In this document: positions 1 to 64,000 of the stretch, in pieces
Layout: each line of letters begins with the position of its first letter
Numbering within the stretch: position 1 is the stretch's first letter
Source: Massalongia carnosa
Taxonomy: Eukaryota
Direction: 5' to 3'
Assembly (NCBI GenBank): GCA_965645245.1
Contig: OZ287077.1
Span: 1,674,001 to 1,738,000, forward strand
Length of the DNA stretch: 64,000 bases
Made by a program: the position numbers and the translations under genes
Notes under the pieces: model-generated
The model's database searches: none
What the model was told of the DNA's origin: nothing
The model's input: only the letters and a program-made list of their open reading frames with translations

Positions 1-290
1 GAAATCTCGCCTTGCTTGCTACGTGATTGGTGCGCCAGTGTTTTGGAACAAACATGTGCTTTTTTACTCCGTACGCTGTTCTCTTCACCTAGTCCTCTGT
101 ACGATGAAGGAAGCCATATGGGTACAAAGTCCACAACCACGTTACCAAATCCTTGACGTCGGTTTTCGTTGAGTCGGGCAGTCACACCATCACACCCAGC
201 AGTTTCAGAGTCTGGCAAGACGATCGTCAACAGCTAAAAGACAGGTTCTAGTCTGTATCGACTCTGTACGCATAAAAGAGTTCCGCGTTC

Positions 291-318
291 CCTGCTTCCT
301 GCTTCCTGCTTCCTGCTT
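291..318. repeat. Tandem heptamer (CCTGCTT)x4
   Basis: Four exact copies read directly from the sequence. Confidence 0.9.
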
Positions 319-895
319 CCCTGAACATCCGAAATGACCCCTCCCCACCCTACCGTGCCAAGCCACGGTAGGGCAGAGGACCTTGCCAACTCCGTAACGC
401 GACAGTCACAATGTAACTAAGAAGAACACCGGAGCCCTTGAGCTTTGATGGACAATGTGTCTCTGCACATGCACTCCGTAGATACGACGCTCTCACCACG
501 CTGTTCGCTTTTGGTTTTGAGCATTTTTGACCCTCTTCGGGACCTGTCAGGTACGGCCTCGTTCTTTCCTGGGACAAAACGTTCAAGGCTTCTTGCCCGG
601 CCATCCCTGAAGCCCACGAGCTCAAAACACGTGGAGATTTTCCTTGGCTTATCCAAGCCTCGACGCTTTAACGATTCGGGGATGTCCATTTTCCAACTAG
701 TTTGGGACTCGGTAGATCCCCTCCCCTCCCCAAGTGAGACGTCTGCTGTAGGATCGGGGCACACTAGATAGTTGGTGGTGCTGGGTGATATATGGCTCAT
801 GATGATAATTCACGTTGATTCGCTATCAGGTAGAGGCGAGAAGAAAAGAACGATAGCTTCAGAATAATCGTCAAGGTGCAGTCTCCTCCTTCAAA

Positions 896-927
896 GGTGC
901 GACGGTGCGACGGTGCGACGGTGCGAC
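896..927. repeat. Tandem octamer (GGTGCGAC)x4
   Basis: Four exact copies read directly from the sequence. Confidence 0.9.
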
Positions 928-3900
928 CTCTTCCTTCCCCTTCCCGCGCTTCACCCGATCAAGCTTTGGTACCTTGCAGATACACACTAAGTGCATATGT
1001 TGAGTATCACGCCTGTCGAGAAGATCCAGGGCAGTGGAACGACTCGTCTCATCATCCGCAGTTCACACCCTCTAAGAGGGTCCTTCCGGTCCGGGTCAGT
1101 GGAAATTAGGTCGTTGAAAACTCTTCGCGTTTTGCAAGATGCTGATCAGCTCTTCAGATCTGGAGGATGCAAAGCGAGAACTTTGGCCTCGACAAGAGCT
1201 GCCACAGCCATTTCCCCTGAATGTTTCCTTCTCAGCTTACGTTTGCGTTGTGCATAGATCCGCCAGGGGCGGACGCATCCTGTAAGCGTGTGGCTGGTCA
1301 GTAGGCAGCGCATGGCGCTATCGTTGCTTACTTTTTGATGTTGGTGTCGATCTTCTGGATGTAAGATGCGATCTAAGGCTTAGGACTCTTCGATATGATG
1401 ACCATGAATTTGTTGAGAGATTTGACCGATCAAACTCAACCATCTCCGTCTCCAGGGATCTAGCTTAGATGAGTCGCTCGTCCATAAAGCCAGGTACGGA
1501 TGGCGATCTGATCCGCTAGGTAGTGAAGCTTTTGTCAGTGCCCTAGAATATTATTAATGACCACGTGCCAAAAACCTCCGACAAAGGCGCAAAGCGAGTA
1601 AAGGGGGACAGGCCTGGTGATGCAGTGAATTGCAGCTTACGGGCGTAACACGGGATGGGAGTTAGTAAGTTTCGTTACTCGTACTTGATTGGAGGATATG
1701 GATAGGCGGTCCTATGACGATGTTTCGTTCTCACTTTCCATTTACAATCTACTGGGGAAGTGGGAAAACCTAAAAGGCCCAAAAGGGATTTTGGATTCGA
1801 TGTCTTGGTGAAGTGAAGAGGCCAAGGATGGTCTGGGGGATGATCGTTACATCATCAGCGCTCTCCATTTCAAAGTCTACTTGGGTGATCGGCATGATGG
1901 TCTTCTAGAAGAAAATGCTTAGTAGTGCGAAAGGCTTCCATAATCCCGAGTGATGATGGTAGAGATGATGACAAGTCTTCCAATATTGTTCTTAGCTTTT
2001 TCTTTGCGTCTTCTGATCGACAAGGCTTGAGGGGAATCTCACTTCGGGATTTGATCCACCGGTCAGAAATCGAAAGCGAAAGCTTCTTTGCTTCCATGCA
2101 TCCAGCGTACCTTCTTCCCCACTTTCCACTGTTTCATCCTCCGCTCCTTACCATACCTCTTTCGACAACCATCTCCCGGAGGGCATAATGCTCACTTGAT
2201 CTTGACTGCAGCCCCTGGCTTCGGGATTTGGATTGTATTTCTTCTGTATTGGACGGAATGCTTTCTTCCCCAGCACCAGCTGACTAGGTACGCATGCGAA
2301 TTGCCCCTCATCTTGTGCAGGTACCTATCTTTCTAGATACCGCGATTCTCGCTATGATTTCTTTGCGTGGGCTTGAGGCTTGAGCACGACTTGGCAGGTC
2401 CATGGGCACTACTGCATTCCGGAAGTATACGACCATGAACGGCGGATAGCTTAAGCCATAGCCTCAGAGGCCTAGTGACATTGTAAGGTAGACGAATACA
2501 AGTAACTAGGTCCAGGGATTAGGGTAAAGGAAGCAGGGAAATGAGGAACGTCACGTGTGCGAAGAATCCTCTGCCTACTCCGTGCCGAATACTCTAGGTC
2601 TCGGACTAGTTTTGCGAGATCGTGACTTCGGATTCCAATCCGCTGGAGGTAAACGGGTACCCCCACGGCGTTTCATCGGCACCCACATGCTTGAAATTCG
2701 CTTCTCTAGTGTTGCAGCCTATACCACTTAGGGCCAAAACCTCAACCTTTCAACGACAAAGTTGCTACACTCCTACACTGGCCTGGCCAACCACGATTTC
2801 TGGTAGCTTGCCAGAAATGAGCGCCAAGCGGTGTTTTGGGAGAGCATTGACGAATCGTATCCTCATCAGTCGACTTGAAACCATGGCATTACCTTCAGGA
2901 ATAACCAGAGACCCACCAACCCCCGGCAATCTTTGTCAAAATTTTCACATCCTTCCCTAGGATCTCTCCTCCCGCCATCGTCTTTTTTTATCACCATCAC
3001 CGCCATTACTTGACTGAGGACCCCGCGATTTTGCTGCCGAAGTCTCTTTCCTCTCGTCCGATCCTGTTACGATGAAAGTCCGTGCATGATGAGAGATCCC
3101 AATCCGTGCTCAGATTTTCCTTTTGTTGACGGCAACGATCATTCACCATACCCAACGTTCGCCACTGCCTATCATTATGTCCGTTGACTAGTCTTCCGGA
3201 TTGGTGTACGAAGTACGGAGTACAGATATGCATTCCCTATCAGCCTCTAAGGCCAGCTGTATTCGTACTCTTTAACCTATGTTGCACTTCTTCCCGTCTG
3301 CCATGGCCCCGAAAACGGCAAGCCGTCATGTTCTGGCTACCATGCCTAGGCCTTCGCTTTCCAGCCTTATCATGTCTATCCTGGCCGAGAGCTTTCAGTC
3401 AACAGCGACTTAAGAGCTTAACCTCGATTGGGGCTAAGTTTGCGACTGCCTATTGGGGCGTGGAGCTCTGAAGGGAGTGGCGAATACCGTACCAGTGGCT
3501 TCCTGCCTGGAAAGAGCGGGAGCTACTTTAACGATGTTATGACTCAAGCTCACCAGTAATCCACATCTAGATACGTTGCCAAGCTTCCAAACGGCAATTG
3601 GATGAGTTTCTCGACCAGAGCTGATGGATTGCCATCTTTGAGGGTTCAGCATAACTCTATTGGGTTTTGGCACGTGATACGTGACATGCCAGCCTACGTC
3701 CTGGTATCGCAGCGTCCTCTTGGGTGCATAATAGACGGAGTCCTTCATGTGGTGGCGACTGTTTCAGATTGGTCAGTTCCAGGTGGGATTTTGCATATTT
3801 ACTCTCCTGATTTGTCTTTAGCCCTTCCATTTAAGACTCTCTGAGGGAGCTTTGGCACTTACGTACCCTCCACCCTTCTCAATCCAGATCACCATCTATC

Positions 3901-5199
3901 CACTGTATCTGCTCTCATTCCCGTGTCTTCTTGGATTGGAATAATCAGAGATGTCAACAAGTCTGAGGTCAAGCCTGGAGGTCTGGAGGCCACGTCAGCC
4001 AATATTCTTAATTTGCTAGAGAATTAACAGCAATGATTCACTATGGGTGTAAACCTGCGGAGTCTGCCTTGCCCTTAATATCAATCTCCTAGGGTCAATA
4101 ATAAGTTAGCCTAGCAGATCCATTGGGCCCAGACGGACAAGCATGAGGATTACGACTCGAGCAAAGTCTCATGTCACTGGATCTGGCGTCTAACGGTGCC
4201 AAGAGAATTTTGGTGTTCCACGAGGCCCTATGAAGAGTAGTCGAAGAACAATGCAGGTGATCTTATTTAATGCCCGTCTTCTTCGATTAGCCGTTTTTTC
4301 TTGTAGAGGGGGCTCTCGGCAAAGCCAGGCTCATTTGCAGTCATCCCGTGCGGGAAAGCCCAAGCAATGCTTTGTGTGCTTACTTCAATGAATCATTCCA
4401 CGGCGACGCTAAAGCGCACGCATTAGCCTCGGCAGTGCTGCACCTCATGACCCTGGATTCCTCCGTTCACCACTCATGTTGACTTCCATCGTGGCGTGCT
4501 ATACCAACATGCTCACTATGGAGGGACCGCAGCGAAGACCCGCTGCAACGCCATAAACTCTAATCATATGGCCTAACGATTTGACCGGTTAATGTTTCTT
4601 TCCTGCCTTCATGTCGGTTCATAAGAACAGTCAAGGGTTGTTTAGCACCTAAGTATGTGGTGGTCATTGAGATATGCTGGATACCTTAGCGCTTCAGTCT
4701 GACATTGATGCATGCAGCGGTGAAAAGAAAAGAAAAGATCACTTTGTACAATTTAGTCTGACTCATCCAAAGGGTCCAGTCATAGCGGCTAGCCAACCGT
4801 TGAAAAGGCACTTCGTGTATGCAAAGATCAAAGCATCGAAGGAATGGAAAATTTGAGGAAAACTGCTTCGACTATGCATGCAAGGAGAGTCAAAGCGAGC
4901 CTTTGGATCACCAAGAAAACTCGATGTGGGCGTGAGAGCTAGATGGCCTTGGGTTTCGTCTAAGATATTCTCTGCGTTCTTAGGTAGGCGCCCACCCATG
5001 AAACAGTCTTTGCATTATCAAAGCATACCTTGTTCTTTTCTCACTTTCCTGTTATTAGTTTTTTTTCAAATATCTGTTATATTTTCCCCCCATCGAGTTG
5101 TCGTCCGTTGTGGAATACCATGTGCAGAGACTTGGGCAGTCTTTAGGCATGCAAATTCAAGAACACAAAGTGTTTTCCAGCACTCGATACCATCCTACA

Positions 5200-8100
5200 T
5201 AAAAATCTCCTTGTAGCTATTCTGATCACTTTTCTATTTTCAACTATTTGTTAAATTTCAGAAGTTTAGGGTCCGTTTTGGAGGCAATAAGGCTCATGAA
5301 ATCTTACGCAAAGCTTTATCATGAGCCTATGAAAAGACTGTTTCTTATACTCATTACAGCTTATGATTTATAACAAGAAAATCGATTGGGTTTTCTCCCC
5401 AGCTCAATGGAAGACTTCATCATGAACCTTTTTTGGGTGCAAATGGGTCAATACTCAGTTCTCGATTATTATTAACCCGTTTGGCGCGTGCTCAATTGCA
5501 TACATATGTGGGACTTAGACACCATATATTGAGCCCAACTGTCAATTTTAGACTCTCGCCATAAATTACTATCTTACCTTTACGAAAGAGAAAACTATGT
5601 TTATACTCTTCAGACGAAGGTCTTGCCTCCTGACTCCAACAGTACCCAAACAAAATTATTGTTACAGGTTAAATATACAATAGGACTTACGGCAAATCGA
5701 TTATTCTACCTTTTCATCCGTGTAGTAAAACTTTAATTTTCCGGTCTGAATTTTCTTCCTACCTAAGCATTCAAAAAGGTATGTTTAGAGGAATATGGTC
5801 TTGCTAATAACGATTTGCTTCATCAAATGAAACATTACCGCAGACCTCCCCTTCAGCGAGCCAGCTCCCGTTCCTGTAACTTCTTCAGTCTTTCCACCTC
5901 CAGACCGAAATGAAACAACTTCCCCTTCTAAAAAGTTGCGGCTTTGATTATCTTTTTAGAAACGGTATTTTCAAGCTTCCCTACGAGTTGGCGAAAAAAT
6001 CTTGCACAGGAAATAAAGGGTATTTGTAGATATTTTCGGTTTGTAACAGACTTATTATTTTTTATTTCCTGTTTTGGACTTTGCGCAGGAAGGGATGGTT
6101 GACTCTTTATGGGTCCACGTCTGCATACATAAAAGATACTGAGAGCTGATCTAAATGGTTCGGCGAGGTCGATGGGGCTTGTAGAGCGTTTGCAAATGAT
6201 CTGTCGCACTGCGTGTAACTTTCGCTGATTCTCTCTAGCCTTTGTACCTATCTGCCTCTTCGTAGAGCATAAAGAAAGAAAAAGATATCACTCTGCCCCT
6301 ATCCTTATCCTCTCAGTATCTATCCTCAAACGCAAAACCTCTCCTAAGTCTCTTCCGAAACCTCTTTTTGAGCCATCATTTGGTGCTATGTGTTCTATGA
6401 AGTGTACCTTTTTCGTTGGTCTCTTATTTCCCTCGCCATCATCACCACGTTCGTCATAACCCCTATCGCCACTCTCAACTCCCTCCAATTATGTACGCCT
6501 TGCGGAACTGTGGTGTTTCTACCCGTCCTGGGGAGTAAGGATCTAGTCTTCCCGAGTGGGGATGAAGGGGTGGGAGAGGTCAGGGTGAGGTTAACTAGGA
6601 ATGATAGATGGGGATTGCTCCGGGATGGTTGGTTGGACTACATATTACTCCTTTCCTTAGTACTGGTTGTGATGGAAGGGGAACTTCAAGAAAAAACTCT
6701 AATTGGATTTTATATTCCTTTACTTACAGTGTCGAATCCCAGTCCTGCTATCTCTCCACTTGTTCCCTTTCTCCCTCCTCCCCTTCATTTCTTTACCTCC
6801 CTATACTTTATAAGCAAAGAAAATACAGAAAAATCGGAAAAGGAAAAGGAATGAGAAAAGCAAAAGTAAAAGCAAAAAAACCTACAAGCCCAAGGTTTCC
6901 TCAGGTCTTTCTTGTCTTAGTGGTTGACTAGGTCCATCAAGTGCTTCGGGTTGTGTTTTCGGGTTCTAGTCTAGTCTTTCCGATTCTATGTTTACAGTGA
7001 AACTGGAGTGATAAGGGTGAAGGTGGAGATGAGGATTGGTATTGGGATGAAATATGGATAGCTGTACAACCGATTTTCTTTTTATTTCCAACTCCCTTGG
7101 TCCCATCCCGACATCCACGTTCATTGACTTCCCTCCTTCCCTCTACCTACCAAAGACCATCACCAAACCAGGGACCCCCCCTTCTCCCTTGTCTACCAAC
7201 TCCAACCAATCCCAAGAACCCCTCCCCCCGCCATTCTCCACAACCGGAACTCTCACGCCGCACACTATTTGATTAGCATACTTTAAAAAACCCCCCCGCC
7301 GTGTATTCCTCATTCAGTCAGAAATTTGGCTAGATAGGTAGCGAGCCTTGAGGCAGACGCTTAGGGCAAGGTTGGGTTGGGTTAAGTGGGGGGCTCTGAT
7401 GGGCATTCGATTGGTCGTCTGGTGGGAACGGAAGAAGGAAGTGGTACAAGAGAGCATTGGATAGATAGATAGATTGCTTAGGTCATGAGTAGATGGAAGA
7501 AGAGGGAGAGGGAGATATAAAAGGACTTTCCCTATGGGTTTATTTTATCGGGTTTGCCTTTGCCTTTTTTTTTTTGGCTTTCTTCTTTCCTTCCTTACAC
7601 TCTTTCTCCAAATACATAGTCTCTTCGCCTTTGTTCTCTCTCTCTCCATTTCTTTCTTTCTTTCTTTCACCTTGAAAACCAGAGATATATACAAAACCTA
7701 GAAGCTCAATCCACTTTGTCTTTCTTCCTCCTAAAAACCTCTCTTTCATACTCATTCTTCCACAACACTCTCTGAAAAGAAACTTATAGCAACTGTCTTA
7801 CTTTACAAGACTTTATCCCGTCAGCCGATTTTGATTATGAGTATGTAACTAAACAGAAAGTGGCTGGAGTCTAGGCATTCAGGGGGCCAGCACCACCACC
7901 CCCTCCCTTTGCTGCGGCTGGGAAAAGGGGTAAACAAAGGGAGGAAAAGTGAGCAGTTTTATTATGAAAATGCAAAATATGCGAATCGAAAGACATCATC
8001 GATCTCCCATCAAAGGTCTTTAGGATAAAAGTCCTCTTCCAAGTTTTAGTGTTTTAAGCCATAGCCTCTACTCCTCATTATTGAGTTCGTAATTCATTCT

Positions 8101-8400
8101 CGCCTACTCCAAACTAGAAGATCAAGAAAAATCCCACATATACCCCATATACCATATTCCTCTCGACCAACAGCAAAGGACTAAGTACATTACCCCCTCT
8201 TTACCCTGCCTAGCCACTATCATAAAACGAATAGAGAGTAGAGATAGCTGCACGTCGTTAGCTCTCTGGTCGAAGCTGAAGCATCGGTGACGAGGATGGA
8301 ATAGGAAATACGGGAGAATAAACCGAGAGTATTGGAAGAAAACTCCGGCAGGGTAAAAATAGGAGCATCTTGCTAACCCTAATATGAACCGTACTCGAAT
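5200..8400. other. AT-rich degenerate region, possibly a RIP-mutated transposon or gene relic
   Basis: Visibly AT- and TA-rich, low complexity, with only short broken ORFs and no recognisable domain. Boundaries are approximate. Confidence 0.3.
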
Positions 8401-11269
8401 CTATTGTCGCTTCCATCTTGATCTCTCGACCCCTTCCCCCCGGAATTATTCTGTAAGTTATTCACTTTCCGATTTCTGTCATCACGAAGAAAACTCCCAC
8501 TCTTTCCCCATCCCTGCCCAAGAGAATGCAAGACTGGACATTATCCCTGTTGACACTGAAAAGCACGACCGGAACGGCATGGTTTTGAAAAGGCTACCAG
8601 GTTTTCGCAGGGACATGAGTTTGGGAGAAAGGTTAATTAAGGAGAATGGAAAGAGGAAACGAGGGTTTCATTGGCTGGGAGGAGGCGAGGGCGAAAAAAT
8701 GAGTATAGTGAGAGTTTAACTCAGGCAGGCATCTCCTGGTGTCAAGGTATCTGTGCCAAGCTCCGAGATTTCAGGGATAACATGGAATTTGACAGCGTTA
8801 GATGCCCAATGCAAGACGAAGAATCATGTGGAAAGCCAAAGGTTTCAATGACGTGGTTTAAGTCGCTCGCCTAAAATTTAACCAGTGAGTATTCCAGGTA
8901 AGGAATGAAATATAAACAGAGGGTACGAAGCTTAGTTCCGGTCGTGAAGGGATTTAGACCACCTGTGTGAGGCTATGTTTCTGGTAAGCTGGCCATGATC
9001 AGCAGATGGAACTTCTCTATCTCATCAACAAAATCTGCGCTACATTTGTGAAGCAGTTCCGCTGAGCACTGCGAAAATACTGCGGAAATAGTACTGATCG
9101 TTAGAAATGCTAGACTGCCAAAAAACGAGATGTTGACTCTTGAACACGTTCAAGAAGTGCAAGCATCCCTAGCATATCATCAGATCGGAACACAAAGATT
9201 AAAGGAGAGTTCAGATTTCAGAAAAGATGGAGGCACCTATCTCTCTGCTTGCCCTGACATGTATTATACCATCTTCCGAAGCCAAATAGCCCAAATTTAG
9301 AAGGATGAATCATAAGGAATTGCTCCCCAATACATATTGTGGTGCATCGATGCTTCCTAGGAGGACTCTTTCCACTTTTTCAATCCGTGGTTCCATTTCC
9401 ACCAAGTATCACAACACCTTCCAATGCTTTGGACATGCGACATTTAAGCAGTAGGGGAAGCGCTTAATCAACTTCAGATGCCAACTGCTAGTTTTTCTGC
9501 GATCTCCAAAGTATTATCAACGCTACAAGCACAATATATGTATGCGCCGAATAGATGCTGTCAACAGGGGAAAGCCATAAGAAGCAAAAGCTCCTTGAGG
9601 CAGATAGGAAAAAAACTTGATCCTTGTATCCGTAGACTTTGAAGCTAAATTGTTGTAGTCTCGTGTTATGATATCGATGACTCGCCATCAACGTTTAGTA
9701 TTCACCACCATTTGCAACACGCTAAATTTTTACTACGACAACACGATTTAAATTGGGGAACACGACTCTTTTACCTGCTCTCGGAGACAAGGTACTTACT
9801 AGTTAGCGTGTTGCAAACGAAGATTGACTCCAGAAACGAGGTTTTTGAGAACAGCAGCTTTTTGTAACATGCCAAAACATTGTTAAAATCAGTTGAACAT
9901 CACTGATAGTTCAAAGCCGACCTTGATTGATCCAGGTGATGAACTAACGCATTTGAGGTTTCGTGTCATTTCGTTGAATTGCCGGGACAAATGTGGAGAA
10001 AACCCGACGAGTAAAACAAAGTCAATGTTGCAAACCCCTGAAGTAACTAGCTTAACTCCCAACCTTCGATGCTACCATAACTTCGATTAAGCGCTATTCA
10101 ACAGGGAGGTCAGCAAAACTCAAAGCGCGGTGGTAGGCCAATTCTAGTTTAATAACGCATTGCCCGCACTCCTGACTCCTGGATTCTCCCCCTGCAAGCC
10201 TTCTAGTCCATGCACTAAGGCACATGAAAACTATTAATGCCGCCGGGGACAGCCTCAACTGGGAATATTCTACCGTTAGGTAAGTTACCCCGGATCTAAA
10301 AGATGCCTCTTCGAATCCCAGATAGGGGCAGCCGGAGGATCTGGAACGCTTACGCAGAAGCTTGAAGGCAATCGGAGTCATCTATTTATGGGTATGTTGA
10401 TACTGCAGCACTGTTTCGATAGTAACCCTTGTCTTTGAATCTCTGGTTGTTTCGGTTTTGATTACCTATGAAAAATAGCTATGTGGGCCCTAGTTTCTAA
10501 CATCTGCGCTCGCACTTTGATTTCGAGTCATTCTATTATTATTTGTCTACTTGGCTATTTATCTAGTCATTCAGTTGTCCGGTCGTTTGATATAGCTATC
10601 GTCTAGTTGTCCTGGAGCTATTCACTTTTCACAATCTTTCCTTTTAGCCGAACCGTTTAAATGCTTTTCTAAGACTTCATTTCTTCGCTACCTGAGTGCT
10701 CGAATGTGTAGTCGAATGTATGATCGAGTAGGTGAATAGACGGGTAGTTTGCTATGTAACTATTAGGACGTGTTCCTTTGATGCATCGATTTTTTAGACC
10801 TCTACGCCCTGAGCCGTTAACCCCTGATAACCGGATTGTTTTTGGGGAGAAATCCGGCCATGGCAGAAAGATTCAGGCGCTCCCCTTTTCTTATTTCACA
10901 GCCTCTTGGCTTTGTGGATAGATTATTTGATACCCTATTGATTTTGATACGATAGAACCAAATTTCACAACGGAAACAACAGATAGTCCGGCGTTATCGA
11001 TTCTAGATGTGGCATTTTTAGCCTATGCTATGATCAATTGTTTATGTTGTGAATCGAGGTGCAATTCCGCGAGAGAGTTTGAGAGAAGTCGAGGCACCTA
11101 TGTTATTTCATATTGGCTGCCCATGACGGCCAGTACTAACTATCACTGTGCGATTCCTCACAACTCTATCCCTCCACAGTCTTTTCAAAAACACCCTCGC
11201 CAGCGACAGCCCCCGAATCCTCCTTGACGTAGCATACACATCTATACACCATCCTTGGAGGGCGTTTTA

Positions 11270-12020
11270 CCAAAAATATGGCAAATCTACCTCGGCGACC
11301 CCGCAGGTAAGGTCTCCGGGGAGTCAGTTTCCATCTGGATCACCAAAAATCAAGGATATTCTTAAGTGCTAATGAGTTTTGAAGGCGCCAACGATTTCGC
11401 GTGCCGCCACTACTCACTCGACCCGACCTGCTGAAAACGTTCCTGGACCTAGTTCCTCATCCTCCACGCCGATCTCCTATGCTACGTGCTCTTTGAGGCT
11501 GAAGGTGGCGTCTACAGCGATATCAACTTCACCGCAATACCCATACCGAGGCCTGGATCCCGGCCGAAAACTAGGCATATACCCGCGCTATTGTCGACCT
11601 CGAGTATGATGGTCTTGGTGCAGAAAAATTATGGCCAGCTTGAAACAATATACAGTTCTGCCAGTGGCATAGCATCTGCTCATGACACGCACGGTAGGGA
11701 ATGTCGCCCCCTCGATCCATGCACTCGCGTGCTCCCACAATGTAGATGTCTCAGAGCTGCAGCCTATGAACTCAGAAGTGACACAGGTGACAGGTCCTGT
11801 GGTCTGGACGCGTAGTGTTCGAGAACCTGTCAGCCGCGGCTGGCCGAAATGTCAGCTAGGTCGACCTCACGGGAATGCAGGCGCCGATGCGGTTCAGAAA
11901 TTTTCTAGTGCTATCCATTGGTACGTTTGGGACAGGACAGGAACATTTATGGAGTACGTTGGATGAGGCTGTGGATACTTTGGTGAAGCATCATTCAATG
12001 CGTCGTGGAAACATGGCTCG
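11270..12020 (+). pseudogene. Disrupted glycosyltransferase family 32 (Och1-like alpha-1,6-mannosyltransferase) gene
   Basis: Family motifs occur in order across different frames: PKIWQIYLG (11270), IWITKNQGYS*, ADLLCYVLFEAEGGVYSDINF (canonical DLLRY...GGVYSDID), TGPVVWTRSV, LVKHH. They are interrupted by stops and frameshifts. Confidence 0.75.
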
Positions 12021-12443
12021 CCAGGAGGTAGCTCTGAAGTAAGTATTCGAGACGAAAAGAAAATTTTAGCCTGTCAATGGTTTTCCCTAATTGATTCTTC
12101 GGAGCTTGGGACTTGATGAAATGGCTGAGTTGGATGACTATTGCAATTGAAAGATCCTTTGACAAAACATCACAACTATGAGACTCGAAGCGAATACTAT
12201 CAAATCCACTAATCCAATAATAAATCAAAGAAAACCGATAGACTCAGGATGGAGGCTGTTGTGTTTGTTGTGGCGTCGTTTTATAGCCATGCCTGATATA
12301 TGTTCAAGTATTTTACTGGAATAAGGAGTTTGGCGGCGAAAAAAAAAACTGGCTGGCTGAAGTACCGTATATGCCTAACAAGGCTGGAACACCTTGAATC
12401 TAAAAGGGTTTTTTTTAGGCTCTCTGAATCAGAACATCGCCGC

Positions 12444-13049
12444 TTACTTGTAGCTGTTTCCTGGGGTACGGCTTTCCTCTGGGGTCTTGACTCTTTCAGC
12501 CTTCCCTAGTTGACGCGCCGCTCCGGTTGGGAAGCGTTTCTCCATACCACATAAGTTGCATGTAACAACTAATACATCTGCCCACGGTTTTTTGCCACCA
12601 CGGCTTTTGTTCTCTATTAGAGAATTTGATGTATTGCCTGCTAGAAGAAGGCTATCACAACGTTTGCAAACCGAATGCTTCATATTTGGAGTGAGCCTAA
12701 TTTGGCTCTTTAAGGATATTCCACGAAGATGAGAAAGAAGACGGCGGCTTGAACCCGCTTTTCCCGAGAGTGATGGCTTCACTGGGTGGGCTTGTAGAAA
12801 ACCATCAAGCTGCTCAGTTAGTATAATTGTAGACTTCTTTTGTGTTGTATCAGTGTCTTCTCTTGAATCCAAAAGGTCTTGTTTCTCAACATCAAGATCA
12901 GGCGACTCAAGAAAAAGGGACTCCCTGCAATGAACATTTAGTCCATTATCGCAGGCTTTGTTGAGATACGTCGCAGCTTGATAAAGGAAGGAGATTCTCG
13001 AGTGCAAGTGTTTATTAGGAAAAATAGCAGAATCTTTCTGCTTCTTCAT
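12444..13049 (-). CDS. RPR2: RNase P subunit Rpr2/Rpp21 family protein
   Basis: Contains HLHSRISFLYQAA, KHSVCKRCDSLL and VVTCNLCG (two CxxC zinc ligand pairs). ATG at 13049, single exon. Confidence 0.85.
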   Translation of the reverse strand: MKKQKDSAIFPNKHLHSRISFLYQAATYLNKACDNGLNVHCRESLFLESPDLDVEKQDLLDSREDTDTTQKKSTIILTEQLDGFLQAHPVKPSLSGKAGSSRRLLSHLRGISLKSQIRLTPNMKHSVCKRCDSLLLAGNTSNSLIENKSRGGKKPWADVLVVTCNLCGMEKRFPTGAARQLGKAERVKTPEESRTPGNSYK

Positions 13050-13477
13050 CGTAATCCTTAGGTTGCTAAGAGAAAAAGATAAGAGTGAGAGTCGCAGGTA
13101 ATAGTAAAGTGGGGTGAAGATAGATGAATCGACCAATCAGAGCAACCTTAGCGCATTAGGACTAGTGCGTCTTCATTGTTTTCAGACCTTTCGTTTGCGT
13201 TCACGCCCTCAAATCAACCACTATCTAACCTCCACCAACATATCTTCTCTTTCATTCATCAAGTCTTTGAAACCCAGAAAACCTCGCTAGGAGTCTTCCA
13301 AGGTAGCATTAATCTCCATCTCCTGCTGCATCCGGATCAGCCTGGCTTTTGTAGGCTACTTGGAGAAAATCCTGAATTCTGCAACGAAGAATCCAGTTAC
13401 CTGGAGCGAACGATACCAGGACCAATTTCTATCCAAGTCTTTTTACCCAGCCTCTACTCAAACTCATAATACTCACG

Positions 13478-15452
13478 ATGTCTAACGAAGAGGATCTCAT
13501 CGACTACTCAGACGAGGAGCTTCAAACCAACGAGGCCGCTCCTAATGAACCGTCTGCCGCAACTACCAATGGTCATGCGACAGCGAAGGGCGATTTGACG
13601 GTCTCTGGAGGTAATGCCGACAAGAAGGGGAGCTATGTCGGGATCCACGCAACGGGGTTTCGGGATTTTTTGCTGAAGCCCGAGCTTCTCCGGGCGATTA
13701 CCGACTGCGGGTTCGAGCATCCATCGGAGGGTCAGTCATAATTCTTCTTCCCAGCTTCCTCCAGTACCTCTCGTGCCCATACGTCCGTCCATCTCCGCAG
13801 AAAGAATCGATTCGTTACTGTTCGAGCTCGCGGGCGGCCCGAGGAAGTCTCTGGATCCAGCGATACTGTATTTCGCCTGCAGGTCGTATTGTCGAGTTTG
13901 GACGCGTATTATGTGAATCCCCTATCTTTTGTAATTGTCCTCAATAATTATAAGTCTGGGATCCTCCAAGAATGCATCACTAGAGACTTCCGAGGCCGCC
14001 CTGCAATGTGCATATGTCCGCATGTTTTCAAAACCCACCACCTGTTCCTTTTCCACTGTTGGGACATCTTTGCTTGGATTTGATAGAGTTAGATCTCTTG
14101 TCTCGAGTATCATATTATTGCGGGATGGATGGACATCATGATGGACTAATTGTTGTTGTCACTTTTTTCTTGCTCGGGTATAAGTCTAACATCGACATCG
14201 TCTTATTACAGTCCAACAAGTTTGCATACCACAGGCGATTCTCGGGACCGATGTTCTCTGCCAGGCGAAATCCGGACTCGGGAAAACTGCTGTTTTCGTC
14301 CTCACTACGTTACAGCAAGTCGAACCCATTGCTGGTGAATGTTCAGTCCTTGTCATGTGCCACACTCGTGAGTTGGCATACCAGATTAAGAATGAATACG
14401 CTCGTTTCAGCAAGTACATGCCAGAAGTCAAGACGGTTGTGTTCTACGGGGGAACTCCGATGCAGAAAGATATTGAAACCCTAAACAACAAGGATACCCA
14501 TCCACATATCATAGTTGCCACCCCTGGCCGTCTGAACGCCCTAGTACGTGACAAAAAACTGCAACTGAGGAACATCAAGGTCTTTGTCCTCGATGAATGT
14601 GATAAGATGTTGGATCAAATTGGTAGGCCGCCTTCGGAAGCTTCCCGTATAGATTATGCTCAGTCATTGCTCTAGATATGCGCCGTGATGTTCAAGAGAT
14701 CTTCCGTGCTACCCCCACTCAGAAGCAGGTGATGATGTTTAGCGCCACGCTATCTCAAGAAGTTCGCCCAATCTGCAAGAAGTTTATGCAGCATCCGCTT
14801 GAAATCTACGTCGATGATGAGACGAAGCTGACTCTTCATGGTCTTGCTCAGTTTTACATCAAGCTCAGTGAAGGAGAGAAGAACCGCAAGCTTAACGATC
14901 TGCTAGATAACCTGGAATTCAACCAGGTAATAATCTTTGTAAAGAGTACCCTTCGGGCTACGGAGCTTGATAAGCTGCTTCGCGAGTGTAACTTCCCTAG
15001 TATCGCGGTTCACTCCGGCGTGAGTCAGGAAGAGCGGTAGGTTTACTCTGTTTGCTCCAGAGCCCGACTGTTCTTTCTAATTTCTATAGCATAAAACGCT
15101 ACAAGGAGTTTAAGGAGTTTAACAAACGAATTTGCGTAGCAACCGATGTTTTTGGCCGGGGTATTGACATCGAGCGTATCAACCTTGCCATCAACTATGA
15201 TCTGCCAGGCGATGCCGACTCTTACCTTCACCGTGTAGGTCGTGCTGGAAGATTTGGCACTAAAGGTGTCAGCATTTCGTTTGTGAGTAGTGACGCCGAT
15301 CAAGAGGTTTTGAAGGCGATAGAAAAGAGATTTGAGGTCGCTTTACCGTGAGTTGATGAAACCTGCCGGCTTTTATGAAAGATATATTGATTGAGTATAA
15401 CAGCGAATATCCCCCGGAGGGTATCGATTCGAACACCTACATGGTCAACTGA
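13478..15452 (+). CDS. SUB2: DECD-box RNA helicase Sub2/UAP56; exons 13478-13730, 14212-14622, 14676-15036, 15090-15347, 15404-15452
   Basis: Motifs [26 protein letters not shown] and [10 protein letters not shown]. All junctions are GT-AG and keep the frame. Confidence 0.97.
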
Positions 15453-16074
15453 CAGTTTGGCCTCGATATTTCTGGCCCATCGGGCTGCGGGTGTAGTCTT
15501 TCCGCACTGTCATCAATTGATCCCCCCCTGCTCCAGGTTTCCCAAAAAATGCTTTTCAAGAATCTGTTTTGTTCGTCTGCTAGGAAGAGGTTTCGGTTCT
15601 TTCTCTTTTCTTGCGTGGTTTGGGGAGGGTTTGGTGCATGGATGTACTTCAGATACAGATAGTTACATTGGCTAAAGCTCTTTTCTTCTGCTTCAGATGG
15701 GTATTCCTCTCGCTCACTAGTAGCTAGAATTACGAGGCTCAAATCGCAGCTCGTCATTATCTATTCTTTCCATAATCATCCTCCTCCTTTTTCGGGATAG
15801 AGCGAACCTCCCCTATTGCTACCGTTATCTGGCTACTCGTTTCCCACCACCAAAACTTCAACCTAAAGTATGCGCCTAAACTCAAGTCTTTTTGTAACGG
15901 TACCTTTCCCTAGCGCATTTGTCTACAAAGGAAGCTAGGCGAAAGACCTAACGCCGGGGAAATATTTATCCGAAAAACATAGCTAACTAGGTATCTTGAG
16001 CCCCTCCGCTGCGACTTAATTGATCCATCCTCAAACCTACCTTCTCCTCTTGTTGGAGGAAAAAGCGGAGGAAA

Positions 16075-17300
16075 ATGGCTAAAGACAAAGAGCGCGCTCT
16101 CAATCCCGCCGCCGCTCAGCGGAGACTCGAGAAGCAGAAAGCGCTCAAAAAAGGTGTTTGGTTTTTTTCTTCCACATCTCACTTCCCACCTACTCACTCC
16201 CCCCCGTGGTCCTACCCTCTTTCAAACCCCCTTCCCTATCCTAACCTAATAAATAAGCTAATATCGGGTTTCCCTCAACAGGGAAAGCCGCGGTCCTTGC
16301 ACAGCGCACAACCCGGCTTGCAGCGCGCAATCCGCACCGGCTAGAACGGCAAATCGCCGAGCTGAAGGAGCTACAGACGAGCCTTGGCGGGACTCTGAGC
16401 GCGCGTGACAAGAAGGCCCTAGAGGATGCGGAGAAGGATTTGGGGCGGGTGAGGAAGGCGAGGGAAGTTGTTGGCGTAGTGGGTAGTGGTGGTGGTGATA
16501 GGAGGAAGGGGGGGAAGGAGGGAGAGGGAGGAACAAGAGGAGGAGAGGGGAGAGGGGATGGTGGGGGATTTGGGAAGAGGGGCCGGGGGGGTTTTAGCGG
16601 TAGGATGAAGAGGGAACGGAGCGAGAGCGAAGAGCATACGGATGAGAGCGTGAGGAATATTCCCATGCCGAGAGATACCCCGCCGCCTATTCCTCGGTCT
16701 TGTTCTTCGACTACCTTCCGCGACAATCAGAACCACAACAGTAGCAGCAGCAACAACAACAACAATAACCATCTTACTAACCCTTCTACAACCGCCAACC
16801 GAACCCCTCTCGGCCCTACTAGCCGTGTGCAAGGGGAACCTAGCAGCAACAATAACAATAATGCAACACCACCATCGTTACACCCACTTCCGCCCAAACC
16901 CGCCGCGCAAAAAGTCTATGAATCCGCGCCGCTGGTGCGAGACTTGCGGAAAGAAGCTGTGGCGAAGTTTGTTCCAGAGGCGGTAAGGAGGAAGTTGGAG
17001 GCTGCTAGAGGTAGGGGGAGGCTGGACGGGAGGCTATTGGAGGAGGAGGAGCTGGCGAGATTGGAGGGGGAGGGGTATCGGGCTGGTGGTGGTGGTGGTG
17101 ATGATGTGGGGCGACGTATAGAGGAGAGAGACGGGGTAGGGGGTGAGGTTGCGGTTGGGAGGATGTGGAATGGTACAGAAGAAGCGGAAAGGTTGAGGGA
17201 AGAGGAGAAGCGGTTTGCGAGGGACTTGGAGGTGGAGGATGGCGCGGGGAGATTAAGCAGAGAGGTGAGAGTGGCAGAAGTTGATGACGAAGATCTATAA
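16075..17300 (+). CDS. WW domain-binding protein 11 (Wbp11)-like splicing factor; intron 16154-16281
   Basis: N-terminus MAKDKERALNPAAAQRRLEKQKALKK|GKAAVLAQR...RNPHRLERQI resembles the Wbp11 domain. Later segments are IPMPRDTPPP and YESAPLVRDLRKEA...FVP. The splice keeps the frame. Confidence 0.75.
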
Positions 17301-17703
17301 CGTATGCTGGCGTTGATGCCCGAATTTATATCTACAGAGAATTCTAAATGGGATCGAAAGTTCACCGATATATTAAAGTAAAACTTTGCTCTGAAATACC
17401 TATTATCTTGCCCTACGATAGTGTTACAATGAACGAAAGAGTAAACTATTGAGGTAGAAGTTAGGCTCTGCGCTTGTTATGGAGTTTCTATCTAAAGCTG
17501 CTAAAGTTAAGAGCTGAAGTGACTATTAAGCAGCAGAAGGAAATTTCGTATCCTTCCTCTCACAAAGTGCATGCAAACCACCAACCTCCAGTCCGGCACC
17601 GTTTATCCCCATTGCCTATCGAGGTCTTCACAGGAAAGGAGCCGCTCGTGTACGCTCAGAAAGACACAGGAAGCCAGCCATCTATGATATCATGATGTTG
17701 CTA

Positions 17704-18237
17704 TTACTTAGTATTGCCTGAGCCGGAAATACTGTTAGCCAGTCCTGCCCATCAAGTGTTTGTATCTGCAACATAAAGGGAGAAGGAAAATATGAGGTCT
17801 TCATACCCTGGACAGTCTCTTGGACGCTGGAGGCAGCGTCGCTGATAGCCTGCTTAGTAGATTCGAGGTAGGATTCGCCTTGCTTTGTAGCTTCGTCGCT
17901 GCCTGAGCTGGTGGAATCAGTGAGCTTCTGGGTTGTGGACTTCTCGCTTTCTAAGACGAAAATCCACGTTAGCAAGTGAAGGTTAAAGGGGAATGGCAAG
18001 GAGGTAAGGCTTACCAGGCTGGACAGTTCCCGCTGCGGAGTCAGCTGCGCCAGATACTTTATCCTTAGTCTTGTCAACAGTAGACTTCTCCGAGCCGGGG
18101 GTTAGGTTCTTCTGGGCCTTGTCGGTGATGCCTTCACGTCTGAAAGAAAATTCAGGTTAGCTAGGCTCAGCTGTGAGGGCAATGGTGAGGTTCGGGTCAA
18201 TATCAGCATTCCTTGACACTTACCCGGTGTCGGTCAT
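17704..18237 (-). CDS. HSP12: Small heat-shock/LEA-like protein, HSP9/HSP12 family (4 exons)
   Basis: Spliced product is MTDTG|REGITDKAQKNLTPGSEKSTVDK...GTVQP|ESEKSTTQKLTDS...VQ|GNTK*, with canonical introns. Confidence 0.8.
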
Positions 18238-20265
18238 GTTGATGGTTTGATTTGAAGTTGATGCTGTAGAATAAGGTGAAGTTGGTTTTCAAGTTGAAGA
18301 AGTGTTTTGTTTGGATTGACGAAAGCTTGGTAGGATTGTGATGATTTATGAGATGTAAGAACGAAGAAAAGTATGATAGAAGGGCAGGGTATTTGTAGGG
18401 AGGAGTGCCCCACCATTGCTCTTGCCATTACGTAGATTCATCACAATAGAGTAAAGGTAAAATGGTCACGAGAGGGGTGAATATTACTGCCTACTAAGGC
18501 TCCGAATATTCAACTCTTCACGTACCAATCATCCGGCATCCTGGTTAAGGAAAAGAGATGCCTTGCATGAAAAGACACGCTCTAGGCTCACCTCATACAT
18601 GAACCATTTTGCCTAACCCCCACCAGTTGACGCAATCAACGCCCAATGGCACAAGAGAAGGCGAGCGAACTGGCGGGGAATGCCACAATTACTGCCACAA
18701 ATGACGCCACATGATGTGCTCATCCCAGCCCTTCGGCACAACACCTGAATTTTGCATCTCACATGGCCATCAAAAACTAACACAACTGCATCCCCGCACC
18801 GACCCTGAACAAGTAAGCATGACATCATAGCCTCGGACTACTCCCCGATAAGCCCGAAACTTAAGGATATCGTTATCGATAAGGGTTCTGCTTCCTCTCG
18901 AATGGCGTTGCAAACACTTGTTAATAATAGTATGAGCCAATAACTTACAGAATCATGAGATTTCAATATGCGATTGACGAGATCGTTCCAGTGTATTTAT
19001 TCCATTTTGTTGCGTGATTTAAAAGAATGTCCGACCACACAACTGCATAATCCTTTAAGTAGATGGAGCATATCAGAAATATGACAAACAAGCCATGCAA
19101 ATTGTCTCATGCACAAGGGACACCCTTTCAGTTGCTAACACTTGAGGGATATTTCTTCAAGAGAACCAATCCATTGCAGTTAAGTTAACATCAACGCCAA
19201 CCGCGCAATGAGCCCCCATCATAAGCGGTAGTTTAAGTTTCCGGAGCAGAAGGAAAGCTGAATTAGTATCTAATAGAACCTCTGACAGCCAAAATTTGAA
19301 GCCAAGATAAATAAAGATTCAGTATATTGAGAAAGGTTTACAAAGCCGGAATTTTTATATCCTGAGAAGCTATGTTTGCGCCATGAGAAACCTACACCTG
19401 CTCTTATAGGTAATATAAACTCCAGCATCAAAGTAAGTCGCGAGCAACTTGAGACTGAGAATGAAGGATAAGGAAAATATATGAGAAACCCGAATGACAA
19501 GGACCCTAATAATAAAGTGCCAGAAACAGATAACTTGTGCATTGCGGACACGTAATGACCAAACGCATAGCGTCCTAGTATTCCATAATACATGCCCCTC
19601 GAACTAGAGCTCACTGCGGATCTAAGGGGATCTCATGTGAGCTACCTCAATGCTAATGAAGATGTTTAGAAATCTACAATAAGCCTTGAAGCAAGATAGA
19701 CGCAGGTAGCAAGCATACATTAGGTATAGCTTGCGAGGCACTGCGCTGCTGAACCGATAGCAGTGGACACATAAATGATAAATACAGCTGATGAGAAAAA
19801 AGTATAAGTAAAGATGAAAAGTCAGGCCGGCAAGGTTTTCATCCAACCGCCATAGCTCATCTTCCTTACTACCAAGTAACATCACAAGTGAGTGGATGGA
19901 TGCATAGGAAAGTAATTGATGCTATGCAGCTAGCGAGCCGTAAAGTGAGAAGGTTGAGGACATGAGCGTCAAGAAAAATATGTAATAACCCAGCCCTTGA
20001 ACGTTGAACATAAGGACGTAGACGCAGAATGATCCTTGTCTATCGCGCTGGGGAGCTTATTAAAAATTTGCAACATTCCATTATAAAGCAACAACCGGGG
20101 CCGGGAACCTCAGGGTGGTCAAGGGCATCATGTCATTTCGGTACGAAATGAATAAAAGGAGGCCAACGTATTTCGATCGTCCACGTATGATTGTTGCTGG
20201 GTATCTTGCTAGTATAGAGTACATAACCAGGCGGAAGCGCTGCACAATCGATCCTCTTCGTCTGT

Positions 20266-20826
20266 TTATGCTTTAGGCGTATCATGTATTGCTACCACCA
20301 AGTATTTAGGATCTAGGGAAGGTGTTAGTTGAAGGCAAGCAATATTTAACGGTATGAAACCATTATAGCTAATGAAAGACACCACGGTCAAAGCATGAAC
20401 CGGTGCAATCAGCACAAATCACTGACCTAGCACTATCACAATCTCACTTTTGCGTGTTCTCAAGCGCAGAAGTTTGGGCTCGTCTTCTTTATCCATAGTT
20501 TCGACCAAGACTCCTGCGGCAGACACAAAGGCGAAGACCATCTTTGCGACCTCCTCTGCGCTTTTTTCTTTGGTAACTTCATTGGAATTCGTGTCAAAGT
20601 AGTCTCCGGTTTTGGCTCCTTCCTTAGCAACATTGCCTCCTTCACTCACAACGCTATTTTCTAAATCGTTGCTGACCTCTATGCTGTCAAGACCTGAGGT
20701 CGATGATGCAGCGGGATCAGTCTTTGCAAGGAGGCCGCTAGTGCGTATGATTGATCCATCGGCAGCGGAGAGTATCAACGTTGACTGGACGCCCCGCTGG
20801 GCATCTAACCGCAAAATGCTGTCCAT
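20266..20826 (-). CDS. Dynein light chain roadblock/LC7-like protein (true start uncertain)
   Basis: Reads GVQSTLILSAADGSIIRTSG...LLRLRTRKSEIVIVL|DPKYLVVAIHDTPKA*, with one intron before the last exon. Confidence 0.75.
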
Positions 20827-21581
20827 TTTCGATAGTGTCTACTATGTATTGATTAGCCTCCACTCTAGATTATCCCGAAATCAAAGGGATGTTGCATCAA
20901 GTATACGTACAGTTGAAAGAACTGTGCTGATAATAGGTCATAAGACCGCTTAGGGAAAACACAAAAACAATAGAAGATTAATACTCATCAACAGCAGCCC
21001 GTCAAGCCGAAGGGAAAATTGAGCCTGCGTATCCGGATCAACGACAATTTGATGTATAAGGACCATGCATGCATCGATGATCGTGATGGCGGAAAACCGT
21101 AAGGAACGAACGCAAAATTGCTGATAGACCTCGCCGTCCCTGGCTAAGGAGTGTAGCAGCAACGACGCGGAGAAATAAATGGCAGCCGATTCTAGCAGGA
21201 AGATGGAAACCAAAGTATGGTGCAACCCCTCACTACTCGCTGCCGGATCGCCTGATAGTAGGAATCCTTCTTCCCAATCCAGCGTGGTGAAATTCAGCAG
21301 TTTTTGCGACGCGGCATAAGGGTGCATTCTTTTCGTGAACTTTTACGAATTAGAAGCGGAGTAGAAGGGAAAGCAGCTCAGCGCCGAGCACTTCCCCAAA
21401 AGGCAATGCGATCTTCGCGACGATGCGCTTTAGCAAGCATAATCCCATGGATAGGTCGAAACTCGGCACATTGTCACCACTTTACCTTTTACGAAGTGGA
21501 GTTTTAAAACGCTTGACTATACTTCAATATTCTCCGTAGTACATATTCTAGAGCGGAAAACTATGCACTCCACAGAGCAAG

Positions 21582-22724
21582 ATGGGTCCCAGCAAGAAAA
21601 AGAAAGCCGATAAGCAAAAGGACTTTCAAGTATGTCTCCTTTTAATTACGCACTACAATGCAGGCACTGACCAGATATAGAAACCCAAATTCAAGGTCGG
21701 AAAGGCGCGGCCAAAGCCAGCTAACCACACAGACACTACTTTCAAATCAAAAGGTACACAGGAAAGATAGACCGCTGTTTTACATATTTTAACTCTCGTC
21801 CGCTGATATGAAATTATAGCTATCGTGATAAACCAGCAATCTATCAGCTTGGATGCCCCGTCTCGTTCAGAGCAGTTCACCCGCTACCTTTCCTTGTTAA
21901 CCTCACGTACCGATTCCCAGCGCAAAGATGCTCTCAGCTACCTCACCAATACCGTTACCGCCAACGAGATCGACAAGCCCCTGCCCCAGGATACGAGCGT
22001 CATCATCCCCAAACTCCTCCCGCTGATCCTCGACGGCAACCATGGCGTTCGCATCCAACTACTAAAACTCCTACGCACCCTCTCCCTTACAGGCCTAGAA
22101 GATCACGTTGACACTATCTTACTCTATACTCATGCCGGCTTAAACCATTTGGCTGCCGATATTCAAAGCTCCACCTTGGACATCCTTGAATGGGCAGTAA
22201 CCCTCGGTGATAACGATTTCGTCTCCTGCCCTGGCGCCTGGGTGAAAACTCTTAGATGCCTGTATCTTATGTTGGGCTGGATACCCAGACCTCAACTCCC
22301 CACATACGGCCGTCTCTCCTGCTTCTGGAGCCAAGATGGCGCGCAAGGAAATCTCCTTGTCAAGATCCTTCATGCCATGGCCGCCTTCCTGACCGCGGGC
22401 TTCGTTCCCGGGGCCACGGAAAGTGAGATCAGGCAGATGGAAGCGGAGGAGGCCCAGCGATGTTTCCCAATTGTGCCCCACGCCCAGCATCTTCCCCGAG
22501 GGGGATCTGGTTTCGAATACTTGAACCTGTACGGCCCGCCGCGGAATGTAGATGACAAGCCGTACGAGACGCGCGAGGAGCGGCAGAGTCGGTTTGTGGA
22601 AAGTTTCTGGAAGCCGATGGAGTGGAAACTGGAGCAGTTGAAGAAGGAGGGGGGGGAGGTGGGGAGGGCTGCGAAGGCGGTGGAAGCGGTGATTGCCGAT
22701 GGGATGAGGGACTACGATGAGTAG
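21582..22724 (+). CDS. IPI1: Pre-rRNA processing protein Ipi1 (Rix1 complex), 2 introns near the 5' end
   Basis: Spliced N-terminus is MGPSKKKKADKQKDFQ|KPKFKVGKARPKPANHTDTTFKSK|AIVINQQSI, followed by RKDALSYL and LPLILDG..VRIQLLKLL. Confidence 0.88.
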
Positions 22725-23954
22725 GAGGGAAAACATGGGATGAATCGTGAAAACGGGCGATGGGCCGTGTAAGGTGAGGAAGAGAGTAGAAATACCGATC
22801 GTAAGTGGCTTATTTCTCAACACATTTCGGTAGCCTTGCTTATTCCGAGCTCACTTTTTTCTTAGCATCTTGCATATCCCACTTTACTCTCCAAGGGAGG
22901 AAGGGCAACTGAAGTAATATCTTATCCCAGCATTCCCGACAAGCGACCGGAGACTGTTTAGCACAAAGTTTTTAAATCTATGGTTGTCTTAGCTTTTAAT
23001 TAAAATTACACTAATATATCCCTTCACACTTCGCTCTCAGCACATAGAAATGTCCCATTATACTTTTTCCACCCTAATGTTTTAAAAATAAGTTGATAGC
23101 GTCTCTATGCTTGGGTCGGCAGGGACTGATTCTATCGTCAGCTTTTACAATATTTCCCAAAAATTGATATTCATCCACCCCCATTCCTTTCTTTTTCCTT
23201 CTTCCTTCCATCCCACCATAAAATCCCTCCTGCCACCAGCTTCCCAGAAATGAGTCTTTATTCCACCCCCCTCCAACCTCCTCACCTACTATTCTCTCTA
23301 CCACTCTCTCATTCCTCCACAAGAGATGCGTAAGGGGGGTAGGGGTCGTATTTGTTTGAGGAAAATAGATTGAAGAGTTCCGTTTTATCCGTATTACCCC
23401 CTTGTTCGCTCAAACCTCCTCCAGCGCTCCTTTCCCATCCTTTCTAATTCCCCTCTTCTATTTATTCCTTCAGCATGAACTCCCGTTTCTTTTGTTGGGA
23501 ACCTGGAAATTGACAGGTGAATAATCGATCTAAAAGGAGGGGGGGGCGATGAAAAGAAGAAGGGGAGGAAAGGAAACTAGGAAAGGGACATGAATTATGA
23601 GAATATTGAGGACGAAAGAGATAGAGAAGGCGTTAGATAGGCAATGCGTTGGATTTTTACTTTTGGGATGAATTTGTTCCGGGGGCGGGTACCTAAGTAG
23701 GTACATACATAGATAGACCCCTTCCTGGGTTTAACGAGCTAGATGAAGAGCCAGGGGAAGGGAAGGCGGAATCAGCTTTGCTACATATATGTAACATGCC
23801 GTTCCGCATATATTTCTTACTTTCTTCCCCTTTCTTCCCCTTTCTTCCTCTTTCTTCTATTTTACCATTTCGCTCCATTTTCGATTTCTTCCCGGGCAAT
23901 GGGACAACAGCAAGTTTCCACTCCCCGACCACTTCCACCACCCAAACGAGCCGT

Positions 23955-24818
23955 TCACTCGACCTTACTCTCGAAATTTTCCCCTTCGACCAAATCCGGG
24001 ATATCATCGTCGTCATCGTCGTCGTCGTCGTTCCCGCCGTCTTTCTTGCCCCGCCCATCTCCCCCTCCTCCTCCGCTGCCGTCTTTCTTCTGCAGGGACT
24101 GGTAGCTCTCAGCTAGCTTGCGCAGGGAAGCCAGGCTGTCCGGGCCGAGCTGGTTAAGGATCCCAGGAACAAGTTCTGTGAGCTCTTTGTCTTCGCCGGC
24201 GCCATAGATGGCGAAGGTATTAGAGGGGAAGGAGGCGTGGACTATAGGGATATTTGCCAGGGAGATTAGTTCGAGAGTTTATGGTGAGATTTGGGGGGGG
24301 GTGTAGGGCGCTAGGGTTTGGGCAAAGAGTAATTGAGGTCGAGGCATTTGGAGTGGACAGGAAGCGGGGGAAAGCAGAAAACTTACCTTTAGGAGCAGCG
24401 AAATGAATTACGTTGCCGTCTTCCTTGAACATGTTCACCTCCTCAATCGCCTGGATGGGTTGCACATTGAGTTTTTTCAGCGCCGTTTGAAGCTTTTTGT
24501 CATCGGTTCCGGACGATTTATGCACTTTTTTCACTTTTCGCCGCGGAGTGCCTTTACCACTGGCAGCGGGATGCTGTTAGCTCCGGGGCATAGAGAAGAT
24601 TAGGGAGACAGCTCATGCAAGATGTGCAATTCCAGGGTTGGTAAGAGGAATACGGAGGAGGGGTCGAAAGAGGAAGGAAGCCATCTTACCCTACATGTGT
24701 GGAAGGTTGAATTAGCCATAGTTCTAGAGACAAGGTAGAGAGAGAGATGGGCTCGTAAGATTTAAAACTCACCAATTCGTACAGATTGCTGCATCTTCGC
24801 CAGCTTTGCCTGATCCAT
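23955..24818 (-). CDS. EGD1: Nascent polypeptide-associated complex beta (BTF3); exons 24818-24773, 24690 (1 nt), 24559-24387, 24241-23955
   Basis: Product is [30 protein letters not shown]...[24 protein letters not shown]...[18 protein letters not shown]...[16 protein letters not shown]. Confidence 0.95.
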
Positions 24819-25625
24819 GATTGCAATGGGTTCGGCTCAAGAGATGCCAGTCGCTGCAACGGGATAGTAGGAGGGGGGTTAGAAAACTACTTCAAATCTT
24901 GAGCTTCCGGGTACTTGGAAGAACACGAATGAGCCTGGAGTTTTTGGAGCAGAACTTTGATCACGGAGGGGGGTTGAGTTGATAGATGTAGCTTAAGCTT
25001 GGGTTGTTTTTCGAGTTTCCGCTGATGATTTTCGACTCGATGGCGCCAAGAACCTCACACTCAATCGGGCATAGAATGAGTGCCGCCTTAAGGTAACTAC
25101 TCCGTAGTTATGTGTATCTCAAAAGCTCTGAAGCAATAAATTACGCTGAAAACTGCTCAAATTCTCGAAAATTTTCAGTTGTCAAAATTTGTTGTTTAAA
25201 CCAGCTGGAACGTAGAAAGCACCCCAAGGCCTTCCATGATGAACCTGCTTAACACTTCCCGCCCATCTTTACCGTCTTTGGTTTTTCCGGTTTTATTACG
25301 AGCCTTGTGCTCAAATCTCCAGAATTTGAAAAATTCGACTGATGAGTGCAGCAGCATCAGCCACGGAATATTGTAGCAATAGCAGGATCCAATATTTCTA
25401 CGCTCATGAATGTATATTGTGTTAAATTACTTATAGATGTGGTCATGTGATGCCGAATATCAACTCGGATTTTTCTCTCAAATTTTCCCCGAAGTTCAAC
25501 AACATCCGTTTGCATATGCTACAAAAACGTTTATGTTGAAAAGGATTTTGTGTTGCCTGCAGATCGGTCTCCTTTCCTATTAACCTTGTTCTCTTCAACG
25601 TGTTCATCTTGGCGCAGTGACAAAG

Positions 25626-27205
25626 ATGGATTTAAGGTCTCTCTCATATCTTGAATTGCCACCCACGGTAAGCAACCGATATCAATCAAGCATCTTTCTT
25701 GACTCTGACTAGGCCACCAACTATATGCTGATTCTCTTCTCGCCCTCGACTAGGCTGACTTCCACTCTCATCTTCGAGAACAGTCGATGATGGAACTCTG
25801 TACACCTCTTATCAAGAATGGTGGATGTGACACTATATACGTGATGCCAAATCTTCGACCGCCAATAACTCAAGTTTCTGAAGCCATCTCTTACCATAAA
25901 ATGCTGTCCCGCTTAGCTCCCGAAGTAACATTCTTGATGTCTCTCTTTCTCCACCCTAGTATGAACGCAAACGTAATTATCGAAGCTGCTAAATCGAAGA
26001 TAATACATGGGGTAGGTCTTCAACTCTTCAAGGATAGCAATATACTGACTTGGCGCCTAGGTCAAGTTGTATCCAGCTGGAGTATAGTTTCCTTTCCTTG
26101 AGCATATCTAAATCAGCTTATCTGGTGGAGTAGGACCATGCTGACTACTGAACCAGGTGACTACTAACTCAGATGACGGAGTTCTTAATATAGAGCAATA
26201 CTACTCTGTGTTTGAGGCGATGGAAGCAAACCATTTGGTTCTAAATTTGCATGGTGAGATGATAAGTGCATCGCCAGGGGTGACAAGCCTTAACGCTGAG
26301 GCCATGTTCATGCCCCAACTGTATAAACTACACGCCGCATTTCCAAATTTACGTATCGTTCTGGAACATGTGAGCTCACAAGAGGGGTTAGATGCGGTTC
26401 TGCGATGCGGAGAAAAAGTATAGAATTCTATGGAAGATCTCACAGAAGCTATGAGTCTGGCTGACAGATGATACAGGTTGCAGGCACCATCACGGCGCAT
26501 CATCTATGGATGACCACCGAAGACTCTGAACAAGACGTTTTCAGTTTCTGCAAGCCTGTTGCAAAGGTATGTTTTTGAGTGCTGTATTCTCATTTATGAA
26601 TTCCTATGTATATGAGTGTATGTATGATTTTGCTCTTAATGCTTGTCCTGTTTGCGTTTCCACAGACGATGAGTAGTAGCGCTGCATGTTTCTCCCCCAG
26701 GAAGGCTTTGTATGCTAATGTACTATCAGACTCTAGCGGATCGCATAGCCCTTGTCAGAGCAGTAGTCAACGGTTCATCCAAGTTCTTCTTTGGTAAGTA
26801 AGTTCACAATGTAATACATGTGTTAGTCAAATTAAAGACAGCAAAGGGAGTGACTCGGCACCACATCCTGTCCAATTGAAGGAAACAGCTGGTGGGGCGG
26901 CAGGCTGCTTCACTCAAGGCTGGTGTTCTGCTCTTGTAATTAGCGCCTTAGAAGAAGGGATGGCTCAAGGATGGATTAGCAAAGAAGAAGTTACACGTGA
27001 AGCAATCGAAGGCTTCCTTTCAGGTTACGGACGGGCATTCTATAAGATCTCCCAGCCAAAAGAAACCGAATCACGGAAGCGGCGAATTCGGCTTGATAGG
27101 CGAGGCGAAACTATACCTAGGTCGATCACATCTCCAGACGGGACAATTGAGGTTGTGCCGTTCAGAAGAGGGCAGGAGATAATGTCGTTATCGTGGATCG
27201 AGTGA
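25626..27205 (+). CDS. URA4: Dihydroorotase (homodimeric type), multi-exon
   Basis: Motifs ADFHSHLR, YVMPNL, GVKLYPAGVTTNS, LNLHGE, VLEHVS, TITAHHL, FCKPVAK and FFGSDSAPH, joined across canonical introns. Confidence 0.9.
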
Positions 27206-28779
27206 CTAGAAATTGAAGACAAATTCGTTGACTCGTCCTATTGGACACTCGGTGTTAATTGCAACGCGATGAAAACGAGTAATGACTTCGAAAAAAAAGG
27301 GGGGGTTTAGGTTACAATATACAATACTAGAGTTGGGCGAGTCTATTGTTGCCTTCTTTCAAGCTCACAACCGGCCACCGCGAGGATGGAATCTCGATGG
27401 TAGTAACAGCAAAAGACAAGCTTCCTTGGATCAGCGCGAATCAGGATTCTGCTATCCAACCACAAATTTTAAATACCATAATTCTACAACTATGCTAGAG
27501 CCACTCCCTAACTTTGTTACATTCCTCTACTTATGCTTTCTTGTACCTTTGACATGGTTTAAGCATTCCTAGCAAGGTCGTCCCTTTCTTTCAGTTTGTA
27601 GCCACGAAATAGTCTAACTCTTTCTCCTGCATTGACCTAATTTAGCCATGCGTTATCCTTGCTAATATAGGAGTGTAAAATATCAATGCTGTCTGAAGTC
27701 AACCTCCGGTAGGGTTTCCTAAGCCTGCCAGAACTTTCAAATCGGTAACCAGCACGGTCTGCTGTTCCATAACATCGTTTCCCAGTCCTTCAGCGTACAG
27801 GGGTTTCCTACACTTCATTCTTCAGGCATTTAGAGTCTTAGCATTGTCCGGTGATCTGTTCTTAATACACCCTCTCCGAGCGCGACGACATTCTAGGAGA
27901 ACGAGTGGGCCTTTGGATGATAACTCCAACATAGAGCCAGCATTCTCTTTGTAACTCCATATAGCAATTCTGAGGCTGTCATCACATATCCCTAAAATCA
28001 TGACGGCAACACGTAGCAAGAAAAGAGAAGGCTCTACGCTTTTGTCTGGAACGGTGAGGAAACCTGACACACTTCTACCCTCAGCAGGAAACCCGAAACG
28101 ATGGCGGAACTGACAGGGCCAAGCCTCTCGAAGCGTAGAGCAGATGCTTCCGTGAGCAATCTAAATAAGATTTTTATCACAATAGACATTGAGAACATTA
28201 TTGACGTCTTTGCGAAAGCTTATGGTAAATACTGATAAGTTATACATTGTTGCCTTACCCGATTGGAAATTGCTTATCGCGCCGAATCTTATAGTTCATA
28301 ATTTAAGCTCTTCAGTCAGAGTTAGACCCTGAAGGCAGCAACATCTTGAGAGTTGGTGTATTTGCGTACTCGACCTGCAACAGGATATTTTGTTGACCAA
28401 AACTGACCGTGAAGCGTTTTAAGAAAGAAGTTCCTATACCTGATCATCAATGAAGTCGACTTGGCAGATCAGGAGGCAGCTAATGGTCTCTTGTGGTTGT
28501 TGACATCTCTAATCGTAAAGCGTACTACTACAACTCACTTCCCGAGTATTAATTACAGGAAGATGCTGCCAAAAACGCTGTTAGTGGAATCGGATATCTG
28601 CTCAGCGGGAAAGCCATGTACTGTAAACATACTCAAACCTATCCTCAAGTTAATGATAACCTCGCCGAAACAGACGCTGAATCATGTGGACCGTTCGTTT
28701 TAATTATGATAAAAGGGCTTTTGCAAAGGACCTTCAGCGAGGAAGGTTAACTGACTTCAAAAGCTCAGCTTCGCCATTC

Positions 28780-29520
28780 TGTGGAGCTCAAATACGGTTT
28801 AATTCTATGCATGAGCGGTTTGAGATTACATCGACGTCCCTCAACAGCAAAACCCACTCAGCTAACACTGTTTGGGGATGGAGCTATATCAGGATTATTC
28901 AGGACGTTGTGCTACTCGGCTTTTTCAAAGAAATATGAATATAAGGCCGGTATCTTGCTAGAAAAGGCTTGGTGTTCATCTTTTCAGGAGAACAAGAGAA
29001 GAGTATTTGTGCCAACGTTTTCATCAATATCATCCGTAAGCTATGATGTAATCTACAGGGTGGATCGTAAAAGAAGCAATAATGGGTGATCCAGTGTCAC
29101 AGGCCTTGTTGGCAAGCACTATTCCGAAAAATGGAGCAAGAAGAAGAAATATTCCGACGGGGAGCACTGTAAGAAGAGAGATACGAAAATGGTTGATCCA
29201 GTATCACAAGCATGAATAGCAAGGCATAACGCGAAAGAGTGAGTTGCAGATAAGAAGAGGGTCGGAATATCTGGAAGCTCTACTAAAGCTGCAGCAGATT
29301 GGGACAAAGATGCCTCGGCCGAGTGAACCAGATAACAAACAAAATCATGGGAGCGTTGTCTAAATTGCCTAAGATTCAAAATGCCGAATGAATTCGCCAA
29401 CTCAGATTCTTTGGCCTTAGATACTGGATTCATGACACGGGTTACGCTATTGGGCGATTCAACAAAACCGAGATTCTTGAAAGAACCGTGGCTATCTTTG
29501 ATGCAGTTAAATTGAAAGTG
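28780..29520 (+). pseudogene. Degraded coding-like sequence with an internal 36-codon repeat; family unknown
   Basis: MGDPVSQA (29082) and MVDPVSQA (~29189) are in the same frame, 108 nt apart, followed by several in-frame stops. Confidence 0.3.
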
Positions 29521-29760
29521 CCGAACTCGAAACGCAAAATAAACCCTGTAAAGGATCTTCGGATTGTTGAAGATCCTCGGGTAGTACTGAAAGCTAACAA
29601 GGTAGGATAGATGGTATGAAATTGAGGAACAGGAGTGAACGGAGAAGAGGCAAGGTACCTCAAAACGAGAAAGATGTTTTCAAAACGGCCATCAATTATC
29701 TCAAATCGTGGGTTGATAGCCGCAACACCAAGCGGGGCGTTTTTCAAGAGCTAAGCTTCT

Positions 29761-32080
29761 TGGCCCAGAAGTCTGTCGCTTCCTTTTTGGGTTAGCGCGT
29801 CTTGGCAGACATAAACAAACCTCCCCACACGCGCGTGACAAAAATGGCCGAACACCAAAACTCGTTTGACAGGCGATTTTTACTAAAGATTTTTCCAATA
29901 TCTTGCTTTGGAAATTTTTCTTAAATAACCACGCTTCAGTATAAAATATCATAAGGTTAAAACTGAATGTCAAACAAGCTGCACTTACAAAATTACAAGT
30001 TTGAAAAGCTTGTAAAATAATCTGATGTTTTTTATCAGACTGCAAACAAAGTAAAGTTTGGTGTTCCCTAATCGAATCTGAATATCCTCATCCATATAAT
30101 TTAAACTTCAATAATTATTCATAATATGAATGATAAAGCTGGTCATGAGGTTGCTTATGAGCTTCGATGCGCTATAGTTACTTGTAGAAATATTTTCGGT
30201 TGCACCTACTTCGAGATAGAGCAGAAGATTGGAGTAGTCAGGGGCACAGCTCAGACGCTCATGAAAAGAGCTCTAAAACGAGCTGGATGTGAGGATTTTC
30301 ACGAGGTCTTGGCCTATGTTGGCGTCATGGAACGGTCCGGTCGAGTGTCAAGAGTAGCAGATGGTACAGACCTTTCAGCAAAGATTCGGACAGCGATTCT
30401 TCAAAATCTCGATGTTAGATCTCAGCAAGCCGTTCTGAATAAAGAAAACATCACTGTTCGTGGCATGCCTCGAAATAAAGGTCCAGCACGTTCGATTATT
30501 GAACGTGTTCAGTATCAGCATGAGCATATTGTTGACGGAGAGATCGTTGGGGAAATCGTGCGAGTTGTTCAGTCTATCAAGCCTCTTCGTATCAACAAGA
30601 ACGAAAATCACAGAAAAAGGCTTTGTAAATGGGCCTCGGATCGAATTGACGATGGTGATATCTTTATATATAGTGACGAGGCCTGGCATGAAATTGGGGG
30701 CTGGCCCTCAGAGAAAAAAAGCAAGATTTCTATTGTAAAAGGTGCGGATCCTCATGAGCTTGCGGCTCTCGAGCCTCCTGTTCAGTTCATCATCATGCGA
30801 TGGGGATCAGTGACTAGTGAAGGTGTGATAGGGCCTCATTATCTCTGGAAAGCAGAGACCAAAGAGGAAAAAGACCTTAATGAATTGAAATTGAAAGAAG
30901 CAAATGAGCTTTCAGTGAAAAAGTTAGAAGATTAAAGAAAGAATGCCATCATTTTCGGATCATCCGAATATCGACTTCTTCAAGTAAGAAATTTCCACAA
31001 ATTGACCGAGAATTGCTAACAAATTCAGGACAAGAATTTCGCAGTTGAGTTACATAATGAAAATTTACGAATAGGTGGGATCAAAGGAAACAAAGGTCAA
31101 CAAATGAAATTTACTTTCGAAAAACTGTTCAAACATGAAGGCCTCGAACGTCGGGGTAAGAAGGGCGGAATAGACGCATTTCTCTATAGAAACAAGGTTC
31201 TTTTGCCTCTGCTATACTTATTCTATGAAGAGGTTCAAAGGGCCCATCCTGACAAAAAGGTGTGGTTAATTGAAGACAACGCATCATCTCACACCAAGGC
31301 CGCTAAGCAATGCAAGGAGGATTGAGAGAAACGAGGCATTTTCAAAGTGGATTGGCCGGCTATATTCTCCAGATTTAAACGTTATCGAGGGGTTGTGGGT
31401 CAGTGAAAAAAGACGATTGATGCCCGAATGGTTGAAAATTCGAGGGGTTGGAAAAGACGCTCAGAAGAAGGCACGAGAATTTCTGACAAATGCATGGAAT
31501 TCTTCCGAGTTAAAAGACCCAGCAAAGCATCTTTCTGCTGAATGGAAGATCAAATTGTGGCGCTGCATAGACGCAGAAGGCAGGAATAATTTTAGAGGAT
31601 AGAAACAATTTCTCTTGAACACATGCCTCCCTCTTTGTTTCATTCAAACAATTTCATATGAACGATTTTTTCCTCGATTCTTTCCTGACCGTTCTTCAAT
31701 CTCTGCTGAAACAAATCCTTATCCTGACTCTTTTTAAGCCAGCCCAAAAACATCGCTTGATTCATCATTGCAATTCCTATCTCGGGGACGCTGTCGCTTG
31801 GACGAAGTGAAAATACGACTCGTTCGTCGCATTGAGGGCGGCGATGAGAGGTCGGAAAGTTGTTCGGGCACCCTAGTAAGTGAGTATGATATAAGAAACA
31901 GAAGGACTATGATACTGACACACAAAATCAAAAGTTGTAGTCATGATGATGATTAGTTGACAAAAGAATGCTTCGATTTGATCATTTAGGTGGGAAATGT
32001 GGGGATAATGAAGCGATTCTATTGGTCAAACCCCATTGTACAACGCTAACCCAAAAAGGAAACGACAGACTCCTCGGCCA
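29761..32080 (+). mobile_element. Tc1/mariner-IS630 superfamily DNA transposon (inactive), ~2.3 kb
   Basis: A 37-bp inverted repeat (29761-29797 / 32044-32080, 3 mismatches) brackets a DDE transposase remnant. Confidence 0.85.
30126..31602 (+). pseudogene. DDE transposase pseudogene with intron 30984-31028
   Basis: Catalytic segments are IYSDEAW, LIEDNASSH and WPA/YSPDLNVIE. There are premature stops at 30933 and 31323 and a 1-nt frameshift near 31361. Confidence 0.85.
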
Positions 32081-33120
32081 CACGAGTAGGATTTAACAGG
32101 AAATCCATCACCCCCAAGCTAGGCCCTTTACTCGAGAGAGGCAATCAATTGCGGACCGTTGACGTCAGTGCATAGCTCAGGTCTAAAGGGGTAGGGAATC
32201 CCGCAACTAGATTCTCAGCAAAATGGATACGTTCCAATGGACAGACATCATTGTCACAAAATCGATATCCCTCATAGCGTCTCTTTTCTGATCCTTAACA
32301 AAATCGTCGCAACGCTGAAGACTGAGAAGCGATATTGCTCCTTGCAAGGGCTTGAAAGATTCTTTGCTGTCCAAAATTTTCCCCGCTGGAGCCAAAAATG
32401 TCACCTCTCTCGTATCCTTGGCAGCTGTATCAGGTAAATGCAAAGTTTATTCGTTCTTTTTTAGGCTCAAGTATATACATCCGCCTATGTAATTCTTTCT
32501 AGTATCTTCCTACGAATCCATCTAGGTAGGTACATGACTCCCTACCGAACCTCGTACTTGCCTTTCCCCTCCTAACCTATCCCCGTCTCTACCTTCCACC
32601 TCTCTCTATCTCCCGTATTAATTACCACGCTGAAGAGGAACCACAAAGAAGAATGAACATAAGAAACGTAGAAACCAGTCGAAGGACAATGGATCTCAAC
32701 ATCAAGAACAAAAAGGCTCGGGGGTGCGTATTAAGATGAGAGGATATGAGCACAGGAAATTTAGTGATATCGGAGAAGACTACTAACTAATGTTTATCTA
32801 TCTGACCAGCGAACAGCCAAAGGCAAAAAATTCAGGGCTTTTAGCCAGGTTACTAAATAATCGCAAGTTTTGGCTTCGGTGCTGCCAAGTGCCCCAGGAG
32901 AAAGAAAACCCCTGCTCCATATGAACTGGTATCTCTGAAAGTGTCAAATAACCTCTGTGCCCAAAAAAACCAAATACCAAAAACCAACCAACCTGCCCTT
33001 AATTTCCTGTAGCATTTGAGCGACCGATAGCAAGTAAGCCTTTCGCCCCTTACTCCCAGCCCTATTTATTAAATATTCCGAGCTCAAACGCCAACGTATT
33101 ATCAGCAACGTTAGATTGGT

Positions 33121-35294
33121 TCAAATATCCTTCTCCTGCTTCACGTATCCAGCCATGAGTCTTGCCTTTTTCGACTCTAGTTCTTGGATCCCAGAATTGC
33201 CGCCTCCAAGGTCCAACGCCACTCTTTTTCGTGCCGGTGGAGCTGTCATGGTTGCTTGACCCGTGATGTCCGCAAAGGTAGGACTCATGGCCGATGGGGT
33301 CTGCGGTGTTCTGGAGCCTGATTTTATGAGCCGCTGAGGAGATGGATGGTCCTTCCTCGACATGGACATAATGCTTTTAGAAGGCGGTGATTCGGAAGGC
33401 TGTCGAGGCTCCGTCATAGAGCGATCATGGTTAGCTATAGAGCTCATATAAGAAGCCCCTGAACCTGTATCGCTTGATGATGTTGCTGACGCATAGCGTG
33501 CTTCGCTATTCCGAAAGGTATTGTGAACGGCATTAGTAGGTGGGCAATTGAGTAAGTTCAAACTCCGGGCATTTTGTCTTTTATTAGTGGTCGGAGTAAT
33601 GCGAGAGGCTGCCCTTGCAAGTTCTTCAATTACATTCATCGCTGCAGGGCGCATTTCGCTTCTGTTGGTTATTGAAGATTGATTTGTCGGGGCAGCGTGA
33701 GGTCCAGGGTTCGTTGTGGACGAGGGTTGTTGTGAGCGTTGGGATGCAGGTTTCTTCTTGATAATCTTGGGCGCTTGCCTCAGAGTAGTGGAGCCATCGA
33801 TAGCTCCACGATGATACTCAATTGTATCAATGAACCTCCAAGCAGTTGTCCAACAAGGCTTGCTCAGCCGGATATCAGAGTGAGCCTCACGTAGATGCGC
33901 TCTAAGAGCAAGGATATCTCCTCTAAGCATCCCCTTGGGACGAGCTGCACCCTTTTGAGAAATCAAGCACGCAACGGCGATAAGCTCCAGTGGTGAAAAG
34001 GTCTGTCTCTTGGAGTAGTTGTTGTTTTCGAAAATGCTTGGATAGTCTTCAACCAAGTCTCGAAATAGCTCAAAGACAAAACGAAGATGCGATTTGGTGT
34101 CTGCGTCCAAAGATGGTGCATTGGAACAGAACGATTCAATTGATTTGAAGCTATTCCTAAGGATTGGTATGCCGTCTGCTGCAGCCGGATCAACGCACTC
34201 ATAAATCTGCAAGAAACAGACTAATATAGTCCTGAATCCGGAGGCTCGAGCTTGCTTGCATACTGGAGGGTTTAGCTAAGTACCCTTTCCTATAGCCACC
34301 AAAAGCACTCACAATTAACTACACTGGCAAAATCATGCTCATATAACTTTGCGAATTCTTGCCAGCTACCTTGAGTTGCGCGAAATGCTTCAGCCTTGGT
34401 GAGAGGTTTGCCAAGCTGGACACGCTGAAAGAGTTCGATCTCTTGTCGCTCTGAGAGACCTTTGTACTCAGTGCAAAGGATCTCAATCGCTTTGAATTCT
34501 TCTCTTGCCGAGTCAGGTAGAACGTTGACTTTATGGCTCCTCCCCGCTTTACTCTTCGGTGCACGAAAGTACCTTTAAGCTAACTCAGCATATCAAAGGG
34601 CTAGGATGGATTGCGTAAACGCTATTACCATGGTTTCTTATTAATCCAACATGGAAACTCCCCATTCATGAAATCGCGAATCGACGTTAGACGCTAGAAA
34701 TACAGTAAGTCTGGTGGATGCCGCTTATAGGCTACAAGCGGGTATTCACCTGCTTTCCATCTACGCAAGTTCGCTTGAACCTCAATACCCCATTGGCATC
34801 CTCTGTAAGCTCTAAATTAAAGATGACCTGTACCAGCTTAGCATTAGTCCAAGCTAGTGAATCTCAACAACCATACCGGGGGTATATAGTAGCCCTTCCA
34901 CATCGAATCAATGAGCAAACGCATCGCTTTACGCGTCCATACCACACCACGCTGATAGTGAGGTGCGAGATCAAGGTAGGGGCCATTCATGAGATCTTTA
35001 AACCATCAATGTGAGCTTATCTTGTGCTCTTAAATTAGAGTGTATACCTATCAGCTGAGATAATGTCCTTTTCGCATGTTCGAACGGTGGCATTTTGAGA
35101 CTTCCTCTGAAGACATTGTTTTCATCATGTCCATCATACTCTTCATTTTCTTCGTCATCCTCGTCATGGGACAGTCTATCGCTCACTAGCGAGTCATTAT
35201 CGTCGTGGTTAGCGCCTGGCTGCTCCACGAAAGCGGGTTCAATAATGTGATTTGATTTTCCCGGTCGATTTGTGCTCACGAAGCCAGAGGACAT
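33121..35294 (-). CDS. DUF262 (GmrSD/ParB-Srx fold) domain protein with a long low-complexity C-terminus, multi-exon
   Basis: Spliced motifs LDLAPHYQRGVVW, LIDSMWKGYYIPP|VIFN and CVDGKQ|RLTSI match the DUF262 signature (YQR..VW; DGxQRLTS). Confidence 0.8.
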
Positions 35295-35752
35295 CTCAAA
35301 GCCTGCTCAATTAGTATTAAAGTAGTGTTGCTTCACGTAGATTTAATGAGCGTATAGATAATTGAAGGAGAGTGTCGAAAAAAGAATGCCAAACTTTAAT
35401 TTTCCAGGAAAAAAAAGGTGAAAGATAAATCAAGAGTACGAAGATTATCAATTTAATCATCCGGTTGATATGGATATTCGAAGAAATTGATCAGACTTAC
35501 TTGATGGATCTTCGAGCCTTCAATTATTTTAATACGGCAAGAACTCAAGGAGATTTGAAATGGTGGAAATTGACGAACGCGTCGATATTTGTTGCGTTTT
35601 TGCATTTAAATAAAGCATAAAATTTCAAGGGTCTCGTGACGTATCTGTTCCTCGACGCTAGCTTAATTAGGGTGAAATAACAAATCAAATCACGCTTAAA
35701 ATGACGCTAGAAAATCTCCAACTCTTTAGTTCTCGCTCAGAATTAAAAAAAT

Positions 35753-37758
35753 TTAGTTACCTGTCCCGTTTCCACCCCTGTTTTCACTTTCACCTCCATT
35801 CACCCGATCCATCGCTCCTCTTCTCCCCTGGCCTCTCCGCTTGTCCCCCGTCCCTCTCCCACGATACCCTCCTCTGCCACCGCCTCGAGTCACCACTGTC
35901 TTTCCGCCTTTGCTACCCCCTCGCCCCCTTCCGCCGCTACGTCCAATATGAAACTCGATTCTTTTCAGAGGCTGTTCCACCCACTCATTGCCGTGCAGGC
36001 CTAACTCCTGCTTTTGCTCCTCTGTTAATCTCCAAGGCTGGAAGATGGCCTGCAAATCTTCGAGTGGCCGTAATTCCGAGACCCAGTTCTTTACGTAAGC
36101 ACCGGTGGGGTCATAGTCGTGGCCCTATGGAGCGGATGGCATGAGTATGATCGCAATATCAAACTGGGGTCAATCTTTTTGACGTAGGGAGATCAACAAA
36201 ACAAGAAATAAGATAACGGAGGAAATAGAAAATTGGTGTACCTGCTTGACGGGATTGAAAACCCTGGCTTCCCTAGGATCATTGCCCACGCCAGCGTTAT
36301 ACTGCCAATTTCCCCAGTTGTTACTCAGATCGTAATCGCAGAGTAAGCTCTCATACCACTCAGCACCAATCCGCCAATCAATACCTAGGTGCTTTGCCAG
36401 GAAGGAAGCGACGTTCTGACGCAATCGATTGCTGGTGTATCCAGTAAGGAACAGCTCTCGCATGCTGGCGTCGATGAAGCCCATGCCTGTAGTTCCTTCC
36501 AGGAATCGGTCAACCTTATGCTGAACCTCTTTGTCCTTTTGTGGATATTTCCATATGTGTGACGTATCGTTTTTGAAGCCTCCAATGCGAAAGAGGCGAG
36601 CACCGAACTTACGGGTTGCGAGGCGGAAGTAGTCACGCCAAAGAAGTTCAAATCGAACCGCCGCCGTGCCATGGTTTTCACCTTGCCCGTAACCTTTCAC
36701 ATCTTTTCCCAGCTCTGTTCTCGCGTCTTCAAAGTCAAGCAGATACCCGTGCACTTGCCGAGCGGAGATACAGCCAAGGGCAAGCCAAGCGGAAAGCTTG
36801 GTGCTAAAATCTAAGCCAAGCATGCCGTTTCGTGTGTCTTTGTAGGCAGTCATACTGCCGCTTGTGACAAGGTGCCTTAACCGCTCGTGACCAGTGGTCT
36901 CACCACCCTGGAAGGGATGCGCGGATTTGGCGCCTGATGGCATCTGGGGGGGGTTTGCAAGGCCGAGATTTGGCTGAAGCGGCTTTGTGAGGCATGCAAT
37001 CATCCCTTCAAGCGTCGAAGGGATACTGAAAGGCGTCGATTGTGATGGTATTGATGGTGGCAGTGGGGGAAGGGTGGATGGGCTGGGAAGAACATTACGG
37101 GGGAAATCTCGAAGTGGCTCCACCTGTTTCCTGTACGTTGTGAACACATCGGGTAGCTGACTAGGGTCGGTAAAAGGGACATCCCGACTCGACCTTTCAT
37201 CAGCTGCTAATTCTCATGAGTTCAGGTGGATGTGGCTCACTCGTCGATGTAGTATTTCTCGTCGATAAAAAGTTTGAAGTCCGTCTGGGCTTCGCTTGCT
37301 GCATTCCTCACATCCCGTTCTTCTCTCTTCTCTTCCACTCCTTCTTCTTCTGTCATCCATACGCCCACAACCTCGGTCTTCTCCTTTTTGAAACCATCGA
37401 GCATCTCTTTGACCACTTGAGCGACCATACCCACTCGAATCTCCAGCCCGCTACCAATACTGGCCAACGAATTTTTCACATCCCAAACACTCTCGGCCAG
37501 AAACTTGGCTCTGTGAGGCCCGCATCTCCAGAAGCCGGCGGCAACGGAGCGGGCCTCCGGAAACGGCGAACGCTCTGAATCCGATGAAAGAAAACCCGAA
37601 ACTTCAAGCTGCTGCGCGGCAAAAACATACACGGGCAAGAGATGCGTGTACGAATGCTGTAGCTGTTCGTATGATTTGGATATCTCGTGCAGTATTGGAT
37701 TATCGGCAAAACGCAAGTCTCGTCGTAAGAGATATATTAACACTCTGGAAGTAGACAT
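35753..37758 (-). CDS. Cryptochrome-DASH (photolyase/cryptochrome family), 3 exons
   Basis: Motifs LRRDLRFADNP, YKDTRNGMLGLDFSTKLSAWLALG, ELLWRDYF, TGYTSNRLRQNVASFL, NWGNWQYNAGVGNDPR and FNPVKQ|GHDYDP. Confidence 0.93.
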
Positions 37759-38917
37759 ATCTTGAGCTTTGTTCTTAATCTCTAGATTTGCAAATGTTGT
37801 GTATATTTATAGTAGTAGCTTGGTAAGGCGATTGATGATATATTCTGGAGCGTTGGCTGTTATGGATGGCCAGAACGGAATGCAATCAACAGCGGAAGGA
37901 AAGCAAAGCATGAATGAAGATCTCGAAGTCAGTGCCATTCAAAAGAGAAGTGTGAGCGATTGTAATGAAGTCGTGGAAGACACCGGGGATCGACAGGGCC
38001 CAGGACAGCTTTTACAACTTACAAGGAGATTCTGACTGGAGTGGTATTATCAAGTATCGCTCCTATTCTCCGCTAGTAGAAAGATTTTAGTGGAACGAAA
38101 CCTGGGGTGAATTGGATTTAGTGTGAAATCCGTTCTTTTCTCGCCCGATGACGGCAGCGAAAAGAATCGAGCACGTATTAGTATCGTTGGGATGATGGGA
38201 TGGATCGCAGCCCAGAAGGCAGCATCGAGCATTAGATTCTCACACCCTTGTCTCAATTAGTTACCGAACATTCATCGTCCCGGCGCACGTACATCCTTGC
38301 TGCACGATTGCCGAGCATCGTGGTAACTAACGTTAACGGTGAACTTGTCCGAGGCAAAAACGGACTGCACGGAACGAGTTGGGTCCAATCATTCATTGCG
38401 CCACTGCGATGGGATGATGACTGAACAGACCCGTGGCTTTGGGTGGTACGCTTGCATGTTTGGGAACGAAGCCATGCCCGCCATCATCGTCGACTCAGGC
38501 TAAGCCAGAGTACTCTGTACTCTGTACACGCACTCACAACGTGGCCGCCACCGGCGTATGTGTGCATTGGATGTTCTTAACATGAAGACACTCTAGGGAG
38601 ATTATACGTGCCTGACCAAGCCGTTGTGGGTGCAGGCGTCATGTTTTCACTTTCCCACGACTTCCAAAACCGGTACGAGGACTCAAACCTTGCCATACTT
38701 AATCCGGCACATGGCGCCGTCATACATTCACGCCTTCGTCCTACTTGAGCTGGAAGGGGAATTGGAGCAGGAAAGGCCAGAGGTTACGGGGAAGCTAAAT
38801 GGAAATTCATTAATTTTAGTCATCTTCGGTGCGGTGGAAAAGGATCTTCATAAAGCCACGTTCAACCATGGTCACCCCGTTCATGTGCCTCGATCGATCC
38901 ATAGACCTTGTTGAAGT

Positions 38918-39922
38918 TTAACAACCATGTGCTTTCAGCTGCTCCTCCGTCCAATCCCATAGCTCTCGCGCTAATCTCGCATCTTGCGCATACTTACTGC
39001 CCGTGCTGATGCTCCCTACGGGCTCGTAATAGCTTCCGCTTACCATTTCTTCGCGCCTCCCGGCTGCCGCCCAAAGCTGATTTAAACTCCCGGAAGCCAC
39101 AGTCCCCATCATGAGAAATCCGATCGTCATCATGGCATACCTGACAAGCGCATTCGTCTGCTGACTCGGTCTGTAAAGGTCGGTCTTGATCACTCCCGGG
39201 TGCACTGCGACGGATGTGATACTCGGATAACGAGATGCAAGTTCCCGTGTGAAGAGAATGTTGGCGAGTTTTGATTGTCCGTAGCGCACCCACGTGCCTT
39301 GTGCATCTAATTCCGACTTGTCAAATATAATCCCGCCGTTCGGTGCGAGAAGATGGCATTCGGAGCTTAAATTGACAATACGAACATCCGAGTTGTGTGC
39401 CTTGGCAGTAAAAATAAGAGTTGGAAGAAGCAATTTCGTTAGTAAAGCATGCCCCAAGTAGTTTGTCCCAAACTGTACCTCGTAGCCTTCTTTGGTGGTT
39501 TCCGGCCGGGTCGCCATAATGCCAGCGTTGTTCACTAGAATATCTAGTCGAGTTGAAGATGAATTGACTTCACGTACGGCCGCAGAAATGGATTCGAAGG
39601 AGGACAGATCCAATTGTAGAAAGGAAACCTTGGCCGATGGCACAGCCCGCTTAATCCTCATCACTGCCGCTTCTCCTTTCGATGGCGTGCGCGCTGCGAG
39701 AAAGATATGTGAGGGCGTGTGCTTTGCCAATTGAAGGACCGTCTCTTCGCCGAGTCCGGCATTACCTACGAGACACAATTAGGTCAGGCAATAGATTAGT
39801 TAGAGTAGAGCTCCAACGTTACCTCCAGTGACAAGAATGACTTTCCCATCGAGATCTACAATATCGTCGTCGGGGACAAACCTTCCGCGCCATAAAAAGC
39901 TCCGTGGGATTAAATGAGGCAC
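38918..39922 (-). CDS. Short-chain dehydrogenase/reductase (retinol dehydrogenase-like); start codon uncertain
   Basis: Motifs GKVILVTG|GNAGLG, LVNNAGIMA, FGTNYLGH, YGQSKLAN and VHPGVIKT, with one intron inside the TGxxxGxG motif. Confidence 0.85.
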
Positions 39923-40924
39923 GTTGGCACTGGCCGCTGCGATTGGATGGAGCAAACATTGTAGTAGCAGAGGGCGAAAGTCTGTCAACTCCGCCCATGC
40001 CTCCAAGAAAGGTAGACTGGCTATAACTGGCTGCTGAGAGCGTGAAGGCGAATTGGCGTCATCATCATCACGAGTATTTTCATTCATCAGATCTTCTAAC
40101 CAGCACGTTTCGGTTACGTCTCTAGAATTGAGGCTCCTAGCCAACTCGGTGATAGGTGGGGTACCTAGCTCGATAGCTTCAAGAAAAGAGACAAAGACTT
40201 CTATGCTACACTTTTGGCGTCCGCTAGCTAGAGATACTACCTGCTAATTTTTATCCCACCATTTCATCATATAGTAGTAACATCATCTTACCAATTATAT
40301 GACAGTAATGAATGAAGTCTTCGTCATTTCATTGTCTTCATTGTCCTCAAAATTATGTTAGATTCGTCTCGTGAAAACAGTTTACAAAACTTCCATCTTA
40401 TCGCTCTAACAACCAACCAGAAGGGGTTGGTTTTCCCAAATCTGCGGCGGCTGCTGCTTGGTGGCTTGTCATCCTATCAAGGAATCGAAGAGAAAAAACA
40501 CTCCCCGGTACATGGTAGAGGGCCAAGGCTTGCAGTTTCTCCGGATTATCGCACCTGATGGCACGGACTCATCAATCCGTACTTTCCACAATCTTCATTT
40601 ACAGATATTTTAGTACACTAGAATGCCTCATGTACGCTGACATCGAAGCTAAATGGCTCTAGGCCACTACAAACGATCCAAATCCAGCGCTGGGCAAGAT
40701 TTGCAAGTCTGGAACCCTTCAACGCCTTTGCAAAATGTAACCTTAAACGGTTAAACTGTCTCCGATGACGACCTTTCATCCGGAGAAGACCGTGCTCTGC
40801 AGGACGCCCCATATGCGCTTTCAAAACCACCTGCGGATTTAGAACGATTGAGAGCTTGCCATGAGTCATGATGTAGATTTATTCTGTACTATGTGCTCTG
40901 TACTCCTTACAGAGCACTCTGTAG

Positions 40925-43116
40925 TTAGTAGTCAAAGGACTCAGTATGCAAGTAAATTCCTTGCGCTCCGCTACCTTTGTGTACTGCTCTTTCATCACTT
41001 AGCGCAACAATGCACTGGCGTATGTCATCGACTAGGCCTTGAGGTCCGCACACCACAATAGCGCTTTCTCCCAAGGCTTGCTCGAGTAGCTTTCGTATTA
41101 GGTTCGTCGGTCGTGGCCGACCCGAGAGCATGGCGATCGTAGGATGGAATGATCTGGCCACAGGCTTTTCCGGGTTCAGAGGTGAAGAAGGCTGTTCTCC
41201 GGAAGAGGAAGATTCAGCGCTAAGCTTTGGCTCTGGAGATTTTCGGCTCTCGCTACCACACCGGCATTGACAGCTCTTGGTCCCATTGGATACGTCACTC
41301 TCATATTCAATGGTCTCGATACAGTAACACGTGCCGTTAGGTCCACAGCTTAAATTCAAATCTTGAGGATTCTCTGAGTATGATGCAGCGGAATGGAGTG
41401 AAATATTGTCCTCGGTCTTCGTGTTGTTCTTTGACGAGTTCGATGAACCAAGCGTTTCTCTAGGTTTGCTATGCGTTGGAGTAGGACGCGCTGACTCGGC
41501 TGTTCCCTTATTATTTGTTATGAGATCTTTGTCACAAGTGACATAAATGCTCATATCAATTTTAAAATCGTAACCGTTACCTCTAAGGTGCTCGACGTCT
41601 TGAGCAACAACACTTAACTGGGTACCGAACCATGCGAACTGGTCCTTTGATTTGACAACCCAAACAAATCGAATATATCGTGTTGCTACACCACCAGGTA
41701 ATCGAAAGAGACCTTGAGATGGTTTGTCGCCCTTCCACGAGGCCACGATGTCCCTCATCAGCGGAACAGTGAAGGTACCCCCGCTACTTCCGGCAATGAG
41801 CATAACGCTATCAAATTGTTGCAGAGGCCGTATACGTCCATAAGCCCCTTCAATGACCACAGAGGATATTTGACTCACCGTACGAATTCCAGTGGTCGAA
41901 GGGAGGCCCCGGTTCTTCAGGGCATGAGCTAAAAACCGTTTTGTTCCTCCAGACTTTGACTTGACAAGAAACTCCATCCTACCGTCCTGGGGTATGGAAG
42001 CAATAGTGAAAGGGTGAGATTGAAACGGTGCTATGGAGTGGCAAGATAGTAGCACGTGTTGACCTACATGCCAACTTATCGGTGGATCGTCGATAATGAT
42101 GCGTGTCATGTTCGAACCTAGTGGTTCAAATGTAGCTTTGCACGCCCAAAAACCCTCCCGGTACTTCGATGGATAGAATACTGATAAATTTGCATAGAGA
42201 ACCAGAAGAGCTCGGACAACTCGGTCAAAGAGTGCAATCCCGATTGAAATCCAAACCCATACTTTCCCTTCAGCTGGAACGTGTAAGTAAACTGCTGCCG
42301 TGAAGCCAGCAAACGTCAGGATGTGCTGAATGATGAAGAACTCGTAATTCCATCTTCGGATTGGAGCAAAGGAACTGAGTACGATCCACAACATAATGCA
42401 CCACGCTGCAAAGCCCCTCTTCGTAATAGCATCTTTGGTCAGCTTGAACGTGATATAGTCATATCTCGCCCAATCGACGAACCAAAAACCCATATGAATC
42501 GTCACTATAAGGAACAGGATCCGAGCAGTCCATCGATGTAACCAACTCAGCCTCTCATAGCTACAGCCTACGAGGAGTCCAATAATATTGCTCTTGCTAG
42601 CAAGCAGAAAGACCAAGGGCATTTGGGCCAGAGCGATGAAACCAGTTCGGTACCCGAGGTCCTCCCATTGCCACTGGTCGTTCGGATTCAACTTATAAAA
42701 GCAAAGGACCACCACCATCACCAGCTCCGCTGACACCAACAGAACACGACCCAAAGGGGGTGTCGTCCAGCGAAACCTTGATGAGAAAGCTAGAGGAAAG
42801 CTAACATAAGTCACTTCTCTTGATGTTGCCATCACGGTTGCGATGCTCGTCGTTAGGAATGCTACTGGCTTCGCTGGTGTGTCATGTCCCTGGCTAGCCA
42901 CCAGTAATCTTGGTCTCCCGTTAGGTCAACCTCTCCATAGAACAGGCCTGCTTACCTTTGCCTGCAAAGAGCCTTATTGTATATGTTTATAGCCGTTGCG
43001 GTCGCAATTACTGCCCCTACAACGGCCCAATACATTTTTTGCATGTAAAATAGGCCAGGAACCCCATCGCCTATCGACATATTCCCCATGCCGCCATCCA
43101 TACTCATACCCGACAT
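40925..43116 (-). CDS. Ferric/cupric reductase (FRE family flavocytochrome); short intron ~42955-42909
   Basis: Heme His pairs (WLHRW...TIHMG, IQHIL...YLHV), FAD motif HPFTIAS, NADPH motifs IEGAYG and IAGSSGGTF, plus VCGP and C-terminal HTESFDY. The N-terminus is Met-rich (MSGMSMDGGMGNMS). Confidence 0.93.
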
Positions 43117-43777
43117 ATCTATCTGATAGTGTAACAAATGACCTGTCTTGTAACAAAATAAGACAAATCTACGGTCTTCTGTCCAATATTGAGGAACGAT
43201 CTAATGCAAAAACACGTTTCCAAAAATGTGAACAGAGGCTCAAGACCATTGAGTTTATAATGCTTTTGTTCGCAGTGGCTGTTCAGAAAGCTAATATTTG
43301 GATAATCAAGGAGTGTGACAAGTGTAAAGAAAAGGTAAATGACTTAGCACAGGAAGATCTAAGTAAGGCTGAAAGCATAAAATCCACATATTTTTGAATG
43401 ACTGGTTGAAATTAGAGAAAGAAATGCTGATCTTGTGGCACGAGTGGGGGAAGAAAGACAAAGATAGCGTCAAAGGGATCTTCTCTAGCCCCGGGACGTT
43501 TTATCCATTGGTAAAAATTCAGAGAGTAGGCATTGTACCTCCGAGTTTTTGGCTGCGTTCAATTGAGCAAGTTTTTCTAGGGGGTGATGGCTCTATCTCT
43601 CTTTGAGGATTTCCCTCTTTTCTTGGGGAAGCCGCATGCCCGTTCTAGGATTGCATTTCATCGATTTTATCTTTACTTAATTTTGACATATTCCGAGGGT
43701 TTTGGTATTGAATGAGACGAATCCACTTCGTTTCTAACGTTCACCCTGTTAAGACAATATTTCTCATCAGCCTTAAG

Positions 43778-44420
43778 ATGCATTCGCACTCAAGCTCCAC
43801 GTCGTCTCCTTCAGATTCTGCTACGATGCCTATGTCAATGATGCAAATGGCCTTTTTCACCTCTACAACCACGCCACTTTACTCTACTGCTTGGATACCA
43901 ACAAGCCCCGGCTCGTATGCAGGGACCTGTATCTTTCTCATCGTTCTCGCTTTTATCTTTCGAGGCCTGTTCGCCGGAAAACATTTACTCGAGCATCGAT
44001 GGATGGACAAAGAGCTTAATCGGAGACACGTCAGCGTGCGTGGTGTTCCAACCGAGACCGAACGCATCAACGCAGACCGGGAAGGCAAGAGCGCAACGCT
44101 GGTAATGGAGCGAGGGGTAGAGGAACATGTAAGGGTGGTCCGGAGGCATAAGAGAAGTGTTTCGCCTTGGAGGCTCAGCGTGGACCTGCCACGAGCTGCC
44201 TATGTCACTTTGACTGTGGGAGTGGGTTACCTATTGTACGTTTAATTTCAGTAGTCTCGAGGTTACTTTGATGAAGAAATCCGGCTACGTGGTGATTAAC
44301 AGTCTTTCCAGGATGCTTGCTGTCATGACCATGAACGTCGGATACTTCCTATCGGTCCTCAGCGGTACATTCGTTGGAGAGCTCGCAGTCGGGCGATATG
44401 CAGAGCTCGAGGAGCATTGA
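43778..44420 (+). CDS. Ctr-family high-affinity copper transporter; intron 44236-44311
   Basis: His/Met-rich N-terminus (MHSHS...MPMSMMQMAF), conserved GYLL|MLAVMTMN (MxxxM) and GTFVG (GxxxG) in TM3. Confidence 0.93.
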
Positions 44421-45182
44421 GATAGCATGAGAGTTTTTTTGTTTACACAGCGATGGAGTTTGGGTACTATACGACTGGGATATTTCCCACTTACTGCGTC
44501 AATGAGCTTGATTGAGTGCTAACATCCATTCAACTTACTTTGATCGATAGTTTCCACATAGAGAATTCTGTACTCGATAAATAATTTCAATCTCCCCTGA
44601 TGTTCCCGACCCCCACGATTCCGACTGTTCGGAACTGATGTGACCCTGCGTAGCCGAGTATATTGGCGAAACGCTAACGCTGACGAGCATGTCCCGTGAG
44701 CTCGTTCAGCCCCTGTGCATGATAAACTGCAGAAACCTGCTCAAACTTTCTCACCACTAGCCAGGAATAATCTAATAAATGGTAACATCGTGGAGTGATA
44801 CAGAGTACTGGGTTCAAATATGGCACATGGCTGGATGAGCCGGAAGCGTCAGCTTGAGTATTGACCAATAGCTTGACCTTACCGCCGACAACTCAAGACC
44901 TGACTGTGTTTAAAGGCCAAAAATATAATACATAGAGAGGCGAATGAGGTAAAATACTCTCATTTGAGCATGTTTCGTATCGATGAATACAACGCCGCCT
45001 TTCCTTTGTCCTTTCTTCCTTCTGATTCGATCGAACCTACATCACTGTCATCCTTGATCACCCAACTGCTCATATTTTCATCAAACAGTAATACATTCAC
45101 GACTTCTGCAGTCTATAGAATACTACTTCCATACAATCAGTTCCACAATATCTCCTTAAAGTCCCCTCTCACCATCCTCAAC

Positions 45183-46038
45183 ATGCAGCCCACAGCTCTC
45201 GTCTCCACGCTTCTCCTTCTCCTCCCCTTAGCATCCTCACACTTCACCCTCCAGTCCCCCGAGGTCCGTGGTTTTGATGAAGACAAGCTTGGGAACTTCC
45301 CCTGCGGCGGCCAAGACTTCAACGGGAAGCGCACCCCATGGCCTCTCACCGGCGGGCCCATCCAGCTGAATATGGAGCACGATCGTTCCGCTGTGCAGGT
45401 GCTCCTCGGCCTGGGTAACGATGTGGGTGACAACTTTAATATCATTCTGCAGCCTACGCTGCAGGAGCAAGGGATCGGGGACTTTTGCTTAGACAATGTT
45501 GTACGTGGAAGCTTTTCTCAGGAAGGCGGGAGCATTAGGAACTGAAATCGTTAGAATATTCCTAAGAGCTTAAACATCACCTCTGGTCAAAACGCGACTA
45601 TCCAAGTCGTCACCAACGGCGACACCAATGGCGGTCTATACAACGTTTGTACTCCCTTTCCCCTCTACCCTCCGGCTCCTCCTCCCGTCACCCATCACAT
45701 CATTTCCTAACTCCCCTTCCCCCAAAAACCAGTGCGCAGATATAACCTTCCTCGACTCCGCCCCCACTCCCTCCGAATGTAAAAATGGGAAAGGCGTTTC
45801 CACCGCCAAATACACCGGCAAATACACCAACGCGAACGGCACGGACGCTGTGAGCGGATCTTCCGCCACTCCGTCTGGCACCGCTACTACCACCGCTACT
45901 TCCACCGCTGCAAGCTCCAGGTCCGGGACTGCCGCGCCGGCGGCTACAACATCGAAGCCATCGGGCGCGTTGAGGAATTTGGTCGCGGGGAAATCGTGGG
46001 GAGTTTTGATGATGGTGGGGCTGGCAGTGCTGTTATAG
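45183..46038 (+). CDS. GPI-anchored copper-binding BIM1/X325 (LPMO-like) family protein; 2 introns
   Basis: Signal peptide ends immediately before His (LASS|HFTLQSP..RGFDED..FPCGG). A second His (MEHD) follows, then DFCL, NATIQVVTNGDTNGGLYN|CADITF, a Ser/Thr stalk and a hydrophobic GPI signal. Confidence 0.85.
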
Positions 46039-47449
46039 AGGTTATTTGGAGAGGTAAAGCCGGGGTGGGAGCGAAAGGTTGGATCTGCCCTGTATTTTAC
46101 CCCGAGGTTCAAGCTCAGTGATCTTAAATCTTGCCTCCAACATACGAGCGCTGCTCCACAGGTTCGTCTCTCAAGGTCACAACTCTTGAATACATCAACC
46201 TGCCAATATCAAACATTGGGCATCTTTCCCGCTCCCTCATGTTCCTGTAGCTACATACGGCTTTAAATGAAGTTGGCATTACAAGATACGGTGCGCAGCT
46301 CATCACCCTACCTTCATAAACACACATCAAGAATGTCTAACCTTTCTAAACTTTTTTTTAGTCCTTTAGTCTAATAAAGTAAATAAAGAAAACCGGAAAC
46401 TTAAAAACTAAAATTACGCCTAACTCGGGAGAAGAAAGATCAAGAAAAACTTAGAGACTAGAAAATCCACGACCTGATGCAAATGTCCATCCGAATGCTC
46501 AAAACGCTATGAAATGTTCGAAGTAACTGCATGTCGCTAGCCACGGAGCGTGGCTAGAATTTTTTTAGAGATAATATTAGCGCAGCGTGGGTGAACTGGA
46601 GACCTTTCGTTCAGGTCTTCCGAAAATGATGCGCTGAGCGTGAAAATCCGAACCGAAGTTACCGAAAGAGTAGGATTTTGCATAGTTGTGTAGAGAAATG
46701 GAGTGTAGTCTAGCGAAATTTGGGGAGATACGGCAAAAGGGTTGGTAATATCGCCATAGAGAGCTCTAGCGGAAGGTATGGTTTTAGAGCTATCCTGCCC
46801 AGTGTATCGTATGAATGAAGAGGTAACTCAATAGAGTCAAGATGAAAGCCTTTAGAACTAAAATTTTTCGCAGTACTAGAACACAAACGAGGCTTTAAAG
46901 ATTGATTGGAAAGGCGGCTTTAAATAGGAGGATCGTGAATGGGACAGTGGTTGCTGAGACCTTCGATTCACCTCATATGTCCACGAATACTGCGGTGAGA
47001 ATTAAGATGCGAAGTCCAAGTTTGGACGCAAATTAGCATAAAGGATAGAGGAAGGTGCCAAAAATAAAATCCGTGCTGCATTAGGGAAGAAGCAGTGAAT
47101 CGGTTTGGTGAATGGTGACTTTTGAAAAAATAGGCTAACCCAGCCAACTGCTTGGACGTTTCTGTACATATTTGATGCTGCGTGGAAAATGAAGATTTGA
47201 TTCGGTGTTGCGAAGGAAGAGTTTTGAATGAAGAGAAGAATAGTGTAGGTGAATAATGCGCTGTAAATGAAGTTGCGATCCACCCAGTTCTTAAAAACGG
47301 CGTTTTGAAAGTATGAGATGTGTCTACTCTAGGTGATTTAGAGACCGTCTTTCGAATTCATTACTTCGAAGGTCAGCGAGAAAGCGGGCATTCCGATCCA
47401 GCAGAAATTCCTATCTCGAAGAAATGAAATCTATGCAGCCTCCTCACTA

Positions 47450-48787
47450 CTAATCGTCCTTTAAGCCGCACAAATCGAAGCCGAACTTGCAATCAATCCA
47501 ATAGCAGGCTTTCCAATACAGGCTCGCGTTTGCCCAATCAAAATCGCCATTGTCAAGAATTGGCACGCCATCGCCGATCATGTCTCCTGGAAGCCAACCT
47601 GCAGCCGAAAGGCGGGCGATAAAGGATTCAAACCAGGTGGGTTGGGGAAGAAAGGCTTCATGTGCAGGGCGGAGCACAGCGCGGGGGATGTCGGGAAAGT
47701 GAGTATAGAAGTCTGGATTGCGGGTTGAGGCTTGAGGAGTGCTTGAAGCGGGTCGGTTGTGGAGGTCGGGATAAGATGCTTCAGGTGCGGTTGCCGTGGC
47801 TGAGGAAGCGGTAGAGGAAGAGGAACGGGAGACCTGGCAATTTGCCTGGGATGTAGTGGCGCTGGTAAATGAGCGGGGTAGGGTTGCTGCTGCTCCATTA
47901 GAGTAGGCGTTATTTTTTTGTGCAAATGATGGTCCCAATGTTTGGGATGCTCTTCGAATGGCCTGACCATTGCTGGAAATATTTAATGTCTTCTCTGGTA
48001 TGCGAGAGATTAGCGGCGCGTCAATGTCAGGCCCTCTACCTAAGTATGGTTTCGCGTATATCCAGTGGCCTTGAATGAAGTGTGGAGAGTGGTAAATAGC
48101 ACGCTCTGCGGCCTCTTCCGAATCGAAAGTGACTTTGATCCAACACTTTCCTCCGTCATATTTGCTAGCAAGCGTGCTCTCTGCTTGAGTAAGACGCCGT
48201 GGGCGAACGATGCTAGAAGCACTGAAGTCAGTTTTGTATTTACGACGCTCAAATGGAGGGTCCCGCTCGTAGTCTTCGCAAATCATGCCCTTCGATACAC
48301 CCTCGTAGAATGCGATGGCGGCCCACTGGGTGCTTGGAGAATATCCATATAGATAAATCTGATATGGCTCGTTAAGGATAACCGGGGGAGGATGTGATGC
48401 GGGATTGCTGTCATTCCGAGCTTTTTCGTCAAGTTCCTCTGCCTCTTTTCTAAGATCGTGCCTTAATGCGCGCTCAAAGCCCTCTAAGGTAGGATTCTCC
48501 TTCTTTGCTGGTGTAGCGGTTCTTGTGCCTCGTGATGATCCATTGCGCCTCTTAGATTTACCAAACGGACCTTTCTCTTCTACGTATCGTTTCTGGCCCT
48601 GAGCATTTGGATGATCGCTTAATGAAGGTCAGCAAAAAGGTCGTACTCACCAATAGATAGACTCAATATGAACTTACTCCGGCCATTCTAGACTCCAAGG
48701 CAGCTTATTACCTTTGCTATCTACCGCCCTCTCTTCGTAAGGGACTGCATGGAATTGGGTTGGGCGCCCTATAGCTGGATCGGCCAT
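47450..48787 (-). CDS. Nup53/Nup35-type RRM domain protein; 1 intron
   Basis: RRM-like segments IYLYGYSPSTQWAAIAFYE and WIKVTFDSEEAAERAI..SPHFIQGHWIYAKPY, typical of the Pezizomycotina Nup53-like family. Family assignment is from recall. Confidence 0.65.
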
Positions 48788-49016
48788 CTTCTGTCTTTTT
48801 GGTGATGGAGGGTGAATTAACTCCGTGCGCCCATTCCTACCATATCTGACGGTAACTTTCTCCATTACTCCGTCATCTCGCTTGCGCTTGATAAGTCGCC
48901 TGCGTATGGAAATTTAGATTAGCGCGATATAGCCGAGACACGTCAAACTTGAACCTAAGAGAACATAAATTAAGGGGAAAATCGCAAGTGATGAACAATG
49001 ATGTTGAGGTAGGTTA

Positions 49017-50020
49017 CTTACGACCCACAGTCGTCATCCTCTATGCATCTCTTAAAAAACCGAGAAGACTCTGCTTGCGCCCGCGCGAGCAAAGCCTCTT
49101 TCTCCGGCCCTTCCTCCCGCGCCTTCAAAATATCCATCGTATGATAGTCATTGGTAAAAATGGTGCGGGTCCAGCCCGCCGTCTCCAGAACTTCGGCGAG
49201 TTGCTATTCTTGCCGGTACACGTATTTCCAGCGTCTGACTGCTTCTTCGAAGCATTGAAATTTAAAGTCGTCCTCGACTATCTGCATTACCACTACCTCG
49301 TATTCACCTCCCACGTCAGTGGTGCTTTTCCCCACCCAGCAAACGGAAAACCGACCACCTCTCGAGGCGACCGCCTCGACTCTTGAAAGTACCACCCTAC
49401 TAAGTGGTACCATACTGCTGGTTTGGTAGTGGCAAGCCAAAGCAGTTGTCCCACTGCCATCTCTACTTCCGTGTGGCCCCAGCTGGCCATCGGCGGTATG
49501 GAGGCAGAGGAAGAGACCGACAAGGAGGAGCGGCCACCAAGTGTGGCAGGTTTGTGGTGATAGGAGGAGGCGCGAGCATGACTGCAGGAGGAGGGGGAGG
49601 GGGCGATGACGACTGTGCTGCCACAATAGAGGGTGGAGGAAGCGGCGCAGAGGCGGGCGGGGGTGCTGGTCCGACCACTAGCCTAGATGCAGCAGCAAGG
49701 GTAAGTGGGTTGGGGGCTGGAGGCGCCGTGGTGGCCACAGGAGGAGCCACTGTAGCTGTCGTCGACGCAGGGACGACAAGCGACCCACCAGACGGCAATA
49801 TCCTGAACCCTAAGGGTACAGCAGCCCCCGCTGGCGGGGGTGTTTCACGACTTGGGGCTGAGCTTCTCACCCTACTGGCGCCGGCTCTCAACCTAGTTGC
49901 CTCCGCCGCAGAGACAACGTCGGAGTCATGGCTATCGCCCTGTCTTGGCTGGAGCGTCCGCTCCCCCATCCCTTCCACCGCCTGTCCCTCCCCAGTTGCA
50001 AGCATCCGACGCTTGCCCAT
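49017..50020 (-). pseudogene. Pro/Ala-rich orphan reading frame broken by TAG stops and a frameshift
   Basis: Coding-like sequence continues past the stops at 49463 and 49204 (…VYRQE*QLAEVLETAGWTRTIF…CIEDDDCGS*). Confidence 0.4.
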
Positions 50021-51083
50021 GTTTACGGCACGGAAGATGCGGTGAATGAGGTAGGTGAATTGAGGAAGTTCTGTATTGGTGATCAAGCTCGGAGCGAAGA
50101 AAGATTGGTGTTGTGACTTATGTTGGTGAAGAAAGGCGAGTTAAGGTAAAAGGTGCTGTGTTGGCAGTGAATTTTGCTTGAAGATAGGTCTTACTTCAAG
50201 ATAAGATTTGTTTGCACTAAATGTACAAATCAGTGATCAAGGAAGAAAGGGTGAATTTAGGGAAGAATTCTGTGTTTATATCTATGGAGCTAATTGGGTT
50301 CTAGGGACTACAATAAGAGTTTCCCCTAGCTTTTCAGTAAAACCTCAAAGCAAAGTGTTGCGAAAAAACAACTGCAAAAATTTCTCCACCGTGCCATTAT
50401 CTACGACTGTTGTGGAACAAATCCCTATTGTCAACTCAAGATCATGAAACAAATCCCCACCCTCCTTTCTGCTTAGGCATTATGTTACAGTTTCAGAAAG
50501 TGCAATACCAACTCTGCTATCTGTAAGCTTGTGGTTATGGGTTTTTGGATTGGAGGAAGCGAGGTAAGTTTTGGATGACAATAGAAGGGAGACCAGCATT
50601 GAAATAAACAAGCGGCGAGGAATTGAAATGTTGAAGGGAGAGGTCATTGAGGGCATCGAAGAGATGAAACATCTTTTAGGCAAGGCCAATTAGTATGAGA
50701 AGCATAAGATTGCTTAGGCTATTGAGTGGTTATAGTCAATGGCAAGTTGAAATCATGAGTCGACGACCTTAGGTTATATTACTCTATAGACGTTAAGGAT
50801 CGAGATTGAGCTTGGAATAGAAGTTGATAATAGAAATTAATAAATATTCTGACTCAACTCATCAATGTTCAATGTCGAAAATATAAGTGTCTTCACCGAG
50901 CAGTATCCCCATATGATATCATAATAGGGCAAGAAACTAATGTCAACTCTCTCGAGAATCGATCCATCATCCGTCTCGTACAGCTTCATTCCCTATCCCT
51001 GAAAAGGGCAAAACGAGAAAAAGACCGAAGCTAAATCATACCACCCAAATACCACCTCGAAGCTGCTGAGAAACGTCCACTCC

Positions 51084-51662
51084 TCACTCAGCAAGCGAAT
51101 GCCTCCGAATCTCCTCTCTTCGCTTCTGAACCTCAGCAGCCGACTTACGTTGCTGTTCGGCGGTATACGCTCTCGCCCTTGCTTCGTCCGCCGCGGCTGC
51201 TTCCCATACTATATAAGGATTGCTCTTGTTAATAATTAAAGTACCATCAAGATTCCCGCTAGTAAGGAAAATACAAAGTAGAATATTATACTGATAAAAG
51301 ACAGAAAACTCACTCGGCCTATCGGACTGTGAGTATTCTTTCAGCTTGTCGGTGAAGTGAGTGAAATCATCTTGTCGGCCCTGCCGGTTCTCGAGCGAGC
51401 GTTTTTGGAGCTCAGGGTTGTACCGCTGCAAACAAGCGAGGTTAGATGCTGGAATATCAAATCCGGGGAGTTAACTAACTTTAACGAGTTCTTCTTCTGT
51501 GGGGGATACGTAATATATTAGTGCTGGGCCTCCGATGCAGAGTATCGACCCGCTTGAGGTTGTTAGCGGAGACATAGCTGGGGTTGAGGGCGAAGAACAC
51601 CAGGGGAGGAGCGGGATCTCCTACGCGGCGAGCATTTTAAGGTAGAGAGCAACTTTAGACAT
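51084..51662 (-). CDS. CBP4: Complex III assembly factor Cbp4 (4 exons)
   Basis: Spliced product is [51 protein letters not shown]...[15 protein letters not shown]. Confidence 0.87.
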
Positions 51663-52230
51663 AGTTTTTGATTGGTACCTTTCAAGTCGAAACTATTTAC
51701 AATTCCATTTCTTCTGACATGGTTGAAATGATCATAAGAGAAATTGGAAGTCATAAACTTTCTGCGTTCTTAGGATCATGACTCGCACGCATTAAGTGAG
51801 GTATGAACTGGCTGCGCCACATCCTAACTTGCTCTTTTCATCTAGGTATCCTCATAGTGTTACCGAGTATCACGGTTTATCCTCCAAACTGGTCAAACAT
51901 AATAACTGTGCGCAGTTTTCCAGTCATTTCCATTACTCCTATTCCGACGCGGTCTATTTCTAAAATTGAGGCAATATCGTCAAAATACATAGGGTGTCAT
52001 ATTTGGTTCTAATTAGAGACTACCATTCTCTAAACCGTAAGGCTAACCACGAGGAGCCTCATTCTTTGTCTACATTTTGGGCCCTTGGCCGATTCATTAA
52101 GGCGGTACTTACTTTACAACCTCAATCTTTCCAGAGAGTTTTTCGACCGGAGTTGCCGCTGAATAACGCCTTCCTGTGGAGATGTTTGGTTTTGAGTAAC
52201 AAAACCCAGACCAACGTGTTTGGAGTTACA

Positions 52231-55200
52231 ATGGCACATAATCAGGAGCCACGCCATGAAGAGCCCTTAAATCAACTTTATCGCCAACGGCTGAGGCCAC
52301 AATACCCTTCTCAACAATATCATGCCCAAAACCACCAAAATTCCGTAAATAATCAGAGCACGGAGTTCAGCCAATGGCCCCAATACGAGCTTTCACAACA
52401 GTCCTCCGATGAGCGCTCTACATCTCAAGATGCGATAAGGCAATATGCAGGTAGAGGACAATTTATTCGCGGAGCGCATAATAGTAGCAGAGGTTACGAT
52501 AGAGGGGGGGCTAATGACGGACAGTCTGGCCGGAATGAAGGGAGAAGCCAAAATGTATATCACGGACAGAACCGCACAAGGAATTATAGCGGAGAGATAA
52601 GAAGACTACCTGCACAGCAACGACCTATGGATCCGGAAAGAAGGGCATATGTTGATCCTAGGGCTCGTGTACCACCACGGCCAGCTGATGATTCGCTCAA
52701 CCGTGGACAGGTACTAAAACATCCTATGCCAACGGAACCTGTCTTTGATGACGACCCTGTGGAGAATCCTAGCAGCGATTATGACAAAGGGACAAGGTAT
52801 AATGACTCCCAAGAGTATCGTCTATTCCCACAGCCATATCAAGACGACCAGGGTGCTACGGTTGATCCAGAAAAACGCTTCATGGTTGAGACTGAACAGC
52901 AAGATTATGGAAAGGCATATCGAAAAGAAATATCGCAAGGGAACAGCGATTATGCCCAGGATTATGTGTACTCCGATAGTGCTGAACCAAATCTCGTCAG
53001 TACACACTCACAAACGCAATCTAGAGTAGATCAGAAACCGCAATTCCATAAACCCTGTGAGTGGTCTATTTCCGAGCAGACTTAAGGTTTTCTTTTATGA
53101 GGCTGGGCTAATGGGTTTGCAAAGATCCCCCAAAGACAATGGCGAGACAAAAATCATTAGAAATCAAAAGCTGGGATAGTCCATTTCCTACCTTTCCGTC
53201 TAACAAAGGCAAGGCGATGACTCCAAGCCAAAATGGTCTCATAGGCTCTGTTGCGGGAATGAGTTTGAATGATGACCCACGCCGTGACAGAAGGCCACAG
53301 ACGGCAAATAGTAAGAGTAGCCAGGCATCCTCGTGGGGCGGGGAGAGAAGACCTCAGACAGATACCACGCCAGATCGCTCGGGTACCAACCTGCCTCGAA
53401 TGTCAGATTCTAACCATTCCCACGAGCAACAAACAAACCCTTCTGAATATTGGCCTTCAGCAAGAAAGCAACCTCAGCAGAATGAATTTGGCACAATGGT
53501 GATGCACCTGTCAGAATCACAAGTGGATTACGGTAGGCGCTCTGAAGACGCTCCGTTTGGGGCCACGTTTTCATCCAGTACTTCCGAGCCGCAGCGGAGT
53601 AAAACCATGCCAAACAATATCTCGGAAGCAGTTAACAAAGCGGACTCTCACCGAGCATATGCTGGTGGACAGAGCTGGCCAGAAACAGGGCCAAAAGGTT
53701 TTTATAATCTTCCTGAAAGTGTAGAACACTTCCCACAAAGGCCTGGAGATACCTCCCGGCCACAGGAAACAAGCCAATCGGCACCACACTTAGATCAGGC
53801 AGGTCTGGCTTACGGCGCTGGGACGCAAAGTGCCAAAAACTTACTTCATCATCCACCACATTCCGCACAGAATAGTCTCGGTGATTTCTACGATTCTTAC
53901 TACAATACATCTCAGCAAGATCAACAGCAGTCCACGGCGAACTCAAACAAAAGCCGCCCGCTCTCCTTGGATGAAGATATGCCAAATTTTAATGCAATTC
54001 CTCACAATTATGGAATGTCTATTGACGATCATCTACCGCCCCAACCAAAAAACCCTCCTGTATCGCAAAGTCCACATCCATTTCAGCGCGGGACCTCGTC
54101 ATCATCGCGCCCTAATGGACATATTGCTGGGCAGATCTCTCGAAGCAAATCACAACCGAACCTCAATGATCAGCACTTCCACACCCTGCAAAATAACAAT
54201 GGTTTTGTGTTTGATCTGCCGACCGATGCCCCTCCTGTGCCACCAATAGCCCTATCGAAAGATAATTTTGGGCCGCGTGACCTACAATATCAAGGGCCTA
54301 CGGCTCAATTTAGGGAACAGGAATTTAGGCTTCGTAATGGGCAGGGAAGCATGACACCATTCAACGGTCCGAATGAAGGAGTAAGATGGGATCAAACAGG
54401 CCAGCAGAGTTTCCAGCTAAATGGGCAACCAGAGCAGTATCGGTCACCTGCACCCCAGAATGAATACGCCGGGGATAGCCGCAGGATATATCCTGGGACT
54501 GGATCAAGTGCAATCCATGTTGGAGGACCTGCTTCCCCCGCAGGAAACTCAGTGCCAAATCCCGACGCGCTTCCCCCACACCCAGCTCCTATTCGCCCAG
54601 GACTAATGCAAAGGCCTTTAACTCCGCAAACGAATAGGCCCCCTCCGATCCGACAATACCATAGCGGTCCGTCGCCGCTACAGGAGCCAAATCGTTCCCA
54701 ACAGCTAGGTGCATCAACAGCATTAAACGATAGGGTGGTATCTACTTCAGTCACGGTGGACGAGCTAGAAACACTCAGACTAGATGTCAGAATGAATCCG
54801 GCTGATCAGCAAGCACAGTTGACCTTGGCCAAGAAGCTAGTGGAAGCATCTACATCCCTAGTAGACGAACGAGCTGACCAGAAGACAAGAAACAAAGTCC
54901 GCGAGAAATATATTTTGGACGCCCATCGACTTGTCAAGAAGCTAGTCAGCAATCGCTCTACAGAGGCTACTTTCTATCTTGCTGATTGTTACAGCCGTGG
55001 ATTACTTGGCTTGGAAGTAGATACTAAAGAAGCATTCAGTTTGTATCAGACAGCTGCTAAAGCTGGTCATGCACAGTCCGCCTACAGAGTTGCGGTTTGC
55101 TGCGAAATGGGCCAAGAAGAAGGTGGAGGAACCAAGAGGGATCCTCAGAAAGCCATGCAATGGTATAAGCGAGCTGCCACTCTGGGGGACACACCAGCGA

Positions 55201-55997
55201 TGTACAAGATTGGAATCATCAAGTTAAAGGGTCTGCTAGGACAGCCTAAGGATCCTATAGAGGCACTGACCTGGCTTAAGCGTGCGGCCGATCGTGCAGA
55301 CGAGGAAAATCCTCATGCATTACATGAGCTTGTGAGTATAATTGCACGTGGAAGCTATCGATGGGACGACATGCTGATAGTAGGTTCCGCCGCATAGGCT
55401 CTTTTGCATGAAGGCGCCGGCACAAATCAGCCTGTAACTCAGGATGAGGCATATTCAAGGCAACTTTTCACCCAAGCGGCAAGTCTTGGATACAAATTCT
55501 CACAGTTTCGCCTTGGTTGCGCTTATGAATATGGCTTGATGGGTTGCCCAGTTGATCCACGGGAAAGTATCGCCTGGTACAGCAAAGCAGCTGTTCAAGA
55601 AGAGCACCAGAGCGAACTTGCGCTGAGCGGCTGGTATTTAACTGGCTCAGAAGGCGTGCTGCAGCAAAGCGATACAGAGGCCTACCTTTGGGCTCGTAAG
55701 GCCGCTCAGGCAGGTTTAGCAAAAGCGGAGTACGCCATGGGCTACTTTACGGAGGTGGGCATCGGCGCTCCTGCCAATATCGACGACGCGAAGCGATGGT
55801 ATTGGCGCTCGGCTTGTGAGTGTTTGGGTAGATATACCTGAAGATCCGATAAGCTGACTGAGGTGAAAGCACAAAATTTCCCGAAAGCACGCGATCGACT
55901 GGAGGATCTGCGCAAAGGCGGGGCCAAGATGCAAAAATCACGAGTGTCGCGGTCCGCCATTCGCAAGCAGTCTGAAGGCGAGTGTGTCCTTATGTAA
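52231..55997 (+). CDS. Sel1-repeat chitin synthase activator (Skt5/Chs4-like) with C-terminal CaaX; 3 introns
   Basis: Multiple Sel1 repeats (AFSLYQTAAKAGH, AMQWYKRAATLGD, SIAWYSKAA, AYLWARKAA). The last exon ends ...EGECVLM*. Confidence 0.88.
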
Positions 55998-56618
55998 CTC
56001 TACTGTTGCCATATTTTGGAAAAGCTCCCTTGGTAAGGTTCAGCAAAGCATTCATTTTACGGGTGAACTTGGAAATAATTTCCTTCGGAAAGATGGTTTC
56101 TTTGAATGGGACGGTAACTTTCGGTGGATTAGCGGGCGGTCTCATTACTGTACATTACGATTACGAGTATGATTATGTATTATTGCTACAGGTTGCGGGA
56201 CAGTTCTGAGCACTGTATGTATCTGTATGTATCTCTATGTATCTGTATGCACCTAATCCGCTCTTTACAGAGCGCCTGACTGTTTGAATTCAAAGGAGCT
56301 CGAAACGAGATAACGGTAACAGCGCTTCGGGCAAAGGCCCTCGGCTTCGGGGCTTTGCTATGATCGCTTGACGAAGCATCAGGTAATGCTTTGCAATCCA
56401 CTTAAACTTGCTTCAAACATAAGTTAGCTCACAAAGCATTTTCTATCTCAACAAATTTCCTTTTTCAAGAAAATTGTGTGCTGCATCTTAAATAAAGAGG
56501 TCAAATGCTTGCTCGGGCGTTCAGTTGCTCTCTCACTCTCCCGTCACAGTAACCTATAACAAAATCATCTATTGAAAGATACAGAGAAAAGGAGAAGACA
56601 AGATCAGAAAAAATAATC

Positions 56619-58118
56619 ATGGCGCAAACCCCAGTTTACTTCTTCTCCCACGGCGGCGTACGTCCCCCCCCTTTTCCTCTCACCCGTTTCTCTCTTATTA
56701 CATCGAAATCCCCTTTGCCCATAAACCTTTTCGTTCCTCCTTTAAACACTAATAGAACACTAACATCCACATCCATCCTCCAATTGACTAGCCTCCCTTA
56801 ATGTACGACACCCCCCATCCAGCGTACGCCCAGCTGCAAAAGGTCGGGAGAGAAATCACCGGCGTGATCAAGCCGAAGGCGGTGGTGGTCGTGTCGGCGC
56901 ACTGGGAGGCTGAGGAGTGGGCGGGCGGTAGGGACGAGGGAGTGGAGATTGGAATTGCGGAGGAAGGGGAGTTGCTTTATGAGTGGGTTTCTTGGCTTCA
57001 TGTTTTCTGATCTTCGACCTCTGCCGGCCTTATGGAACATTGTCCCTTTCCCTTTTTTTCACCTTGAATTCTCTATTACTTTTCAAAGATCCCTTCCAAA
57101 AACAAAGAACGACAGGCACCCCCCAAACCGAAGGGAAGGACTCTCCACCAAAAAAAATAGAACAAAAATAAACAGTTGGATGAAGCATATAACTCAAAGC
57201 TCAGCTAACGACACCCCGAACGCAGCTTTTATGGTTTCCCAGCGCGCTATTACCACGAGAAATACCCGTATAAGGTTACCAAAGGTCTAGCATCTCTAGT
57301 CGGCTCTACACTGGAGAAAGGGGGTATCAAGGTTAAGTCTGTGGCTAGGGGGGTAGATCACGGGGTGTGGGTTTGTTTCAAAGTTGGTGAGTACCTGCTT
57401 CGATTACATCACCCTGGACTCTTCCCCCTTTGGTTCCTTGCTGTGAATCCAAGTTTCATCCTACTCAGTCTCTTCTGCTTCTTAGAGCAGGGATACCCAT
57501 AGATTGGCAAAACGCCTTCATTCCATCGATGATACCCTCCCCTTCCAAACCTTTCTCAGGTTCGATTAAGCCGCAATATCTAACCCGAAACTCTCAGCGT
57601 TTGACCCATCAACCAACCCGCTCTCGATCCCCCTCATTCAAATCTCCCTCCCGCCCGCAACCCGTACATCACCAACGCCATACTTCAACCTTGGCGCAGC
57701 ACTAGCTCCCCTCCGCAGTGCTGGGGTCCTCCTTATAATGTCGGGGATGACCGCCCATAACCTCTCCTCGTTACGGCAGACCCGCGCAGACCCGACGCCG
57801 CTCCCTTATACGCTTAGCTTTAGCGCTGCGCTTGAGGACGCAATCGCGAAACCTATTTCTCTGGGAGAAGGTGAGGAGGGGCAGGGGGGTAACGGAGGAA
57901 ATGAGGGAATATATGGAGAAAAAAAGGTCCGGGAAGAAGCCATGGCCGCGCTGCTGACGAGAGAAGACTCCAGGCTGGCACATCCGACGCTGGAACATTT
58001 ATGGCCTGTGTTTGTAGGGGTTGGGGCTGCGAGAGGGGAGAAGGGAAGAAAGATTTGGGGAATGGGGCAGGGGGGGATCGGGTGGGGAATTTATCGGTGG
58101 GGGGAGGAGAGTGGTTAG
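56619..58118 (+). CDS. Extradiol ring-cleavage dioxygenase class III (LigB / 4,5-DOPA dioxygenase-like); 3 introns
   Basis: Motifs FFSHGG|P, VVSAHWE, YD|FYGFP, RGVDHGVW, SGMTAHNL and AHPTLEHLWP. Confidence 0.88.
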
Positions 58119-58288
58119 AGAAGGGGCTTGCGGAAACAGAAGGTAACCGAGGGAAGGTTCGCTTGCGGGGAGAATGCTAGTTTGGAGTTTGGAACTCATG
58201 TAGATTTCCTTCTGTGGTGGTTTATGTACAATTCCCATTTTCGATATCCCTCGAGCTTCGACTAATACCTTAGCATGCGGCTGCATGA

Positions 58289-58975
58289 TTATATTCCCGT
58301 CTTCACTAAGCCCGTCACTCGCTCTTCAATTTCCTTATCGTTCAAGCCTAAGATCCTGTCAACCAGAGTTTCCCTTTTCTAACGGGAGAAAGTATTCGAG
58401 GGGGACATATGTACACACCGGATAAAGTTTCCAGCTTCTCCTGACCGAATCCTATATTCCAAACCCCCAATATTAGTCAATTGATCCTTTTTCTTTTCCT
58501 CCAACCAAAAATTCTTCTCCATCATCCCTTCAGCGCAAGCCTTAACCCCCCCGGGCCCTCTGCCCTCGCCTCCTCCATCTCACCTCACCTCACCCGACAT
58601 AAAAAACCAAGACATTAAATGACAGCGAACCTTCACATACCATACCGCGCAAACACCCTCGGTTCCACACCCAGTGCCTCGCGCACCATGATGGGTGTGT
58701 GCGGGTTATTCTTCTTCATGGTCGGATAGGCGCGCATGAGGAATGTCCTGCCAACAAGCCAGCGCACATACAGTTCTTATTGTTAGCGGATTCTTTCATA
58801 TTGTGTTCTTCCGAGGAGGGTGATCGAGGTGGTTAGTCTTTTTGGAAGGGGGGTGGATAGAAGGAGAGGAACGGAAGAGGAGAGGGTACCTTGTTGCGGC
58901 GCTCTGCTCCGAGCTCTGGCAGAGCAAAAACCGGAGTTCCCTTAACGAGGTGGTGAAGGCGTACTTGCTCGTCAT
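58289..58975 (-). CDS. NDUFA2: NADH:ubiquinone oxidoreductase B8 / 10.5-kDa subunit (4 exons)
   Basis: Spliced product is MTSKYAFTTSLRELRFLLCQSSEQSAATR|TFLMRAYPTMKKNNPHTPIMVREALGVEPRVFARY|GFGQEKLETLS|GLNDKEIEERVTGLVKTGI*. Confidence 0.9.
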
Positions 58976-59329
58976 GATGGCGGGAAGTTATAATCTGTAA
59001 CTCTTGGAGGGAATGGAAAAGAAGGGTCCGCGATTGGTGCTTCGGAGCCGACGTTTTCCCGATGTTCTCGAAACCACTCCACATCACGTGCCCATTCATT
59101 TCTCAATCGAACCCTATAATTATCGCGATCCCACCAAACCCCACCCGAAATTCGATTTTCAAAAAAACCCTCTTGCTCTCCCTCTCCTCCCTCCCAATTC
59201 TTACCAGTCTCTCCACTATATCAGCGCCCTTCCTCCCTTCCAACCCCAATCCCAACTCGCAATCTACCCCCACACCATCACCAACCACCCCACCCTACCC
59301 TACGAACAGAAAGACAAAGAGACAGAAAA

Positions 59330-60344
59330 ATGTCCTCCCGCCCCTCCTCCTCTCTCTTTCGCCTCTTTCGGGCCTCGCGCCCCTTCCAAACCTTCACTCG
59401 CCCTGCCGGTCGCCGCTTCCAATCGACCGCCTCTCCGACGGAGGAAACGGCGCGGAACCCCTTCCAGCGGCTGTGGCGTAGTCCAGTCGGGGTGAAGACG
59501 GTGCATTTCTGGTAGGTAATTTTTGATATCTTCCTTTTTGGGGAGTTTAGTTTTGTACTTCTGTAGTGGTGGGATGGGGCGGTAGAGCGGAGGATGGAGG
59601 TTTGGTAGAGTGGAAGGGAAGGGCTGTTTCGGGTGTGGCTGAATGATATGGGTGTATGATGGCTGATTTACTCGATCTATCTAGGGCGCCCGTCATGAAG
59701 GTACGGTTCTTGTCTCCGCTACGTCTCCTTTTCTCCAACGGACCCCCACCCTTCCCTCCCCTACGACATGCATACCCCATCACCTCGATTACCAACTTGC
59801 TTATACCATTCTTGCCCACGCACGAAGTGGTCTCTAGTCCTAGCCGGCATATCTGATTTCTCGCGTCCAGCGGAGAACCTCTCCCTCACGCAAAACCTAG
59901 CCCTGACCGCCACTGGCACCATTTGGACACGGTGGTGCTTCATTATTAAGCCGCAAAACCTCCTGTACGTACCCTGATTCTCCCCCAGTTTTTCTTTACG
60001 TCGCTCGACTGCTACATTTATTTATTTCTGCTACCGACCTTGTCTTCTACCCTTTCTCCCTCCCTCTTCCTCTCTAAAATCATCCAGTCCGCTAACCAAC
60101 AACCCCTTATCCCTGGGTCCACAAAATTAGTCTAGCAGCCGTAAACTTCTTCCTCGCCGGCGTCGGCGTTACCCAAGTTGCTCGCATCCTCATGTACCAA
60201 CGCAGCGTCAAAGCAGCCGTAGGCAGCGATCTCAACGCCACCCCTTCGCCAGAAGAAACCAGCGCGGCGAAAGAGGCCAAGGGAGTGGTGGTTGGGAAGG
60301 GGGAGGGGGTGCTTGAGAAGGTGCGTGATAAGGCGGTGCGGTGA
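59330..60344 (+). CDS. Mitochondrial pyruvate carrier subunit (MPC2-like); includes 16-nt exon 59685-59700
   Basis: Spliced core is SPVGVKTVHFW|APVMK|WSLVLAGISDFSRPAENLSLTQNLALTATGTIWTRWCFIIKPQNLL|LAAVNFFL. Confidence 0.92.
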
Positions 60345-61563
60345 GGATTGGGGCGTTTGGCTTTGCTTAATACTGGTTCTTTTCGTTGTGGGGAGATGGG
60401 ATTTCGGGAAAAGGGGATGAGGACAGGTAGAGTAACGACGTTGAGTGATGGAAATATATAGATGCATATTGGGAAGAGAGTCCAGGGGTGCCGTGGGATG
60501 TGTAAAATTTATCCACAAATCCTTTTTTCTCCAAACTGCCCTTGCCCTGCCTAGCCTAGGTCTGCTTGCATACGCACGTGAACTTCGACTTCAAAATCTC
60601 TCTCTTCGTTTACCCCTTTCCCCCAAGATCGCTATCCCCACGCCCCTACCTACCTCCGTATCCACTCAATCTACCTCTTCCCTCATTCCTACTTATGCAC
60701 ATACGTATCCCAATCTAACCATGATTACTTACAACCATACATACACATTTCCCCCACCCGCTCTCCCTCTTTCCCTCCATATCTATCTACCTACCTACCT
60801 AACCAAAACAACCAGTTTAAACCAACCGACCAATCAATCCATCCTTCCAACTTCCCGCGCCCGTGCTTGTTAGCGAAAAGTGAAAGTTACGCGAAGTGAG
60901 GGGAGGGAAGGAATAATAAGGATGGTCCTGTGGACCTGAGTGGAGAAAAATGGGTTTCTTATTTTTTTTTTGGCAGATTTAAAAAGAAAACCTACCCTGC
61001 TCGGTAGTACAGCCTAGCTACGTCGAAAAGAGGGAAGGGGGGGGGAGGAAGTCACGCAGGCTTAAATTCACGGATCCAGCCTATTCCTCTATCAATACGT
61101 CCCGTCCATTGAATGAAACATGTATGCATTTCTTTCAATAGCAAACCCCTGTTCTTTCCACCTTGCCTTCCCTTTCTCCCCCCTTTTTGTCAACGCAACT
61201 GATTTCTTAAAAAAACCCAGCCTCCCATATCCGTGAATCAAGTAAGTATTTGCTGCTGGAATGAAACTTCTAATAAGAATTACATTATCGAGGCGCAGAA
61301 GAAGATAGACGCCGTATGGAAAAATGCTGTTTATATTTCTAACCTTATGCTACGTAAATCTATCGTATGCATCATGCACGTTGCCGACAAAAGAGGACCT
61401 TTACTGAAAAGGAGCCGAAATTTTCGTTTTATGAATTACTGATTGCTGGGAAGTTTTGGAGAAGCATGGCAAAGGTGTCGAGGTGGGATCCTTGAACTCA
61501 CAAAGAGGGAATTTGAAGACTCAAGGAGCTTGATTATAAGAAATGAAGAGAAAAATTTGCAAC

Positions 61564-64000
61564 TCAAGGCCGCGGCTGTTTTCTCTTCGGCACAATAAAG
61601 GGGTTGGCTTCTTTCCGTTTCTTTATCGGTGGGCGGACCTGGTTTTGGGCAGGGATGAGTGGGCGGGCGGGAGGAACAGCCTTTTTTTAGATGAGTCAGT
61701 TTGATCAGAATTTAGAAGTACATATGTAGGAGAAAACCACCTTTGGGTCGCCTCTCAAAGGCTCAGGAGTAATCGGAGCTATTGGCTTGGAGTGTTGTTT
61801 CAAAGCAGCAGGACCAGTGGGTAGGGTCGTCCTTAAGACTTGTGGAGCAGATGACGCTGTGGAGCTTATGCTAAGCCTTCTGTCTGGTAGATGTGAGTGA
61901 TGTTGTTGCCCTTCGGTGATGCATCTTCTGGGAACGTTGCCGGAATTAGAACGGTCGAGCTACGGAACGTTAGCATCACAAATAAAAATGGAAGTACGTC
62001 TTTAGCTTACGTTGTTCTCCTTCGTCATGGCGTTCCTCGATCCTTTGGGGACATCTATGCCTGGTGAAGGCTCCCGCTTCCTCTTTGCAACATTCCGAAG
62101 GGCATCAGGCGGCGGGGTCCTTGATGTAGCGCGGACAGTTGGTATGGTCATGGCATGATCTCCCAGCTGGCGTCTCCGCTGTATCTCGGACGACCGATGT
62201 ACAGTAAACTTATGGTTTGTCTCAAATCGACGTATGCGGTCCTTCTCGCGCTTTGACAGATGCTGACTATTTGTGCAAACGGCAGCGGAATGACCGAATG
62301 CGCCACACTCCAGGCATCGTTCTTTGGTGCATGATCCTAGATGATGATTAGCATCGCCGCAACGATGGCATTTGTCATTTGTCAATTCAACTGCGTCCTT
62401 ATTGTCACACTGATATGACTGGTGTGCAGAACTACCGCATTTGCTGCAGAACAGATTCGGATTCAGTCCGTTACCACCCCCAGAGCGATTAAGGGGCAAA
62501 CCCCTCGGATCGGCTCTCGGTACGGTTTGTGGGTCTCTAAATGTATTATTAGTTGAGCCATCTTGAAAATTCTTGTCGACTAGCGATTGCTGGACGGAAG
62601 ATCTAATAGAGCTACTAGAGCTACTAGCTGTAAAACCGCCTGCTGTTGGAGCATCTAGCATCTCAACATCACGATGTGTTCTGACAGAAGCATCAGACGT
62701 TGTAGAACCTCGACTCAGATTGTTGAATTTCGAGCCAAGGTCTAACAATGGTCGGCTAAGCATTCCCATTACATCTCCCGCCGTATAACGGTCTCGACTC
62801 TTGGCATCTTGTATCAATTTGCCCCAGAACTCACCCTGCATTAACGATTGAGAGTTTCCCAAAACCCAGAGTGAGGACTTGGCTCGTGTGATACCGACAT
62901 TCATTCGCCGAATGTCTGCCAAAAACCCAATACCTCTAGCCTTCGATGCACGAACACAAGAAAATATGATGACTTCGCATTCTCTTCCCTGAAATGCGTC
63001 GGCGGTGTTAAATTCAACAATTTTGAAAATTGAATCGCTATATCTCTGAGCAAACCGTGTCCGAAGTTCTCGTAGTTGACTTTTGTACGGGGTTATTATG
63101 CCGATTTTACCCTTAAAATCGTAATCGGTGCAGTCAGTGGTCAATCGATGAAATAGACTAAGAGAAACCTCAATTTCTGCGAGATTGATAAGAGAGTGGC
63201 CGCCAGGAGCGTTTTGGTGAAAACCCTGCACGTCAAAAAAGCGATATGCTCCCAAAAGCTCGCTTCCGTGCCACGGCTGGGTTCTGAGCTTGGCCATGTT
63301 CGCACCATCGAGGAGTCGACCGTCATAAAAAGCTTGGCTTGGAAAGAGGCTAATTTCTGGATGCATTCGATATTGAGTATCAAGCAGGTGAACGTCATTT
63401 GGGTGGTTGCCTTGCATCCGAACGAACAAACTCTGCTCATACTGAAACCTGGCTGCTTCTCGTGAGAGTACGGTAGGTGGGAGTTGTTTGGGATCACCCA
63501 CTAGAATACACTTGGAGCATCCATATTTGAGAGGTATGAGTGCACTGAGCTCGATGGATTGTGCGGCTTCGTCGATGATGACCGTTTCGAACTCGATACT
63601 AAGATTTTGAAACATCTCATGACCACTGCCGGATAGGGTAGCACAGATAACATGAGCTCCGTCTAAGATCTCCTGTTGTATTCGACGCCGGCTGATCTCG
63701 GCATCCCTGGCAACAATGTCACCGCGATCACGTAAGGAGTCAATTTGATTGCTAAGCTGCTGCTTCCTCCGTTTCAAGACTTCAAAGTCCCGCTCCTGCT
63801 CTGGCACAGCGGGGTTTCCGCTCGCTTTTTTTTCATCCAATTTCACCCGTAGTGCGTTTAGCTCTTCGCAGGTGGCTTTATGCGCTAACATCGTTTTGTG
63901 CATCTCATCCCCGGAGCTGCCCTGTTTACCGGTTGCAAGGTTGAGCTTGGCATTGACGAGTTCATCCAGCGTCACATCCAAAACATTAGCGTTCATGGCA
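61564..64000 (-). CDS. SEN1: Sen1/senataxin Upf1-like RNA/DNA helicase, 3' part (5' end outside the window); 2 late introns
   Basis: Motifs VICATLSGSGH, IIDEAAQ, LVGDPKQLPPT, QYRMHPEI, ITPYKSQ, DAFQGRE and RRMNVGITRAK. The last exon ends PFIVPKRKQPRP*. Confidence 0.92.

Follow-up and report, generated by a model that had tools for sequence, protein, structure and literature searches.

A single G on the minus strand of the fungus Massalongia carnosa, at position 24690 of the 64,000-nucleotide stretch analysed here (the window), is very probably a real, constitutive one-base exon between two complete GT-AG introns of EGD1, as judged from the locus itself and its relatives. The codon for Gly16 would thereby be assembled from three exons and read through as the conserved RIGGK. 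This split of a glycine codon around a one-base exon was the core of the original prediction, and it is borne out both by the joined frame of 168 amino acids and by the comparative loci described below.

Structure of the EGD1 locus

EGD1, or NAC-beta, is a housekeeping gene whose product is a subunit of a ribosome-bound chaperone. In the window, it lies on the minus strand with its start codon at 24818, and the codon for Ile15 precedes G 24773, the last base of exon 1. The gene comprises the following features:

24773..24818, minus strand: EGD1 coding exon 1, 46 nt, from the ATG to the first base of the Gly16 codon; there are homologues with the same N-terminus
24691..24772, minus strand: intron 1, phase 1, 82 nt; donor GTGAGT, branch motif GCTAAT at 24716-24711, acceptor TAG
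24690..24690, minus strand: predicted one-base exon (G), middle base of the Gly16 codon; G in 52/52 dereplicated sequences
24560..24689, minus strand: intron 2, phase 2, 130 nt; donor GTAAGA, branch motif GCTAAC at 24581-24576, acceptor CAG
24387..24559, minus strand: exon 3, 173 nt; T 24559 is the third base of Gly16, followed by the GKGTPRRK basic motif and the start of the NAC domain
24242..24386, minus strand: intron 3, 145 nt, an ordinary GT-AG intron that served as control
23955..24241, minus strand: coding exon 4, 287 nt including the stop codon

Exon 3 matches the Pfam NAC domain (PF01849, E = 1.5e-15) and carries the N-terminal basic GKGTPRRK motif, the combination that identifies NAC-beta/EGD1/BTF3; its identity with named NAC-beta proteins is 93-98%, and it has a single match in the genome. 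Re-reading of the minus strand placed introns 1 and 2 and G 24690 at exactly the coordinates first proposed, with a complete acceptor (branch motif and YAG) upstream of the base and a complete donor downstream. When the exons of the window are joined with G 24690 included, the result is a 507-nt frame encoding 168 amino acids plus stop, whereas omission of the base yields a frameshifted peptide of 24 amino acids, the frameshift on skipping that had been foreseen. The G is thus needed for the conserved reading frame, as is also seen in an intron-free relative (L072, below). The accompanying assertion that nothing except inclusion of the G would serve is correct as regards RIGGK; in the window, however, four other GT/GC-AG routes stay in frame as well.

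The NAC-beta of the window is about 12 residues longer than most homologues, with a Gly-/Asp-rich low-complexity insertion at approximately 24000-24080 (minus strand). Convergent with EGD1 is an Ipi1_N (Rix1 complex) gene at 21807-22724 (plus strand), and divergent from it are frames at 25754-26101 and 26798-27205 (plus strand) that resemble what we take to be a dihydroorotase gene; no Pfam match was found for the 25754-26101 piece. Broken frames at 30105-31602 (plus strand) resemble a Tc1/mariner-type transposase; two pieces of these frames had no Pfam match at E 0.001.

Conservation across orthologous loci

Scanning metagenome contigs with exon 3, we identified 299 relatives, of which the best 80, a set biased towards close relatives, were taken for comparison. 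Introns are present at this place in 79 of the 80 loci, and all 79 display the arrangement G-GT...YAG-G-GT...AG-N (78 found by script, and L057 added by hand because an extra upstream intron defeated the exon-1 pattern); the original prediction had proposed looking for AG-G-GT at orthologous EGD1 loci, and it is there in every locus with introns. Exon 1 ends in phase 1 and exon 3 starts in phase 2 in 79/80 loci, so that a single intron would cause a frameshift.

Dereplication at 70% identity left 52 sequences, one of them from the window. In 52/52 of these there is a YAG-G-GT with a consensus donor, as the sole candidate in 51, compared to a mean of 0.585 and a maximum of 4 in 200 dinucleotide shuffles. 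A branch-type motif (CTRAY or TTRAY) lies 5-35 nt upstream of the G site in 50/52 sequences (null mean 0.12, maximum 2), and the control, intron 3, contains 0 YAG-G-GT sites in 51 introns totalling 5365 nt. The exon base is always G, whereas the first base of exon 3, in the wobble position, varies (A in 20, T in 16, C in 15 and G in 1). The intervening DNA has a median pairwise identity of 0.51 (200 sampled pairs), and that of the window reaches at most 0.56 with any other sequence. Intron 2 is rather long and narrowly distributed in size (median 132 nt, quartiles 116-148), with medians of 95 nt for intron 1 and 88 nt for intron 3.

Several loci can be placed by their protein matches: L018 matches a Wilcoxina protein at 100%, L045 Cenococcum at 100%, L069 Stagonosporopsis at 100%, L016 Letharia at 98%, L010 and L078 Knufia at 96.8%, and L015 matches at 99% the protein P0193, whose cluster includes Coleophoma, Amorphotheca and Phialocephala. 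We take these genera to represent Pezizomycetes (Wilcoxina), Dothideomycetes (Cenococcum, Stagonosporopsis), Lecanoromycetes (Letharia), Eurotiomycetes (Knufia) and Leotiomycetes (Coleophoma, Amorphotheca, Phialocephala). Judged by these loci, cup fungi, moulds and lichen-forming fungi from about five classes across Pezizomycotina keep the layout, with diverging intron interiors. The best 80 of the 299 loci included no DNA recognised as Sordariomycete, Eurotiales, yeast or basidiomycete.

Two kinds of variation in intron content were seen alongside: in L002 and L006, an expanded intron 1 of 475 nt leaves the one-base exon undisturbed, and the additional intron of L057 lies within exon 1, upstream of the pair that flanks the one-base exon.

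At the 80th locus, L072 (773-1000), introns 1 and 2 are absent, and Ile-Gly-Gly is read uninterrupted with the G inside an exon. Because L072 retains intron 3, it is genomic and provides a natural length control; it also has an apparent 5' UTR intron. In a quick tree (140 columns, 59 of 102 inner branches open), which left the window without a position, L072 groups only with the protein P0121, outside the other ascomycete rows, and its intron-free state may be ancestral or may reflect the loss of both introns.

Reading of the junction in proteins and gene models

We gathered 120 homologous proteins with exon 3 alone as the query, so that the collection was blind to the junction. Among these, 28 non-NCBI proteins sit on contigs shorter than 2 kb, and 22 of the 28 read uninterrupted over the intron-3 junction; on the strength of this property of the proteins themselves, these 22 probably come from spliced transcripts. 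RIGGK is present in 21 of the 22 transcript-like proteins, the exception being P0058, which enters intron-2-like sequence instead. Seven of the genomic loci (L010, L015, L019, L021, L035, L048 and L050) match transcript-like RIGGK proteins at 98.0-99.4%.

The suspicion that gene predictors would miss the exon proved well founded: RIGGK is found in 8/62 NCBI-sourced cluster representatives (7 by script, plus P0095) and in 13/61 of the named NCBI cluster members listed, two samples that are both biased (representatives favour odd singletons, and at most 15 members were taken per cluster) and that do not measure genome-wide error rates. RIG-X-GK, with X other than G, occurs in 28 of the 337 proteins examined, the reading expected if a cryptic GT located four bases inside donor 1 were used. 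Some database models already carry the right protein (e.g., P0213, P0106 and P0223), and the exon may therefore stand in existing feature tables. Of the models named as Lipomycetaceae, 2/7 read RIG-X-GK (Lipomyces kononenkoae and L. oligophaga) and the other 5 RIGGK. This annotation pattern is a hint, not proof, that the layout might extend to relatives of the budding yeasts; no yeast locus with this layout at the DNA level was found among the best 80 of the 299 loci.

Alternative explanations of the junction

A single canonical intron, 24768-24560, opened by a GT that lies four bases inside donor 1, would produce RIG-D-GK and dispense with the micro-exon. This is the only in-frame single-intron route in the window, a GT or GC is found at the same +4 position in 48/52 sequences, and the 28 RIG-X-GK models follow this reading; nevertheless, we consider it very unlikely. 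The shifted donor, GTTTTA in the window, is without consensus (G at +5 in 10/48, compared to 52/52 for donor 1), the route is absent in 4/52 sequences, and the residue X would vary among D, I, T, E, N, A, K, S, L, R and stop. RIG-X-GK is absent from all 22 transcript-like proteins. For L048 in particular, the +4 donor predicts RIGIGK, as in a Pyrenophora model, whereas its 98% transcript-like match, P0267, reads RIGGK. Moreover, such an intron leaves the invariant internal YAG-G-GT unexplained.

A longer internal exon is highly improbable. With the outer sites fixed, exons of 7, 31 and 34 nt (the last, 24723-24690, follows an upstream TAG and would add 11 residues) are in frame and stop-free in the window, but just 9/52 sequences offer a longer in-frame exon that starts after a YAG and runs to this donor, with lengths of 16-151 nt and no common size. 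The branch motif would fall within the 34-nt exon, and no insertion was seen in the transcript-like proteins. To be set equally low is one non-canonical intron whose donor or acceptor is off by one base, so that the G would come from either the start of intron 1 or the end of intron 2. Its mature junction is identical, so that mRNA reads alone would not distinguish it from the one-base exon, but a highly conserved gene would then have to use a non-GT donor or a non-AG acceptor, and the reading gives no account of why otherwise diverged sequences keep a mid-intron YAG with a consensus donor (52/52) and a branch motif (50/52).

Finally, an assembly indel in a gene with one ordinary intron, which had been named as a possible refutation, has a negligible chance of being correct: the whole 1501-nt EGD1 stretch is contained in one contig in each of 3 public runs with 0 gaps and 0 differing letters (a fourth run is without coverage of 24680-24722), and, although the assembly may itself derive from these three full-length runs, which so rule out consensus error only, the same mismatch of phase 1 and phase 2 recurs in 79 unrelated contigs. 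The four runs consist of contigs of unrecorded type and show no splice joints, which has no bearing on expression.

Comparison to related splicing classes

Stwintrons, as described in the available text of two papers on Pezizomycotina, are removed in two successive splicing steps that centre on one G (PMC5587772, PMC12403724). They resemble in this what we propose for EGD1, also in Pezizomycotina, but the stwintron G becomes part of a reconstituted splice site, donor or acceptor, and is lost from the transcript, whereas the G of EGD1 would stay and its two introns leave each other's signals whole. A [D1,2] or [A2,3] stwintron was rejected, given that the base after intron 1 is G rather than T in 52/52 sequences; intron 2 is followed by a T in just 16/52, the base there being coding, and no donor or acceptor is rebuilt. 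A zero-base recursive splice site was likewise discarded, as one G always separates AG from GT and its omission causes a frameshift. A micro-exon of the Candida type, between snoRNA-hosting introns, was also set aside, as no known snoRNA was found in the EGD1 introns: Rfam gave 0 matches in the introns of the window and 0 in 20 of the 80 loci (E <= 0.1), and no C-box/D-box pair was found in the intron 1 or intron 2 cores of the 52 sequences. Nor did these searches yield a reason for the length of the two introns.

Order of intron removal

Under the one-base-exon reading, introns 1 and 2 would be removed in turn by ordinary intron-definition splicing. The AG-G recognised as acceptor and the G-GT that pairs with U1 overlap, and because the two sites are not occupiable simultaneously, the introns should be removed one by one. 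The same overlap argument is made in the part of PMC4674806 available to us. The ordered splicing that was initially suggested is accordingly a sound deduction from overlapping sites, but its description as recursive-like is only loosely apt, as the G would be kept in the mRNA. Retention of both introns, or of intron 2 alone, leads to a stop or frameshift in 52/52 sequences. Skipping of the exon or retention of either intron would thus introduce a premature stop or frameshift, and the products would presumably be cleared by nonsense-mediated decay, in which case the arrangement would be held by purifying selection on the splice signals and lost only together with the introns, as at L072.

We lean slightly towards removal of intron 1 before intron 2. 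Two proteins on short contigs, P0080 and P0112, show exon 1, then GG, a GTAYG-type donor and one intron (approximately 87 and 150 nt, respectively), with intron 3 unspliced. They may be intermediates from which intron 1 has been removed first, or they may come from genomes in which intron 1 alone was lost; both fit equally. An ad hoc score of U1 pairing at donor 2 rises from 15.8 to 17.1 once intron 1 is removed, and, to judge from P0058, intron 2 may persist after intron 3 has been removed. Evidence against this order comes from potato invertase, where, as cited in the discussion of PMC4674806, so far as that text was available, the downstream intron is removed first.

A more far-reaching account seems doubtful to us, although parts of the gene-model pattern would accord with it: the exon might predate the split between filamentous ascomycetes and relatives of the budding yeasts, given that Lipomyces and Orbilia models bear the same tell-tale error; it might be the most deeply conserved one-base coding exon of fungi; and it might be kept as an intron-1-first checkpoint, coupled to nonsense-mediated decay, that sets the dose of NAC-beta with the aid of an intronic element about 30 nt downstream. 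The search for a pan-clade intronic enhancer gave CCCCGC as the best 6-mer, present in 10/52 intron 2 cores, which equals the null maximum (10) and is not significant. RNA at the micro-exon was not more open than with shuffled flanks (unpaired probability 0.391 vs. 0.369, p = 0.24). The donor at the micro-exon is no stronger than donor 1 (mean match 2.90 vs. 2.90, in a comparison where the search pattern itself selects consensus).

Three Pleosporales-like loci (L048, L052 and L058) share an identical block of 17-23 nt at about +20 to +40 of intron 2, in introns that are elsewhere 53-70% alike, and CCCCGC is also located at +31 to +33 of intron 2 in L020, L050 and L069. The block of the Pleosporales-like loci is a possible clade-restricted splicing element.

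Known one-base exons

One-base exons are already known in plants and fungi, and EGD1 very probably adds a case that is notable for the depth of its conservation. The closest parallel is the one-nucleotide exon of the Fusarium P450 gene CYP621A (Nelson and Syed 2026, PMC12940212), which, according to the available part of that paper, is backed by SRA reads. That exon and the one proposed for EGD1 are fungal and coding, supply the middle G of a glycine codon within a conserved motif and stand in the context AG-G-GT; in both cases most gene models are wrong and an intronless homologue acts as a length control. The CYP621A exon, as described there, belongs to one genus and a rarely expressed P450, whereas EGD1 is a single-copy housekeeping gene in which the exon spans about five classes of Pezizomycotina.

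In plants, 1-nt exons are described in Arabidopsis APC11 (PMC4674806) and in VPS55 (PMC8831610). From the accessible text of these reports, they share with the proposed EGD1 arrangement a constitutive one-base coding exon between two introns, conservation across a deep clade and absence from annotations, and in some lineages the exon was lost with both introns, a situation comparable to that of L072. The APC11 base differs in being an A, in a plant, and in being proven by mutagenesis and RT-PCR, whereas the exon of EGD1 is predicted from sequence.

The long-read annotation of Coprinopsis cinerea includes 13 one-base exons (PMC12230235), which, in the text available, are fungal coding 1-nt exons in numbers, like the one proposed for EGD1, but from a basidiomycete and given as a count; EGD1 is not named in the searched portion of that source (main text and five supplements). 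In Candida, the available text of PMC5033589 describes polycistrons with single-base exons between snoRNA-hosting introns. These resemble the arrangement proposed for EGD1 in being ascomycete, with a one-base G exon between two introns and ordered splicing, but the Candida hosts are non-coding with snoRNA introns, whereas EGD1 is coding and no snoRNA was found in its introns. No report of a one-base exon in EGD1/BTF3/NAC-beta was found in the literature searched, which consisted mostly of non-subscription papers.

Implications

The locus thus very probably offers a one-base exon in a single-copy housekeeping gene common to many culturable fungi. With its natural controls, in which both introns or possibly just one have been lost, the handling of an overlapping acceptor and donor by the spliceosome, and the order of the two reactions, would be directly testable. 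The exon would also explain a systematic annotation error, namely that most of the sampled NCBI models of NAC-beta have a wrong or missing N-terminus beside the basic motif. The EGD1 case, moreover, tempers the claim made in 2026 that the CYP621A exon is the only fungal example.
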